NCBI GenBank assembly: GCA_051877575.1
Contig: JBJEJA010000052.1
Location: forward strand, 7,061-71,060
Origin: Lachnospiraceae bacterium
GTDB lineage: Bacteria > Bacillota > Clostridia > Lachnospirales > Lachnospiraceae
Length of the DNA: 64,000 bases
Direction of reading: 5' to 3'
Numbering within the stretch: position 1 is the first letter of the stretch; each line of letters begins with the position of its first letter. The notes beneath the pieces are model-generated. The model was not told the origin of the DNA. It ran no database searches and saw only the letters and a program-made list of their open reading frames with translations. Shown here one piece after another: positions 1 to 64,000 of this stretch. The translations under genes and the position numbers were made by a program.

Positions 1-17
1 GTCTTCGTGATATATTA

Positions 18-63
18 TTCCTTGCTCCTTGCAAAGACAAGGGGCCAGAGACCAAAAGGAGGT
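18..63 (+). promoter_or_regulatory. Putative S6:S18 ribosomal protein leader (autoregulatory RNA)
   Basis: Hairpin ctccttg/caagggg followed by an unpaired CC(A), with an outer stem (cctt/aagg) overlapping the rpsF RBS. This matches the known S6:S18 leader architecture. Confidence 0.6.
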
Positions 64-71
64 AACGAAGC

Positions 72-362
72 ATGAACAAATATGAGTTAGCCGTTGTTGT
101 TAGTGCTAAAATCGAAGATGATGAAAGAGCTGCTACGATCGAAAAAGTAAAAGCTTATATCGAAAGATTCGGTGGAACAGTTACAAACGTTGATGAATGG
201 GGCAAGAAAAAACTTGCTTATGACATTCAGAAAATGAGCGAAGCTTTCTACTACTTCATCCAGTTCGATGCTGATGCATCTGTTCCTTACGAAGTTGAAA
301 ACAATGTTCGTATTATGGAAAATGTCATCAGATTTTTATGCGTAAGACAAGACGAGGCATAA
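72..362 (+). CDS. rpsF: 30S ribosomal protein S6
   Basis: MNKYEL...WGKKKLAYDI motif; first gene of rpsF-ssb-rpsR. Confidence 0.98.
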   Translation: MNKYELAVVVSAKIEDDERAATIEKVKAYIERFGGTVTNVDEWGKKKLAYDIQKMSEAFYYFIQFDADASVPYEVENNVRIMENVIRFLCVRQDEA

Positions 363-381
363 GAGAAAGTAGGAAATAAAG

Positions 382-825
382 ATGAATAAAGTAATTCTAA
401 TGGGACGTTTAACAAGAGATCCCGAGGTGAGATATTCACAGGGCGAGACACCTCTTGCAATTGCGAGATTTTCTTTGGCAGTAGACCGCAGAGGACGTAA
501 TAACCAGGATGGTCAAACAGCAGATTTTATCAACTGTGTTGCATTTGGCAGACAGGGTGAATTTGCAGAAAAGTATTTTCGCAAAGGTACAAAGATTGCT
601 GTTACAGGACGCATCCAGACCGGCAGCTATACCAACAGGGATGGCGTTAAGGTTTATACGACAGAGGTTGTAGTTGAAGAACAGGAATTTGCGGAGAGCA
701 AGGCAAGCCAGTCCGGTAACGGTGATAATGGTGGTTTTGCTCCGATGCAGAGCGCAGAACCGGTTGCAGCAGGCGAAGGTTTTATGAATATTCCCGATGG
801 GATTGAAGAATTGCCGTTCAGTTAG
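382..825 (+). CDS. ssb: Single-stranded DNA-binding protein
   Basis: MNKVILMGRLTRDPE OB fold; acidic C-terminus EELPFS. Confidence 0.98.
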   Translation: MNKVILMGRLTRDPEVRYSQGETPLAIARFSLAVDRRGRNNQDGQTADFINCVAFGRQGEFAEKYFRKGTKIAVTGRIQTGSYTNRDGVKVYTTEVVVEEQEFAESKASQSGNGDNGGFAPMQSAEPVAAGEGFMNIPDGIEELPFS

Positions 826-852
826 AAAACGATTAAGAATGGAGGCAATAAC

Positions 853-1116
853 ATGGCTTTTAATAAGACAGAGAAATCCGATGCTCCTATGAAGAGAAGA
901 GGCGGAATCCGCAGAAGAAAAAAAGTATGTGTATTCTGTGGTAAAGATAATGTGATCGATTACAAAGATACAGCAAAATTAAAAAGATATGTATCTGAGA
1001 GAGGAAAAATCCTTCCCAGAAGAATCACAGGCAACTGTGCAAAACATCAGAGAGCTTTAACAGTAGCAATCAAACGTGCTCGTCATATCGCTCTGATGCC
1101 TTATGTTCAGGACTAA
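853..1116 (+). CDS. rpsR: 30S ribosomal protein S18 (Zn-binding C+ type)
   Basis: RRKKVCVFC...IDYKD...[17 protein letters not shown]. Confidence 0.98.
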
Positions 1117-1132
1117 GAATGAGTAAATATGG

Positions 1133-1172
1133 GACCGGCTATTCATTAGAATGGCCGGTCTATTTCATTTTT
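1133..1172 (+). terminator. Intrinsic terminator after rpsR
   Basis: gaccggctattc/gaatggccggtc stem followed by a T-rich tail. Confidence 0.75.
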
Positions 1173-1278
1173 ATTTGCCGTTTTAAAATAAAAGCAGTTG
1201 GTAAAACTCTCTTTTGATGTTATAATAAACAATATATGGGTTTGAAACCGTAAATTGTTTTGAAAAGGCAGTTCGGAT

Positions 1279-3330
1279 ATGGATAAGAAATTAAAATTTA
1301 AAGGAAGGCTTCGTCTGTATTTTCAGATGCCGGTATGGTTTGGTATCCTGTTGGCAATTACAGATGTGGCAATATATGCGATTGATGTCAGTGCAGGCAT
1401 TTTGCTGTCCTGCTTTACTTTGGTTTATCTGGTTTCTTTTTTGTTATTGGAGCATTTCAATCGCCCCGTGATCATGAATGAGCTTGTCAGTTTTGCAACA
1501 CAGTATGGGCAGATACAGAAGCGCCTGCTGTGGGATCTGGAACTGCCGAATGCCCTTTTGGACGAAAGCGGGCGAATTATCTGGGCGAACCGCGCTTTTC
1601 TGCAGGTTATTGGCAGAGAAAAGGCAGAAAACAAGGGAATTACTAATTTATTCCCTGCGATTACAAAAGACAAGCTTCCGGTAGGAGAACTGGATGAGAC
1701 GGAAGTGGATTTTCAAAAGGATGACAGAGATTTTCATGCAAAAATAAAAAGAATTCCTTTGGCCGAAATGGTGGAAAACAGCGATATTTTTGAGGCTGAG
1801 GGTACTTATGAAGGCTGCCTGATTGCACTTTATTTATTTGACGAAACGGCATTAAAGATTGCCCTTCGTGAAAATGATAATCAGAGCCTTGCAGTAGGAT
1901 TATTGTATATTGATAACTATGAAGAGGCATTGGACAGTGTAGAAGAGGTCAGACGCTCCCTGCTGACAGCTTTGATTGAAAGAAAGGTAAATAAATATTT
2001 TGCATCTATTGACGGCATTGTCCGCAAGATGGAAAAGGATAAGTTTTTCTTTATTTTGAGGAAACAGTCCTTAAAGGTATTGCAGGAAAACCGTTTTGAT
2101 TTGCTGGAGGATGTAAAGACCGTTAATATCGGAAATGAGATGTCCGTCACTTTAAGTATCGGTGTGGGTGTAGGCGGATTGACCTACGCGCAGAATTATG
2201 AATATGCCCGTACTTCCATCGACCTGGCACTGGGACGTGGCGGTGATCAGGCTGTTGTCAAGACCAAGGACGGGGTAAGCTATTACGGAGGCAAGAGCCA
2301 GAGGGTTGAGAAGAATACCCGTGTAAAAGCTCGTGTGAAGGCGCATGCTTTGAAGGAGATTATTTCTTCCAAAGACAGGGTTATTGTTATGGGACATCGG
2401 ATGACTGATGTGGACAGTTTTGGTGCGGCAGTGGGTATTTACCGTATTGCCAAGACACTTGGCCGAAATGCCAATATTGTAATCAATGACATTTCTTCTT
2501 CCATTAAGCCCATGGTGGATCACTTTATCAGCCATGAGGACGCGGAAGAGCTGATTCTGGTCAATAATGCTCAGGCAGTCGAACTGGCAGGTGCCAACAG
2601 CTGTCTGGTTGTCGTAGATGTCAATAAACCGAGTATTACCGAGTGCCCGGAATTATTAAAAATGTGCCGTTCCATTGTCGTGCTGGATCATCACAGACAG
2701 GGCGAAGAAGTGATCGAAAATGCCACTCTTTCCTATATAGAGTCCTATGCGTCCAGTGCATGTGAAATGGTTACGGAAATTATCCAGTATATCGAAAGCG
2801 GATTAAAGCTAAAGAGTGCAGAGGCTGATTGTCTTTACGGCGGTATTGTTATTGACACCAATAACTTTACCAACAAAGCCGGAGTCAGAACCTTTGAAGC
2901 ATCGGCTTATTTGAGAAGAAACGGAGCGGATGTAACAAGAGTGAGAAAAATGTTCCGCGATGATGTGACTGATTATCGTGCAAAAGCGGAGGTTATCAGT
3001 AAGGCATTTATTTTCAAGGATGTATTTGCCATTTCCATATGTGAGGCCAAAGAGGCACAGAATCCGACTATTGTGGGTGCACAGGCGGCGAATGAACTGC
3101 TGAATGTGATGGGCATCAAGGCAAGTTTTGTATTAACGGAATATAATCAGACTGTTTATATCAGTGCACGGAGCATTGATGAGATGAATGTTCAGATTAT
3201 TATGGAGAAATTGGGCGGCGGCGGCCATATGAGTGTGGCGGCAGCGCAGCTAAAAGATGTGTCGGTGGAGGAGGCTGCAGAGCAGCTGAAGGCAACTTTG
3301 ACAACGATGCTGGAGGAAGGAGAAATATAA
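1279..3330 (+). CDS. gdpP: c-di-AMP phosphodiesterase GdpP (TM-PAS-degenerate GGDEF-DHH/DHHA1)
   Basis: Two N-terminal TM helices, GGDQ, DxD motif (DVDS), DHH, GGGGH; canonical position upstream of rplI. Confidence 0.93.
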
Positions 3331-3331
3331 C

Positions 3332-3778
3332 ATGAAAGTAATTTTGTTGGAAGATGTCAAATCTCTGGGAAAAAAGGGTGATATCATCAATGCAAATGAC
3401 GGATATGCAAGGAATTTTATTCTGCCAAAGAAGCTGGGCATTGAGGCAACACCGAAAAATTTAAATGATTTGAAATTAAAAAAAGCAAATGATGATAAAG
3501 TGGCAGCCAGAATCCTGCAGGAAGCCAAAGATTTTGCCAAGGAGCTGGAAGAGCAGACGGTGGTTGTTAAAATGAAAGCCGGAGAAGGCGGAAAAGCCTT
3601 CGGCTCTGTATCGACAAAAGAAATTGCCACAGCTTATAAGGAACAGCACCAGAAAGAAATTGACAAGAAGAAAATTGTGTTGCCTGAGGCAATCAAAAAT
3701 TTTGGGACATATGAAGTAAAAGTAAAATTACATCCGCAGGTCAGCGGGGTATTGAAGGTAAAAGTAGAAGAGGCTTAA
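3332..3778 (+). CDS. rplI: 50S ribosomal protein L9
   Basis: [16 protein letters not shown]...GYARNF. Confidence 0.98.
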
Positions 3779-3781
3779 TGC

Positions 3782-5149
3782 ATGGCAGCAGAGGAACAGG
3801 TAATTAAAAGAATAATGCCGCACAGTGTGGAGGCGGAGCAGTCTGTCATCGGATCCATGATGATAGACCGGGATGCCATTATTACGGCTTCGGAAATGCT
3901 CCTGGCGGAGGATTTTTACGGCAAGCAGTTTGGGACGCTTTTTGAGGCAATTGTGGAGCTTCAGGAGAGCGATGGAGTTGTTGATATCGTAACGCTTCAG
4001 GATAAATTGAATGAGAAGGGAGTCCCCATGGAGATTAACAATGTTGAGTATCTGGGGAATCTGGTTGCTGCAGTACCGACATCTGCCAATATCAAACAGT
4101 ACTGTCAGATTGTTTCCGAAAAATCATTGCTTCGCAAGCTGATCCGTCTCAATGAGGATATTGCCAATGCATGTTATGCAGGCAGAGAAGATACGGATGT
4201 CATTTTAGAGGAAACAGAGAAAAAAATCTTCTCTTTGGTTCAGAAGAGGAATACGAGGGATTATATCCCCATTCGTGATATTGTTATGGAGGCCATGAAT
4301 AAAATCGAAAAGGCTTCTCAAACCGGAGGCGCCGTTACCGGCATTCCAACCGGCTTTCTGGATCTGGATTACAAGCTGGCCGGCTTACAGCCTTCAGACC
4401 TTGTTCTGGTAGCAGCAAGACCCTCTATGGGTAAGACGGCTTTCGTATTGAATATTGCCCAGCATGTGGCATTTAAACAGAATCTGACAGTTGCAATCTT
4501 CAGTCTGGAGATGTCGGAGGTTCAGTTGGTAAATCGACTGTTTTCTTTGGAATCCAATGTCAATTCCGGAAATATCAGAACGGGTAATTTGTCGGATGAT
4601 GATTGGGATAAGTTGATTGAGACGGCAGGCGTGGTCGGAAATTCCAACCTGATCATTGATGCCACACCGGGAATCAGTATTTCGGAGCTGCGTAGCAAAT
4701 GCAGAAAATATAAAATGGAAAAGGATCTGAAGCTGATCATTATCGACTATTTACAGCTCATGAGTGGAAGCGGACGTTCAGCATCGGAATCCAGACAGCA
4801 GGAAATTTCAGAAATTTCCCGTTCCCTGAAGGCTCTGGCAAGGGAATTGAATGTGCCGGTGATTGCGTTGTCCCAGCTTAGTCGTGCGGTTGAGCAGAGA
4901 CCGGATAAACGGCCGATGTTGTCGGATCTGCGTGAGTCGGGAGCCATTGAGCAGGATGCCGACGTGGTCATGTTTATTTATCGTGATGATTATTATAATA
5001 AGGACACACAGGAAATGGGTGTTGCGGAGATCAATATCGCAAAACAGAGAAACGGTCCGATTGGCGTTGTCAAGCTGGCATGGCTGCCTGATTATACCAA
5101 ATTTGCAAATTTGGAGCGCCAGAGCGGATATCGGGATGAAAATTATTAA
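3782..5149 (+). CDS. dnaB: Replicative DNA helicase
   Basis: Walker A ARPSMGKT, IDYLQL, SDLRESGAIEQDAD, KQRNGP. Confidence 0.98.
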   Translation: MAAEEQVIKRIMPHSVEAEQSVIGSMMIDRDAIITASEMLLAEDFYGKQFGTLFEAIVELQESDGVVDIVTLQDKLNEKGVPMEINNVEYLGNLVAAVPTSANIKQYCQIVSEKSLLRKLIRLNEDIANACYAGREDTDVILEETEKKIFSLVQKRNTRDYIPIRDIVMEAMNKIEKASQTGGAVTGIPTGFLDLDYKLAGLQPSDLVLVAARPSMGKTAFVLNIAQHVAFKQNLTVAIFSLEMSEVQLVNRLFSLESNVNSGNIRTGNLSDDDWDKLIETAGVVGNSNLIIDATPGISISELRSKCRKYKMEKDLKLIIIDYLQLMSGSGRSASESRQQEISEISRSLKALARELNVPVIALSQLSRAVEQRPDKRPMLSDLRESGAIEQDADVVMFIYRDDYYNKDTQEMGVAEINIAKQRNGPIGVVKLAWLPDYTKFANLERQSGYRDENY

Positions 5150-5151
5150 AC

Positions 5152-5186
5152 AAAAAAGCTGCACATGAAATCGTGTGCAGCTTTTT
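5152..5186. terminator. Bidirectional intrinsic terminator between dnaB and the ferredoxin gene
   Basis: aaaaaagctgcaca-loop-tgtgcagcttttt between convergent genes. Confidence 0.85.
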
Positions 5187-5203
5187 GTACATATGAATTA
5201 TTT

Positions 5204-5374
5204 TTATGCTTCTGAGATAGCACCTGTCGGGCACTGTCCTGCACAAGTACCGCAATCGATACATTTTTCAGGATCAATTTCAAATTTGCCGTCTCCCATG
5301 CTGATTGCGCCTACAGGACAAGCGCTTTCGCATGCACCACATGCTACACAAGCGTCACCAATACTGAATGCCAT
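5204..5374 (-). CDS. Clostridial 2[4Fe-4S] ferredoxin, 56 aa (absent from ORF track)
   Basis: Manual translation MAFSIGDACVACGACESACPVGAISMGDGKFEIDPEKCIDCGTCAGQCPTGAISEA with two CxxCxxCxxxCP motifs; AGGAGG RBS upstream. Confidence 0.97.
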   Translation of the reverse strand: MAFSIGDACVACGACESACPVGAISMGDGKFEIDPEKCIDCGTCAGQCPTGAISEA

Positions 5375-5402
5375 AATCATATCCTCCTTAAAGTTGTAAA
5401 AT

Positions 5403-5460
5403 CTGATAAATAATTATCAATCCATACTGCTATTCTAATACAAATGTATACAGAAAACAA
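5403..5460 (-). promoter_or_regulatory. Sigma-A-like ferredoxin promoter with a palindromic operator downstream
   Basis: Minus strand TTGTTT(5460-5455)-17 nt-TAGAAT(5437-5432); palindrome ctgataa-ataa-ttatcaa at 5403-5420. Confidence 0.5.
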
Positions 5461-5518
5461 GTAGCAAATCTTAGAAAGTTAAAGGATTTACTTTATGGCA
5501 CAGGAAGGATGATGGCTG

Positions 5519-6289
5519 TTAATTGTGATGTGTGATTCCCAGCTCGGCACGGCGTTTTCGGATGCCGTTTAAAATATATTCTTTCTTTTCGGGGATCAAT
5601 TTCTTATCCATAGGCGGAACGTCTTTTAATACGTAGTCAATTCCCAGTTCCTTGTATTTTTTCTTTGCCATATCGTGATAAGGAAGCACGTCAAGGGCTG
5701 TTAAGTTGGTAAACTGACCGATGAAATAACCCAGCTTGTACAGGGATTCTTCATCATCGGTAATACCCGGAACCACAACGTGACGGATCCACATGTTGAC
5801 TTTCTTTTCGTTCAGATAGGCAGCAAAAGCTAAAATTCCGTCATTGGGCTGGCTTGTGAGCTTTTTATGCTTTTCGGGATCGATATGCTTAATATCCAGC
5901 ATAACCAGATCGGTTAATTTCATTAACTCATCCAGTTTTTTATTATATTCGGTATTGGTCGGTTTGTATGCAATACCTGAGGAATCGATGCAGGTATGAA
6001 TGCCGTGTTCTTTGCAGAGCGTGAACAATTCCAATAGGAAATCGATCTGCATCAGGGGTTCACCGCCGGTTACGGTAATACCGCCTCCGTTTTCATAAAA
6101 AGGTCTGTTGCGTTCATATTGCTCGATAATCTCGGAGGCTTCCATTTCGGTACCGCCTGTCATGGGCCAGGTGTCGGGATTGTGGCAATATGCACATCTC
6201 ATGGGACAGCCCTGTACGAATACGACAAAGCGTGTTCCGGGACCGTCTACCGTGCCAAAACTTTCTAAAGAATGAATTCTTCCACTCAT
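5519..6289 (-). CDS. pflA: Pyruvate formate-lyase activating enzyme (radical SAM)
   Basis: ESFGTVDGPGTRFVVF, CPMRCAYCHNPDTW, TGGEPL. Confidence 0.97.
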   Translation of the reverse strand: MSGRIHSLESFGTVDGPGTRFVVFVQGCPMRCAYCHNPDTWPMTGGTEMEASEIIEQYERNRPFYENGGGITVTGGEPLMQIDFLLELFTLCKEHGIHTCIDSSGIAYKPTNTEYNKKLDELMKLTDLVMLDIKHIDPEKHKKLTSQPNDGILAFAAYLNEKKVNMWIRHVVVPGITDDEESLYKLGYFIGQFTNLTALDVLPYHDMAKKKYKELGIDYVLKDVPPMDKKLIPEKKEYILNGIRKRRAELGITHHN

Positions 6290-6364
6290 ATATAGTCCTC
6301 TTTTCTTATTTTAATAATATAACCAATTTACATATAGCTATTCTATCATAAAAGAAGGAAAAGA

Positions 6365-6396
6365 AAAAGCCTTCCGGAATGACCCGGAAGGCTTTT
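6365..6396 (-). terminator. Intrinsic terminator after the glycyl-radical subunit gene
   Basis: aaaagccttccgg-loop-ccggaaggctttt. Confidence 0.8.
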
Positions 6397-6415
6397 AAAA
6401 CATACCTAAATCAAA

Positions 6416-6658
6416 TTATAAAGATTCGTGGAATGTTCTGCTGATAACGTCTGCCTGCTGTTCAGGTGTTAATTTGATGAAGTTAACAGCATAACCGGAT
6501 ACACGGATTGTTAACTGAGGATATTTTTCCGGATTTTTCTGAGCATCCAGTAATGTATCTCTGTTTAATACGTTAACATTTAAGTGATGTCCGCCTTTTG
6601 TAGCATAACCATCTAATAAGTTTACTAAGTTATCAACCTGAGCTGTATTTTCTGCCAT
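6416..6658 (-). CDS. Stand-alone glycyl radical domain protein (GrcA-like; C-terminal part of a split PFL)
   Basis: HLNVNV...[16 protein letters not shown]...[10 protein letters not shown], collinear with the PFL C-terminal domain; own RBS (AGGAGG). Confidence 0.93.
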
Positions 6659-6675
6659 GATTCTTTACCTCCTAA

Positions 6676-6879
6676 TTATTCGTTGCCGTCAAGGCCTTCG
6701 TGAAGAGTAGGAACGCTGCATGCAAAGGGATTTTTGGAGCATTCGGTACATCCCATAGTCTCCACGTTTTTAGAACCCTGTACCATTTCATCCACATCAA
6801 CATTAACATGACCGATGTTGTTTGCCATGCCGTTGTCCAGTTGTTTGATCAGGTCTTCAATCATTGCATTTTCGTCCAT
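6676..6879 (-). CDS. 67-aa acidic protein resembling the N-half of the glycyl-radical domain, with a Cys-rich tail and no RVSGY
   Basis: RBS GAAAGGTG before ATG 6879; sits tightly between pflB and the GrcA-like gene; apparent homolog at 46532-46747. Confidence 0.85.
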   Translation of the reverse strand: MDENAMIEDLIKQLDNGMANNIGHVNVDVDEMVQGSKNVETMGCTECSKNPFACSVPTLHEGLDGNE

Positions 6880-6904
6880 AACTTTCACCTTTCAATTGTG
6901 TTTA

Positions 6905-8944
6905 TTATTTGTTTAAGTCGATTTCGATGTCGCCAGCAAATACCTGGTCTTCTTTACCAAGAGCTCCGGGGATGATTGTGAAGGTATTGGAGATACCATC
7001 CTGAGCATCGTTGAACGGAAGTTTGGATACAGAAGATAAGGATGCTACTGCACCATGAGTATCGCGTCCGTGCATCGGGTTAGCACCGGGTGCAAAAGGC
7101 TGTCCTTTTCTACGTCCGTCAGGTGTGTTACCTGTTGCTTTACCATAAGTTACGTTAGAAGTAATGGTAAGAATGGATGTTGTAGGAACACCGTTTCTGT
7201 AGGTATGATGTCTTCTGATCGCTGTCATGAATTTGTGTACGATCTCCTGAGCGATGCTGTCAACACGGTCATCGTCATTACCGTATTTAGGGAAGTCACC
7301 TGTTGTCTTGAAGTCAACGATGATTCCGTCTTCGTCACGAACAACTTCAACTTTTGCATATTTGATAGCGGATAAGGAGTCAGCTACGATGGACAGACCT
7401 GCAACACCTGTTGCGAAGTAACGTTTTACATCTCTGTCATGTAAAGCCATCTGTGCTCTCTCATAGCAGTATTTATCATGCATATAGTGAATGATATTCA
7501 GAGTATTTACATATACATCTGCCTGCCACTCCAGCATATCTGTGAATTTATCCATAACGTCATCATAATCAAGTACATCACCGGTAACAGGACGATATTT
7601 AGGTCCAACCTGTTTCTTGGTAACTTCGTCGACACCACCGTTCAAAGCGTACAGTAAGCACTTAGCAACGTTAGCACGAGCTCCGAAGAACTGCATTTCT
7701 TTACCGATTACCATAGAGGATACACAGCAGGCAATACCGTAGTCATCACCGTGTGTTACTCTCATTAAGTCATCGTTCTCGTACTGAATGGAAGAAGTCT
7801 TAATGGACATCTTAGCACAGAATTTCTTCCAGCCTTCAGGTAATCTTGTGGACCAGAGAACTGTTAAGTTGGGTTCGGGAGAAGGTCCTAAGTTGTTTAA
7901 TGTATTTAAGTAACGGAAGGACATCTTTGTTACCATAGGACGTCCGTCAACACCAACACCGCCGAGGGACTCTGTAACCCATACAGGATCGCCTGCGAAG
8001 ATCTGGTTGTATTCAGGTGTACGAGCAAATTTGATGCAACGTAATTTCATGATAAAGTGATCAACGAATTCCTGAATCTGTTCTTCTGTGAAAGTACCGT
8101 TCTTTAAGTCTCTCTCAGCATAGCAGTCAAGGAATGTAGATGTACGTCCGAGGGACATCGCAGCACCGTTCTGCTCTTTTACTGCACATAAGTATCCGAA
8201 ATATGTCCACTGGATAGCTTCCTGTACGTTAGATGCAGGTTTGGAAATGTCGCATCCGTAAGAAGCAGCCATTTCTTTCATCATCTTTAATGCTGTCATC
8301 TGTTCGGAAAGTTCCTCACGAAGACGGATAACATCATCGGTCATAACACGTCCTGTGGAAGCTTTCTGCGCTTCTTTGTCTTCAATCAGTCTGTCGATAC
8401 CGTATAAAGCAACACGTCTGTAGTCGCCGATGATACGTCCGCGTCCGTAAGCATCCGGAAGACCTGTGATGATATGAGCGGAACGACAAGCTCTCATTTC
8501 GGGGTTGTAAGCATCGAAACAACCTGCATTGTGTGTTTTTCTGTGAGTGGAGAAGAACTCGGAGATTTCAGGATCTACTGTATATCCGTTATCTGTACAA
8601 GCTTTCTCTGCCATACGGATACCGCCGTAAGGCTGCATAGAACGTTTGAAAGGTTTGTCTGTCTGGAAACCTACAATTGTCTCTTTGCTCTTGTCAAGGT
8701 ATCCGGGACCATGGGAAGTGATAGTGGAAACAACTTTGGTATCCATATCAAGTACGCCGCCTGCTTCACGTTCTTTCTTCTGTAAATCAAGCACCATGTT
8801 CCATAAGTCTTTGGTGTTCTGTGTAGGACCTGCTAAGAAACTCTCGTCTCCTTCATAAGGAGTGTAGTTTCTCTGGATGAAGTCACGTACATTGACTTCT
8901 TTGTCCCATTTGCCGCCTACAAAATCTGTCCATTCTGGTCTCAT
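6905..8944 (-). CDS. pflB: Pyruvate formate-lyase catalytic subunit lacking the glycyl-radical domain
   Basis: [17 protein letters not shown], active-site [15 protein letters not shown]; ends at ...[22 protein letters not shown] without RVSGY. Confidence 0.95.
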
Positions 8945-9035
8945 TTTGAAATAGCCTCCTATTAAAAATATAATTTTTTTGAACGGATTTTATCCGTTAA
9001 GTCACGCATAAAAACTATGCTAATCCCATGGCTTA

Positions 9036-9065
9036 ATTATAGGTTAAAAGAAGTAGTTACGTCAA
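9036..9065 (-). promoter_or_regulatory. Sigma-A-like promoter of the pfl operon
   Basis: Minus strand TTGACG-18 nt-TATAAT. Confidence 0.6.
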
Positions 9066-9235
9066 GACGAGGGTTGTACTTTTTTATATACAAACGGCCA
9101 TAAAAACAAAAGGTTTTTATAAAAAATTACTAAAGTTTTCGAAAGCCTTTCGGACATTTCGGAATGGAATATTGATAAAAACACAAGATAGGGTTATACT
9201 ATCAGAAGACAGTACAAAATAAGGAGGTCATAGAT

Positions 9236-9427
9236 ATGGCAGAAATCACTAAGGATATGACAATCGGAGAGATTATCAAAATAAATGCAGGTGTTATCCC
9301 GGTACTGATGAACGCAGGGATGCATTGTGTAGGATGCCCTTCCGCTCAGGGAGAAACTCTGGAAGAGGCAGCCATGGTACATGGAATGGATATCGATGAT
9401 TTAATGACCAAGATCCGGGAGTTATAA
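9236..9427 (+). CDS. DUF1858-type / hybrid-cluster-associated redox disulfide protein
   Basis: [10 protein letters not shown]...[23 protein letters not shown]; strong RBS. Confidence 0.88.
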
Positions 9428-9446
9428 TTCAAACACAAAACAGTTA

Positions 9447-9489
9447 AAAAGACGGACATGCTCTGCAGAGGCAGATGTGTCCGTCTTTT
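9447..9489. terminator. Bidirectional terminator
   Basis: aaaagacggaca...tgtccgtctttt between convergent genes. Confidence 0.8.
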
Positions 9490-9515
9490 GTTGATTTAGA
9501 ATGCCAATGGGTATT

Positions 9516-10283
9516 TTATATTTGTGCAAGGGATTGCAATGCATGGTCCAGACAGATCGGCTCATAATGCTCCTGAAGGAAAGCGTCCCCGCCGGGTGTG
9601 TTTTTTACATAGTATCCGTATTCCGAAAAGATATTGCATAATTTATTAAAATCTTCGACAGATATATGTTCGTTGCTGATCACCAGCCGATAATCGTTGG
9701 AAGAAACATCTTTATAAAGAGAACTGTTCCCCAAAGAAATATCGGAAACGGCATGTGCAAGCCGGATAACATGGTTCAGACTGGAAAAGCGGTACACCCG
9801 TGAAGAAGTCTTATCCGATACGGAAACGGCCGGATGATCGGAAACGGATTTTTCCGAAACGGTATCGGAAAGCCGTTCTGTTTTGGAAATGTCGCTCAAC
9901 AGTCCGCTTTCGGCATTCTGTACCTTTTGAAACAGGTTCATGACTTCATCCGTGATATCTTCCATATCGGAATCGTTCATCGCATCTTCGTGTACGGAAG
10001 GGGCAAATTTGGAAAAGCGGGTATCAAGCTCCTCGGGATCCTCCACTTTGGTAATTGTTAAGACAATGCATTCCGCACTGATGGGGACGGCTTCAATCAT
10101 CAGCGGGATATCATCCGCTTCAAAGCCGCATTCATAGGAAGCCTGTTCCATCATATCTTTAAAAAGCATTTTGGCCTTTTCGCTGCCATATGCCAGTTCG
10201 CTGATTTTGAGTTCTCTGTCTGCCAGATCATTTTTAGTTAAAGTACAACGTATCTGATTTTCGTTGATTTTTTCTATTTTCAT
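9516..10283 (-). CDS. mecA: ClpC adaptor protein MecA
   Basis: MKIEKINENQIRCTLTKNDL...PLMIEA...C-terminal LxEH motif. Confidence 0.88.
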   Translation of the reverse strand: MKIEKINENQIRCTLTKNDLADRELKISELAYGSEKAKMLFKDMMEQASYECGFEADDIPLMIEAVPISAECIVLTITKVEDPEELDTRFSKFAPSVHEDAMNDSDMEDITDEVMNLFQKVQNAESGLLSDISKTERLSDTVSEKSVSDHPAVSVSDKTSSRVYRFSSLNHVIRLAHAVSDISLGNSSLYKDVSSNDYRLVISNEHISVEDFNKLCNIFSEYGYYVKNTPGGDAFLQEHYEPICLDHALQSLAQI

Positions 10284-10403
10284 GTTCTCACATCCTTACC
10301 GGCAACTGAAAAAATTGTAAAAGTATCTTATACTTATTAGTTTATTAAGTCAATAGAAGCAAGTGCCAGTTTCAAAAATTTTAATAATTTTATCACAAAT
10401 ATC

Positions 10404-10432
10404 TTGTCAAATTTTTAGAAATCACATATAAT
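10404..10432 (+). promoter_or_regulatory. Near-consensus sigma-A promoter
   Basis: TTGTCA-17 nt-TATAAT. Confidence 0.75.
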
Positions 10433-10438
10433 AGCTCC

Positions 10439-10668
10439 ACAAGATGCTTCCGGGACAATCCGTAAAGGGAAGGAGGCATACGGATCTTAATTTATCTTAT
10501 GATAGGAAAGTGAATTCTTTAAAGCAAATCAAATTCACGTTCAAATACCCACTGGGTAGTCTAAGGCTTCGTGCCTGATCGATGATTGAAATCCAATTAA
10601 AATTCAAAGCGTTACAGTTATAATTCAAAAAGTGAAAAGTTTTTTACACGTCCCGATGCATTTCTTGT
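10439..10668 (+). ncRNA. Candidate structured ncRNA or long leader (~230 nt), family unassigned
   Basis: Begins at the expected TSS. The 5' end (acaaga-tgc...cgggac) pairs with the 3' end (gtcccg...gca..tcttgt). It has internal hairpins and no convincing ORF. Confidence 0.5.
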
Positions 10669-10819
10669 ATTACTCATTTATATTATCGTCATATTCAGGA
10701 AAAGTATGATAACAAAATTTTTGGTAAAAATATATCACACTCCTTTTGGAATTGCCGAATGCGGAGTTCGTTATACTTTTTCGGGCGATAAATGTTAAGG
10801 TTCCGACAGGAGGTGCTCA

Positions 10820-11038
10820 GTGAACAGGACAAATAAAAAGAAGGTACAGAAGAAGATCAGGTCTGATCTGTGCCGATCGCTGAAACAAGGGACATTGTTG
10901 TATATGGACGGCAAGCTTGCCGCTCCGTCGCATATCAGTGATAAGATGGTGCGTGAAGGCGGAGGCTACATGGCCGATTATGTCACGGATGAGACCGGAT
11001 ATGTTCGGGAAATCCATTACGACAAAATCACAATTTGA
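10820..11038 (+). CDS. Small hypothetical protein
   Basis: AGGAGG RBS before GTG; 72 aa with a YMADYVxDExG-type C-terminus. Confidence 0.7.
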   Translation: MNRTNKKKVQKKIRSDLCRSLKQGTLLYMDGKLAAPSHISDKMVREGGGYMADYVTDETGYVREIHYDKITI

Positions 11039-11197
11039 ATCTGTCAAAAAAGCCGGCACGATGCTTAACGGGTTATATTGCAGTCAGGTCCTTCTATGCT
11101 GATCAGTGTATTGCCTCGGGCAATGGGTTAGGGGAGTTTAAGCATTGTGCATACAGCGATTTTTTGATATAATCATTACAAATTGGAGGATATGCAA

Positions 11198-12874
11198 ATG
11201 AAGAAAAAATTAATCCCTGTAGCGGTAGCTGTCGGACTGATTGTAGTTGTTGTATTGATCGGGCTTTTAACGAATGTTTTGGAAAAGTATTCCTATTCCC
11301 GGGAAAAAGCGGATTTGTATGCGTATTTTGGCATAACAGGCGGGGAGGAGACCGCCGTTATTTTAAATGATGAAATTGTAGAAACAGATGCCCTTTATCG
11401 GGAAGGGCAGTGTTATCTTCCGATAAATTTTGTGAATGAAAATATCAACAACCACTTCTATTATGATATGACGGAAGGGTTGGTTTTATTTACGACAGAT
11501 TATGATAAGGTGGTAACTGCGGTAGGAAGTACGGACTATACGATGGGAGATACTTTTTCTTCCGAGGCGTATGTTCTGACGGTTGCGGCCAATGATACGG
11601 TTTATCTCTCAGCGGATTTTCTCAGAAAATTCTGCAATTTTTCTTATGAGTATTTTCCGGATCCGAGCCGTGTGAAGCTGACAACTGTCTGGGAAACGGA
11701 AACATACGCACAGATTAAAAAGGATACGCAGGTCAGAATTTTGGGCGGGGTCAAGAGCGAGATCCTGACGGAAATAGAAAAGGGCTCAAGTGTGGAAATC
11801 CTGGAAGAGATGGAAACATGGAGCAAGGTAAAAACCAATGACGGATTCATCGGTTATGTGGAGAACAAGCGACTGGAAAACGAGACGGAAGTTACGCCCC
11901 AGCCGGTAAATGATGTGCCTGTGCCCGAGTATGTTTCCATAAAAAGGGATGGCAAGATCTGTCTGGTATGGAATATGGTGACAAATTCCGAGGCCAATGC
12001 TCTTGCAGAGAATTTGTTGACAAACACGCAGGGTGTAAACGTAATCTCACCCACGTGGTTTGCATTAAGTGATAATGAGGGAAATTTTACTTCTCTGGCG
12101 GATGCCTCTTATGTGGAGAGTATGCATGCAAAGGGGATTGAAGTGTGGGCGCTGATCGATAACTTTACAAACAATGTAAATACGGCGGAAGTGCTGAATG
12201 CAACATCCCACAGAGAGAATCTGATCAATCAGCTGATCAATACGGTACAGGCATACGGAATAGACGGTATCAATGTGGATTTTGAGTATGTGACGCAGGA
12301 GGCATCCGACGGATATATCCAGTTTTTGAGAGAACTTTCCATTGAATGCCGTAAAAACGGGATTGTATTATCGGCGGATAACAGTCATCTGGTTAATTAT
12401 GACCGGGCAAAACAGGGAGAGGTTGTGGATTATGTGATCATCATGGGTTATGATGAACATGTTGCGGCTTCCGACGGACCGGGCTCCGTGGCTTCCATCG
12501 AATTTGTGCAGAAGGGTATCGAAAAAACACTTGCACTGGTGCCTGAAGAGAAAGTGATAAACGGTATCCCGTTCTATACCAGACTTTGGACCACCACGGG
12601 AGAAATCGGTAATACTGCTTACGGCATGCAGGAAATAGAAAATTATCTGGCGCAAAGGGGAATACAACCGGTTTGGGACGAGACCGTCTGCCAGTATGTT
12701 GCCGAATTTACCATGGATGATGTGGGATATGCCGTATGGCTGGAAGAAAAAGAATCTTTGGCCGTAAAGCTGAATGTAATGAATAATTATAATCTGGCCG
12801 GTGTCGCATGTTGGAGACTTGGTCAGGAAAAGGCGGATGTCTGGGAAGCAATTGCCGGATATGTCCGGCAATAA
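11198..12874 (+). CDS. Membrane-anchored GH18 glycoside hydrolase with SH3b domain (spore peptidoglycan hydrolase-like)
   Basis: N-terminal TM; SH3b (W-x-KVKT-x-DG-x-IGYV); GH18 DGINVDFE and IMGYDEH motifs. Confidence 0.85.
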   Translation: MKKKLIPVAVAVGLIVVVVLIGLLTNVLEKYSYSREKADLYAYFGITGGEETAVILNDEIVETDALYREGQCYLPINFVNENINNHFYYDMTEGLVLFTTDYDKVVTAVGSTDYTMGDTFSSEAYVLTVAANDTVYLSADFLRKFCNFSYEYFPDPSRVKLTTVWETETYAQIKKDTQVRILGGVKSEILTEIEKGSSVEILEEMETWSKVKTNDGFIGYVENKRLENETEVTPQPVNDVPVPEYVSIKRDGKICLVWNMVTNSEANALAENLLTNTQGVNVISPTWFALSDNEGNFTSLADASYVESMHAKGIEVWALIDNFTNNVNTAEVLNATSHRENLINQLINTVQAYGIDGINVDFEYVTQEASDGYIQFLRELSIECRKNGIVLSADNSHLVNYDRAKQGEVVDYVIIMGYDEHVAASDGPGSVASIEFVQKGIEKTLALVPEEKVINGIPFYTRLWTTTGEIGNTAYGMQEIENYLAQRGIQPVWDETVCQYVAEFTMDDVGYAVWLEEKESLAVKLNVMNNYNLAGVACWRLGQEKADVWEAIAGYVRQ

Positions 12875-12939
12875 TTTGTACGATCGGGAAGGTTTTTGTC
12901 GTCTCCGCATACTTGAGCGGAAGATTGGCAAAAACCTTT

Positions 12940-12970
12940 TCATACTTTGAGATGCACCCACATATAATAT
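12940..12970 (+). promoter_or_regulatory. Possible sigma-E-type sporulation promoter
   Basis: TCATACT-14 nt-CATATATA upstream of the CwlD-like amidase; resembles the B. subtilis sigE consensus. Confidence 0.4.
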
Positions 12971-12982
12971 GATAAGGTTTTT

Positions 12983-13684
12983 GTGGCGGTGCAGGATATG
13001 GGAAAGAAAGCAGTCGCTCTTATGATGTCGGTTTTTTTATTGGCAGCCATGTACTTTCTGGCAAAAGAGGCGGCAATGTATACCATGTCACAGCAGGCAG
13101 AAAAAAAGAATGTTGTTGTCATTGATGTGGGGCACGGAGGAAATGATCCCGGCAAAGTCGGAGTAAATCAGATTCTGGAGAAAGATGTTAATCTCCAGGT
13201 GGCTTTGAAATTGGAGAAATTTTTACAACAGTCCGATCTGGTCGTGATTCTGACGAGAAGAGAAGATGTGGGATTGTATGACGAAGACGCTGCCAACAAA
13301 AAAGTGCAGGATATGAGAAGGCGGATAGAAATGATAGAAGAAGCGGATGCCGATCTGGTTGTCAGTATTCATCAAAACAGCTACCGGGATGCTTCTGTGC
13401 GGGGACCGCAATGCTTTTTTTATCGGGATTCGGAAGAGGGGCAGCGGATTGCGCTGATTTTGCAGGAGCAGCTGAATAATGGGTTGGAAGTGGAACGCCC
13501 CAGAGAAGCAAAAGCCAATGACAGTTATTATATGTTGAAAAAGTCGACAGTGCCTACCGTGATAGCCGAGTGCGGTTTTTTGTCTAACCAGGAAGAAGCG
13601 TTGCTTCTGAACGATGAGACTTATCAGGAAAAATTGGCATGGAATCTTTATTTGGGGATTTTAAAGTATTTTAATACGGATTAA
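12983..13684 (+). CDS. N-acetylmuramoyl-L-alanine amidase (Amidase_3, CwlD-like)
   Basis: VIDVGHGGNDPG, EKDVNL, SIHQNS, ECGFLSN; N-terminal anchor. Confidence 0.88.
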   Translation: MAVQDMGKKAVALMMSVFLLAAMYFLAKEAAMYTMSQQAEKKNVVVIDVGHGGNDPGKVGVNQILEKDVNLQVALKLEKFLQQSDLVVILTRREDVGLYDEDAANKKVQDMRRRIEMIEEADADLVVSIHQNSYRDASVRGPQCFFYRDSEEGQRIALILQEQLNNGLEVERPREAKANDSYYMLKKSTVPTVIAECGFLSNQEEALLLNDETYQEKLAWNLYLGILKYFNTD

Positions 13685-13719
13685 ATTATGGTATACTATG
13701 CTGATTGGAGATGATTGGC

Positions 13720-14769
13720 ATGGATACAAAGTGGCAGAAGATTTCCGGAGAATGTATGGATGAAGATGTTTTGAAGGAAGCGGGCAGGATCGTGAGAAAC
13801 GGCGGTCTTGTGGCGTTCCCAACGGAAACGGTGTATGGTTTGGGCGGAGATGCGCTGAATCCGGATTCTTCCAGAAAGATATATGCGGCAAAAGGGAGAC
13901 CTTCGGATAATCCTTTGATCGTGCATATTGCAGACATGGAAGACCTGCCCCGGCTTGTATCTTATATTCCGGATGCGGCCAGGGTACTGGCAGAACATTT
14001 CTGGCCCGGTCCTTTAACAATGATCTTTCAAAAAAGTAATATTGTTCCTTATGAAACGACGGGCGGTCTGGATACGGTTGCGGTAAGATTTCCGTCAAAC
14101 CCGACGGCACAGAAATTTATAAAAGAGGCGGGCGGCTATGTGGCGGCGCCCAGTGCAAATACATCGGGAAGACCGTCTCCCACAAAGGGAAAACATGTAT
14201 ATGAGGACCTGAACGGAAAGATAGATATGCTGCTTGACGGCGGTGATTGTGACATCGGTCTTGAATCTACGATTGTAGATCTGACGGAGGACATTCCGGT
14301 TATTCTGCGTCCCGGCTATATCACGGAAGAGATGCTTTCGGAAGTGTTGGAAAGGGTCGATACAGACCGGACGATATTGAGCGCGGCTTCGGGGATTGCA
14401 CCAAAGGCACCGGGAATGAAATATCGCCATTATGCGCCTCATGGAGATCTGGTAATTGTGAAAGGGGAAACGGACAGTGTTATTTCCTATGTGAATAAGC
14501 AGATTGAGAAGGATTTGCAGGAGCACAGGAAGGTGGGCGTTATTGCAACGGATGAAACGATAGATGCCTATGGGAAATGTGTGAAGAAAAGTGTCGGGAA
14601 GCGTTCCGATGAGGCGTCCATTGCAAGGCGGCTTTATGAAATCCTGCGGGAATTTGACCGGGAGGCGGTTGAGGACATTTATGCGGAGGCCTTTGAAAGT
14701 ACCGGTATGGGACAAGCCATTATGAACAGAATGCTAAAAGCTGCCGGACATAAAGTAATAGAAGTATAA
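13720..14769 (+). CDS. sua5: L-threonylcarbamoyladenylate synthase (Sua5 type)
   Basis: FPTETVYGLG, KGRPSDNPLIVH, APSANTSG, PGMKYRHYAP; start chosen by RBS. Confidence 0.95.
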   Translation: MDTKWQKISGECMDEDVLKEAGRIVRNGGLVAFPTETVYGLGGDALNPDSSRKIYAAKGRPSDNPLIVHIADMEDLPRLVSYIPDAARVLAEHFWPGPLTMIFQKSNIVPYETTGGLDTVAVRFPSNPTAQKFIKEAGGYVAAPSANTSGRPSPTKGKHVYEDLNGKIDMLLDGGDCDIGLESTIVDLTEDIPVILRPGYITEEMLSEVLERVDTDRTILSAASGIAPKAPGMKYRHYAPHGDLVIVKGETDSVISYVNKQIEKDLQEHRKVGVIATDETIDAYGKCVKKSVGKRSDEASIARRLYEILREFDREAVEDIYAEAFESTGMGQAIMNRMLKAAGHKVIEV

Positions 14770-14804
14770 TCGGAAAAGAAACAGATTGATAAGGAGGAAA
14801 TGAT

Positions 14805-15233
14805 ATGGTAGCAATCGGAAGCGATCATGGCGGATTTGATTTAAAAGAGCTGATTATTAAACATCTGGAGGAGCAGGGCGTAGATGTAAACGATATGGGA
14901 TGTTATGATAAAAACTCCTGCGATTATCCCGTTTACGGAAAAGCCGTGGCGCAGGCTGTTGCGGACGGAAGCTGTGATAAGGGAATTGTTATCTGTACAA
15001 CCGGGATCGGTATTTCCATTACGGCAAATAAGGTAAAAGGAATTCGTGCGGCGCTATGCGCGGATACTCTTTCGGCAAAGCTGACAAGACTTCATAATGA
15101 TGCCAATGTACTGGCTATGGGAGCGGGAATTGTGGGACCCAATCTGGCTATGGAAATTGTAGACACTTTTTTAAATACGGAATTTTCCGGCGAAGAACGG
15201 CATCAGAGAAGAATTGATGCCATCGAGGCATAG
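14805..15233 (+). CDS. rpiB: Ribose-5-phosphate isomerase B
   Basis: GSDHGG, CTTGIG, HNDANVL, RHQRR. Confidence 0.95.
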
Positions 15234-15264
15234 AAAAAATAAAAAATGTACGGGAGGAAAAAAG

Positions 15265-15894
15265 ATGGGTAAGGTAGTAATTATGGATCATCCCCTGATC
15301 CAGCACAAAATCGGTTATATCAGAAGGATTGATACGGGAACAAAAGATTTTCGCCAGACGATCAGCGAGATTGCCATGTTGATCTGTTATGAGGCGACGC
15401 GGGAACTGCCGCTTGCGGATGTGGAAATTGAGACACCTATCTGTAAAACAACGGTAAAAGAATTAAAAGGAAAGAAAATGGCTGTTGTGCCGATCCTGAG
15501 GGCAGGGCTTGGCATGGTTGACGGAATGCTGAATTTGATTCCGGCTGCAAAGGTAGGACATATCGGACTCTATCGGGATCCGGTAACGGTAAAACCGGTA
15601 GAATATTATTGCAAGCTTCCCGCCGACTGCTCCGAAAGAGAGGTATTTGTTGTTGATCCCATGCTGGCAACGGGAGGCTCTTCTGTGGCAGCCATTCAGA
15701 TGTTAAAGGACAAAGGGTGTAAAAACATTCATTTTATGTGCATTATTGCCGCGCCCGAAGGGGTAAAAGCGATGCAGGAAGCGCATCCGGATGTAGATAT
15801 TTATATCGGGGCATTGGATGAGAAATTGAATGAACATAGTTATATTGTTCCCGGTCTCGGAGATGCGGGAGATAGAATCTTCGGAACAAAATAG
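15265..15894 (+). CDS. upp: Uracil phosphoribosyltransferase
   Basis: [36 protein letters not shown]. Confidence 0.97.
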
Positions 15895-15910
15895 GAGACA
15901 ATGGAGTATT

Positions 15911-16396
15911 ATGGCAGGACAAAGAAAAGACTATATATCCTGGGATGAGTATTTTATGGGGGTATCCATGTTGTCGGGGATGCGTTCCAAAGACCCCAAT
16001 ACTCAGGTGGGAGCCTGTATTGTCGGGAGTGATCACAGGATTTTATCAATGGGATACAACGGTTTTCCCAACGGATGCCCGGATGATCTGTTTCCGTGGG
16101 CAAGAGAAGGTGACGAACTGAATACCAAATATCCTTTTGTGACACACAGCGAGCTGAATGCAATTTTGAATTACAGAGGCGGCAGCCTGGAAGGAACCAC
16201 TTTATACGTGTCATTGTTTCCCTGTAATGAGTGTGCAAAAGCAATTATTCAGGCCGGGATCAAGACGGTCGTTTATGCTTTGGACAAGTATAAGGACCAG
16301 CCATCGGTCATTGCGTCCAAAAAGATGTTTGATGCTGCAGGTGTTGTTTATTACCAGTATGAGCATACGGGTAAAACAATAGAGTTGAATCTGTAG
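15911..16396 (+). CDS. dCMP deaminase family protein
   Basis: WDEYFM, RSKDPNTQVGA, HSELNA, PCNEC. Confidence 0.93.
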   Translation: MAGQRKDYISWDEYFMGVSMLSGMRSKDPNTQVGACIVGSDHRILSMGYNGFPNGCPDDLFPWAREGDELNTKYPFVTHSELNAILNYRGGSLEGTTLYVSLFPCNECAKAIIQAGIKTVVYALDKYKDQPSVIASKKMFDAAGVVYYQYEHTGKTIELNL

Positions 16397-16408
16397 GAAA
16401 ACTGAGGT

Positions 16409-17575
16409 GTGAAAATGAAAGAGTCGATGCGGACCGTTTCGGCATCCGTAATAGCATCCGCAATAGCAATCGTATTGTTTTTGGGCTCAACAATGGATAT
16501 TCTGGCATCTACATACGGACAGCTGCAGGAAGCGCAGAATGACAAACAGGAAGCGGAGAACGGAATCGATCATACGCAGGAAGATTTAAAAGATTTGAAT
16601 ACGGAAAGAGCGGATCTTCAGACATATTTGGATCAGCTAAACGGAGAACTGGCACAAGCCAGCGGGGAGTTGGCCGATATAGAAGGGCTGATCAGTGAAA
16701 AAGAGCAGAAGATTCTGGAGACACAGAGCGAGCTGGAGAAAGCAAAACAGGCAGAAGCAGAGCAATATGCGGCGATGAAGGAACGGATCCAGTTTATGTA
16801 TGAGCGGGGAGAAGTCGCTTATATGGAGCTTTTCTTTTCGGCGGAAAGTTTTGCGGATTTTCTGAATAAGTCGGAATATGTGGAAAGCGTGTCGGAATAT
16901 GACAGAAGAATGCTGGAAAACTACATTGAGCTGCAGGAGAAAATCCGAAAGGACGAACAGGCACTGGTGGATGAAAGGGCAGCGCTGGATGTACTGAAAG
17001 CCGATGCCCAGGCGAAGCAGGACGAGGTATCGGGGTTGGTGCAGGAAACAAGTGCCAATATGGCAGATTATGAGGAGCAGATATCGGCAAAAGAGCAGGA
17101 ACTGCTGGAATATGAGAAACAATTGGAAGAAAGTGAAAATGATATTGCGACTTTACAGGCAAAGCTGGAAGAGGAAAACAGACTGACACAGCAGGCGGCG
17201 CTGGCAGGTTTTTCCGATCTATCCAGTATCAGCTTTGCGGCGGGAGATATTGATCTGCTGGCAGCCATTATTGAATGCGAGGCGGGAGGAGAATCTTATA
17301 CCGGTAAAGTTGCGGTCGGAAATGTCGTTATGAACCGTGTGAAGAGCTCTGTATTCCCCAATACGGTATTGGAGGTTATTTATCAGAACAGACAGTTTTC
17401 ACCGGTGGGAAGCGGACGTTTTGCCATAGTGCTGGCAAGGGGAGCCAATGAAACCTGCTATCAGGCGGCAAGAGATGCCATGGCCGGGGCGGCTCCGGTA
17501 GGGAATTGTCTCTTTTTCAGGACGCCGATACCGGGATTGACCGGCATCCAGATCGGAGGACATATTTTCTATTAA
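16409..17575 (+). CDS. Secreted coiled-coil protein with C-terminal SleB-family (Hydrolase_2) domain
   Basis: Signal peptide; long PcsB/CwlO-like coiled coil; IECEAGGE...VGNVVMNRV...FPNT...QF...IGGHIFY. Confidence 0.85.
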   Translation: MKMKESMRTVSASVIASAIAIVLFLGSTMDILASTYGQLQEAQNDKQEAENGIDHTQEDLKDLNTERADLQTYLDQLNGELAQASGELADIEGLISEKEQKILETQSELEKAKQAEAEQYAAMKERIQFMYERGEVAYMELFFSAESFADFLNKSEYVESVSEYDRRMLENYIELQEKIRKDEQALVDERAALDVLKADAQAKQDEVSGLVQETSANMADYEEQISAKEQELLEYEKQLEESENDIATLQAKLEEENRLTQQAALAGFSDLSSISFAAGDIDLLAAIIECEAGGESYTGKVAVGNVVMNRVKSSVFPNTVLEVIYQNRQFSPVGSGRFAIVLARGANETCYQAARDAMAGAAPVGNCLFFRTPIPGLTGIQIGGHIFY

Positions 17576-17584
17576 AACTTTCTG

Positions 17585-18097
17585 TTAAAACGCAGATTCG
17601 TATTGCTCCAGATATTGCTGGTATTTGGAAAACTCACCGGAGTATATCAGGTTTAAAAGAACACTCAGACGGTTTAGGGCTGCCTTTAAAAGCTCTATGC
17701 TGAGAGAACCGTTTTCGAAAGCGATGGTAAGTTCGTCCAGGTCTACGACTTTGACAAAACCATCCGGATAGATGATGACATCGGCCAGGAGATCGGTGGA
17801 TATAAAATCTTTTGCTGTTGTACCGGCGGAGGAGCCGGACATCGGATAATCGACATCGATAATATCGCAGTACCAATACAGGAGTTCACCGTTTTCGCGG
17901 TAAAACTTACTGATTTTAAAGCCTTTATCCCAAAAATAACAGGAATAGCCGTGGTGAAGTTCCTTTTTGGGTTTCAGGGCATGCCATTTGGTAACCAGGA
18001 TACAGTCTTCGGTTGAAAAATGGAGGATTTCATCATCCTTCAGGCAGATGCACTCTTCCGGTATCAGACGTTTTCGAAACAAAACGGGATTTGTCAT
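17585..18097 (-). CDS. DUF402-type protein
   Basis: YWYCDII...TDLLADV...VVDLDEL pattern. Confidence 0.7.
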   Translation of the reverse strand: MTNPVLFRKRLIPEECICLKDDEILHFSTEDCILVTKWHALKPKKELHHGYSCYFWDKGFKISKFYRENGELLYWYCDIIDVDYPMSGSSAGTTAKDFISTDLLADVIIYPDGFVKVVDLDELTIAFENGSLSIELLKAALNRLSVLLNLIYSGEFSKYQQYLEQYESAF

Positions 18098-18330
18098 GGC
18101 AAATTCCTTTCTTTTTTTAACGGTAATTATTTTTATAAATACTACACTTTCGTAAAGTAAAAGTCAACGAAAATGCCAAGTGTTTTTTTGTGTAAAATTT
18201 ATGGTAATTTTATAAGTATTAAGTGGACACAAACCGGAAAAATTAGTATAATAAATATTGCATTTGCGGATAAAATAGAAGAGTTTTCATATTGGGAAGG
18301 AACAAAGAAAGAAAAGGGGCGTTATATATT

Positions 18331-18579
18331 ATGAAATACAACAGGAATGTATATCGTTCTCTTGTGATGATAACCCAGTTTGGATTGAACATGCTGGTTC
18401 CCATAATGATTTGTACATTTGTGGGAAACTTCATGGACAAAAAACTGGGTACTTCTTTTTTTGTCATCATTTTCTTTTTTGTGGGAGCTTTAGCCGGCTT
18501 TCGGAATGTGTTTATTTTTGCCAAAAAGATTTATGAAGATAAGGAGAGTCCGGATGAGAAAACTAAGAGACATAAATGA
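18331..18579 (+). CDS. AtpZ/AtpI-family small membrane protein
   Basis: Two TM segments with a G-x-x-x-D-K-K-L-G-T loop; first gene of the atp operon. Confidence 0.8.
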   Translation: MKYNRNVYRSLVMITQFGLNMLVPIMICTFVGNFMDKKLGTSFFVIIFFFVGALAGFRNVFIFAKKIYEDKESPDEKTKRHK

Positions 18580-18940
18580 TTCTTTACCGGCTCTGTTTTT
18601 GGGAATACTGGCATTCGGTTTTCTTGCGGAAATCATTCCCATCTGGTTTGTAGACGATAAAACCGGATATACGGTAGGACTTCTGGCCGGTATTGCGACG
18701 GCGTTGTTTGCCGCGTGGCATATGGCATGGACATTGGACAAGGCCTTCGGACTTGATGAGGGAACGGCTACAAAGCAGATGCAGAAAAACAGCGCACTGC
18801 GGTATGGAGTGCAGCTGATCGTTCTCGGGGTATTGATGATTACGGGAATTGGAAATCCCTTATCGGCAATTCTGGGGATGATAGGATTGAAAGTATCGGC
18901 GTATCTGGCGCCGTTTACTGATAAATTATTTAGGAGGTGA
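18554..18940 (+). CDS. ATP synthase protein I-like membrane protein
   Basis: Four hydrophobic segments immediately upstream of atpB; RBS AAGGAG before ATG 18554. Confidence 0.75.
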   Translation: MRKLRDINDSLPALFLGILAFGFLAEIIPIWFVDDKTGYTVGLLAGIATALFAAWHMAWTLDKAFGLDEGTATKQMQKNSALRYGVQLIVLGVLMITGIGNPLSAILGMIGLKVSAYLAPFTDKLFRR

Positions 18941-18944
18941 ATGT

Positions 18945-19966
<1,022 letters not shown>

Positions 19967-20005
19967 AAAGCCTTCCCCAAATAATGAAGAAAGGAGGCTT
20001 AAGAC

Positions 20006-20584
20006 TTGAATACGTTAGTGAACACAGGACTCATCCTGCTCAGCAGTGAAAGCGTTGCGGATGCAGGGATGACGAGACTGTTTGACCTGGATTTCCAGTT
20101 GCTTCATGATGCGGTGTTGATGATTATTGCAATCTTTTTCCTGTTTCTGATTGCTTCCAACAAACTGTTTAATCCTGTCAGAAAGATGATGCAGGACAGA
20201 CAAAACAGAATCGCGGATGATATCGAAAGTGCAAAAGAAGATAAGGAAAATGCCAATGCGCTGAGACTGGAATACGAAGAAAAGTTGAAAAATATTGATA
20301 AAGAGGCTGAACAGATTTTAAGTGAAGCGAGAGCAAAAGCACTTAAAAATGAAGATCAGATTGTGGCAAGGGCAAAAGAAGAGGCTGCGGCTATCATCGC
20401 CCGCGCAAACAAAGAAGCTGAACTTGAAAAGCAGAAAGTTGCCGATGATGTGAAGAAAGAAATGATCACGCTGGCAAGTATCATGGCAGGCAAGGTTGTA
20501 AAGGCTTCTATTGATACTACGGTTCAGGACAGCTTGATCGATGAAACATTAAAGGAAATGGGTGAGAGCACATGGCTAAGCTGA
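20006..20584 (+). CDS. atpF: F1Fo ATP synthase subunit b
   Basis: Single TM plus coiled coil; operon order. Confidence 0.93.
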   Translation: MNTLVNTGLILLSSESVADAGMTRLFDLDFQLLHDAVLMIIAIFFLFLIASNKLFNPVRKMMQDRQNRIADDIESAKEDKENANALRLEYEEKLKNIDKEAEQILSEARAKALKNEDQIVARAKEEAAAIIARANKEAELEKQKVADDVKKEMITLASIMAGKVVKASIDTTVQDSLIDETLKEMGESTWLS

Positions 20585-21132
20585 TTTCAAAAACCTATGG
20601 AGATGCTCTGTTTGAACTAGCTGTGGAAAAGCATTGCGAAGACAGCATGCTCGCTGAAACAGAAACGGTTTTGAATGCGCTTGCCGATAACCCGGATTTT
20701 TCCAGATTGATGAATCATCCCAAGATCTTAAAAGAAGAAAAATTAAAGATTTTGGAAGAGGTTTTTAAGGGACGTGTTTCGGATGAATTGACAGGCTTTA
20801 TGTCGATTATCGTAAAAAAGGACCGTTTTAATGAAATGGAAGAGATTTTCCGCTATTTCATTTCCAGGGTAAAAGAATATAAGGGAATCGGAGTTGCGTT
20901 TGTTACAACCCCGCTTAGTTTAAATGAGATCCAGAAAGCAACCGTTAAAGAAAGATTGCTGGAGACCACTTCTTACAAGGAGGTGGAAATCCACTATCAG
21001 GTGGATGAAGGACTCATTGGCGGTATGGTAATCCGCATAGGCGACAGAGTTGTGGACAGCAGCGTCCGTACAAAGTTAGAAGAGCTGAAACGGCAGCTTT
21101 TAAAGGTGCGGCTTGACTGTGCCGACCGTTAA
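20572..21132 (+). CDS. atpH: F1Fo ATP synthase subunit delta
   Basis: YGDALFELA...LIGGMVIRIGDRVVDSS. Confidence 0.95.
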   Translation: MAKLISKTYGDALFELAVEKHCEDSMLAETETVLNALADNPDFSRLMNHPKILKEEKLKILEEVFKGRVSDELTGFMSIIVKKDRFNEMEEIFRYFISRVKEYKGIGVAFVTTPLSLNEIQKATVKERLLETTSYKEVEIHYQVDEGLIGGMVIRIGDRVVDSSVRTKLEELKRQLLKVRLDCADR

Positions 21133-21151
21133 TAAAAAGAAAGGTGCGTAA

Positions 21152-22663
<1,512 letters not shown>

Positions 22664-22699
22664 GCGTTAATGAGCAACAGAAAGTAAAGGTGACAGACT

Positions 22700-23554
22700 A
22701 TGGCTTCCATGAGAAGTATTAAGAGACGTAAGGGTAGTATTCAGAGTACCCAGCAGATCACCAAAGCGATGAAGCTTGTTTCAACCGTAAAGCTCCAACG
22801 TGCCAAAGGCCATGCCGAGAAGTCCAAAGCCTATTTTGAATGTATGTATGCAACCGTAAAAAGTATGCTGGCAAGAACCGGTTTTATCGAACATCCTTAT
22901 TTAAAGCCGGGCACCGGCCGTAAAAAAGCGGTAATTGTCATTACCTCCAACAGAGGCCTTGCAGGCGGTTATAACTCCAATGTAATCAAGCTGATCACAA
23001 AAGGAGATTTTCAAAAGGACGAGGTAAAGATTTATGCGATCGGTAGAAAGGGAAAGGAAACCTTTACCCGCTACGGATATGAGGTAGCAGCGGATTACTC
23101 GGATATGATCGAAGAGCCTGCTTATGCGGATGCGATGAGAGTCAGCAAGGATTTACTGGATGCTTTTGCAGACGGAGAAATCGGAGAAATTTATCTGGCT
23201 TATACGGCATTTAAGAATACGGTAAGCCACATCCCGACTTTGTTGAAGCTTCTTCCCGTAGAGGTAAACGATACAGAGGAAGAGGATGATGATAAGGCTT
23301 TGATGAATTTCGAGCAGGATGAGGAAGAAGCATTAAATCTGCTGATTCCGAAATATATTACCAGCCTGATCTACGGCGGCATGGTAGAAGCGGTTGCCAG
23401 TGAAAACGGAGCCAGAATGCAGGCGATGGATTCGGCAACGAGCAATGCGGAAGAAATGATCGACAAATTATCCTTACAATATAATAGAGCCCGTCAGGGA
23501 TCTATTACGCAGGAATTAACCGAAATTATAGCAGGTGCGGAAGCAATCAGCTAG
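22700..23554 (+). CDS. atpG: F1Fo ATP synthase subunit gamma
   Basis: QITKAMKLVS, RGLAGGYN, NRARQGSITQEL. Confidence 0.98.
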   Translation: MASMRSIKRRKGSIQSTQQITKAMKLVSTVKLQRAKGHAEKSKAYFECMYATVKSMLARTGFIEHPYLKPGTGRKKAVIVITSNRGLAGGYNSNVIKLITKGDFQKDEVKIYAIGRKGKETFTRYGYEVAADYSDMIEEPAYADAMRVSKDLLDAFADGEIGEIYLAYTAFKNTVSHIPTLLKLLPVEVNDTEEEDDDKALMNFEQDEEEALNLLIPKYITSLIYGGMVEAVASENGARMQAMDSATSNAEEMIDKLSLQYNRARQGSITQELTEIIAGAEAIS

Positions 23555-24967
<1,413 letters not shown>

Positions 24968-24978
24968 GGGGTGAGCAA

Positions 24979-25383
24979 GTGGCGAGCGAAAATGCATTTG
25001 AATTAAAAATCATTACGCCGGACCGTATATTCTATGAAGGAATGGCGGAAATGGTAGAATTTAATACCACGGAGGGAGAAATCGGCGTTTATAAAAAGCA
25101 TATTCCCATGACTGTGATCATCAGCCCCGGAATCCTGACCATTACCGAGGAAGAAGAAACAAAGGAAGCGGCGCTTCATGCAGGCTTTGCGGAAATTCTT
25201 CCGGACAAGGTTACGATTATGGCAGAGATCATCGAATGGCCCGATGAAATCGATGAAGAAAGGGCTGAGCAGGCCAAAGAGCGTGCCATGGACCGTCTTC
25301 AGCACAGAACATCGGAAACCGATGTGGCAAGAGCCGAAACTGCTCTCCAGCGTGCGATTGCACGTATTGAAGTAATAAAATAA
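24979..25383 (+). CDS. atpC: F1Fo ATP synthase subunit epsilon
   Basis: LKIITPDR...GEIGV...GFAEI; last gene of the atp operon. Confidence 0.95.
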   Translation: MASENAFELKIITPDRIFYEGMAEMVEFNTTEGEIGVYKKHIPMTVIISPGILTITEEEETKEAALHAGFAEILPDKVTIMAEIIEWPDEIDEERAEQAKERAMDRLQHRTSETDVARAETALQRAIARIEVIK

Positions 25384-25393
25384 AATCAAAAGC

Positions 25394-25426
25394 GGGGATG
25401 TGTCGACGGCATCCCCCTTTTTATTT
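25394..25426 (+). terminator. atp operon terminator
   Basis: ggggatg...catcccc followed by a T-tract. Confidence 0.8.
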
Positions 25427-25469
25427 CCGCTGATTGGCGGGTTACTGATATACGAAGGGAGGAAAGGGC

Positions 25470-25874
25470 ATGAATGTCATATCGCTTTTAATGCCAAAAA
25501 CACAGGTCGCATATTTGTGTGAAGATGATTCCATCCGGCAGGGCTTGGAAAAGATGCGGAATCACGGATATACGGCAATTCCCGTATTGTCAAAGGACGG
25601 GCATTACCGGGGGACTGTCAGCGAAGGTGATTTTTTATGGCATATTCTGGACAAACAGAACAACAGCCTGAAAGAACAGGAAACGATGTCCATTAAAGAA
25701 GTATTGCGGGAGAACTTTAATCCGGCGGTAAAGATCGGCGTTACCATGAAAGAATTATTGGAAAGGGCGATGCAGCAGAACTTTGTGCCTGTGGTGGATG
25801 ACAGAGAATTTTTTATCGGAATTGTAACCAGACAGAGCATTATCAGAAACTTAACGACGATGAGAGCTGATTGA
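25470..25874 (+). CDS. Tandem CBS-domain protein (DarB/CbpB-like)
   Basis: GYTAIPVL...G-x-V-S-E-G-D...NFVPVVDD...FIGIVTR. Confidence 0.75.
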   Translation: MNVISLLMPKTQVAYLCEDDSIRQGLEKMRNHGYTAIPVLSKDGHYRGTVSEGDFLWHILDKQNNSLKEQETMSIKEVLRENFNPAVKIGVTMKELLERAMQQNFVPVVDDREFFIGIVTRQSIIRNLTTMRAD

Positions 25875-25951
25875 TCCGAAAATTGTGCAGAAGAAAGGAA
25901 CGATCTCTTTTAAATGTACATAACATAATAAAAAACGGAGTCGTTTCATTT

Positions 25952-26341
25952 ATGGACAATCGAAAAATTCTTCCGTTCTATATGACCTATCCGCTTCCGC
26001 TGTACTATGAAGACGAGCACGAAATGATTAAGGACATGGAATATCTTCAGGGGCAGCATCCTGTAGAAATCAGAACCCTGCAAAGGGAAATCGCACAGAT
26101 CATCAATGTGATGGATTACAGCGGCAGCATGATTTATGATGAGTATCCCGATCGCTTTTTGTTACAAAAATATGGAAAGGATATCGCAGATAAAATCCGA
26201 AAAAAATATAAGGATGATGTGGAAAGTTCCGTGCATAAAATGCTTGATTGGGATGGGTTTGAAGAGATTATCATGCTGTTACTGCATGAAGAAATTTTAA
26301 AAAGGCGTCATCGGAGAAACAGAGGTTATCTGAGATTCTGA
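25952..26341 (+). CDS. Hypothetical protein
   Basis: GGAG RBS before ATG 25952; GSMIYDEYPD motif; basic C-terminus. Confidence 0.7.
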   Translation: MDNRKILPFYMTYPLPLYYEDEHEMIKDMEYLQGQHPVEIRTLQREIAQIINVMDYSGSMIYDEYPDRFLLQKYGKDIADKIRKKYKDDVESSVHKMLDWDGFEEIIMLLLHEEILKRRHRRNRGYLRF

Positions 26342-26492
26342 AATATCGCCGGGTGTATATTGTTTTTCAGAACAGACTGTGGAAAATGAGAAACCATGTA
26401 CATCCGGCGCTTTCTATGTGCGGCGGAGACTGTTCAGAGAAATTTTAGTTGTGGTTTTTCCTGAAAGGAATTAGAATATAATCATACTTGGT

Positions 26493-27698
26493 ATGCAAGT
26501 AAAAACGGACAGCACCGCAAAGGATTTGCAAATGGATAAATTAGAAGCACTTCTTTTACAAATATTAAACGAGGATCTGGTACAGATTGTCATCAGCGGA
26601 CCAAAGAAAAATGATGCTTCCAATCCGGAGAATTTTATCAGAAAAATACAGATTCGTCCCGTCGTGTTAAAACGACAGCTGATGTTTCAGGCAGCAGCTT
26701 ACACGGAAAAGCAGGTGTTTCATGAGAATCTTTCCAAAGAGAGAACCGTGGAATATGTAAAGCATGCGATGGAGGATTTTAAGCAGCTCCAGGCATATGG
26801 GGATGGGATAAATGTAAGTGTATTATCGGGGAAAAAAGGGAATCTGTCCATGAAAAGCCGAATTTCATCTCCGCAGGAAAAGGAGCGGAAGCTGCTTACG
26901 CATGATCGGGAAAAGGAATATATCCTGCCCAAGGATGTACCGGTACCTTTTTTGATAGATCTGGGCGTTCAGACGCAGGAAGGGAAAATCATTGCCGGTA
27001 AATATGATAAATTTCGTCAGATCAACCGCTTTCTGGAATTTATCAGGGATATTCTGCCCGAACTGCCAAAGGACAGGCAGATTTCCATTTTGGATTTCGG
27101 ATGTGGAAAAAGCTATCTGACTTTTGCAATGTACTATTATCTGAAAATCATGAATGGGCTGGATGTTGATATCATTGGCTTGGATCTAAAAGAAGGGGTT
27201 ATAGAAAAATGTAATCGTCTGAAGGAAAGCTATGGGTATGATCAATTACATTTTCTGGTGGGAGATATCAGCCGATATGAAGGAAAAACACAGGTAGATA
27301 TGGTTGTAACACTGCATGCCTGTGACACGGCAACGGACTACGCTCTGGCGAAGGCCGTAAAGTGGGATGCACAGGTAATCTTGTCCGTTCCATGCTGCCA
27401 TCACGAATTAAACAGACAGATATTACAGGAATTGTTAATGCCGGTATTGAAATACGGACTTTTAAAGGAACGGATATCCGCTCTGTTGACAGACGGAATC
27501 AGGGCAGCGCTGCTGGAGGAAGCCGGATATGATGTGCAGGTGTTGGAGTTTATTGATATGGAGCATACTCCGAAAAATATTTTATTGCGCTGCGTAAAAA
27601 ATAAACATATGCGGGCAAAGAAAAGTGATTGTTTAGAAGAAATGTTGCAATTTCTGAACGGAGAGCCGATGTTGCAGAAATTATTAAAGGAACCGTAG
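26493..27698 (+). CDS. SAM-dependent methyltransferase
   Basis: ILDFGCGKSYL, LHACDTATD, VPCC. Confidence 0.85.
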   Translation: MQVKTDSTAKDLQMDKLEALLLQILNEDLVQIVISGPKKNDASNPENFIRKIQIRPVVLKRQLMFQAAAYTEKQVFHENLSKERTVEYVKHAMEDFKQLQAYGDGINVSVLSGKKGNLSMKSRISSPQEKERKLLTHDREKEYILPKDVPVPFLIDLGVQTQEGKIIAGKYDKFRQINRFLEFIRDILPELPKDRQISILDFGCGKSYLTFAMYYYLKIMNGLDVDIIGLDLKEGVIEKCNRLKESYGYDQLHFLVGDISRYEGKTQVDMVVTLHACDTATDYALAKAVKWDAQVILSVPCCHHELNRQILQELLMPVLKYGLLKERISALLTDGIRAALLEEAGYDVQVLEFIDMEHTPKNILLRCVKNKHMRAKKSDCLEEMLQFLNGEPMLQKLLKEP

Positions 27699-27735
27699 AC
27701 AGAATAAGCCAATTGTAAAATATGAAGAGGAAGTT

Positions 27736-30267
27736 ATGAAAAAGGGATTGATAAAAGGGATCGTCTGTTTTGTAACATTTATGGTATCGCTTTTTGCAAT
27801 CAGTGCCATAATGAACAGGGGAAATACGGATATTACCATGGAAATGAGCGCAGCTTCTTATCCGTTGGTTTACATTAATTATGAAGGACAGCATATTAAC
27901 TGTCTGCACGGATACAGCAATGAGATGGATATATCCTTTATGCGGGATACGATTACACCTTTGGGAGAGGACCGGAAAATATCGTTATATATTGATAAAA
28001 TGAACAGTGATATTGCTTCTTTATCTTTTGAAGTGCGTTCGACGGACGGCGAGCGTCTGATCGAAAATTCCGAGATTTTTAATTACAAGGAAAAGAATGC
28101 GGGAATTTCCGCAGATGTAGTCATCAAGGATCTGATAGAGAAGGATACGGAATACGAATTTATTGTATTGATAGAAACGGCGGCTGGAAAGACGATCCGA
28201 TATTATACGCGTATCATACAGAGAAGCGAGAATCATGCGGGAGAAGAAATCCGGTTTGTGCAGGATTTTCACAATAAAACGTTTGATAAAGAGGCGGCCA
28301 GAGATTTGACAAAATATCTGGAGACCGACGAGACCGGAGATAATACTTCTTACAGTTATGTGAATATTCATAGCAGCTTTTCCCAGCTGACATGGGGGAA
28401 TCTGAAGGTGGAAAAAATTACGGAGCCACAGCTCTTCGTGACAGAATTTTTTTCACAGACCATGCGTGTGAAAATGACTTATTATGTGATGATAACGACT
28501 GAAGATGGGCAAAGAAAATGCCGTGTGGAGGAATTTTACAGATTGCGCTACGGAACCCAGAGAATTTATCTGCTGGATTTCGAAAGGACCATGAATGAAG
28601 TATTCGAAATGGATATTGAGGCATTTAATAAAAACAAGCTGGATTTGGGAATCCGGGATGCAGATGTGGAGATCATGGAGAGTGAAGACGGCGGCATTTT
28701 TGCTTTTATATCGGAAAACAGGCTTTTCTGCTACAATTCCACCAATAATCGGTTTGCACTGCTTTTTGGTTTCTATGGAAAAGATAACGAAGATGAAAGA
28801 ACTTATTATGATCAGAATGATATTCGTATCCTGAATGTGGATGAGACCGGAAATGTGCAGTTTATGGTATATGGCTATATGAACAGAGGCACACATGAGG
28901 GAAATATGGGGATTGTGGTATATTTTTATAACAGTGTGCTGAATACCATAGAGGAAGAGGTTTTTATTCCGTATGATAAGTCCTATGCGGTTCTTGCCAG
29001 TGATTTGGAGCAATTGACATATTTAAACAGCAGCAATGAATTGTTTTTGTATTTAGGCGGCAGCATTTTTTGCATTAAATTGGAAGAGAACAGCTATGAG
29101 ACGGTAGTGGAAAATCTGCCTCAGGGCAGCCTGAAAGTGTCCCGGTCCAACCGAATGGCAGTATGGCCGGAAGGAGAGGATCTGAACAGAAGTACAAGCC
29201 TTGCACTTATGAATTTAAACAGCCGCAGCATTTCCAAAGTAGAAGCGGGGAACGGCAATTATATCAAACCGCTTGGTTTTATGGAAGAGGATCTGATTTA
29301 CGGACTGATAAGAGCTTCGGATATTTATACGGATAATGCCGGAAGCGTTTTAATGCCGATGTTCCGTGTCAGCATTTGCAGCGGTGCAGATAACAGTATT
29401 ACGATGAATTATGAAAAACATGGTGTCTATGTGACGGATATCAGTATTGAGAATAACCAGATCAATCTGCAGAGGGTCAGCAGGGATAATACCGGGCAGG
29501 CTTATACTTCCGTTGCATCGGACCAGATTATGAGTACGGAAACCGGACTGCAGGGAGAAAATGCTGTTGAAGTAGTGGTAACAGAAGCATTGGAAAAAAT
29601 CGTACAGATTGCAGCCAAAGGAACGGTTGAAACAAAATCCCTGAAATTTTTAACGCCTAAAGAGGTTATGTATGAGGGCGGGCATGAGATGATACTGAAT
29701 CGCCCGGAACAGACGGAGAGCAAATATTTTGTCTATGGGGCAGACGGAATCAGCGGTGTGTATTCCAATGCTTCGGAAGCTGTGGGTGCCGCAGAAAAAA
29801 CGGCCGGAACGGTTATCAATGAAGCGGGGGATTATGTCTGGGTAAAGGGAAACCGTGCCGTTCGAAATCAGATCATGAAGATAGAGGGGACTGCCGCGGA
29901 TGAAGAGAATTCCTCTCTGGCGGTGTGCCTCAATACGATGCTGGGAGCGGAAGGAATTACCCGTAACAGCCAGTATATGCTGGATCAGGGACAATCCGCA
30001 CTTTCCATTTTGGAAGAACAGATGCCGGAGGCGGAAATACTGGATCTCGGAGGGTGCAGTCTGGATGCCGTGCTTTACTATGTCGACAGAGATATTCCGG
30101 TCATGGCGATTTTGCAGGACAAAAGTGCAGTATTGATTATCGGTTTTAATGAATTAAATACGGTTATTATGGATCCCGCAACGGGAACAATTTACAAAAA
30201 AGGCATGAACGATTCTACGGAGTGGTTTAACGCGAACGGAAATCAGTTCATTACCTATATCCGTTAA
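27736..30267 (+). CDS. Large membrane-anchored hypothetical protein (843 aa)
   Basis: Long ORF; N-terminal TM; beta-rich body. Confidence 0.85.
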   Translation: MKKGLIKGIVCFVTFMVSLFAISAIMNRGNTDITMEMSAASYPLVYINYEGQHINCLHGYSNEMDISFMRDTITPLGEDRKISLYIDKMNSDIASLSFEVRSTDGERLIENSEIFNYKEKNAGISADVVIKDLIEKDTEYEFIVLIETAAGKTIRYYTRIIQRSENHAGEEIRFVQDFHNKTFDKEAARDLTKYLETDETGDNTSYSYVNIHSSFSQLTWGNLKVEKITEPQLFVTEFFSQTMRVKMTYYVMITTEDGQRKCRVEEFYRLRYGTQRIYLLDFERTMNEVFEMDIEAFNKNKLDLGIRDADVEIMESEDGGIFAFISENRLFCYNSTNNRFALLFGFYGKDNEDERTYYDQNDIRILNVDETGNVQFMVYGYMNRGTHEGNMGIVVYFYNSVLNTIEEEVFIPYDKSYAVLASDLEQLTYLNSSNELFLYLGGSIFCIKLEENSYETVVENLPQGSLKVSRSNRMAVWPEGEDLNRSTSLALMNLNSRSISKVEAGNGNYIKPLGFMEEDLIYGLIRASDIYTDNAGSVLMPMFRVSICSGADNSITMNYEKHGVYVTDISIENNQINLQRVSRDNTGQAYTSVASDQIMSTETGLQGENAVEVVVTEALEKIVQIAAKGTVETKSLKFLTPKEVMYEGGHEMILNRPEQTESKYFVYGADGISGVYSNASEAVGAAEKTAGTVINEAGDYVWVKGNRAVRNQIMKIEGTAADEENSSLAVCLNTMLGAEGITRNSQYMLDQGQSALSILEEQMPEAEILDLGGCSLDAVLYYVDRDIPVMAILQDKSAVLIIGFNELNTVIMDPATGTIYKKGMNDSTEWFNANGNQFITYIR

Positions 30268-30286
30268 AATCAGTAAACATGAATAA

Positions 30287-30329
30287 CTGCCGGCGGTTGC
30301 AGAGTTGAAATCTGTAGCTGCCGGCAGCT
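30287..30329. terminator. Hairpin between convergent genes
   Basis: ctgccggc...gccggcag long stem. Confidence 0.65.
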
Positions 30330-30359
30330 TGTTTTCGGACCTTTTTTGGATGATATTAC

Positions 30360-30848
30360 TTAGTTTCGGAAAAGAACGCGACGGTATCTTTGTAACAGAA
30401 ATAAAAGAAACATGCCAAGGACACCGCAGGAAATGACTTCTCCGGCACCGACAGTCAGCATAAAGAACGGAATGCTGCCCGGAATGCCATATGCATAATA
30501 TAATACAAAAGGAATAATAATCGTATTTGCCAAAACGGGAGGAAGAGGAGCCAGCCACTTCCATTTACGAAGAGCATAAGTCCCTAAGGCACCCAGAAGA
30601 GTTGCCAGACTACCGAAAATGACATCCCAGATGGGAGCGCCTGTGATAAAATTGCTAAGCAGGCATCCGATAAAGAGACCGGGAACGGCAGCAGGTGTAA
30701 AAAAAGGAAGGATGGTAAGTGCCTCGGAAATACGGACCTGAATGGCACCGCTTGCCAGATTGAACGCGTTAATGGCAAGTGTGAGTACCACATAGATGGC
30801 AGCGATAACCGCCGCTTGGGTGATAAAGTAAGCTTTTTTGTTTTTCAT
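30360..30848 (-). CDS. queT: QueT-family queuosine precursor transporter (ECF S component)
   Basis: AAIYVVLT...GAIQVRISEALTILP...GLFIGC...DVIFGSLAT; preQ1-like leader upstream. Confidence 0.88.
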   Translation of the reverse strand: MKNKKAYFITQAAVIAAIYVVLTLAINAFNLASGAIQVRISEALTILPFFTPAAVPGLFIGCLLSNFITGAPIWDVIFGSLATLLGALGTYALRKWKWLAPLPPVLANTIIIPFVLYYAYGIPGSIPFFMLTVGAGEVISCGVLGMFLLFLLQRYRRVLFRN

Positions 30849-30856
30849 TTTGTTTT

Positions 30857-30927
30857 CTCCTTTAGTTTTGATTTACAGTCTGTGGGCTTTTGCTTCAGAC
30901 TGAGGTCAGGAAGGTCTCGAACTGACC
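30857..30927 (-). ncRNA. preQ1-I-like riboswitch with an extra hairpin
   Basis: Minus strand GGUCAG-UUCGAGACCUUC-CUGACC (P1/loop), then an inserted stem, then UAAAUCAAAACUAAAGGAG overlapping the queT RBS. Confidence 0.7.
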
Positions 30928-31150
30928 GGTTTGTTGCAAGAAATCTGTTTTATCAATAATCTGTTGATTCGCAACGAGGCTAGTGTAGCACAGGAAAAGG
31001 AAAAAAGCAATTTAAAAAACAGAAAAATGTCAATAACTGCTGTCAGAAACAGATTAAATCTTTATAAAACCCGTAGCAAACCGATTGACTTTTTGTACTC
31101 CATATTTTACCATGAACATAACATGAAGTTTGCAAATGGAGGGAATTACA

Positions 31151-31561
31151 ATGGATTTTTTGAGTAAAGTATCTGCAAAGGCAGGGGAAACATTTCAGAC
31201 AATAAAAGACAGCGAAGTAACCAAAAAGGCAAAAAACTACGCAGAGATTCCCGGACTGCAGATGCAGGTGGGAAAATGTGAGAGTCTGATCAAGAAGGCT
31301 TATGAAGAAATCGGTGAGGCATATTTCAATGCCCATGAGCATGAAGAAGACGGTGAGTATGCGGAACAGTTCAAGGTCATCAAAGAAAATAAAGAAAAAA
31401 TCGGTCAGTTAAAATCCGAAATTGAGGATAAGAAAAAAGGTGATGATAATACAACCGATGCAAAAGACGGCTCCGTTTCTATCGAAAAGGTTTGCCCGAT
31501 TTGCGGAAGAAGCGTTCCCGATGATTCGGCATTCTGCAGTGTCTGCGGACACCAATTCTAA
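31151..31561 (+). CDS. Coiled-coil protein with C-terminal zinc ribbon
   Basis: CPICG...FCSVCG; GGAGG RBS. Confidence 0.8.
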   Translation: MDFLSKVSAKAGETFQTIKDSEVTKKAKNYAEIPGLQMQVGKCESLIKKAYEEIGEAYFNAHEHEEDGEYAEQFKVIKENKEKIGQLKSEIEDKKKGDDNTTDAKDGSVSIEKVCPICGRSVPDDSAFCSVCGHQF

Positions 31562-31574
31562 ATGAACGATAAAT

Positions 31575-31606
31575 AAAAAAGGGGCTGTAAAAACAGCCCC
31601 TCTTTT
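31575..31606. terminator. Bidirectional terminator
   Basis: aaaaaaggggctgt-aaaa-acagcccctctttt. Confidence 0.8.
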
Positions 31607-31611
31607 GTTGA

Positions 31612-32796
31612 TTACACTTCTCCGTTTTTATATCTTGCCAGCAGGTTTTGGATCCTGTCGCTTGGATTCAGCAGATCGCTGATGGAAGCATCATGATTCA
31701 GAGTATCGATGATGTAGGCGATATATTTGCTCATATCACAATTGATATAGTAAGGTCTTTCCAAAAGCTCGGGTGTCTGGTAGATCAGGTTTGTGGTCAG
31801 GATTTCATCAATAATTCCTTCTTCATAGGCCTGATCAAATTTAGCAAGTCCGTTTGTAAACAAACCGAAGGTTGCACAGATGAAAATGCGGTTTGCCTTT
31901 CTCTTCTTTAATGCTGCGGCAACTTCCAATACACTTTCTCCGGAAGAGATCATATCGTCTACCACAATGATATCCTTACCCTCTACGCTTGCACCAAGGA
32001 ATTCGTGGGCAACGATCGGATTGCGTCCGTCTACAATCTGTGTATAGTCCCGACGTTTATAGAACATACCCATATCCAGACCAAGTACATTGGCGATATA
32101 GATAGCACGGCTCATACCGCCTTCATCGGGACTGACTACCATCATATGATCGGAATCAATTGTCAGATCTTTTACATGGGAAAGCAGTCCTTTGATGAAC
32201 TGATAAGCCGGCTGAACGGTTTCGAAACCGTTTAACGGAATTGCGTTCTGTACCCGGGCATCATGTGCGTCAAAGGTAATAATGTTGTCCACTCCCATGC
32301 TGACAAGCTCCTGAAGTGCGATTGCACAATCCAGAGACTCACGGGAACTTCTTTTATGTTGTCTGCTCTCATAAAGAAAAGGCATGATAACGGTAATGCG
32401 TCTTGCTTTTCCGCCTACAGCGGCAATGATACGCTTCAGATCCTGATAATGATCATCGGGAGACATATGATTAGGATGTCCGCATAAGGAATATGTTAAA
32501 GAATAATTTGCTACGTCGACCAGCAGATAAAGGTCGGTACCTCTTACAGATTCTAAAATGACGCCTTTGGCTTCGCCGGAACCGAAACGGGGTACTTTGG
32601 TCTGGATCAGATAGGAATCGCGTTGATAGCCTTTGAATGCAAGGCTGTCACTATGTGCGTTTTCACGCTCCGTTCTCCAGTCGACCAGATAGTTGTTTAC
32701 TTTTTCTCCCAAAGCTTTGCAGCCTTCCAGAGAGATGATTCCCAAAGAGCCTACGGGAATGGTTTCCAGGTTTCTCATTTCTTCACGTTTGGACAT
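31612..32796 (-). CDS. prs: Ribose-phosphate pyrophosphokinase (long clostridial form)
   Basis: RFGSGE, PFLYESRQHK, VSPDEGG, VVDDMISSGES. Confidence 0.93.
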   Translation of the reverse strand: MSKREEMRNLETIPVGSLGIISLEGCKALGEKVNNYLVDWRTERENAHSDSLAFKGYQRDSYLIQTKVPRFGSGEAKGVILESVRGTDLYLLVDVANYSLTYSLCGHPNHMSPDDHYQDLKRIIAAVGGKARRITVIMPFLYESRQHKRSSRESLDCAIALQELVSMGVDNIITFDAHDARVQNAIPLNGFETVQPAYQFIKGLLSHVKDLTIDSDHMMVVSPDEGGMSRAIYIANVLGLDMGMFYKRRDYTQIVDGRNPIVAHEFLGASVEGKDIIVVDDMISSGESVLEVAAALKKRKANRIFICATFGLFTNGLAKFDQAYEEGIIDEILTTNLIYQTPELLERPYYINCDMSKYIAYIIDTLNHDASISDLLNPSDRIQNLLARYKNGEV

Positions 32797-32808
32797 GATG
32801 AAAGATCC

Positions 32809-33783
32809 TCACTTTCTCTTATCTTGAAATTTCTTTAGCATTCGAATATCTCGTCCCTCAAATTTACAAAAAGTGAAATGACTGCTGACACGGGAAAAAA
32901 TTCTTTCCGAATAGCGTCTGCTCAGTTCATCTAAAGTCAGGTTCGTAGAAATCAAGGTGGCTTTCTTTAGTAAATCCCGGTTGTTCAGGCAGGTAAATAA
33001 GTCTGCCTTTACCCTTTCGCTGATGGCTTCCGTGCCCAGATCGTCTATAATGAGCAGGTCGCATTGATTGATATCTTCCAGAAAAGAAAAATAGGCATCC
33101 TTATCATCCTGGAAACGGAAATCCACAAGGTCTTTAAATAATTTATCGGCGCTGTAATAGGTTACCGAATATCCCTGTTCCATCAATTCTTTGGCTATGC
33201 AACAGGATAGAAAAGTTTTACCAGTACCAACATTACCATAAAATACGAGATTTTGGTAGTCCGAGTTGAAATTTCCTGTAAACTTTTTGCTGATGTTCAA
33301 CGCATTGGCATAAGAAGCTGCTTCCGCTTCGTTAAAGTAGTCAAAGGAAAGTGTATCAAAATTCTGGACCGAGATCAGATCAAAAATCCCGGATTGCTCA
33401 AATAAAAGCCTTGTCTGGGCTTCTATGAAACAGGTACACTTAGTGCGGCTTTGGGGAAGAAAACCGGTATCATGACATTTGGGACATGTATAGATGGGGG
33501 CAAGATAATCTTTCGGATAGCCCGCATCCGTTAAAATCCGGTCTCTTTTATCAACCAGCAGATCTTCCTGCGTTTTGATGACGGATAAGGCATCCGTATC
33601 TTTGTCCAGATTGGCCTGCATCCGTTTCATTCTCAGGTTGCGGAGTTCGTCCTCGGTATCAAAATAGGAGGGAAGCTTTTGGCGGACCTCCTCGGTGCGT
33701 GCAATCTGGATCCGGTGATTCTCCAAACGTATATTATCGTATTTCTCCATAATGGAATCAAACTGTCTGTTGCTTAAACCCAT
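32809..33783 (-). CDS. DnaC/DnaI-like helicase loader ATPase
   Basis: CPKCHDTG...CTC zinc site; GNVGTGKT; LLIIDDLG; STNL. Confidence 0.88.
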   Translation of the reverse strand: MGLSNRQFDSIMEKYDNIRLENHRIQIARTEEVRQKLPSYFDTEDELRNLRMKRMQANLDKDTDALSVIKTQEDLLVDKRDRILTDAGYPKDYLAPIYTCPKCHDTGFLPQSRTKCTCFIEAQTRLLFEQSGIFDLISVQNFDTLSFDYFNEAEAASYANALNISKKFTGNFNSDYQNLVFYGNVGTGKTFLSCCIAKELMEQGYSVTYYSADKLFKDLVDFRFQDDKDAYFSFLEDINQCDLLIIDDLGTEAISERVKADLFTCLNNRDLLKKATLISTNLTLDELSRRYSERIFSRVSSHFTFCKFEGRDIRMLKKFQDKRK

Positions 33784-33811
33784 AAACTGTACCTCATTCA
33801 AACATGAAATG

Positions 33812-34888
33812 CTAATTGCTCAGTAACATTTTCTCAAGCGCATCGTAGTCATAGGAGCGCTGCTGAAAGTCATTAAAGCCGCTGTCTTTTTTGGAGACGG
33901 GAGAAGCAGACTTCTGATAGGAAGCATCCATGGCTTCAATGTCTTTGAGGTTCTTAATATTGGCATCATGCCATTTGGTCAGGATGGCATTGGCATATTG
34001 AAAGCGGTTGTGATCCGTTGCAAGCACGGCGCGTTCGCAGGCTTTGAGTACAATTTCCGAAGAGAAACCGAACTGATAAAACCATTTTTTGATGTAAGCA
34101 ACCTCCGGTTCTGTGGGCTCGGAATTCTTGCCCAAAGCTCGCATGACGCTGTATACCTGTTTGTCGTATTTGGTAGTTCTCAGTTTGGCCTGACGGACTG
34201 TGGATATATGTGATTCTGCCCAATCAACCGCAACTTTTTCCATATAGGAGAATTGTTTTTTCCCTCTTCCGACACAATATTGAATAAGATAATCAATCAG
34301 ATCGGTGGAAAAACCTAAAGTATCATATATAAAAAGCAATGTTTCCAGATCGCTGCGGGAAAGCATTTTTCCCGTATACTGCTCAGCGATAAAGATAATC
34401 TGAGCGGTTTCGTTATTGCTCTGGAAAGCGGCAAGGTCATCCGCGGAAAATGTTGTTTTCGCGGGGACTGTACTTTTGGAACCGGCAGATTTGGATGTCT
34501 CCTTTGCCGTTTTGGAAGTATCTGCCGCAAGTTTGGGAGCCAGAGACACAATTTCAGCCTTGGGATTCAAGGACGGAAAGGGGAGCACATGAATTGCCTT
34601 CAGATTCTGCTCGCTGTCATAATCGAGAGAAAGCAGTTTTAACTTTTCCCAATAACGGAGTGCGCGCAGCACATCTTTTTCCGTATAGTTAAAACGATCT
34701 GCAATATCGGAAATGCCAAAAGGCAGATTTGCCCCGGTCATACGAATTAAATACAGATAGATTTTAATCTGGGCATCATTGGCGGATACCATATATTCAT
34801 CAATAAACTGATTGGAAATAATGGTAGCGTCCAATCCCTGCTCCTGGTAAATTGTTAAATGTGTCATCTCATCACCCGGTTTGTTCAT
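33812..34888 (-). CDS. dnaD: DnaD/DnaB_2 domain replication protein
   Basis: ISNQFIDEYM winged-helix N-terminus; two DnaB_2 repeats (YMEKVAVDW, YANAILTKW). Confidence 0.85.
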   Translation of the reverse strand: MNKPGDEMTHLTIYQEQGLDATIISNQFIDEYMVSANDAQIKIYLYLIRMTGANLPFGISDIADRFNYTEKDVLRALRYWEKLKLLSLDYDSEQNLKAIHVLPFPSLNPKAEIVSLAPKLAADTSKTAKETSKSAGSKSTVPAKTTFSADDLAAFQSNNETAQIIFIAEQYTGKMLSRSDLETLLFIYDTLGFSTDLIDYLIQYCVGRGKKQFSYMEKVAVDWAESHISTVRQAKLRTTKYDKQVYSVMRALGKNSEPTEPEVAYIKKWFYQFGFSSEIVLKACERAVLATDHNRFQYANAILTKWHDANIKNLKDIEAMDASYQKSASPVSKKDSGFNDFQQRSYDYDALEKMLLSN

Positions 34889-34990
34889 TCTTTAAAGCAA
34901 GTGAAAGTATAGCATAACCGAACGAAAAAAGAAATAGTAAATTTTTCGCAAACCCGCATAAAATCTGGATTTGGAGGGATTTGTTCAAAT

Positions 34991-35214
34991 TGTGGATAAT
35001 GTGGATATCAGGTACACATAATGTAAAAAAATTGTCGATGTCATAGAGTTATCGGGGGTTTGTCAATAAATAAAAAATAATTTATGTAAATCAAAATATC
35101 CACAACAAAAAGTGGGTAATTTCGCTTCTTTTGCTGTGGATATTGTGGATAATTATTTTTTTAGTAGATTTTCGCCGATATTTACAACGTCTCCCGCCCC
35201 CATAGTTATCAACA
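34991..35214. promoter_or_regulatory. DnaA-box cluster
   Basis: TGTGGATAA at 34991 and 35144 (perfect); TGTGGATAT at 35000 and 35135, ATATCCACA at 35096, TTATCAACA at 35206 (one mismatch each). Confidence 0.8.
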
Positions 35215-36529
35215 AGTCTCCGGGGGAATAATTTTTTTTCAAAAATTCTTCTATTTCTTTAAAAGAAGGGAAGTAGTCACAGGCAGTTCTCAGTTTTTGG
35301 ATTTCTTCCTGAAGCGTTTTGGAACTGATTCCCAAAGTATCCGTCTCTCTTGCAGCATAGATATCAGCCAGCACCACGTGATCCGCAGCGGAAAGCGCTT
35401 TGGCAAATTCGGGAAGAAAAGCCTTGGTCCTGGTGTAAGTATGGGGCTGAAAAACGCACCACAATTTCTGATGCGGATAGTGCTGTGCCGCAGACAGGGT
35501 AGAGGAAATCTCCGTAGGGTGGTGGGCATAATCGTCAATGACGGTTACGCCGTCGACGGTTCCCTTTAACTGAAAACGCCGTTCCGTGCCATGGAAGTTT
35601 TGCAGAGCCTTTTGTACGATGTCCGTTGGAATTCCCAGTACATCCGAAAGGGCAGCTGCGGCCATGGAATTGTATACATTGTGTTCTCCGGGAACTCCCA
35701 GAGTGATTTTTCGGCGTTCCCCGTTGTGACAAAGATAATAGGAAGGTCTTGCCAACTCGTCATAAACGATTTCTTCGGGATAATAATCACAGGAACTCTC
35801 ACTGCCATAAGTAATGACTCTGCAGTCAAGGCCGTTTGTGATTTCCGTAAGATCCGGAATGTTGCCGTTAATGATTAAAGTACCATCTTTTGGAAGCAAA
35901 GATGCAAATTTTTGGAAAGAATGACGGATGTCCTGAATATCTTTAAAAAAGTCCAAGTGATCTGCCTCGATATTCAGGATAAGGCTGATCTTAGGATAAA
36001 AGCTTAAAAAGCTGTTGGTGTACTCGCAGGCTTCGGTAACAAACAGGCCGGAACTGCCGACCCGGATATTGCCGTGAATGGACGGCAGGATGCCGCCGAT
36101 GGATAAAGTCGGATCTGCATCTGCTGCGAGAAGAATCTCACTGATCATGGAAGTTGTGGTGGTTTTACCATGGGTACCGCTGACAGCGATAGGCGTGTCA
36201 TAGTTGTGCATGATCTGCCCAAGCAGATCAGCCCTGGTCATGCAGGGAATGTTCTGCTCCTTTGCGGCACACAGCTCGGGATTATCAGTGTGGATTGCTG
36301 CGGTATAAACAACAACATGGATGTCCTTTGTGATGTTGCCGGCAGACTGGCCGTAGAAGACAGTTGCGCCTTTTTCTTCAAGATGGATTGTTAAAGGACT
36401 TTGCCTGGAGTCGGAACCGGAAACGGTAAATCCCCGATCCAGCAGCACTTCGGCCAGGCCGCTCATGCTGATGCCGCCGATGCCGATAAAATGGACATGA
36501 ATTGGTTGATTAAAATTAATATGATACAT
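35153..36529 (-). CDS. murC: UDP-N-acetylmuramate--L-alanine ligase
   Basis: GIGGISMSG, GTHGKTTT, DDYAHHPTE, FQPHTYTRT, MGAGD. Confidence 0.97.
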   Translation of the reverse strand: MYHINFNQPIHVHFIGIGGISMSGLAEVLLDRGFTVSGSDSRQSPLTIHLEEKGATVFYGQSAGNITKDIHVVVYTAAIHTDNPELCAAKEQNIPCMTRADLLGQIMHNYDTPIAVSGTHGKTTTTSMISEILLAADADPTLSIGGILPSIHGNIRVGSSGLFVTEACEYTNSFLSFYPKISLILNIEADHLDFFKDIQDIRHSFQKFASLLPKDGTLIINGNIPDLTEITNGLDCRVITYGSESSCDYYPEEIVYDELARPSYYLCHNGERRKITLGVPGEHNVYNSMAAAALSDVLGIPTDIVQKALQNFHGTERRFQLKGTVDGVTVIDDYAHHPTEISSTLSAAQHYPHQKLWCVFQPHTYTRTKAFLPEFAKALSAADHVVLADIYAARETDTLGISSKTLQEEIQKLRTACDYFPSFKEIEEFLKKNYSPGDLLITMGAGDVVNIGENLLKK

Positions 36530-36906
36530 GAATACACTTCCTATTCGTTATTCCTTTTTTTCATTCCTTTTTCATTATAACCACCTAAAGAGGAAAAACC
36601 AACTGTTATTTTTCAAGAAGCCAAAAATCGTGAAAGGAGGTCTTTTTTATACAATTTTAACAAAAAATGGTACTAATATACCAGAATATAAAATGGGTGA
36701 GTGTGCAAAATGACGGGAAATTATACAAAAGAAAGGTGGAATTTGTATATTTTTTACATAAACTTTGAAAAAAGGGAAGAATTTATTTGTAAAAAATATT
36801 CACTTTAAATGGATAGTATGCTATAATCAATTTGTTATTTATTAAAAACATTCTTTTCGTAATATTGGATGGTTGGATATTTGGAGAGATAGCAAGAGGT
36901 GAAGAC

Positions 36907-38181
36907 ATGATTAAGAAAGAAATGATTGCCATGCTGTTGGCCGGCGGACAAGGCAGCAGGCTTGGCGTATTGACAGCAAAGGTAGCAAAACCCGCTGTAT
37001 CCTTTGGCGGTAAATACCGCATCATTGATTTCCCGCTCAGTAACTGTATCAATTCAGGGGTTGACACGGTTGGTGTGCTGACGCAGTATCAGCCGCTCAG
37101 GCTGAATACACATATCGGTATCGGTATCCCGTGGGATCTGGACAGAAATATAGGTGGTGTTACAGTCCTTCCTCCCTATGAAAAAAGCTCAAATACCGAA
37201 TGGTATACGGGTACTGCCAACGCGATTTACCAGAATATCGATTATATGGACAGCTTTAATCCGGATTATGTGTTGATCTTGTCGGGAGATCATATTTATA
37301 AAATGGATTATGAGGTCATGTTGGACTATCATAAATCAAAAGGTGCAGAGGTTACGCTGGCGGCAATGCCGGTTCCGTTAGAAGAAGCAAAGCGGTTCGG
37401 TATTTTGATCACCGATGAGGATCGCAAGATAAACGAGTTTGAAGAAAAACCGGAAAATCCCAGAAGTAATCTTGCAAGTATGGGTATTTACATATTTAAT
37501 TGGAAGACACTGAAAGAGGCTTTGATTGCAAACGCACAACAGCCGTCGTTGGATTTCGGTAAGCATGTTATCCCGTATTGTCATGCAAAGGGAGCACCCT
37601 GTTATGCTTATGAGTACAACGGATACTGGAAAGATGTGGGAACCTTGAATTCCTACTGGGAAGCAAATATGGAATTGATCGATATCGTTCCGGAATTTAA
37701 TTTGTATGAAGAATACTGGAAGATCTATACCAAGTGTGATAAGCTTCCGCCACAGTATATATCGGCAAACAGTGAGGTCGAAAAATGTATCATCGGTGAA
37801 GGCGCACAGATTTACGGTAAGGTTTACAATTCCGTAATCGGTTGTGGTGTTACGATCGGCGAAGGTACGATAGTAAGGAATTCCATTATCATGAATGATG
37901 CGGAAGTCGGCTACGGCGGAAATGTCGAAAAGGCGATTATTGCAGAAAGTGCCAGCATCGGAGATCATGTGCAGATCGGTGTGGGAGAAGAAGCAGAAAA
38001 CGATACCGCGCCACATATTTATAATCATGGTTTGGTATGTATCGCAGAAAAATCCGTTGTTCCGAGCGGAGTTACCATAGGAAAGAATGTGGTTATTTCC
38101 GGCGCGACAAGTCTGGAAGACTATAAGGACATGCGTCTGGAAAGCGGTAAATCTTTGATTAAGGCAGGTGACGAAGTATGA
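36907..38181 (+). CDS. glgC: Glucose-1-phosphate adenylyltransferase
   Basis: LAGGQGSRL...[16 protein letters not shown]; start at MIKKEM. Confidence 0.97.
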
Positions 38182-39296
38182 GAGCAATAGGAATTATTTT
38201 AGCCGGCGGCAATAATCATAGAATGGGAGAACTGTCCAAAAAAAGAGCAATTTCAGCTATGCCGATTGCAGGAAGCTATCGAAGCATCGATTTTGCATTA
38301 AGTAATATGACCAACTCCCGTATCCAGAAGGTTGGAGTGTTTACACAATATAATGCCAGAAGCCTGAATGAGCATCTGAGTTCCTCCAAATGGTGGGATT
38401 TCGGTAGAAAACAGGGCGGGTTATTTGTCTTTACACCGACGGTTACCAGTGATAATAATTCATGGTACCGCGGCACGGCAGATGCCATTTATCAAAATCT
38501 TTCGTTCCTGAAAGAGAGCCATGAGCCTTATGTTGTGATTGCCTCGGGTGATTGTGTATACAAAATGGACTACAACAAGGTGCTGGAATATCATATCGCG
38601 AAAAAAGCGGATATTACAGTTGTCTGCAAGGATATGGAAGCCGGAGAAAATGTAGACCGTTACGGAACAATCAAAATGAATGAGGATTGCCGTATCGAAG
38701 AATTTGAGGAGAAGCCTATTGTAGCAAAGTCCAATACGATTTCCTGCGGTATTTATGTGATCCGAAGAAGACAGCTGATTGAACTGATCGAGAAAAGTGC
38801 TGAAGAAAATCTGTATGATTTTGTTAAGGACATCCTGATCCGCTATAAGAGCCTCAAGAGGATTTATGGGTATAAGATGACAGATTATTGGAAAAACATT
38901 GCAACTGTTGAAGACTATTTCAACACAAATATGGATTTCCTGAAACCTGAGATCCGTAATTATTTCTTCAGGGAATATCCGGATGTATATTCCAAAGTTG
39001 ATGACCTGCCGCCTGCAAAGTATAATGTGGGAGCAAAATTAAGCAACTGCTTGATTTCCAGTGGAAGTATTATTAACGGAACCGTGGAAAATTCCGTTAT
39101 TTTCAAAAAGGTATTTGTGGGAAATAATTGCACCATTAAAAATTCCATAATCCTGAATGATGTTTACATCGGAGATAATACTTACATTGAGAATTGTATT
39201 GTGGAAAGTCATGATACCATTCGTGCCAATTCGTACTTAAAAGGGGAAGACGGCATTAAAGTAGTAGTAGAGCAAAATGACAGATTTGTAATCTGA
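38178..39296 (+). CDS. glgD: Glucose-1-phosphate adenylyltransferase subunit GlgD
   Basis: GlgC paralog overlapping the glgC stop codon. Confidence 0.93.
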
Positions 39297-39325
39297 TCTG
39301 TAGAAAGAACTAAGGGGGATACCAA

Positions 39326-39601
39326 ATGAATATTACTGACGTACATGTACGAAAAATCAGCCATGAAGGTAAAATGAAAGCAGTTGTATCCATTACTTTG
39401 GACGATGTATTTGTAGTACATGATATCAAGGTAATTGACGGTGAAAAAGGTTTATTCATTGCAATGCCTAGTAAAAAGACTGCTGACGGAGAATATCGGG
39501 ATATCGCACATCCGATCAATTCGGCAACAAGAGAGATGATTCAGACTACGATTTTGAAGGCCTATGAGGACGCATTGTCGGCTGAGGATTTAGAAGCGTA
39601 A
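39326..39601 (+). CDS. spoVG: Septation regulator SpoVG
   Basis: MNITDV...[20 protein letters not shown]...YRDIAHPI. Confidence 0.97.
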
Positions 39602-39642
39602 AAGTCTGTTTTTTCGAGAGGGTTAAATTAAGAAGAGGGTAG

Positions 39643-39677
39643 AAAGAGGCTGATGTCGGGGGGCGTCGGCTTCTTTT
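39643..39677 (+). terminator. Terminator after spoVG
   Basis: aaagaggctgatg...cgtcggcttctttt (G-U-rich stem). Confidence 0.6.
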
Positions 39678-39697
39678 GCGGAAAGGAAGGAAAAGAA

Positions 39698-40678
39698 ATG
39701 AAAATAGGAATTATCGGCTATGGAAATTTAGGAAGAGGAATTGAATGCGCCATCAAACAAAATGAGGATATGGAACTGGCCGCAGTATTCACCAGAAGGA
39801 ATCCGGCGGATGTCAGGATACTGACAGAAGGTGTCCCGGTATACTCTGTAGATGAGATCGAAAAAATGCAGGGTAAACTGGATGTGGTTGTCCTTTGCGG
39901 CGGAAGTGCAACGGATCTGCCGAAGCAGACGCCGGTATATGCAAAATATTTTAATGTCATTGACAGTTTTGATACCCATGCGCGAATTCCGGAGCATTTT
40001 GAAAATGTAGATGCTGCGGCAAAAGAAGGAGGACATGTGGCGTTGATTTCCTGCGGTTGGGATCCCGGAATGTTTTCGCTGAATCGATTATATGCCAATG
40101 CAATTCTGCCGGAAGGAAATGATTACACTTTCTGGGGAAAAGGAGTCAGTCAGGGACATTCCGATGCAATCCGTCGTGTGGAAGGCGTAAAGGATGGAAA
40201 GCAGTATACCATTCCGGTAGAGGAGGCATTGAGGGAAGTCAGAAGCGGCAGTAATCCGGAGCTGACTACCAGACAAAAACATATCAGAGAGTGTTTTGTC
40301 GTAGCGGAGGATGGTGCGGACAAAGCTAAAATAGAAGAAACAATCAAGAATATGCCAAACTATTTTGCGGATTATGACACAACAGTTCATTTCATCAGTG
40401 AGGAAGAACTGAAGAGAGATCACAGCGGAATCCCTCACGGCGGATTTGTGTTCAGAACAGGTGCAACCGGTTGGAATAAAGAGCATAAGCATGTGATCGA
40501 ATATAGTCTAAAGCTGGACTCCAATCCGGAATTTACGGCATCCGTATTACTTGCTTTTGCAAGGGCGGTCAACAGACTCAGTAAAGAAGGCCAGTCGGGC
40601 TGCAAGACGGTATTCGATATTGCACCGGCTTATCTGAGCCCGAAATCAGGAGAGGAATTAAGAAAACATTTACTATAA
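39698..40678 (+). CDS. ddh: meso-Diaminopimelate dehydrogenase
   Basis: GYGNLG, DSFDTH, GWDPG, FWGKGVSQGHSDA, HGG, SNPEFT. Confidence 0.95.
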   Translation: MKIGIIGYGNLGRGIECAIKQNEDMELAAVFTRRNPADVRILTEGVPVYSVDEIEKMQGKLDVVVLCGGSATDLPKQTPVYAKYFNVIDSFDTHARIPEHFENVDAAAKEGGHVALISCGWDPGMFSLNRLYANAILPEGNDYTFWGKGVSQGHSDAIRRVEGVKDGKQYTIPVEEALREVRSGSNPELTTRQKHIRECFVVAEDGADKAKIEETIKNMPNYFADYDTTVHFISEEELKRDHSGIPHGGFVFRTGATGWNKEHKHVIEYSLKLDSNPEFTASVLLAFARAVNRLSKEGQSGCKTVFDIAPAYLSPKSGEELRKHLL

Positions 40679-40704
40679 TATCAAATAAAACGGAGGGGAT
40701 AATA

Positions 40705-41022
40705 ATGAAAGCGGCTGTAAAAGATGGCGTATTAAGTTATAAAAAGATGTTGAAAAACTGCGAAGTACCAGTCAGCGATCTGGTATGGGCATATTTGCAG
40801 CAGGAAGATGTGGGAGCGGTATTTTGCTGCGGGCGGATGAATATGCCCATCGGCAGATTAATTGCATTGGACAAAGATGGTAATAAGCATGTGTTCCAAT
40901 ATGAAGGTCTGGAGGAACCCAAAGAGCTGTTGAGCTGCTTACAGGAGGCCAATCCACAGATCTGTATAGGATATACGGAAGAAAACCGCAAAAAATTTGA
41001 GACTGATCAGAAGGATATATGA
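40705..41022 (+). CDS. Hypothetical protein
   Basis: GGAGG RBS; fills the gap in a co-directional gene run. Confidence 0.75.
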   Translation: MKAAVKDGVLSYKKMLKNCEVPVSDLVWAYLQQEDVGAVFCCGRMNMPIGRLIALDKDGNKHVFQYEGLEEPKELLSCLQEANPQICIGYTEENRKKFETDQKDI

Positions 41023-41046
41023 GCAAAAGGAAAGAAAGGCAGCAAA

Positions 41047-41616
41047 ATGTTTATCATTGCAGGACTTGGAAACCCATCGAAAGAATATGATAAAACGAGA
41101 CATAATGTAGGCTTTGATACTGTCGACTATCTGGCAAAGAAACATGGGATTACCATAGGAGAAAAGAAGCATAAGGCACTGACGGGTAAGGGTGTGATTG
41201 CCGGCGAAAAGGTTCTGTTGTTAAAGCCACAGACCTATATGAACCTAAGCGGGGAAAGTATCCGTGCCGCCTTGGATTATTATAAAGCGGATGAGACGGC
41301 GGAACTGATTGTGATCTATGATGATATCTCTCTGCCGCCGGGACAGCTTCGCATCCGGAAAAAAGGCAGCGCCGGAGGACATAACGGTATCAAAAATATT
41401 ATTGCTCATCTGGGGCATGATAACTTTATGCGGATTAAAGTAGGCGTCGGAGAGAAACCTGCAGGATATGATCTGGCGGACTATGTGCTCGGACATTTTT
41501 CGCAGGATGAGCGCAAGGTCATGGAGGCAGCCTTTGAGGAGGCCTCGGAAGCTGTGGAGGTAATGATCGCGGAAGGACCGGATGCCGCCATGAACTTATT
41601 TAATAAAAAGAAGTAG
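41047..41616 (+). CDS. pth: Peptidyl-tRNA hydrolase
   Basis: GLGNP...TRHNVGF, KPQTYMNLSG, GGHNG. Confidence 0.98.
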   Translation: MFIIAGLGNPSKEYDKTRHNVGFDTVDYLAKKHGITIGEKKHKALTGKGVIAGEKVLLLKPQTYMNLSGESIRAALDYYKADETAELIVIYDDISLPPGQLRIRKKGSAGGHNGIKNIIAHLGHDNFMRIKVGVGEKPAGYDLADYVLGHFSQDERKVMEAAFEEASEAVEVMIAEGPDAAMNLFNKKK

Positions 41617-41638
41617 AATGATGTGAGAGGAATAGAAA

Positions 41639-44600
41639 GTGAAAGTATTGAGGGAATGTCTGAGAGGACTTTCGGATTTTGATGAAATGCAGAAAAATAT
41701 ACAAAACGGAAAAAGCGTTGCAGTTTCCGGCTGCGTGGATTCCCAAAAGGTCCATATGATGTGGGGGCTTTCCGAAGACTTCCCTTATCGGGTGGTAGCA
41801 ACTTATTCCGATAAACGGGCGAGAGAACTGTACGATGATTTTTCTTTCTATACAAAGGATGTATTATATTTTCCGGCCAAGGATTTTATTTTTTTTCAGG
41901 CGGACATTCACAGCAATAAAGTAACCAGAGAAAGAATTGCTGTGTACCGCCGGATTTTGGAGGCGGAACCGACTACAATCATCACTACTTTTGATGCTTT
42001 TATGGCACCCTGTATGCCTTTGGACGTGATGGAAAACAATGTGATCGCATTGGACGAGGGTAGCGTTGTGGATGAAAAAGCCCTGGCAGTCAAGCTTTCC
42101 CGCATGGGCTATGAAAGGGTACCACAGGTGGAAGCGAGCGGGCAGTTTTCTATCCGGGGCGGGATTGTCGATGTCTTTGATCTGACTGAGGAAAACCCTT
42201 ACCGCATCGAGCTCTGGGGAGATGAAGTGGATTCCATACGAAGCTTTGATGTTTTAAGCCAGCGTTCCATCGAGACGCTTCCCGCCGTGACCATTTATCC
42301 GGCAACCGAATTGCTGCTGACGGCAAAACAGAAGGAAAGCGGCCTTGCAAGGATTAAAAAAGAGGCCGAACAGGTTGAAAAAAAATTTCGGGATGCCCAT
42401 GAGCCGGAATTGGCGGCAAGGGTCAGGAACCAGATGGAAACCTTGCGGGAGCAGTTGGAAGAGTTTGGGGTTCTGGCTAATTTGGACAGTTATATTCACT
42501 ATTTTTGTGAGGAAACCGCTTTGTTTCCGCAGCTTTTGTCCGGAGAGGAGACCATCTTTTTTATTGATGAGCCACTGAGGGTAGCGGAGCATACGGATGC
42601 CATTGAACTGGAATTTAGGGAAAGTATGAAAAACCGTTTGGAGAAGGGGTATGCGCTTCCGGGGCAGACGGAAATCCTTTATCCGGCAAAAGAAGTGATG
42701 GCGAAACTGCAAAGCGGATATTTTGTATGCATCTCCACTTTGGACGGGCGGACTCCGGGCATTGAGATCGACAAAAAGTATTATATCACAGCAAAAAGCA
42801 TCCAGTCTTTTCATAATAGTTTTGAGGAACTTTGCAAGGAATTAAGGAGATACAAAAAGAACGGATATCGCGTCCTGCTGGTAACGCCGTCCCGTACAAG
42901 AGCCAAGAGATTGTCGGAAGAACTGCGTGATATGGAACTTTCCTGTTTTTACAGTGAAGATATGGAAGAAGTCCCCGAAGCGGGACAGATTATGTCCGTA
43001 TACGGACAGATCCTTAAGGGATTTGAATATCCCCATCTGAAATTTGCGATTATCGCGGAAAGCGACATATTCAGTGCGAAAACGGTAAAGAAAAAGAAGA
43101 AAAAACGCTATGAAGGCCAGAAGATCAATGATTTCACGGATCTGAAGGTCGGAGACTATGTGGTGCATGAAAGCCATGGTCTGGGCATTTATCAGGGAAT
43201 AGAAAAAGTAGAAGTAGATCATGTGGTCAAAGATTATATGAAGATTGCTTATCGGGACGGAGGCATCCTTTATGTACGCGCCACGGGCTTTGATGTTATT
43301 CAGAAATATGCGGCTGCAGATGCCAAGAAACCGAAATTAAATAAACTGGGTACCCAGGAATGGGAAAAGACAAAAACAAAAGTAAAAAGTGCGGTTTCCG
43401 AAGTGGCCAAGGAACTGGTGGAACTTTATGCGGTCCGTGCCAATAAGGAAGGTTATGCTTACGGGGAAGATACGGTATGGCAGAAAGAATTTGAAGAGCT
43501 GTTTCCCTATGAGGAGACGGAGGATCAGCTGGCTGCCATAGAAGCGACCAAAAAGGATATGGAAAGTACCAGGATCATGGACCGCCTGATCTGCGGCGAC
43601 GTAGGGTTTGGCAAGACAGAGATTGCCATCCGCGCAGCGTTTAAGGCAGTGCAGGAAGGCAAACAGGTGGTATATCTGGTGCCGACTACGATTCTGGCAA
43701 AGCAGCATTATGATACTTTCAAGCAGAGGATGAAGGATTATCCGGTCACCATAGAAATGCTGTCCCGTTTCCGTACGACAGCGGAACAGAAGCATACCAT
43801 AGAAGAACTGAAAAAAGGCATGGTGGACATTGTCATCGGAACCCACAGAGTGCTTTCTAAAGACGTTGCATTTAAGGATCTGGGATTATTGATCATTGAT
43901 GAAGAGCAACGGTTTGGGGTATCCCACAAAGAAAAGATCAAGCAGTTGAAAAATAATGTGGATGTGCTGACGCTGACGGCGACACCGATACCGAGGACAC
44001 TTCATATGAGTCTTGTGGGGATCCGGGATATGAGCGTTTTGGAAGAGGCACCGGGCGACCGGATGCCCATTCAGACCTATGTCATGGAGTATAATGAAGA
44101 AATGGTCAGGGAAGCCATAAACAGAGAGCTTGCAAGAAACGGCCAAGTATATTATGTTTATAACAGGGTGGATTCCATCGGAGAGATCACAGCTTCCGTA
44201 CAGGCGTTGGTTCCGGATGCGGTGGTGGCTTATGCACACGGACAGATGAAGGAATCGGAACTGGAAAAAATATTATATGAATTTATCAACGGAGAAATTG
44301 ATGTACTGGTAGCGACTACCATTATTGAAACAGGTATAGATATTCCCAATGTCAATACGATGATCATCCACGATTCGGACAGCATGGGGCTGGCTCAGCT
44401 CTACCAGCTCAGAGGAAGGGTCGGCAGGAGCAACCGTAATGCTTATGCATTCCTGATGTATCGCAGGAACAAGGTACTCAAAGAGGTGGCAGAGAAACGT
44501 CTGGAGGCTATCAAAGAATTTACGGATCTGGGCAGCGGTTTTAAAATTGCCATGAAAGATTTGGAAATCAGAGGCGCCGGCAATCTGTTGGGAAAAATGC

Positions 44601-45166
44601 AGCACGGACATATGGAGGCGGTAGGATATGACCTTTACTGCAAAATGCTAAATGAAGCCGTTAAGCATCTGAAGGGAATTGACATGAAAGAAGATTTCCA
44701 GACGACCATCGATCTGGATATCAACGCTTTCATTCCTGCGGAATATATCTTGAATGAGTTTCAAAAACTGGATATTTATAAGCGGATTGCAGCCATTGAA
44801 AATGAGGAAGAATGTGATGATATGAGGACAGAATTGTTGGATCGTTTCGGTACACTTCCCGCGTCGGTGGAAAACCTGCTGCAGATATCCCTGATCCGTG
44901 CAAGGGCACACAGAATGTATGTGGAAGAGATCAAGGGAAAGAAAGACGGTATTACCGTTATCATGAATGTCAGGGCGGATATTAAGGCAGAAAATATTCC
45001 GCTTGTCATAGAAGAGATGGAGGGAAAACTGAAATTTACCTTAAAGAATATTCCCACATTTTCTTATAAACTATATCCTACGGGCTTTGATAAAAAAGAT
45101 GAAGAGATACTGCTGGAGACGACGGCAAAAATTATCGCCTGTATGGAAAAATATCTGGCAATCTGA
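41639..45166 (+). CDS. mfd: Transcription-repair coupling factor
   Basis: CarD/RID domain, GDVGFGKTE, DEEQRFG, QLRGRVGRS, TRG motif. Confidence 0.98.
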   Translation: MKVLRECLRGLSDFDEMQKNIQNGKSVAVSGCVDSQKVHMMWGLSEDFPYRVVATYSDKRARELYDDFSFYTKDVLYFPAKDFIFFQADIHSNKVTRERIAVYRRILEAEPTTIITTFDAFMAPCMPLDVMENNVIALDEGSVVDEKALAVKLSRMGYERVPQVEASGQFSIRGGIVDVFDLTEENPYRIELWGDEVDSIRSFDVLSQRSIETLPAVTIYPATELLLTAKQKESGLARIKKEAEQVEKKFRDAHEPELAARVRNQMETLREQLEEFGVLANLDSYIHYFCEETALFPQLLSGEETIFFIDEPLRVAEHTDAIELEFRESMKNRLEKGYALPGQTEILYPAKEVMAKLQSGYFVCISTLDGRTPGIEIDKKYYITAKSIQSFHNSFEELCKELRRYKKNGYRVLLVTPSRTRAKRLSEELRDMELSCFYSEDMEEVPEAGQIMSVYGQILKGFEYPHLKFAIIAESDIFSAKTVKKKKKKRYEGQKINDFTDLKVGDYVVHESHGLGIYQGIEKVEVDHVVKDYMKIAYRDGGILYVRATGFDVIQKYAAADAKKPKLNKLGTQEWEKTKTKVKSAVSEVAKELVELYAVRANKEGYAYGEDTVWQKEFEELFPYEETEDQLAAIEATKKDMESTRIMDRLICGDVGFGKTEIAIRAAFKAVQEGKQVVYLVPTTILAKQHYDTFKQRMKDYPVTIEMLSRFRTTAEQKHTIEELKKGMVDIVIGTHRVLSKDVAFKDLGLLIIDEEQRFGVSHKEKIKQLKNNVDVLTLTATPIPRTLHMSLVGIRDMSVLEEAPGDRMPIQTYVMEYNEEMVREAINRELARNGQVYYVYNRVDSIGEITASVQALVPDAVVAYAHGQMKESELEKILYEFINGEIDVLVATTIIETGIDIPNVNTMIIHDSDSMGLAQLYQLRGRVGRSNRNAYAFLMYRRNKVLKEVAEKRLEAIKEFTDLGSGFKIAMKDLEIRGAGNLLGKMQHGHMEAVGYDLYCKMLNEAVKHLKGIDMKEDFQTTIDLDINAFIPAEYILNEFQKLDIYKRIAAIENEEECDDMRTELLDRFGTLPASVENLLQISLIRARAHRMYVEEIKGKKDGITVIMNVRADIKAENIPLVIEEMEGKLKFTLKNIPTFSYKLYPTGFDKKDEEILLETTAKIIACMEKYLAI

Positions 45167-45196
45167 TGAATATTACAAAAGGGAGCGATGTGAAAA

Positions 45197-46141
45197 ATGT
45201 ATAGTTATTCTTTACAGCAATGGTTGTTGTTCTTTTTTATATATTGTTTCCTGGGGTGGTGCTGGGAATCGGTTTATGTCTCGGTCAAAAAAAGAAGATG
45301 GGTCAATCGGGGATTTTTGAACGGACCTTTTCTTCCCATTTACGGATTTGGAGCATTGGCGGTATTGGTTGCAACACTCCCGGTCAGGGAATGGCCGGTG
45401 CTGGTCTACATATTCGGGCTGCTTGGAGCAACGCTTTTGGAGCTGGTGACGGGTATCTGTATGGAAAGTCTTTTCCATGTGCGCTATTGGGATTACAGCA
45501 ATCAAAAATTTAATTTTAAGGGGCATATATGCCTTGGGTCATCGATCGCATGGGGGTTTTTCTCCCTGGCAATGATTTATGGCTTTCATAAGCCGATTGA
45601 ACGTCTGGTACTGGAACTGCCTTACTGGCTGAGCAATGCGGCAGCTTTTGCACTGACAGCCATAGTCGCATCAGACTTTGCAGTCAGCTTCAAGACCGCT
45701 ATGGAATTGCGTGATATTCTGGACAGCATCGAGCGGATGAAAGCGGATATGAAGAGATTGCAGAGAAGAGCAGAGATTATCGAAACCTTCCTTGCAGACA
45801 GTGCTGAAAAGAAGAATGAAGAGTTCATAGAAAAGAAAGAAGAACTGCTTGGCCGTAAGGATGAATTTAAAGAAGAATTACAGGAATTCAAGAATGAATT
45901 TAAGGCGGGATTGCGGGGCCGCAAAGAAGATATCGTGGAAGAGCTTCGTGATATCCGGGAAAAACAGCAGGTTTATCGCGATCGGATGAAAAACGGTACC
46001 AGAAGAAATATTTCTGTAGAAAACCTGTTGAAAAGAAATCCCACAGCAGCATCCAAGAAATATTCCGCAGCGTTAAAAGAGTATAAGGAACAGTTTATCA
46101 ATGCAGTAAAAGAAGAAATAGAAGAGAGAAAGAAACGATGA
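45197..46141 (+). CDS. CmpB/DUF1113-type putative ABC permease with coiled-coil tail
   Basis: YCFLGWCWE, NRGFLNGPFLPIYG, WDYS...NFKGHICL. Confidence 0.8.
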   Translation: MYSYSLQQWLLFFFIYCFLGWCWESVYVSVKKRRWVNRGFLNGPFLPIYGFGALAVLVATLPVREWPVLVYIFGLLGATLLELVTGICMESLFHVRYWDYSNQKFNFKGHICLGSSIAWGFFSLAMIYGFHKPIERLVLELPYWLSNAAAFALTAIVASDFAVSFKTAMELRDILDSIERMKADMKRLQRRAEIIETFLADSAEKKNEEFIEKKEELLGRKDEFKEELQEFKNEFKAGLRGRKEDIVEELRDIREKQQVYRDRMKNGTRRNISVENLLKRNPTAASKKYSAALKEYKEQFINAVKEEIEERKKR

Positions 46142-46539
46142 AAATCAAACCGTTATGGAAGGAAGCGGAGGCAGAACAGCCTACGCAGGATTGTTTGAAA
46201 AAAGAATTCCGGGAGGCAAAGCGCTTCGGAGAGATCAGACTGGGGACGGAGTATCTGTTTTACAGAGGTTTTGTCAGAGTGCGTTTTATTCCGCTTCGGG
46301 AGTGTGAACGGATCTATCTGAGAGTGGAATTCGGCGAATACGGAGAATTTCCTTTGCATGAGCACTATGTGATTGTAGTAACGAAGCAGGGGAAAGAGCT
46401 GAAACTGCGGATGGAGCGTCCCGATGATGCCAAAGACATTATGGCATTTCTGGAAGAGGTCTCCGGGGATCTGAAGCTTGGAAAAGAGACTGACAATCGG
46501 GATATGAGTGATGAAGGCAGGAGGACTATGCATGGATGA
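46138..46539 (+). CDS. Hypothetical protein
   Basis: Coupled to both neighbours (ATGA overlap upstream, 8-nt overlap downstream). Confidence 0.75.
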   Translation: MKIKPLWKEAEAEQPTQDCLKKEFREAKRFGEIRLGTEYLFYRGFVRVRFIPLRECERIYLRVEFGEYGEFPLHEHYVIVVTKQGKELKLRMERPDDAKDIMAFLEEVSGDLKLGKETDNRDMSDEGRRTMHG

Positions 46540-46747
46540 GGATGCAATGATCAATGAAATCCTGAAACATCTGGATGCTGAAACCGGACAAGGCGTTGTC
46601 AGGATGAGTGTACAGATGGATGACAAGGCCGAAACACCGAAACAGATTGATCACGGATGCTGTCATATGTACGGGAGACCTGCCAATGAAACGGTAGGTC
46701 TGTTGGATATGTATACGGATATCAGTCAGGGAGAAAACGACCGTTGA
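46532..46747 (+). CDS. 71-aa homolog of the pfl-operon small protein
   Basis: AGGAGG RBS before ATG 46532; MDEDAMINEILKHLD vs MDENAMIEDLIKQLD; shared KxI/V-D/E...GC segment. Confidence 0.8.
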   Translation: MDEDAMINEILKHLDAETGQGVVRMSVQMDDKAETPKQIDHGCCHMYGRPANETVGLLDMYTDISQGENDR

Positions 46748-46775
46748 TGTACAGGAGACGGATAGGGGGATCAGA

Positions 46776-49370
46776 ATGTATGCGATTATAAATGTAGTAC
46801 AATTTTTTGGGGTTATTGTAGGCTTTCTGACCATAGTGATCGTGGCGCTGCAAAAGGCATCAGAAAATCAAAAAGTTCTGCTGCTTGCCTGCAGTTGTGC
46901 TTTTTTAAGTATTTTATCTTATACTCTGGAAATCAACAGCACATCCTTAGATGCAATGGTCCTTGCTTTAAAATTCGGATATTTGGGAAAATGCTATGTA
47001 CTGCTTTTCTTTTTAATGTTTATGGCGGCATATTGTAAAGTGTCGTTCCCAAAGCCGATCTTTCGCTTTTTCCTGATCTTTAATACGGCGATGCTTGCGG
47101 TAATTATTACCTGTGAAAAACATACGCTTTATTATCGTAATCTGCATATCGAAACGGACGGGATATTCCCGCATCTGGCCTTTGAAAAGGGAATCTGTTA
47201 TTGGATGTTTATGGCGGTCATGTTGTTTCTGATGGTCTGGTATCTGGTTATTTCCGTTATTGAACTGAAAAAAAGAAACGGGAAAGAAAGAAAGCAGCTG
47301 CTTCTGCTTTCCATGGCGGGCATTGTTCCTTCCTTTATGCTGGTCGTTTATCTGACGGGAATTTTAGATGTATTCGATCCGGTTCCCATCGGGATAGTGG
47401 TTTCCTGTAGCTTACTGACGGTCAATGTAGTAAAATACGGACTTTTGGACACAATGCAGCTGGCGAAGGAAAAGGTAATCGAGAGCACCAAAGAAGGGCT
47501 GATCATTGTAGATCCCAATTATAACCTTTTATATGTCAATAAGGTTGCAAAGCTTCTTTTTCCGGATGTGGATGATGCGAAAAAAAGAGGAGAACGGCTA
47601 AAGGAAATATTCGGAGGGGATCAGAGAGAAGCTATCCTTGTCCTGAACGGCAGAAATTATGAAGTTCGTGTTTCGGAAATTACGGAGGACGCTTATCAGG
47701 AGACCGTAAAGGGATATTTGGCATGGATTTTTGACATGACCTTTATCAACCGCTATACGGAAGAAATGATACGCTTGAGGCAGGAAGCGGAAAAAGCCAA
47801 TCTGGCAAAGTCTTCTTTCCTGGCTCATATGTCCCATGAGATCAGAACGCCTATGAATGCAATCATCGGATATTCGGATCTGTGTCTGAGAAGCGATTCG
47901 CAGGATGAGATTGAAAATTATGTCGGAAATATCAAAACATCCGCGGAAACATTGTTGAATCTGATCAATGATGTGCTGGATCTTTCCAAAATAGAATCCG
48001 GAAAGATGGAATTGGTGGAATTGGAATACCCTACGGAAGCGTTGATGAGTGAGACGATTTCGGTTATCGGGCAGCAGGCACAGGCAAAAGGACTGATGTT
48101 CCGTTATATGCTGGAGGAACGTCTTCCTTCCGTATTGTACGGAGACAAAATGCGTGTCCGGGAAATTGCGGCAAATCTATTGTCCAATGCCGTAAAATAT
48201 ACAAATGAAGGAACGATCTTATTTAAGATTAAGGAAATCAAAAGAATCGGAAAAGAAATCCTGTTGGAGATCATAGTGAAGGATACCGGTATTGGGATCA
48301 AAGAAGAAGATAAGGAAAAGCTTTTCCGGAAATTTGAACAATTTGACAGCTTGAAGAATTATTCCAAAGAGGGGACCGGACTGGGACTGGCAATTGTCAA
48401 AAATCTGGCGGAACTGATGGATGGTTCGGTGGAGGTAGAAAGTACCTATGGCAGAGGCAGTATTTTCAGAGTGCGGGTATGGCAGAAGATTGCGGATAGT
48501 ACGCCTGTAGGAGAGTTCCGCGGAACCAATCAGGATAAGGCGGTTTCCGCAAAAAAAGTCGGCGCAGGGCAGCAGAGAGTTCAATTCCCGCAGGCATCTG
48601 TTCTGGTGGTAGATGATAATGAGGTTAATCTAAAAGTTGCTTATGGCTTACTAAAGCTGTATGGGATAGAAGCAGAATTGTTGGAATCCGGGAAAGCCTG
48701 TTTGGAAGCGGCAGAGAACGAGAGGTATGATCTGGTGTTTATGGATTTGATGATGCCGGAGATGGACGGCGTTGAGACGATGCACCGGTTGAGAAAGGAA
48801 CGGGAAGGCTACGGGAATATTCCGATTATTGCATTGACGGCAAATACGCTTGTGGGAGTTAAGGAAGAGATGTTGGCAGAGGGATTTGATGATTTTCTTG
48901 GAAAACCCATCGAGCTGTTGGAACTGGAAAAGATTCTGGAGCGATTCTTAAAAGAAAGATGCGTATTCCTGCAGGAAGATGCCAATATCCGAAAGGGCAC
49001 AAAAAAAGAAAGCGGTTATGAAATATTGATTCAGGGCGGAATACAGGCTGAAAACGGAGAAGCATTTTGCGGAGATGCCGACGGATATCGGGTGATTCTC
49101 CAGACTTTTGCCGATCATGCGCCCAAGCAGCAGCAAATGCTTTGTGAAGCCCTGGATAAAAAAGATGTCGAACAATATGAAATTCAGGTGCATGCGCTGA
49201 AAAGTTCCGCTGCAGCAATCGGAGCGGAGCAGCTGTCTCAAATGGCGAAGGAACATGAATATGCCGTTAAGGAAGAAAATTTTCAATTTGCGGAAGAACA
49301 TTTTGAAATTCTTTATAAAGCATATGAGGATGTTGTGGCGGCAATCCGGCATTATTTGCAGACATTGTAG
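46776..49370 (+). CDS. Hybrid sensor histidine kinase (7TM-PAS-like-HisKA-HATPase-REC-Hpt)
   Basis: About 7 TM helices; MSHEIRTPMN; NLLSNAVKYT; DTGIGI; GTGLGL; FMDLMMPEMDG; HALKSS. Confidence 0.93.
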   Translation: MYAIINVVQFFGVIVGFLTIVIVALQKASENQKVLLLACSCAFLSILSYTLEINSTSLDAMVLALKFGYLGKCYVLLFFLMFMAAYCKVSFPKPIFRFFLIFNTAMLAVIITCEKHTLYYRNLHIETDGIFPHLAFEKGICYWMFMAVMLFLMVWYLVISVIELKKRNGKERKQLLLLSMAGIVPSFMLVVYLTGILDVFDPVPIGIVVSCSLLTVNVVKYGLLDTMQLAKEKVIESTKEGLIIVDPNYNLLYVNKVAKLLFPDVDDAKKRGERLKEIFGGDQREAILVLNGRNYEVRVSEITEDAYQETVKGYLAWIFDMTFINRYTEEMIRLRQEAEKANLAKSSFLAHMSHEIRTPMNAIIGYSDLCLRSDSQDEIENYVGNIKTSAETLLNLINDVLDLSKIESGKMELVELEYPTEALMSETISVIGQQAQAKGLMFRYMLEERLPSVLYGDKMRVREIAANLLSNAVKYTNEGTILFKIKEIKRIGKEILLEIIVKDTGIGIKEEDKEKLFRKFEQFDSLKNYSKEGTGLGLAIVKNLAELMDGSVEVESTYGRGSIFRVRVWQKIADSTPVGEFRGTNQDKAVSAKKVGAGQQRVQFPQASVLVVDDNEVNLKVAYGLLKLYGIEAELLESGKACLEAAENERYDLVFMDLMMPEMDGVETMHRLRKEREGYGNIPIIALTANTLVGVKEEMLAEGFDDFLGKPIELLELEKILERFLKERCVFLQEDANIRKGTKKESGYEILIQGGIQAENGEAFCGDADGYRVILQTFADHAPKQQQMLCEALDKKDVEQYEIQVHALKSSAAAIGAEQLSQMAKEHEYAVKEENFQFAEEHFEILYKAYEDVVAAIRHYLQTL

Positions 49371-49561
49371 GAAAAAGCACCAAACAGAAGAAGGAATATT
49401 CGTGCAAATACACAAAAATGAGTTTTTGGACATGGGATTTGAATAAAGTGGTTGTATATTTTAGGGGGTATGTTACAATCAGGATAAGGCTGAAATGCTA
49501 TGGAAAAAGCCTGTTTTTGAGCTGAAGTGTGGGGCATCGATGAAAGAGAAGGAGAAGGCAT

Positions 49562-49951
49562 ATGAAATGTTTTGCATGTGGAAAAGACAGCGTAGGAGAA
49601 TTGTGTAATGCATGTATCAGAACCGAGGAAGTTAAGTATTCCAAGGATTGGGTATACAAAGAAGGATTGCTGATGAAAAAGACGGAAGATTTCAAGGTGG
49701 TAATATCAAGCATCCGGGTAAGCGGAAAATTTGCCATTTGTGATAATACTTCCGGTATGAATGTACGTCTGGACAGTGCTTCCCATTACATTAAAAATGT
49801 AAAGGGAGTTGTATCCGCTACATACAATAAAAAGGAATGCCCGGCAATAGCCGTGGAAAATCCCGAAACGGGTATGAAAAGATTCCTTTTGATGCCGATG
49901 TTTGACGGAAACAAGGCAGAATTGGAGGCGGCAATCAAAGCCTGTCAGTAA
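49562..49951 (+). CDS. Hypothetical protein with N-terminal CxxC...CxxC
   Basis: MKCFACG...LCNAC; RBS and own terminator. Confidence 0.75.
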   Translation: MKCFACGKDSVGELCNACIRTEEVKYSKDWVYKEGLLMKKTEDFKVVISSIRVSGKFAICDNTSGMNVRLDSASHYIKNVKGVVSATYNKKECPAIAVENPETGMKRFLLMPMFDGNKAELEAAIKACQ

Positions 49952-49969
49952 AATGAAAGATTGAGCGGG

Positions 49970-50011
49970 GCTGACATCTTTTGGATATCTGAAAGATGTC
50001 GGCTTTTTTTT
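49970..50011 (+). terminator. Intrinsic terminator
   Basis: gctgacatcttt...aaagatgtcggc followed by T8. Confidence 0.85.
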
Positions 50012-50079
50012 GCATATTTTTATGATAAAAGATATAATGTAAAGAAAGTGTGAAGAAAAAAGATGAAGAGGGGATACTG

Positions 50080-51228
50080 ATGAAAGCATTGATACTATCC
50101 TGCAATACCGGGGGAGGTCATAATTCTGCGGGATTGGCCATGAAAGAGCGGATAGAGGCAGAGGGCGGAGAAGCATATTTTTTCGATTATCTGACACTGG
50201 CAGGGGGAAAGGTGTCCCAGATTGTGGGAGACGGTTATGTGAAGCTGGTGAAAAAGACACCTGCCCTGTTTGGTTTGGTATACCGTCTTGGAGCGCTGGT
50301 CAGCAAAATGACAAAACGGTCGCCTGTGTACTATGTCAATGGGATGATGGCAAAATATCTGGATGAATTTTTGAGACTCAATGAGTTTGATGTTATTATC
50401 ATGCCTCATTTATATCCGGCAGAAACCATTACTTATATGAAAAGAAAAGGGATGGCTCTGCCTCTGACCATAGCAATCGGTACAGATTATACCTGTATTC
50501 CTTTTTGGGGAGAGACGGAATGTGATTATTATATGGTTCCCCATGAGGAGCTGACGGATGAGTTTGTTAACGGTAGAATTATACGGGAGCAGCTGTATCC
50601 TTCCGGTATTCCCGTATCCATGAAATATTTGGAGACAGTTGACAAGAAAGAGGCAAAAAAGCGCTTATATGCACATCTTGGTCTGGATAATCATCCGAAG
50701 GAACGGATTTTGCTGGTAATCGGGGGAAGCATGGGAGCGGGAAATCTCAAAGTACTTACCAGAATGATCTATCTGTTGAAAAAGCGCAGAGACCGCATGA
50801 TCGTAATCTGCGGCAGCAATGAAATGATGAGGAAACGCTTGGCACGTATATTCAGAAAAAAGGACAGCGTGATGATACTGGGAAAAACCGATGAAATGCC
50901 TTTGTTTATGAAAGCTGCCGATGTGATTTATACGAAACCGGGCGGACTGACAACAACGGAAGCAGCGGTAACGGGCAGTGCGTTGGTACTGACGAATCCT
51001 ATCCCCGGTTGTGAAACCCAAAACCGGCGTTTCTTCAGAAAGCACGGGTTATGTGTCAGCGGACGTAATCTTTATGTTCAGGCAGCTGCGGGAATCCGTC
51101 TTTTAAACGATGAGGAGAAGACGAAACGGATGAAAGAGAAACAACATGAGGTGCTTCCGCAGGATGCATCGCTTGCGATTTATCGTTTTATAGAAGAAAA
51201 ATTGCGGGAAAGGAATGAAAACGCATGA
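50080..51228 (+). CDS. MGDG synthase/UgtP-like glycosyltransferase (GT28)
   Basis: SCNTGGGHNSA, TDY, GIPV, GGSMG, TKPGGLTTTEA, PIPGCE. Confidence 0.88.
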   Translation: MKALILSCNTGGGHNSAGLAMKERIEAEGGEAYFFDYLTLAGGKVSQIVGDGYVKLVKKTPALFGLVYRLGALVSKMTKRSPVYYVNGMMAKYLDEFLRLNEFDVIIMPHLYPAETITYMKRKGMALPLTIAIGTDYTCIPFWGETECDYYMVPHEELTDEFVNGRIIREQLYPSGIPVSMKYLETVDKKEAKKRLYAHLGLDNHPKERILLVIGGSMGAGNLKVLTRMIYLLKKRRDRMIVICGSNEMMRKRLARIFRKKDSVMILGKTDEMPLFMKAADVIYTKPGGLTTTEAAVTGSALVLTNPIPGCETQNRRFFRKHGLCVSGRNLYVQAAAGIRLLNDEEKTKRMKEKQHEVLPQDASLAIYRFIEEKLRERNENA

Positions 51229-51815
51229 GGGAAGCCGGCATTATCATTTTAGGCTATCTTTTGGGAAGTATTTTATTTGGAGAGGTTTTCTTAAAACTAT
51301 TAAAAAAGAAAGATATTCACCGGGAGGGGAAAGACGGCAATCCGGGAACCTTCAATGCTTTTGCGGCCGGAGGTGTATTGTGCGGAGTCCTGACGTTGGT
51401 CTGCGACATGGCAAAGGGGATGCTTCCCGTTGCATTGTTCCTTTACTGCAACGGAGGAGACAGAACGGACTGGATGTTGATTCCGGCCATGGTAGCGCCG
51501 GTACTTGGACATGCCTTTCCGATCTACAAAGGTTTTCGGGGAGGCGGCAAAGCAATTGCAGTTAGCTTTGGCTCACTACTGGGGTTTGTTCCGGATGTTA
51601 TACCGGCGTTGATACCTGCCGTATTTTATCTGCTGTTTTCCGCAATAAAGGTACAGCCCCATGCCAAAAGATCCATCTTTACTTTTTCCTGCAGTATCGT
51701 CGTTGCGTTATTTGCCATTAAGGAGTATGCGGTCAAAATAGGCATGCTCCTGATCAGTGCGGTGGTCGTGGGAAAGCATATACCGTCTGCGCTTCAGAAG
51801 GAAGTCGAGTGTTAA
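51225..51815 (+). CDS. PlsY-family glycerol-3-phosphate acyltransferase
   Basis: GYLLGSI, GNPGTFN, DMAKG, GHAFP...GGKAIA. Confidence 0.85.
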   Translation: MREAGIIILGYLLGSILFGEVFLKLLKKKDIHREGKDGNPGTFNAFAAGGVLCGVLTLVCDMAKGMLPVALFLYCNGGDRTDWMLIPAMVAPVLGHAFPIYKGFRGGGKAIAVSFGSLLGFVPDVIPALIPAVFYLLFSAIKVQPHAKRSIFTFSCSIVVALFAIKEYAVKIGMLLISAVVVGKHIPSALQKEVEC

Positions 51816-51890
51816 TATAAATTGACAATCATTACTGTATAAAGGTAAAATAATGAACAAAGAAAAGTGCATAAACAGGAGGAAAATATT

Positions 51891-54800
51891 GTGCCAAAAA
51901 GAACAGATATCCATAAAGTATTAATTATCGGATCGGGACCGATCATCATAGGACAGGCCTGCGAGTTTGACTATTCGGGAACACAGGCGTGTAAAGCCCT
52001 TCGAAAACTGGGATATGAAATCGTATTGGTCAATTCCAATCCGGCTACGATCATGACGGATCCGGAAACTGCCGATGTGACATATATTGAGCCTTTGAAT
52101 GTAGAAAGACTGGAACAGATCATTGCTAAAGAACGTCCGGATGCACTGCTTCCAAATCTGGGAGGACAGTCCGGTCTGAACCTGTGTGCCGAATTGAATA
52201 AAGCCGGTATTCTGGATAAATACGGGGTCAAGGTAATCGGTGTCCAGGTGGATGCCATTGAACGCGGTGAAGACCGTATCGAATTTAAAAAGACAATGGA
52301 TAAACTGGGAATTGAAATGGCACGAAGTGAAGTAGCCTATTCCGTGGATGAGGCCCTTGCCATTGCCGACAAGCTGGGATATCCGGTTGTATTGCGTCCG
52401 GCCTATACCATGGGCGGTGCAGGCGGAGGTCTGGTATACAATAAAGAAGAACTGAAGACGGTTTGTGCCAGAGGGCTTCAGGCCAGTCTGGTAGGGCAGG
52501 TACTGGTAGAGGAATCCATTCTGGGCTGGGAGGAGCTGGAGCTGGAGGTTGTCCGCGATGCAGACAATAATATTATCACCGTTTGTTTTATCGAAAATAT
52601 CGATCCCCTCGGTGTGCATACCGGGGATTCTTTCTGCTCGGCACCGATGCTGACGATCTCCGAGGAATGTCAGAAGAGACTGCAGGAGCAGGCATATAAA
52701 ATCGTAGAATCCGTTCAGGTCATCGGCGGTACCAATGTACAATTTGCCCACGACCCGGTTTCGGACCGTATCATTGTCATCGAGATCAATCCCCGTACAT
52801 CCCGGTCTTCCGCTCTGGCATCCAAAGCAACGGGCTTTCCCATTGCGCTGGTTTCCGCAATGCTGGCCACGGGACTGACGCTTAAGGATATTCCCTGTGG
52901 GAAATACGGCACGTTGGATAAATATGTGCCGGACGGAGATTATGTGGTCATCAAATTTGCCCGTTGGGCATTTGAGAAGTTTAAGGGTGTTGAGGATAAG
53001 CTGGGAACCCAGATGCGCGCTGTAGGCGAGGTTATGAGTATCGGTAAAACTTATAAGGAGGCTTTCCAGAAAGCAATCCGTTCTCTGGAGACAGGCCGCT
53101 ATGGACTGGGACATGCTAAGAACTTTGACTCTCTGGATAAGGAAGAGCTGCTCAAAAGGCTGGCGACACCTTCCAGTGAACGTCACTTCCTGATGTATGA
53201 GGCACTCCGCAAAGGAGCTTCTGTAGAGGAAATCTTTGAATTAACCAAGGTAAAATCTTATTTTATTGAACAGATGAAAGAGCTGGTAGAGGAAGAGGAA
53301 GCACTGCTTGCCTGCAAAGGAAGTATGCCGGCCGACGATATGCTGATCACAGCAAAGAAGGATGGATTTTCCGATAAGTATTTAAGCCGGCTTCTGGAGA
53401 TACCCGAAGAGGATATCCGTAACCGCCGCATCGAGCTGGGCGTGGAGGAAGCATGGGAAGGCGTTCATGTAAGCGGAACCGAAGACAGTGCTTACTATTA
53501 TTCCACATATAATGCACCGGATAAGAACCCGGTCAATACAGAAAAACCCAAGATCATGATTTTGGGCGGCGGGCCCAACCGCATCGGACAGGGCATCGAG
53601 TTTGACTACTGCTGCGTACATGCATCTCTGGCTCTGAAGAAGCTGGGATTTGAGACAATCATTGTAAACTGTAATCCCGAGACCGTATCCACGGATTATG
53701 ATACTTCCGATAAGCTGTACTTTGAGCCTTTGACGTTGGAAGATGTACTGAGCATTTACAAGAAAGAGAAACCTTTGGGTGTGATTGCACAGTTTGGCGG
53801 ACAGACACCCTTGAATCTGGCGGCAGAGCTGGAGAAAAACGGAGTGAAGATTTTAGGAACGGCGCCGTCTGTGATCGATCTTGCCGAAGATAGGGATCTG
53901 TTCCGTGAAATGATGGAGAAGCTGGAAATTCCCATGCCGGAGTCGGGAATGGCGGTGGATGTGCAGGAAGCGATCGATATCGCCAATCAAATCGGATATC
54001 CCGTTATGGTTCGTCCTTCTTATGTACTGGGCGGACGCGGTATGGAAGTGGTTTACGATGATGAAAGCATGACCGAATACATGAAGGCGGCAGTTGGTGT
54101 AACGCCTGACCGCCCCATTCTGATCGACCGGTTCTTAAATCATGCGTTGGAATGTGAAGCAGATGCCATCAGTGACGGCACCCATGCATTTGTACCGGCT
54201 GTCATGGAGCATATCGAGCTTGCGGGCATCCATTCCGGAGACTCTGCATGTATCATTCCTTCGGTACACATTTCCGAAGAAAATGTGAGAATCATTAAGG
54301 AATATACGAGAAAGATTGCGGAAGAAATGCATGTCAAAGGTCTCATGAACATGCAGTATGCCATTGAAAACGGAAAAGTGTACGTATTGGAGGCGAATCC
54401 CAGAGCATCCCGTACCGTTCCGCTGGTATCCAAGGTATGCAACATCCGTATGGTTCCTCTGGCAACGGATATTATTACCTCCGAGATTACCGGCCGTCCT
54501 TCCCCCGTACCGGGATTAAAGGATCAGGAGATTCCTTATTACGGAGTGAAAGAAGCGGTATTTCCTTTCAATATGTTCCAGGAGGTTGATCCTGTTCTCG
54601 GACCGGAAATGCGTTCTACCGGAGAGGTATTGGGCTTATCCCGTTCCTATGGAGAAGCTTTCTACAAGGCACAGGAGGCGATTCAGTCCAAACTGCCATT
54701 GGAAGGAACCGTGTTAATTTCCGTCAATGATAAAGATAAAGATGAAGTTGTGGAAGTGGCAACAAGCCTTGCGAACGACGGTTTTCGTATCGTAGCTACC

Positions 54801-55115
54801 GGAGGTACTTATGATATTCTGTCTGCAGCGGGACTGGAAGTAACCAAAGTCAAAAAGATATATGAGGGACGGCCCAATGTGGCAGACCTGATTACAAACG
54901 GAGAAATTCAGATGGTTGTAAATTCACCCATCGGAAAAAATACCCTTCATGATGACGGTTACTTAAGAAAAGCGGCAATCAAGGCAAAAGTACCTTATAT
55001 GACAACGATTGCTGCGGCAAAAGCCACGGCGGAGGGAATACATTATATTAAGTCCAATACAAGCGGCAAATTGAAATCCCTGCAGGAACTGCATAGTGAA
55101 ATTCATGATAAATAG
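51891..55115 (+). CDS. carB: Carbamoyl-phosphate synthase large subunit
   Basis: PKRTDI...GSGPIIIGQACEFDYSG; duplicated ATP-grasp domains; MGS domain; no adjacent carA. Confidence 0.97.
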   Translation: MPKRTDIHKVLIIGSGPIIIGQACEFDYSGTQACKALRKLGYEIVLVNSNPATIMTDPETADVTYIEPLNVERLEQIIAKERPDALLPNLGGQSGLNLCAELNKAGILDKYGVKVIGVQVDAIERGEDRIEFKKTMDKLGIEMARSEVAYSVDEALAIADKLGYPVVLRPAYTMGGAGGGLVYNKEELKTVCARGLQASLVGQVLVEESILGWEELELEVVRDADNNIITVCFIENIDPLGVHTGDSFCSAPMLTISEECQKRLQEQAYKIVESVQVIGGTNVQFAHDPVSDRIIVIEINPRTSRSSALASKATGFPIALVSAMLATGLTLKDIPCGKYGTLDKYVPDGDYVVIKFARWAFEKFKGVEDKLGTQMRAVGEVMSIGKTYKEAFQKAIRSLETGRYGLGHAKNFDSLDKEELLKRLATPSSERHFLMYEALRKGASVEEIFELTKVKSYFIEQMKELVEEEEALLACKGSMPADDMLITAKKDGFSDKYLSRLLEIPEEDIRNRRIELGVEEAWEGVHVSGTEDSAYYYSTYNAPDKNPVNTEKPKIMILGGGPNRIGQGIEFDYCCVHASLALKKLGFETIIVNCNPETVSTDYDTSDKLYFEPLTLEDVLSIYKKEKPLGVIAQFGGQTPLNLAAELEKNGVKILGTAPSVIDLAEDRDLFREMMEKLEIPMPESGMAVDVQEAIDIANQIGYPVMVRPSYVLGGRGMEVVYDDESMTEYMKAAVGVTPDRPILIDRFLNHALECEADAISDGTHAFVPAVMEHIELAGIHSGDSACIIPSVHISEENVRIIKEYTRKIAEEMHVKGLMNMQYAIENGKVYVLEANPRASRTVPLVSKVCNIRMVPLATDIITSEITGRPSPVPGLKDQEIPYYGVKEAVFPFNMFQEVDPVLGPEMRSTGEVLGLSRSYGEAFYKAQEAIQSKLPLEGTVLISVNDKDKDEVVEVATSLANDGFRIVATGGTYDILSAAGLEVTKVKKIYEGRPNVADLITNGEIQMVVNSPIGKNTLHDDGYLRKAAIKAKVPYMTTIAAAKATAEGIHYIKSNTSGKLKSLQELHSEIHDK

Positions 55116-55301
55116 AAATTCATAAAAAATAGAAAAAGATGTGTTAAAAAAGGGTGGGACTGTGGATTTTTCAGCACAAATACTGAGAGAATACAGAGAA
55201 GATTTGATGTGAGGGAATCAACAGGTTCCTGCCCCAGATAATTTGGAAGTATTTCACGATAAATGGACATGAAAATACACTTTCAAATAAAAAATGGCAG
55301 G

Positions 55302-55330
55302 GTATAAAATTCCTTTGTTTACAAATACTA
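55302..55330 (+). promoter_or_regulatory. Forespore (sigF/sigG-type) promoter
   Basis: GTATA-17 nt-AATACTA upstream of the MKATG start. Confidence 0.6.
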
Positions 55331-55371
55331 CTAGCACGCAAGTAGAAAATGTAAACGGAGGAAATTTTTAT

Positions 55372-55386
55372 ATGAAAGCTACGGGT
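55372..55386 (+). pseudogene. spoVT: 5' stub (MKATG) of an interrupted AbrB/SpoVT-family gene, most likely spoVT
   Basis: GGAGG RBS plus ATG AAA GCT ACG GGT, the SpoVT N-terminus. The frame then diverges and stops at 55413. Forespore-type promoter and spoVG-pth-mfd synteny agree. Confidence 0.7.
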
Positions 55387-55678
55387 GCTCAAGTTATACT
55401 AATGTTAGGTTAGAAGAAAGCCAGTATTTAAGCGGGTTTCAGCTAATTTAGTCCTATAAAAAAATCGCATTTTTCATGTGCGAAAAGGGTTAGGACGGCG
55501 CCGGAATTAACTCAAATCGAGAGCAAAATGCATTAGTATGACACGAGCAGTCAGGGTGTTTTCAAAGGGAAGATTTTAATGACATTCTCACACGAGCTAT
55601 CTTGTTCGTATAATGGAAACTACTATTTCCTGTACACCAGTTTCGTGAAGTACAAATAACTGAATAACCATTATTTTG

Positions 55679-55742
55679 GTAGGACTAAGTTAGTTTTTCG
55701 GACTCAAAGTGTGAGTCAGGCTAATCGTAGTCCTACTTTTTT
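55679..55742 (+). terminator. Terminator-like hairpin in the leader of the parM-like gene
   Basis: gtaggacta...tagtcctac followed by T6, ~50 nt before the start codon. Confidence 0.6.
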
Positions 55743-55789
55743 ATTGATTTGCCATGGAAAACTAACTTAGATTAAGGAGGAAGCAGACG

Positions 55790-56710
55790 ATGAATAACAA
55801 AATCGAAGTAATTGGTATTGACCACGGCTGGAGTAATATTAAAACCTCTTCACAGGTATTCGTTACCGGCGTGAAGGAAATTACAACTGAACCTGCATTA
55901 TATGATGGCGTTCTTGAGTATAAAGGAAGATATTACAAGGTCGGAGGCAACAGACAGGAAGTAAAAAGCACAAAGACAGAGGATGATACATTTTATCTTT
56001 TGACTCTGGCAGCGGTTGCGAAGGAATTAAGACGAAGGGGCTTATGTGAAGCAAAGGTGCTCTTGGCGGTAGGATTGCCACTGACACGATTTGGCAGTGA
56101 GAAGTCAGACTTTATTAAGTATCTTACAGCGGAAAGGGATATCGAGTTTCTGTTTGAGAATATCAGGTATCATGTGGTAATTGAAAATGTTGCAGTATTT
56201 CCACAATGCTATGCGGCAGTTGCGGATAAGCTTCAGACTTTCAATAAGAAAACCTTGATAGTTGATATCGGGTCATGGACGATTGATATTATGCCGGTTG
56301 TAGATAAGGTTCCGGACGAATCAAAATGCGTAACCATTCCGAAGGGTCTGATAACCTGTATGAGAACCATTAATGAGCAGTGTGTAAGACAGTTGAATGG
56401 TGAACTGGATGAGTCTTTTATTCAGGATATTATGAGGTTTGGCAGATGTGAGATTGACAGAAAGTATTACGACATTGCGAAAGCAGAAATCGAAGCCTTT
56501 TGTGAGAAGGTGTATAACTCAATCAGAGAGTATGGATACAACTTATCTACAACACCCATTGTATTTGTAGGAGGCGGGGCATCAGTAATGAAGTTGTTTG
56601 GAGGACTTTCGCAGAGCAATATTACTTATATTCTGGATGTTAAGGCAAATGCCAAGGGCTATGAACAGTTAGCTATGATGGCAATTAGAAAGATGAAGAA
56701 GCTGGCATAG
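55790..56710 (+). CDS. ParM/StbA-family actin-like ATPase
   Basis: IGIDHGWSNIK, GLP, VDIGSWTID, VGGGA actin-fold motifs. Confidence 0.9.
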   Translation: MNNKIEVIGIDHGWSNIKTSSQVFVTGVKEITTEPALYDGVLEYKGRYYKVGGNRQEVKSTKTEDDTFYLLTLAAVAKELRRRGLCEAKVLLAVGLPLTRFGSEKSDFIKYLTAERDIEFLFENIRYHVVIENVAVFPQCYAAVADKLQTFNKKTLIVDIGSWTIDIMPVVDKVPDESKCVTIPKGLITCMRTINEQCVRQLNGELDESFIQDIMRFGRCEIDRKYYDIAKAEIEAFCEKVYNSIREYGYNLSTTPIVFVGGGASVMKLFGGLSQSNITYILDVKANAKGYEQLAMMAIRKMKKLA

Positions 56711-56722
56711 GAGGTGTGGCAG

Positions 56723-57160
56723 ATGGCATTAGACCATATTATTAAGCAATCATGCAGGTTCAATATTAAGAATCCCCAGCATCGCAAGGTTAATGATGTT
56801 TTGGTGAACTTAGACCCGGAGATATGTAAGTCAAAGAGCCAGTTTCTGATAAATGCGGCAGAATATTATATCGACCATTTTGGAAAAGAAGCATTTACAG
56901 AAGCAAGAAGAGATGACAGTCCTTATGTTACAAAGAAAGAACTGAAAGATATCGAGGAGAGAACTGTGGAAGCAGCAGTCACGGAAGCAAGAAACGAAGT
57001 GATTCGATTACTTGGAGGCGTGATTGCAGGATGTAGTAACCTTTCAGCTTTACCGCAGAGGGCAGTTACCGAAGAGGTTAAGCAGGAAGAGGAACCGCAG
57101 GATGATGATACGATTTCAGATTATGCATTAAGCTATTTGATGGATGGAATGGAGGAATAG
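56723..57160 (+). CDS. Putative ParR-like adaptor / DNA-binding protein
   Basis: Directly after parM; RHH-like N-terminus (SKSQFLINAAEYY); acidic tail. Confidence 0.6.
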   Translation: MALDHIIKQSCRFNIKNPQHRKVNDVLVNLDPEICKSKSQFLINAAEYYIDHFGKEAFTEARRDDSPYVTKKELKDIEERTVEAAVTEARNEVIRLLGGVIAGCSNLSALPQRAVTEEVKQEEEPQDDDTISDYALSYLMDGMEE

Positions 57161-57162
57161 GT

Positions 57163-57339
57163 ATGGCAGGAAGATTTTTAGCCGGATTAGGCAATGTATT
57201 AGCAGCAATATTGAAAGCAATCGCATGGCTGATATTAAATGCGTTGCAGTTGGTCCTAAATGTGGCAAAGGTCTTCCTCTTGCTGTTAGGACTTGTAGGC
57301 AGACTGTTTCTTGCATTTGTGAGAGCAGGAACACCATAG
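57163..57339 (+). CDS. 58-aa hydrophobic membrane peptide (absent from ORF track)
   Basis: GGAGG RBS; MAGRFLAGLGNVLAAILKAIAWLILNALQLVLNVAKVFLLLLGLVGRLFLAFVRAGTP. Confidence 0.75.
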   Translation: MAGRFLAGLGNVLAAILKAIAWLILNALQLVLNVAKVFLLLLGLVGRLFLAFVRAGTP

Positions 57340-57354
57340 GAAGGAGGCGGTAAC

Positions 57355-57432
57355 ATGAAGACTTTTGCAAATTACCGAAAGAACCGGAGATTGGTACAAT
57401 ATTTCTTCAGAATGAAGAAGTTATGTGTATAA
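57355..57432 (+). CDS. 25-aa basic peptide
   Basis: AAGGAGG RBS; MKTFANYRKNRRLVQYFFRMKKLCV. Confidence 0.45.
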   Translation: MKTFANYRKNRRLVQYFFRMKKLCV

Positions 57433-57572
57433 TGGAAGGAGAGTAGTATGCATCGAGTACGGGACAGACCCAAGATATGTGTCCCGTGTAAATAGAAATG
57501 TTCACACAGTAAGAGTGGACAGGCACGGAACACATTAGCCTATCCCTCTTACGGAAAGGGATGGGTGATATT

Positions 57573-58343
57573 ATGAAGAGATTATTTATTATTCTTTTAT
57601 CCGTAACGGTTTTGGCATTAGCTGGCTGTAATTCCACAGTTAAGGAAATGACGGAAGCAGATATCAGCTATGAAGAAACAAAAGAGACAGAGGAAAGCAA
57701 GGAGCCGGTTATTGCAGAAGGAAGTACGGTGGAAAGCTCTTCTGAAAACGAAACAGAGTTCCAAAGCAATAAGGATGAAGCTGAAAGCAGTGAAGCTCCT
57801 GTAAAGGATGATACCGAAAATCAGCCTGTTTCTGAAAACAGAGAGAATCAGACAGAACAAAGAGAAGAAACACCTGCATCCACGGAGCAAAGGGAGGAAA
57901 CGCAGCCACCGGTTCAGACACCGGAGCCAACTCCTACTCCTGAACCGACACCAGAGCCAACCCCGGAGCCGGAACATACACCGGCAGGATACAATCCGGG
58001 TACTGTGGTATCACTTGCCATTGCAAAGTGTCAGGCAGGAGGTATGATTACTACGCAGGATAACCTTGCAAATGCCTTGGCAGAGGGCAGAATTACGCAG
58101 GAAGAGTATAACGAGTATTATCCCTATGATGGTTTGGAGAGCAGCTACTACAGTGTGTTTGTGGAAACTGACTTAAATATAGCCAGTACGACTTCCGGAC
58201 AGCCATTAAGAAGTGAAGACGCTATTGCAACTTACATAGCGGATATGCTTCTTTTAGAAAGTAACCCGGTGTTCAATGTGGTATATGCGGGTGTGTACTC
58301 CAGAAATGGAACTGACTTCTATGAGTTCCGATGTCTCAGATAA
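57573..58343 (+). CDS. Lipoprotein with acidic / Pro-Glu-Pro-Thr linker
   Basis: MKRLF...lipobox LAGC; (PEPT)n linker; globular C-terminal domain. Confidence 0.85.
   Translation: MKRLFIILLSVTVLALAGCNSTVKEMTEADISYEETKETEESKEPVIAEGSTVESSSENETEFQSNKDEAESSEAPVKDDTENQPVSENRENQTEQREETPASTEQREETQPPVQTPEPTPTPEPTPEPTPEPEHTPAGYNPGTVVSLAIAKCQAGGMITTQDNLANALAEGRITQEEYNEYYPYDGLESSYYSVFVETDLNIASTTSGQPLRSEDAIATYIADMLLLESNPVFNVVYAGVYSRNGTDFYEFRCLR
57918..57983 (+). repeat. Degenerate 12-bp coding repeat (TPEP)n
   Basis: TPEPTPTPEPTPEPTPEPEHTP. Confidence 0.8.
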
Positions 58344-58421
58344 CAAATTAACAATAACAAAAATTGCAGGCCATGAAAGTGACCTGCTTTTTTTGTGCCC
58401 ATTTTTAAGGAGGAATGAAAA

Positions 58422-61400
58422 GTGAAACAAAAGCTTAGAAGATTTATGGCAGGTTTTCTTGCTGTTCTTACGATGTTCACCACATTGTTCTCTAACGGAA
58501 CAACTGCATTTGCAGCAAGTCCGAGTGCGAATATTGCCTTCTGGAATGCTTCTGTAAAGAATACCGGGGAGGTAAGTGAGTTAAAGGCAGGCTACAATCA
58601 TGGTAAGATTTTGTATTCTATGATTGATGGCAATGCAGCCTATTGTATGAATTTTGGACTGGCGGCTGATGGTGGTCAGCTTATGAACAGCTATGATAAT
58701 CCGAGCACGAGTTTATCAGCAGCACAGGAAAAACAGCTTGCATACTGTCTGTACTTTGGATATGGATGTAACTCAGCTACAGCACCAAGTAATGATCAGT
58801 GCGACCAGTATATTGCAACACAGGCAATGGTATGGGCGATTGTGGCAAACCTTTTTGGAACAGGTTCCGATGATTCGGCAGCAAGCAAGCTGTGTGCGTC
58901 TGCACCAAATCCGACAAGTTCTTACAGCTATTATACAACGCTTAAGAACAATATCAGTGCATCGTATTATGCTACAAGACCGAGTTTTGCAAGCGCAACA
59001 AAGAGTGGTGCAACAACTTATGAGTTGAAGTGGAACGAAGGCAATCAGAGATTTGAGACAACTTTAACCGATTCCAATGGCGTATTGTCAAATTTCGATA
59101 TTTCCCTCAGTGGATATTCTGTAGAGAAGAGTGGTAACAGCGTAACGATTCACACAACATCTGTGAATACTACAGCTACCACGGCAACCATGAACTCAAC
59201 AGCAGGAGTTGTGGAAACAACATCAAGCTGCGTGTTCTGGCTTACCGGAAAGTCAGGCTATCAGGAGTTTATTTCTGAGAAGCCTTCAGCAGATCCGGTG
59301 TCAGCGTATTTCAAGGTTAAGACTGAGAATATCGGTTATGGAAAGATTACCAAGCAGGACGAGGAGAGTGGTGTGAAGCTTTCCGGTGCAAAGTATGGTA
59401 TCTATACTGACAGTGCCTGCACCAATAAGGTGGACACTATTACTACCGGAAGTGATGGTACAGCTACTTCCAAGGCACTTGTGGCAGGCACTTATTATGT
59501 GAAGGAGATTCAGGCTCCGAAGGGTTATGTGCTTAGTGGAAAGGTACACACACTTACTGTTAAGGCAGGTCAGACAACTTCCTTTACTGCAACTGATAAG
59601 GAGCAGCTTGGAGCACTGACTATTTACAAGGAAGGTGAGGTACTTACCGGATGGAATGGAAGTAACTTTACTTATGAAGTAAAGAAATTGCCGGGAGCAA
59701 CATTTAAGGTGACTGCCGGTGCTGATATCTATAAGGCAGATGGTACAAAGGTTTACAGTAAGGGAGATTTGATTGCAGAAAACCTTGTAACAGGTTCTGA
59801 CGGTCTGGTTGTTCTTACAGACCTTCATCTTGGCTCTTATGTGGTAACGGAAACTAAGAGCATTGATGGATATACCATCAACACTACTCCCGTGCCAGTG
59901 AATATTGAGTACAAGGACCAGAATGTGGAAGTACAGTATGAATCAGCAACCATTCAGAATACAAGACAGAAGGCAGAGGTTTCTGTAGTAAAGAAAGACT
60001 CTGATACTGCAAATCCGTTAGATGGCGGTAAATTCACTTTATACGCCGGTAATGATATTAAAAACTATGCAGGTCAGGTTATCGTTACCAAAGGTACTGC
60101 ATTGCAGACAGTCACTACAGGTGAGGATGGTAAGGCAGCATACTCTTTGGATTTGCCGATTGCAAACAGCTACTATATTTCTGAGTCACAGGCTCCTTAT
60201 GGATATGTGAGAAACAGCAGCGATGTTTACAGCTTCAACTTCAATTACCTGTCAGAGACTACAGCCAAGGCTACTTTCAGCCATGAGTTTGTAAATGACA
60301 GAACCACTGCAAAGATTCATATCTTCAAGGTGGATAAGGAAACAGGTCTTCCCGTACCACAGGGAGATGCTACCTTAGAAGGAGCAGTTTACGGTTTGTA
60401 TGCCCGTGATGATATTATGCATCCGGACGGAGCAACCGGAGTCGTATTTAAGGCGAACGATTTGGTAGCTACCATGACAACTGATGCCAATGGCAATGCG
60501 GAGGTGAATAACCTTTATCTTGGAAATTACTATGTAAAGGAAATTACTCCACCTGAAGGCTATCTTTTGGATGAGGAAGAGCATGATGTAGTCTGCGATT
60601 ATGAAGGAGATCTTGTTGCGGAGGTATCAAGAAGCACAACTTCCAAAGAGCAGGTTATGAAGCAGCCATTCCAGTTGATTAAGGTATCTGATAATGGAGA
60701 TGATACAGAAGCTCCATTGCTTGAAAAAGCAGGCTTTACAGCTTACCTTAAGTCATCTTTATCCGTAAAAGAAGATGGCGGTTATGATTTTGACAGTGCA
60801 ACTCCTGTTGTAATTGGTGCAAATGGAGAGACACAGCTTTTCACAGATGAAAAGGGACATCTGGTAACCATTCCTATCCCTTATGGAACTTATGTGGTAA
60901 TTGAGACAGTAACTCCTCATAACATGGAGACAATCAAGCCATTTGAGGTTCATGTTACGGAGAATCATCCGACAGAACCGCAGGTCTGGAGAGTGTTTGT
61001 GGACAGAGAGTTTACAGCAAAGCTTCGTGTGATTAAGAAGGATGCAGATACCAAAATGACGGTTCTTATTCCTAACACAGAGTTTAAGATTTTCAATATG
61101 GATACCAATAAGTATGTGGAGATGATTACCACTTACCCGTCAAAGAAAGTCCATACTTCATTCTTTACTGATGCAGATGGTGATTTGATTTTGCCGGATG
61201 TATTACCTCTTGGTAATTACCGTATTGAAGAAGTGGCAGCTCCTTTTGGATATGTACTCAATGAAAACTATGTGGAAGTAAAAGTGGATACTGATACTTT
61301 CTACGAAGTGGACCCTGACACTTACGAAGCAATCATTACTATAGAGTATGAAGATGCTCCTGCTGTTGGTGAGCTTGTAATTGAGAAGAAGGGTGAGGTA

Positions 61401-63800
61401 CTGGATGCATATAAGGGCGGTTTATTTGCAGATTCCGAAGATAAGGAATTTGTCTACAGAGAAGGTTCCCTTGCCAGTGCTAAGTTTGAAATCTATGCAG
61501 CTGAGGATATTTACACAGCAGACATGCAGACAGATGAGAACGGAAACCGAAACAAGTATTATGCAGAAGGTGATCTGGTTGCAACTGTTGTAACCGGGGA
61601 GGACGGAAAAGCAAAAGTTTCAGACCTTCCTCTTGGAAAGTACAGAGTGGTAGAAGTGGAAGCTCCTTACGGTTATGTACTGAACAAAGAAGAGCAGTTT
61701 GTAACTTTCGTATATGTGGATGATAAGACACCTGTTATCAAGGAAAGTCTGACATTTGCAAATGACAGACAGAAGGTTGATTTATCCGTAGCAAAACTGG
61801 ATGGAGAGACCGGTTTGCCGGTTTCCGGTGCTGAGTTTGGCTTATATGCAGCGGAGGATATTGTAAATGTGGATGGAAAGGTAATCGTAGAGAAAGATAC
61901 TTTACTTGAGGTAGCAGTATCTGATGCAAACGGCGATATCCAGTTCATAAAGGATTATCCTCTGGGTCATTACTATGCGAAGGAAATCAAGGCACCTGCC
62001 GGCTATGTATCATGCGATGATGTGATCGAATTTGATGCAGAGTATCAGGGACAGGAAGTGAAGTATGCAACAATTATAGCAAACTTCCACAATATGCCTA
62101 CAACTTTTGAGTTTACGAAGGAAGATATTACAAGTGGTGCAGAGCTTTCCGGTGCAACACTGACTGTTCTTGATAAGGACGGGAATGTGGTTGATACCTG
62201 GACATCCAAGGCAGGGGAAGCACATGTGATTAAGAAGCTTGTAGTAGGTGAATCTTATGTGCTTCGTGAGGAATTTGCTCCTTACGGATACCTAAAGGCA
62301 TCGGATGTAACCTTTACTGTAGAGGATACGGAGGAAATCCAGAGCGTTGTTATGAAGGATGAGGTCCCTACCGGGTCAATCATCATCAACAAGGATGGAG
62401 AGTTCCTGACAGACATTAACCTTGTAAAAGGTAAGTGGTATGACTTTGTATTCGATTACTTCAAGAAATCTCTTGCAGGCGTTACCTTTGAGGTTTATGC
62501 AAGAGAGGACATTGTAAGTCCGGATGGTCTTGACACTGTATATTATGAGGCTGATGAGCTTGTGGCAACCATTGTTACAAATGACAAAGGAATTGCCATG
62601 ATTAGTGATTTGCCGCTTGGCAAGTACTACCTTGTTGAGACTGCAACTATCGAGGGATTTGTGCTTGACAGTACACCAATCGAAGCAAATCTTTCCTATA
62701 TCGACCAGAATACCGAAGTGGTATATGCAGGTATGGATGTAACCAATGAGAGACAGAAGGTGCAGATTACTGTTATCAAGAAGGATGCTGAGACGAAGAA
62801 GGCTCTTGAGGGAGCAGTATTCGGCTTATATGCAAAGGAAGACATTTTCGATGCTGATGGCAGACTGATTGTAGCAGCTGATACTTTCATTGAGAAAGCA
62901 GTAACTGGAGCTGACGGAACGGTAACCTTCATTTCAGACCTTCCTCTCGGACAGTATTATGTGAAGGAAATGGAAGCTCCTGCCGGATATGTGAAGTCTG
63001 ATGAATGCTTTGATGTGGATGCTTCTTATCAGGGTGATGATGTGGAAGTAATTGAATTTGAGGCAGAATTTGAAAACTATCCTACCAAGCTTGAAATTTC
63101 CAAGACTGATATTACCGGAGAGCATGAGCTTAAGGGAGCAAAGCTTTCCATTATTGATGCTAATGGAAATGTGGTTTACAGCTGGGAGTCCGATGGAACA
63201 GTTCATGTCATCGACAGAATTCCTGTTGGCAAGTATATCTTAAGGGAAGAGATTGCCCCTTATGGATACAGAATTGCAAATGATGTGGAGTTTGAGGTGA
63301 CTGAGACAAAGGAAATTCAGAAGGTATCCATGAAGGATGAGCTTGTGAACGGAAAGATTATCATTGATAAGACTGACGAATATACCAAGAAGGGTATTGC
63401 CGGAGTAGAGTTTGAAATCCGTGACAAAGATGGTAATGTGATTGAAAAACTTGTGACTGACAAGAACGGTCATGCGGAATCCGGAGAACTTCCGATTGGT
63501 GTATTCAAGGATGGCGAGTTCGTGGAGGATATCAAGTATTATGTGGTCGAGACTAAGGCTGCAGAAGGGTATATCCTTGATGAGACCGTGCACGAAGTGG
63601 TATTACAGTATGACGATGCAGCCCCTGAGGTTGTGACATATACACTGAATATTACCAACAAGCCTACGGAACCAAAGCTTCCACAGACCGGGGATAACTT
63701 CAATCCTTGGCTTTTTGCCGGACTTGGTCTGGCTGCAATGTTAGCAGGAGCAGGTGCTTTCTTCTGGAGAAAGAAGGAAGAGGATGAAGTAACTGAATAA
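58422..63800 (+). CDS. Sortase-anchored adhesin: thioester domain plus ~13 Cna-B/SpaA repeats and LPQTG
   Basis: Signal peptide; AYCMN and ATQAMVW motifs; repeated Y-x-V-x-E-x-x-AP-x-GY; LPQTG, TM and RKK tail. Confidence 0.9.
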   Translation: MKQKLRRFMAGFLAVLTMFTTLFSNGTTAFAASPSANIAFWNASVKNTGEVSELKAGYNHGKILYSMIDGNAAYCMNFGLAADGGQLMNSYDNPSTSLSAAQEKQLAYCLYFGYGCNSATAPSNDQCDQYIATQAMVWAIVANLFGTGSDDSAASKLCASAPNPTSSYSYYTTLKNNISASYYATRPSFASATKSGATTYELKWNEGNQRFETTLTDSNGVLSNFDISLSGYSVEKSGNSVTIHTTSVNTTATTATMNSTAGVVETTSSCVFWLTGKSGYQEFISEKPSADPVSAYFKVKTENIGYGKITKQDEESGVKLSGAKYGIYTDSACTNKVDTITTGSDGTATSKALVAGTYYVKEIQAPKGYVLSGKVHTLTVKAGQTTSFTATDKEQLGALTIYKEGEVLTGWNGSNFTYEVKKLPGATFKVTAGADIYKADGTKVYSKGDLIAENLVTGSDGLVVLTDLHLGSYVVTETKSIDGYTINTTPVPVNIEYKDQNVEVQYESATIQNTRQKAEVSVVKKDSDTANPLDGGKFTLYAGNDIKNYAGQVIVTKGTALQTVTTGEDGKAAYSLDLPIANSYYISESQAPYGYVRNSSDVYSFNFNYLSETTAKATFSHEFVNDRTTAKIHIFKVDKETGLPVPQGDATLEGAVYGLYARDDIMHPDGATGVVFKANDLVATMTTDANGNAEVNNLYLGNYYVKEITPPEGYLLDEEEHDVVCDYEGDLVAEVSRSTTSKEQVMKQPFQLIKVSDNGDDTEAPLLEKAGFTAYLKSSLSVKEDGGYDFDSATPVVIGANGETQLFTDEKGHLVTIPIPYGTYVVIETVTPHNMETIKPFEVHVTENHPTEPQVWRVFVDREFTAKLRVIKKDADTKMTVLIPNTEFKIFNMDTNKYVEMITTYPSKKVHTSFFTDADGDLILPDVLPLGNYRIEEVAAPFGYVLNENYVEVKVDTDTFYEVDPDTYEAIITIEYEDAPAVGELVIEKKGEVLDAYKGGLFADSEDKEFVYREGSLASAKFEIYAAEDIYTADMQTDENGNRNKYYAEGDLVATVVTGEDGKAKVSDLPLGKYRVVEVEAPYGYVLNKEEQFVTFVYVDDKTPVIKESLTFANDRQKVDLSVAKLDGETGLPVSGAEFGLYAAEDIVNVDGKVIVEKDTLLEVAVSDANGDIQFIKDYPLGHYYAKEIKAPAGYVSCDDVIEFDAEYQGQEVKYATIIANFHNMPTTFEFTKEDITSGAELSGATLTVLDKDGNVVDTWTSKAGEAHVIKKLVVGESYVLREEFAPYGYLKASDVTFTVEDTEEIQSVVMKDEVPTGSIIINKDGEFLTDINLVKGKWYDFVFDYFKKSLAGVTFEVYAREDIVSPDGLDTVYYEADELVATIVTNDKGIAMISDLPLGKYYLVETATIEGFVLDSTPIEANLSYIDQNTEVVYAGMDVTNERQKVQITVIKKDAETKKALEGAVFGLYAKEDIFDADGRLIVAADTFIEKAVTGADGTVTFISDLPLGQYYVKEMEAPAGYVKSDECFDVDASYQGDDVEVIEFEAEFENYPTKLEISKTDITGEHELKGAKLSIIDANGNVVYSWESDGTVHVIDRIPVGKYILREEIAPYGYRIANDVEFEVTETKEIQKVSMKDELVNGKIIIDKTDEYTKKGIAGVEFEIRDKDGNVIEKLVTDKNGHAESGELPIGVFKDGEFVEDIKYYVVETKAAEGYILDETVHEVVLQYDDAAPEVVTYTLNITNKPTEPKLPQTGDNFNPWLFAGLGLAAMLAGAGAFFWRKKEEDEVTE

Positions 63801-63810
63801 TGTATTTTCA

Positions 63811-63849
63811 AAGAGGTGTAGGCCGTAATAGCTTACACCTCTTTGTTTT
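63811..63849 (+). terminator. Terminator after the adhesin gene
   Basis: aagaggtgtaggc...gcttacacctctt followed by a T-rich tail. Confidence 0.8.
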
Positions 63850-63861
63850 GGAGGAACAGCT

Positions 63862-64000
63862 TTGATTGGAGAAAAGATAAAGGAATACCGGGACAGGCGA
63901 GGTTATTCAAGGGCGGAATTAGGAAGACTATGCGGATTTGGAAGTAATAGCGAAGCCATTATTTCAGGATTTGAGCGTGACGAAGGATTTCCGGATCTTG
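63862..64000 (+). CDS. XRE-family HTH regulator (partial, runs off the window)
   Basis: GGAGG RBS plus TTG; MIGEKIKEYRDRRGYSRAELGRLCG...IISGFERDEGFPDL. Confidence 0.8.
   Translation, partial: MIGEKIKEYRDRRGYSRAELGRLCGFGSNSEAIISGFERDEGFPDL

Follow-up and report, generated by a model that had tools for sequence, protein, structure and literature searches.

We found that X, a 67-aa protein encoded between pflB and grcA3 in this Lachnospiraceae genome, is a real, widespread and unnamed third component of split pyruvate formate-lyase (PFL), and we infer its function from two halves, one resembling the docking segment of the radical subunit and the other a cysteine motif that related operons carry on PflB itself. 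Anaerobes use PFL as a main enzyme for splitting pyruvate; oxygen inactivates it by a break in the chain at the radical glycine. In 89/301 sampled family genomes, three separate genes encode the core, the radical-bearing piece and the duplicate strand, so that each part can be omitted, mutated or titrated alone. The features of the locus, numbered within the window (the whole 64,000-nucleotide stretch of DNA that was analysed), are as follows:

5519..6289, minus strand: pflA, PFL-activating radical SAM enzyme (TIGR02493, 306 bits; cut-off 232)
6365..6396, minus strand: 14-bp hairpin with a T-run, 3' of grcA3
6416..6658, minus strand: grcA3, 80-aa autonomous glycyl radical cofactor, RVSGY with Gly55 (NF038360, 158 bits; cut-off 158; PF01228)
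6676..6879, minus strand: X, 67-aa radical-less small protein (P0002), an open frame with stop
6688..6750, minus strand: X residues 44-64, C-x6-C-x-V-P-T-L-x-x-G-L-D, homologous to the PflB Cys tail of X-less split operons
6793..6861, minus strand: X residues 7-29, helix and beta10-like strand, homologous to the GrcA3 N-terminus
6886..6893, minus strand: RBS-like GAAAGGTG, 6 nt 5' of the X start codon, read from the letters
6905..8944, minus strand: pflB core, 679 aa, PFL without the glycyl-radical domain (Pfam, NCBIfam); catalytic pair C406/C407 invariant
9036..9065, minus strand: sigma-70-like promoter match TTGACG-18-TATAAT (11/12) upstream of pflB; a consensus match only, such matches totalling the shuffle mean (8 vs 8.0)

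The PflB core scores above the PFL cut-off yet spans only positions 2-665 of the 744 in the model, and the 80-aa GrcA3 spans 663-744. The core ends near E. coli K676 and is followed by a 15-aa acidic tail without Cys, which is unplaced in the monomer model (pLDDT <50 for 651-679); GrcA3 begins near 681. This core is the only PF02901 match in the genome (85% complete), and the hairpin after grcA3 is likely the end of the predicted pflB-X-grcA3 transcript. Split PFL is partly known already, through the NCBIfam GrcA3 model and through two PDB entries (38LA and 38LB, ‘Formate acetyltransferase’, 687 and 739 aa) that are nearer this PflB than E. coli PFL and have no radical-domain match. The first ends at the LGK motif, and the second continues into a roughly 54-residue acidic tail with at least two Cys; both were compared by sequence only. 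Our literature search found no paper on these entries; since they lack the radical domain, split cores appear to be under study.

Several neighbours and copies deserve mention in their own right. A 58-aa 2[4Fe-4S] ferredoxin (5204-5380, minus strand) follows pflA and could donate electrons to PflA, and a DUF1858/TIGR03980 redox-disulfide domain protein (9236-9427, plus strand) is encoded divergently upstream of pflB. The same genome holds a second, standalone grcA3 (L155, G000:C28:190213-190446; 96% identical) with no pflB within the fetched 6 kb, and twelve more fetched second copies (L156-L167), likewise without an adjacent pflB, lie in varied neighbourhoods; such copies are possibly a reserve of radical subunits.

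The X frame is a genuine gene and evolves under purifying selection. Against nine same-genus orthologues, dN/dS was ~0.06-0.12 in 8/9 comparisons, one being saturated (dN 0.03-0.25; dS 0.5-2.1), with constraint on both halves; an SD-like 4-mer lies 5' of 92/104 X-family starts, a count taken without a chance control. A homologue search returned 327 sequences, mostly from Lachnospiraceae, and those that are named are all called ‘hypothetical’; the X profile matched 189 clusters at 50% identity, among whose representatives frameshifted or truncated variants are present, and the Atlas clusters for the homologue P0003 are all unnamed. The X motifs are invariant across 89 genera-level samples, and in 100 members the near-invariant residues are D15 (99), G23 (100), H24 (99) and N26 (96) in the first half and C47 (98), C54 (97), P57 (98) and T58 (95) in the second. 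The earlier note had read a cluster C-T-E-C-x6-C in place of the RVSGY loop, and this X does carry C44-T-E-C47-x6-C54 and no RVSGY; the conservation of three cysteines, however, did not hold up, because C47 and C54 are near-invariant while C44 is conserved in only 75/100 members, so that the conserved motif is two cysteines, not three (three Cys in 75/100 members, just two in 22/100). Two members, L099 and L102, stop short of the last Cys.

Searches of X against known families and folds returned little: a Pfam scan gave no match at E up to 10, an NCBIfam scan gave no GrcA match at E up to 1 and no family, a profile search of PDB sequences gave three chance-level matches and no X-like chain, and Foldseek with the X model gave no match at E up to 0.001. 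A longer fused form of X was not found, which the search tool's own note describes as weak evidence. The structure model has a helix at 3-19 and is otherwise an extended chain without regular structure (pTM 0.53), as would be expected if X folds on a partner. RNA runs matched at most 0.18 of the sampled words, and the matches came from relatives' contigs; two of the runs each had a single contig that spans X together with neighbour genes, which is no proof of transcription. No paper on X or split PFL was found in the full-text literature (subscription journals and bioRxiv supplements lie outside this coverage), and the searched excerpts of PMC12288474 hold nothing on split PFL.

By profile comparison, the first ~30 residues of X are homologous to the helix and beta10 strand of GrcA3. 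The earlier note had been right about the frame at 6676-6879, the sequences that it quoted and the gap-free alignment to the neighbouring subunit, which pairs X L14-V29 with GrcA3 L15-V30 (6/16 identities, read from the sequences). Taken as a single pairwise match, the likeness is weak (BLASTP E=0.001); the profile-level similarity that the note had set as a test was borne out by hhalign of 50 X against 50 GrcA3 sequences (probability 97.1%, E 6e-11, 35 columns), and in an ungapped register test the true offset ranked 1/46 (score 51.6; next -6.4). Run blind against 301 class genomes, the X profile returned, after X, mostly this segment, both from standalone GrcA3 and from 740-790-aa fused PFLs, and deep X members (e.g. 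L080) are nearer GrcA3 than is the X of this genome. X residues 7-29 correspond to about 681-709 of E. coli PFL; as described in excerpts of PMC8683613, the strand homologous to this docking segment is PFL beta10, whose place is taken by the YfiD copy. The H-x-N-V of the docking strand is retained in X (H24 99/100, N26 96/100), X has D, E, S or T where GrcA3 has the invariant second Asn of HLNVN, and G, F or S where GrcA3 has the invariant Tyr.

Among the genomes searched, X is restricted to those with a split PFL. X matched in 90/301 family genomes, one of them through a distant paralogue only, which leaves 89. A radical-domain match was present in 239 genomes, of which 131 have split PFL, 104 fused PFL only and 4 are ambiguous (classes tallied by hand from open-frame lengths, leaving out 62 genomes without such a match), and X is present in 89/131 split-PFL and 0/104 fused-only genomes, in keeping with the co-occurrence that the earlier note had proposed as a test. 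The 107 fetched loci comprise 98 in the order pflB-X-grcA3, five close copies elsewhere and four distant paralogues. Four genomes have X only outside the operon; all are split PFL, with plain PflB tails in three and a shortened motif in one, and X standing away from pflB with mostly plain tails fits an action in trans. Outside the family, X was found at two loci of the class sample (L170, L182). At three loci (L147, L151, L152), pflA lies between pflB and grcA3, and at the first of these the pflB stop is followed by a short remnant that looks like the X end and has neither Cys nor a start codon.

Split operons without X usually extend the PflB tail into a motif like C-x(n)-A-C-x-I-P-N-L-x-E-G-L-D, which hhalign aligns to X residues 46-67 (95.6%, E 1e-8). 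The PflB tail is Cys-free in 53/53 complete PflB from X operons and has at least two Cys in 31/37 split operons without an adjacent X, L089, L091 and L095 being assigned to X operons in these counts. Per genome (n=91), 57 have X only, 30 the Cys tail only, three neither and one both; the two layouts are thus nearly exclusive. On a FastTree of 95 PflB cores the two states interleave, the X label needing 14 changes, 9 of them forced by starred branches, and the switch between X and Cys tail therefore occurred repeatedly; the tree is unrooted and does not tell gain from loss. The simplest route from X to Cys tail would be deletions, several times over, that remove the stop codon along with the X N-half, a direction that we infer; a single deletion would alter both traits (X presence and Cys tail) together. 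Five independent pairs show the complementarity and none is contrary (sign test p ~0.06). This Cys module, as a small protein or a PflB tail, is new, occurs in nearly all split operons examined and is a candidate for PFL protection or regulation in strict anaerobes. Split PFLs with neither X nor tail do exist (3/33 in the family sample; L179 and L186 in the class sample), and hence the module is not essential everywhere.

The distance from the conserved His to the last Cys of X is 29-31 in 79/97 members (23/40 after 60% clustering, 10/22 after 50% clustering) and the distance from His to the radical Gly is an invariant 30 in 151 GrcA3, so that the X Cys could extend to the same distance as the Gly loop. 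We considered whether the Cys half is a diverged Gly loop: the spacing fits, but the sequence does not, the two showing no likeness in register (rank 24/37), and the idea is only a lead. The acidic PflB tail (GDIEIDL) as a third beta10 copy was rejected at the sequence level (no profile similarity to X or GrcA3, probability 0.1%; unplaced in the monomer model). Similar Cys-tail split PFLs occur in several other clostridial families (L171-L178, L180, L181, L185) and may reflect transfer. An acidic insert of 22-25 residues lies at the split site in 2/4 re-examined fused PFLs (L108 of G215 and L112 of G144, the latter with Cys); both are nested among split forms on the PflB tree and are possibly re-fused.

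Compared with known systems, X shares the beta10-equivalent strand with the GrcA family (YfiD/GrcA TIGR04365, PDB 6OWR; GrcA2 NF008341; GrcA3 NF038360) and with GrcA3 also the helix before that strand, but it has neither the RVSGY loop nor the C-terminal helix, matches none of their models and carries a Cys motif related to PflB tails; moreover, YfiD repairs a cleaved full-length PFL, whereas the core here is born without a radical domain. The E. coli 696-733 recognition element, as excerpts of PMC8683613 describe it, is, like X, a radical-less beta10 duplicate beside a spare part and is needed for YfiD binding and activation; it acts in cis, arises when oxygen cleaves the chain and contains half of the Gly loop, whereas X is a separate gene spanning about 681-709 with a new Cys motif. 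The small subunits of other glycyl radical enzymes (GREs), namely BSS beta/gamma, HPAD gamma and MASS beta/gamma/delta, are likewise small Cys proteins encoded with their enzyme, and some regulate radical-domain movement; they have four-ligand HiPIP or rubredoxin folds that are not derived from the radical domain, and none is described for PFL (excerpts of PMC13450708). X is encoded in a GRE operon in 98/107 loci, as these subunits are, but it does not have the four Cys (or three Cys and a His) of the Fe-binding ones, its conserved His belonging to the inherited strand. The same excerpts of this 2026 review list HPAD, BSS and MASS as the only enzymes with small subunits and formate lyases as the only ones with spare parts, and split PFL is not mentioned in the passages searched (PMC13450708). 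X stands outside the GrcA family because it has no Gly loop, and outside the Fe-S small subunits because it has too few ligands; plausibly, it works like parts of both.

We propose, and give about an even chance, that X is a tethered placeholder in the split PFL core that protects it. The N-half would bind the helix/beta10 slot of PflB that GrcA3 uses, and would serve to tether the Cys motif, since operons whose PflB carries that motif itself do without the N-half; many lineages lack the mimic half and have the Cys half on the PflB tail, so that the Cys motif seems to be the function that is kept and the mimic an address label. X would hold its two-cysteine motif beside the empty active site, and would likely keep the core whole and ready for use whenever oxygen-fragile GrcA3 is missing or being exchanged. 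A protomer with X in the slot would have no room for GrcA3, which would put X there in the periods without GrcA3, following synthesis or oxygen cleavage; on loading, GrcA3 would displace X, which would assist rather than inhibit. The weakest step concerns the Cys motif, which may shield or redox-buffer C406/C407 or stabilise the nine-stranded barrel; barrel filling cannot be the essential role, since Cys-tail enzymes manage without a duplicate beta10. E. coli PFL without residues 696-733 has no measurable YfiD binding and 32-fold lower activation and is active once loaded (excerpts of PMC8683613); split PflB and GrcA3 resemble such truncated forms, an analogy that would explain the presence of a helper and favours a positive role of X. 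How a spare part is loaded onto a damaged core and why the duplicate strand is needed are left open in these excerpts of PMC8683613.

Carried further, and more doubtfully, the placeholder idea may extend to a cartridge system, in which a permanent core would receive a disposable radical subunit with spares, and a dummy, X, would take the same slot, place a Cys at the position of the radical Gly and cap the catalytic thiols until the swap. If true, a glycyl radical enzyme would here be controlled by swapping its subunits, and the enzyme so controlled would be the central fermentation enzyme of a large clade of gut-type Clostridia.

Rather unlikely, in our judgement, is a role as a metal or Fe-S accessory subunit or loading factor alongside GrcA3, in which X would contact GrcA3, PflA or the PflB surface and tune radical installation, much as a displaced E. 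coli 696-733 element or as BSS beta or MASS delta. Such a role would agree with the Cys-bearing small subunits of BSS, MASS and HPAD, which contact the radical domain and regulate activation (excerpts of PMC13450708), with the E. coli 696-733 segment, which acts after its exit from the slot (excerpts of PMC8683613), with the three Cys in 75/100 X and with the ferredoxin gene after pflA in the window; nevertheless, only two Cys are near-invariant and 22/100 members have just two, against four ligands in the known small subunits, and neither the X profile against PDB sequences nor Foldseek with the X model (E up to 0.001) turned up a HiPIP- or rubredoxin-like subunit.

The earlier note had seen X as an occupant of the GrcA3 slot, as placeholder, chaperone, decoy or competitive inhibitor, and the first two of these readings stand; any sensing of redox or metal would act through two invariant cysteines. 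The decoy, which would switch PFL off with its cysteines sensing redox or metal, is weakened and now seems improbable: X has indeed retained the docking segment and lost the radical loop, and its position away from the operon in four genomes would permit separate control, but its gene is mostly flanked by pflB and grcA3, and the predicted terminator follows grcA3 alone, so that X and the target it would block are likely expressed together; many lineages have the Cys half on PflB and no mimic half, and the E. coli counterpart segment promotes rescue (excerpts of PMC8683613).

Less probable still is a permanent filler of one protomer, a PflB dimer having GrcA3 on one side and X on the other with half-of-the-sites activity fixed. 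PFL dimers do show half-site radical content, and each operon has one X and one grcA3; against this stand the Cys-tail operons without any duplicate strand and the second standalone grcA3 in many genomes, which suggests turnover rather than fixed stoichiometry. That X is a functionless, decaying leftover of a grcA3 duplication, as its loss or fusion in many lineages and the frameshifted and truncated variants might hint, is effectively refuted by dN/dS of ~0.06-0.12 with both halves constrained, by motifs invariant across 89 genera-level samples and by the retention of X after relocation.

A distant paralogue of X is also encoded in the window (P0273, 71 aa, 46532-46747, plus strand; profile match 96%), directly before an 864-aa gene that, judged from its sequence, looks like a sensor histidine kinase. 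This paralogue keeps the helix, has lost the G-H-x-N strand motif and has a Cys-Cys-His motif, and the layout of paralogue and kinase-like gene recurs in L018-L020; the X family can therefore serve outside PFL.

What the first reader, a model, noticed from the sequence alone, without database searches (positions are those of the whole stretch)
55302..55440. Conjugative-type element inserted into the forespore regulator spoVT: possible germ-line gene rearrangement
Seen: a sigF/sigG-like promoter (GTATA-17-AATACTA), a GGAGG RBS and ATG AAA GCT ACG GGT (MKATG). The sequence then reads AQVILMLG-stop instead of the expected IVRRIDDLGR, and mobile-element genes follow. The junction has partial dyad symmetry around GG 55383-55384 (TATA-N8-AC-GG-GT-N8-TATA), as expected for a serine-recombinase att site. 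Known: spoVT lies downstream of spoVG-pth-mfd in Firmicutes and is sigG-dependent. The sporulation genes I know to be restored by element excision (sigK/skin, spsM/SPbeta, spoVFB, gerE) are mother-cell genes, where the rearranged chromosome is discarded. Inference: restoring spoVT would require excision in the forespore, the inherited genome, so the element would have to persist as a circle in the spore and re-integrate. Otherwise the host is sporulation-impaired. Either case is unusual. The gene call rests on five codons plus context.
Basis: partly seen in the sequence, partly recalled or inferred. Interest (0 to 1): 0.85.

Follow-up and report, generated by a model that had tools for sequence, protein, structure and literature searches.

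The report
Conjugative element splits spore gene spoVT
A mobile DNA element shared by many gut bacteria has inserted at the fifth codon of spoVT, a regulator that acts inside the developing spore, cutting the gene off from its promoter; carriers likely make mature spores only in cells where the element has popped out, but no sign was found that this popping-out is timed to spore formation.

Summary
Confirmed. The window holds the spoVT promoter, ribosome site and five codons; the headless remainder, the assembly's only spoVT, starts contig C34 behind the element's right end. Joined at a shared GG (55384-55385) they give a 181-residue SpoVT. Three public runs show the empty site in this host, one shows a sister element there, one shows the end-to-end (attP-type) junction. 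The element is a conjugative element (relaxase, VirD4, VirB4) with three large serine recombinases, 98-99% identical across hosts whose SpoVT proteins are 42-69% identical; 12 of 13 right ends and 6 of 6 left ends lie in spoVT (the 13th is cut short). Hosts keep sigG and spoIVA. Programmed forespore excision is unsupported: no conserved sigF/sigG-type site precedes the recombinases. The right end offers an outward promoter and an open frame but no ribosome site. Best reading: a recently spreading element using a conserved target, with spoVT likely restored only on unprogrammed excision, the circle likely being kept. Other recombinase lineages hit spoVT at codons 10 and 34. No paper on spoVT as a target was found; this scan noted spoVT-splitting islands before in other genomes.

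The parts
51867..55115 (+). carB, host gene flanking the target
   Evidence: Pfam CPSase domains; empty-site contigs of runs X1 and X6 cover 54600-55385
55302..55330 (+). host spoVT promoter, sigF/sigG type (GTATA-17-AATACTA); in the integrated state it points into the element
   Evidence: matrix score 21.9, best in the assembly; a similar site precedes nearly all intact relatives
55357..55361 (+). ribosome-binding site of spoVT
   Evidence: sequence; anti-SD pairing -9.5 kcal/mol
55372..55385 (+). 5' fragment of spoVT (codons 1-4 and two bases of codon 5); reads on into 8 element codons and stops at 55411-55413
55384..55385 (.). GG crossover core of attL (same GG at G000:C34:126-127 in attR)
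   Evidence: 6 left junctions, 13 right junctions, empty-site and attP-type contigs break here
55386..64000 (+). left arm of the conjugative element (continues to the end of contig C52; recombinase and transfer genes fall in an assembly gap of this genome)
   Evidence: 96-98% identity to other carriers; transfer module and recombinase triplet read from those carriers
55395..55400 (+). TATACT -10 box; gains a TTGACA -35 box at 17 nt only when the element ends are joined
   Evidence: function inferred
55640..55789 (+). structured leader before the parM-like gene (long stem reaching the ribosome site)
   Evidence: fold z = -2.2, 8 of 200 shuffles as good; no Rfam match; weak
55790..56710 (+). ParM-like actin ATPase
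   Evidence: PF17989 and PF21522 over cut-off; NF010498 below cut-off
56714..57160 (+). 148-aa ORF, likely the ParR-type partner (by position only)
   Evidence: no Pfam or NCBIfam hit; inference
57561..58343 (+). 260-aa putative lipoprotein of the element
   Evidence: ORF; no Pfam hit
58422..63800 (+). 1792-aa LPXTG-anchored SpaA-repeat adhesin with thioester domain
   Evidence: PF17802, PF08341, PF00746

Best explanation
An integrative conjugative element with three large serine recombinases inserts site-specifically at the GG of codon 5 of spoVT in many Lachnospiraceae, leaving the forespore promoter, ribosome site and start codon on one side and 177 codons on the other, so an integrated copy likely silences SpoVT and likely impairs spore maturation; the gene would be restored only in cells where the element has excised, likely through its ordinary transfer or stress cycle rather than a sporulation programme. 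Shown: the split, the target specificity, the gene content, an empty site, an end-to-end junction, recent spread. Inferred: the 5' part of spoVT is targeted because it is highly conserved across hosts and not needed for growth; excision joins TTGACA and TATACT into a vegetative-type promoter that faces the partition-like genes, so the circle would be kept; a circle present when the forespore forms would ride in the spore beside an intact spoVT and re-integrate afterwards (integration being the default direction of these enzymes, from established knowledge). The spore-borne circle is thus a by-product, not a developmental switch.
For: Headless spoVT at C34 start, the only match in the assembly; in-frame 181-aa product on joining, same length as the intact gene of a same-genus genome. 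12 of 13 right ends are followed by the spoVT remainder, the 13th ends 3 nt after GG; 6 of 6 left ends follow a spoVT head with its promoter. Recombinase triplet; relaxase PF03432, MobC, VirD4 NF045973 and VirB4 NF045971 over cut-off in carrier G444. Cassette DNA 98.4-99.0% identical among 5 carriers whose SpoVT is 42-69% identical. This host is empty in runs X1, X5, X6 (3 studies) and carries a sister element in X2. End-to-end junction in run X7. No sigF/sigG-type site before recombinase 1 (best -4.0), at the right end (2.4) or before parM (-1.7); random 400-nt windows have median -0.4, 95th percentile 7.1. LexA-like, S24 repressor and UmuC-like genes ride in two carriers. Codons 1-40 of spoVT are 95% conserved against 70% for the rest in 39 relatives. 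C. difficile spoVT mutant gave no heat-resistant spores (PMC3789822, passages); B. cereus mutant is severely defective (PMC5061766, abstract).
Against: No phenotype or expression data for any carrier. B. subtilis tolerates loss of spoVT far better (PMC5061766 abstract), so the cost in Lachnospiraceae is unknown. At least three unrelated recombinase modules target spoVT, which may point to a benefit of this target beyond conservation. The middle of the element and this genome's own recombinase genes were not assembled, so a forespore-driven directionality gene could lie unseen; none is identified. An outward promoter and open frame at attR leave some rescue possible. The X7 junction has 30 letters on its short side, one under the tool's bridging rule, and cannot tell a circle from a tandem copy.
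Confidence: 0.55

Rival explanations
1. Programmed forespore excision: sigF or sigG triggers excision in the spore compartment, either through a directionality gene not yet identified or because the host spoVT promoter reads across attL into the element; spoVT is rebuilt, the circle is trapped in the spore and re-integrates on outgrowth.
For: Precise restoration is possible; host keeps sigG, a sigF-like paralogue and spoIVA; the host promoter is intact at 6 of 6 left junctions and no terminator-like site was found in 55100-55900; circle-specific promoter and partition-like genes; repeated independent targeting of spoVT (7 of 259 other genomes). A weak site (13.6) lies 405 nt before recombinase 2 in 4 of 7 copies. 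In C. difficile skin the recombinase is constitutive and only a small directionality gene is sporulation-controlled (PMC5025042, passages), so a vegetative-type recombinase promoter does not exclude regulation.
Against: The weak site is lost in 3 of 7 copies that are 98-99% alike, is absent from the other spoVT triplet tested (best 8.7), and 2 of 29 control triplet loci score as high. The one strong site (18.2) lies in cargo of one carrier, outside the stretch shared with the other copies. The genes after attL are partition and surface genes, with no recognised directionality factor. The element is recent and absent from most sampled populations of the host.
Confidence: 0.17
2. attR rescue: the element's right end supplies its own promoter and an in-frame start, so a SpoVT with an altered N-terminus is made without excision.
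For: TTGACA-18-TAAAAT (11 of 12) lies about 139 nt before the GG in 10 of 11 right ends long enough to test, and 10 of 12 in the sister element; 13 of 2000 shuffles reach 11 of 12. The frame is open for 20-28 codons in 13 of 13 ends, and a TTG four codons before the GG would give native length. Only four residues are replaced. Vegetative-type promoters can be active in the C. difficile forespore (PMC5025042, passage).
Against: No ribosome site: +0.4 to +2.2 kcal/mol in 12 ends and at best -3.7 in the sister, against -9.5 for the native start and a host median of -7.1. The ATG is present in only 6 of 12 near-identical ends. 407 of 2000 shuffles also leave 20 codons open. The TTG is part of the -35 box used in the circle. 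Similar outward promoters occur in codon-10 elements that delete ten residues, so they may serve the circle instead. In this genome the -35 box is cut off by the contig start.
Confidence: 0.15
3. Neutral parking: SpoVT is only a fine-tuner in these hosts, or they seldom sporulate, so the insertion costs little and no restoration is needed.
For: 141 of 401 family genomes had no spoVT match (many are incomplete or may be non-sporulating). B. subtilis shows no severe defect without spoVT (PMC5061766 abstract). Recombinase triplets are known to disrupt dispensable genes (PMC4701971, passages).
Against: The tail is intact and differs at few residues from the intact same-genus protein; carriers keep sigG (9 of 12 with a near full-length match) and spoIVA (5 of 5); the one clostridial mutant read here made no heat-resistant spores.
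Confidence: 0.11
4. Assembly or binning artefact: the head and tail belong to different organisms or a chimeric contig.
For: G000 is a 52-contig assembly and the element is broken between C52 and C34; G442 and G446 hold both an intact spoVT and an element end, which suggests mis-binning occurs in this data.
Against: Independent contigs join the C52 flank to the C34 flank at the GG; the same junctions recur in other genomes and metagenomes; contamination estimate 0.11%.
Confidence: 0.02

Closest known systems
Streptococcal ICEs with a triplet of serine integrases (Tn5252 superfamily incl. Tn1549 family; PMC4701971, passages read)
   Same: Three tandem large serine recombinases at one end, oriented towards the target; 2-bp repeat; integration inside a coding gene that is disrupted; relaxase, coupling protein and VirB4 present. 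The paper already suggests such elements may excise when the gene is needed and says this was never studied.
   Different: Targets listed there are mutT, traG and hsdM; here the target is a forespore regulator in Lachnospiraceae. Family assignment of the conjugation module was not tested by phylogeny.
gin element in gerE of Bacillus cereus ATCC 10987 (PMC5595907, passages read)
   Same: Non-phage element with three serine recombinases splitting a small sporulation transcription factor; precise excision restores the frame.
   Different: gerE is a mother-cell gene; gin excision is shown to be sporulation-specific and needs GirC plus GirX; girC lies apart from girAB; no conjugation module is described in the passages read. 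Here excision timing is unknown and the element is a mobile ICE.
skin (sigK) and SPbeta (spsM) intervening elements (PMC4191935, PMC5025042, passages read)
   Same: Serine-recombinase element inside a sporulation gene.
   Different: Excision there is confined to the mother cell and driven by sporulation sigma factors acting on the recombinase or a directionality factor; here the target acts in the forespore and no such control was found.
Conjugative transposons CTn1-CTn7 and Tn6103-Tn6106 of C. difficile (PMC3158075, passages read)
   Same: Circular joints and empty targets detectable by PCR; a 2-bp repeat in Tn6104; VirB4 and VirD4 here belong to the CD1110 and CD1115 families. A promoter formed at the circle joint is recalled for Tn4451/Tn5397 and was not confirmed in the passages read.
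   Different: Single recombinases and other targets; spoVT does not occur in that paper's main text.

Membership tests
Integrative conjugative element (ICE) | Site-specific recombinase and defined att ends | tested here: met
   Triplet at the right end of 98-99% identical copies; not assembled in G000 itself
Integrative conjugative element (ICE) | Relaxase, coupling protein and VirB4 | tested here: met
   In carrier G444, contiguous with the arm that matches C52 at 97-98%; VirB4 cut by a contig end
Integrative conjugative element (ICE) | Excision to a circle | tested here: inconclusive
   End-to-end junction in run X7; circle and tandem copy not separable
Integrative conjugative element (ICE) | Transfer by conjugation | not testable with these tools
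   Indirect only: near-identical copies in divergent hosts
Serine-integrase-triplet ICEs | Three tandem PF00239+PF07508 genes facing the target, 2-8 bp repeat, target gene disrupted | tested here: met
   559, 565 and 523 aa; GG repeat; ends 135 nt before attR
Sporulation gene-intervening elements (skin, SPbeta, vfbin, gin) | Interrupts a sporulation gene and precise excision restores the frame | tested here: met
   181-aa product; empty sites in public runs
Sporulation gene-intervening elements (skin, SPbeta, vfbin, gin) | Recombinase or directionality factor under a sporulation sigma factor | tested here: inconclusive
   No conserved sigF/sigG-type site; sigE/sigK sites not scanned; directionality gene unknown; middle of the element unseen
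Sporulation gene-intervening elements (skin, SPbeta, vfbin, gin) | Excision is sporulation-specific | not testable with these tools
   Needs staged cultures
Sporulation gene-intervening elements (skin, SPbeta, vfbin, gin) | Target is a mother-cell gene, rearranged chromosome discarded | tested here: not met
   Target is spoVT with a sigF/sigG-type promoter; forespore control shown in C. difficile (PMC3789822)

The most novel reading that the evidence does not exclude
spoVT is a reversible germ-line switch: several unrelated recombinase elements converge on its first 35 codons because forespore transcription cues their excision, the gene is rebuilt in the inherited chromosome, and the element travels between hosts as a partition-stabilised circle inside the spore before re-integrating. 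This would be the first developmental gene rearrangement in the spore genome and a route for ICE spread by spores.
Probability: 0.17. Interest if true: 0.85.

Novelty: new variant of a known kind. Interest (0 to 1): 0.5.

Why it matters
Described sporulation-gene elements sit in mother-cell genes; here a widespread gut element sits in a forespore regulator, and 7 of 259 other Lachnospiraceae genomes with spoVT have it split by one of at least three recombinase modules. Either a mobile element likely switches off spore maturation, and with it host-to-host transmission, in common gut bacteria, or excision occurs in the inherited genome. Both are testable with four PCR primers, since all junctions are now defined. 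The split is also easy to miss in annotation: the tail still scores over the family cut-off in several carriers, so such strains are counted as spoVT-positive.

Tried and rejected
Recombinase in the window's own genome: none found (PF07508, PF00239, DNA search); it falls in the gap between C52 and C34. Reading one complete element: the two long metagenome contigs are not held; carriers G441 and G444 are broken inside it (minimum 37.1 kb in G444). Fetches L121, L126, L127 turned out to be host DNA. Right-end 18-mer: 0 loci in viral contigs; 15 of 18 metagenome loci were unrelated matches. 3 of 12 loci of the genome scan were distant (28-29%) and 1 did not reach the end. Rfam: nothing in 55000-64000. 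I first read run X2 as an empty site; its differences match the sister element, so it is occupied. Forespore-type promoters at recombinase genes of other spoVT elements: 4.5-7.5 for two fused types, 3.3 for one triplet, 11.1 for G006 in 671 nt (99th percentile for 400 nt is 10.6): at most one weak case. Two small ORFs before the triplet have no Pfam or NCBIfam hit; one resembles resolvase N-terminal clusters at 0.90, a lead for a directionality factor only. The spo0A match in G000 covers only the C-terminal part and was not followed up. Literature: six searches naming spoVT or stage V sporulation listed no paper on spoVT as an integration site (listings only); PMC10083194 main-text passages and 8 supplementary files had no spoVT hit; the 2020 paper on regulated gene integrity candidates (recalled) is not held and its tables may bear on novelty, as may subscription papers.

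Full report
Observation. The window is G000:C52:7061-71060 of a 52-contig, 84.6% complete assembly. The family is inferred to be Lachnospiraceae, because a same-family genome (G071, the same contig coordinates as G448) is titled so. After carB (51867-55115) come GTATA-17-AATACTA (55302-55330), GGAGG (55357-55361) and ATG (55372); five codons MKATG run on into eight foreign codons and a stop. A similar promoter precedes nearly all intact spoVT genes of relatives, and a matrix built from 28 of them ranks this site first in the assembly, also recovering a small acid-soluble spore protein-like gene, named by eye.

The other half. The only spoVT match in the assembly starts at C34:123 and lacks its first codons. 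Head and tail share GG; joined there they give 181 residues, the length of the intact protein in same-genus G017. The core is 55384-55385, since 55383 varies among six left junctions. Public runs confirm the geometry: X6 and X1 run from carB through 55385 into a spoVT continuation (exact C34 sequence in X6), and X5 joins the exact head to the C34 tail. X2 has this host's tail behind a right end that matches the sister element of L108. So of 4 runs covering this host, 3 (3 studies) are empty and 1 carries another variant. X7 has a contig in which 28 letters of the right end join through GG to the left end, and a second contig that ends at that GG: an attP-type junction, 30 letters on the short side, from a circle or a tandem copy.

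The element. G000 lacks the recombinases because the assembly breaks inside the element. Copies elsewhere supply them. A right-end pattern gave 3 true ends among 18 metagenome loci, and a scan with the last recombinase gave 9 close loci of 12, 8 reaching the end. With G000 and G095 that makes 13 right ends: 12 continue into spoVT at the same GG and one stops three bases later. Six of six left ends follow a spoVT head with its promoter, scores 13.8-22.5. Three large serine recombinases (559, 565, 523 aa) end 135 nt before attR. Carrier G444 shows relaxase, MobC, VirD4 (NF045973), PrgI and VirB4 (NF045971) and at least 37.1 kb. The recombinase cassette is 98.4-99.0% identical among five carriers whose SpoVT tails are 42-69% identical: recent horizontal spread. 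The left arm in the window encodes a ParM-like ATPase, a likely partner, a putative lipoprotein and an LPXTG adhesin. Joining the ends creates TTGACA-17-TATACT facing these genes.

Does the host need the gene? G000 keeps full-length sigG, a sigF-like paralogue and spoIVA; 9 of 12 genomes tested (10 carriers and 2 same-genus genomes) have a near full-length sigG match and 5 of 5 carriers have spoIVA. Eight of ten carrier assemblies have only the headless copy; two also have an intact one, probably through binning. In C. difficile spoVT depends on sigF and sigG and its mutant gave no heat-resistant spores (PMC3789822, passages); B. cereus is severely affected and B. subtilis is not (PMC5061766, abstract). 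The cost in Lachnospiraceae is an inference.

Is excision programmed? Known intervening elements excise in the mother cell under sporulation sigma factors (PMC4191935, PMC5025042, PMC5595907, passages). The matrix found nothing before recombinase 1 (-4.0; a 9-of-12 vegetative-type site is there, at chance level), at the right end (2.4) or before parM (-1.7). A site of 13.6 inside recombinase 1 is present in 4 of 7 near-identical copies, and 2 of 29 control triplet loci do as well. A site of 18.2 is in unshared cargo. The middle of the element was not seen, no directionality factor is identified, and the host promoter itself faces the element with no terminator-like site found, so the idea is unsupported rather than excluded. 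That test came partly from an earlier unchecked note of this scan.

Is there a substitute start? An outward vegetative-type promoter (11 of 12; 13 of 2000 shuffles) lies about 139 nt before attR and the frame is open 20-28 codons in 13 of 13 ends. But no candidate start has a ribosome site, the ATG is in 6 of 12 near-identical ends, 20 open codons arise in 407 of 2000 shuffles, and similar promoters occur in elements that remove ten residues. Rescue is possible but less likely.

How common is the target? Of 401 family genomes (one per genus) 260 have spoVT; the match ranges of all were read across. Besides G000, 7 of 259 are split with element DNA alongside: codon 5 (G095, G071), codon 10/11 (G247, G427), codon 34 with the recombinase fused to the SpoVT C-terminal domain (G125, G129, G393); G294, G372 and G114 end at contig breaks and are unresolved, and G108 has both forms. 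In the genus 11 of 12 genomes with a match are intact and G006 is split by yet another element. All sites lie in codons 1-40, the best conserved part (95% against 70%), which offers a plain reason for convergence.

Comparison and verdict. It meets the tested features of an ICE with a serine-integrase triplet, a kind known to disrupt mutT, traG and hsdM (PMC4701971, passages). It works like an intervening element in that excision would restore the gene, but fails the mother-cell criterion and lacks evidence of developmental control, so it is not filed with skin or gin. Six searches found no paper on spoVT as a target (supplements of PMC10083194); one relevant paper was not held. Earlier notes of this scan describe spoVT-splitting islands in other genomes; no look-alike of this junction was indexed. 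Verdict: real, a new variant of a known kind; most likely a recently spreading ICE that silences spoVT unless it excises in its ordinary cycle (0.55), with programmed forespore excision at 0.17. Interest 0.5.

Noticed in passing
L130:460-2742 (G125), L132:5380-7728 (G393), L131:15-1292 (G129): A second class of element inserts at about codon 34 of spoVT, and its single large serine recombinase is fused in frame to the SpoVT C-terminal domain (761-783 aa; resolvase, recombinase, zinc ribbon and PF15714 all over cut-off in the two scanned). The fusion exists only in the integrated state and could affect directionality or act on SpoVT.
   Followed up: partly
L136 (G247), L137 (G427), L134:19008-19520 (G108): A third class inserts at codon 10/11 of spoVT (triplet in G247, last recombinase 29% identical to this element's; G427 cut by a contig end). 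G108 has an intact spoVT, 17 kb of defence-like cargo and then a headless second copy.
   Followed up: partly
L032 and L033 (G006, same genus): A 24-kb element splits spoVT near codon 35, with a 582-aa recombinase on the opposite strand, a restriction-modification-like cluster and a reverse-transcriptase-like ORF (named by eye). A weak forespore-type site (11.1) precedes its 93-aa ORF and recombinase.
   Followed up: partly
L133:2969-3070 and 5376-5477 (G393): Two spoVT heads (codons 1-34) 2.4 kb apart, each followed by the same element end and a parA-like start: looks like repeated insertion at one site.
   Followed up: no
L082 / L049 (G139:C21 near 4383): A related element's left end is preceded by a TTGACA-bearing right-end-like sequence, i.e. 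an end-to-end or tandem junction in another triplet family.
   Followed up: no
L001:1-125 and L103:8570-8705: The right end carries three TGACAT-like repeats over its outward promoter and an A/T inverted repeat before the core, kept in the sister element; likely regulator or recombinase binding sites.
   Followed up: no
L100:2-337; L129:161-2581: PemK/MazF-like toxin ORF just before the recombinase triplet; S24 repressor, UmuC-like polymerase and LexA-like gene in the cargo of two carriers.
   Followed up: partly
L140 and L104 (G442); L141 and L106 (G446): These two assemblies hold both an intact spoVT and an element end; in G442 the two SpoVT sequences differ widely, which suggests a mis-binned contig.
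   Followed up: partly
G000:C39:5094-6083 and C12:2527-3387: VirB4-like genes of other conjugative elements in the same genome, not matching this element's arm.
   Followed up: no
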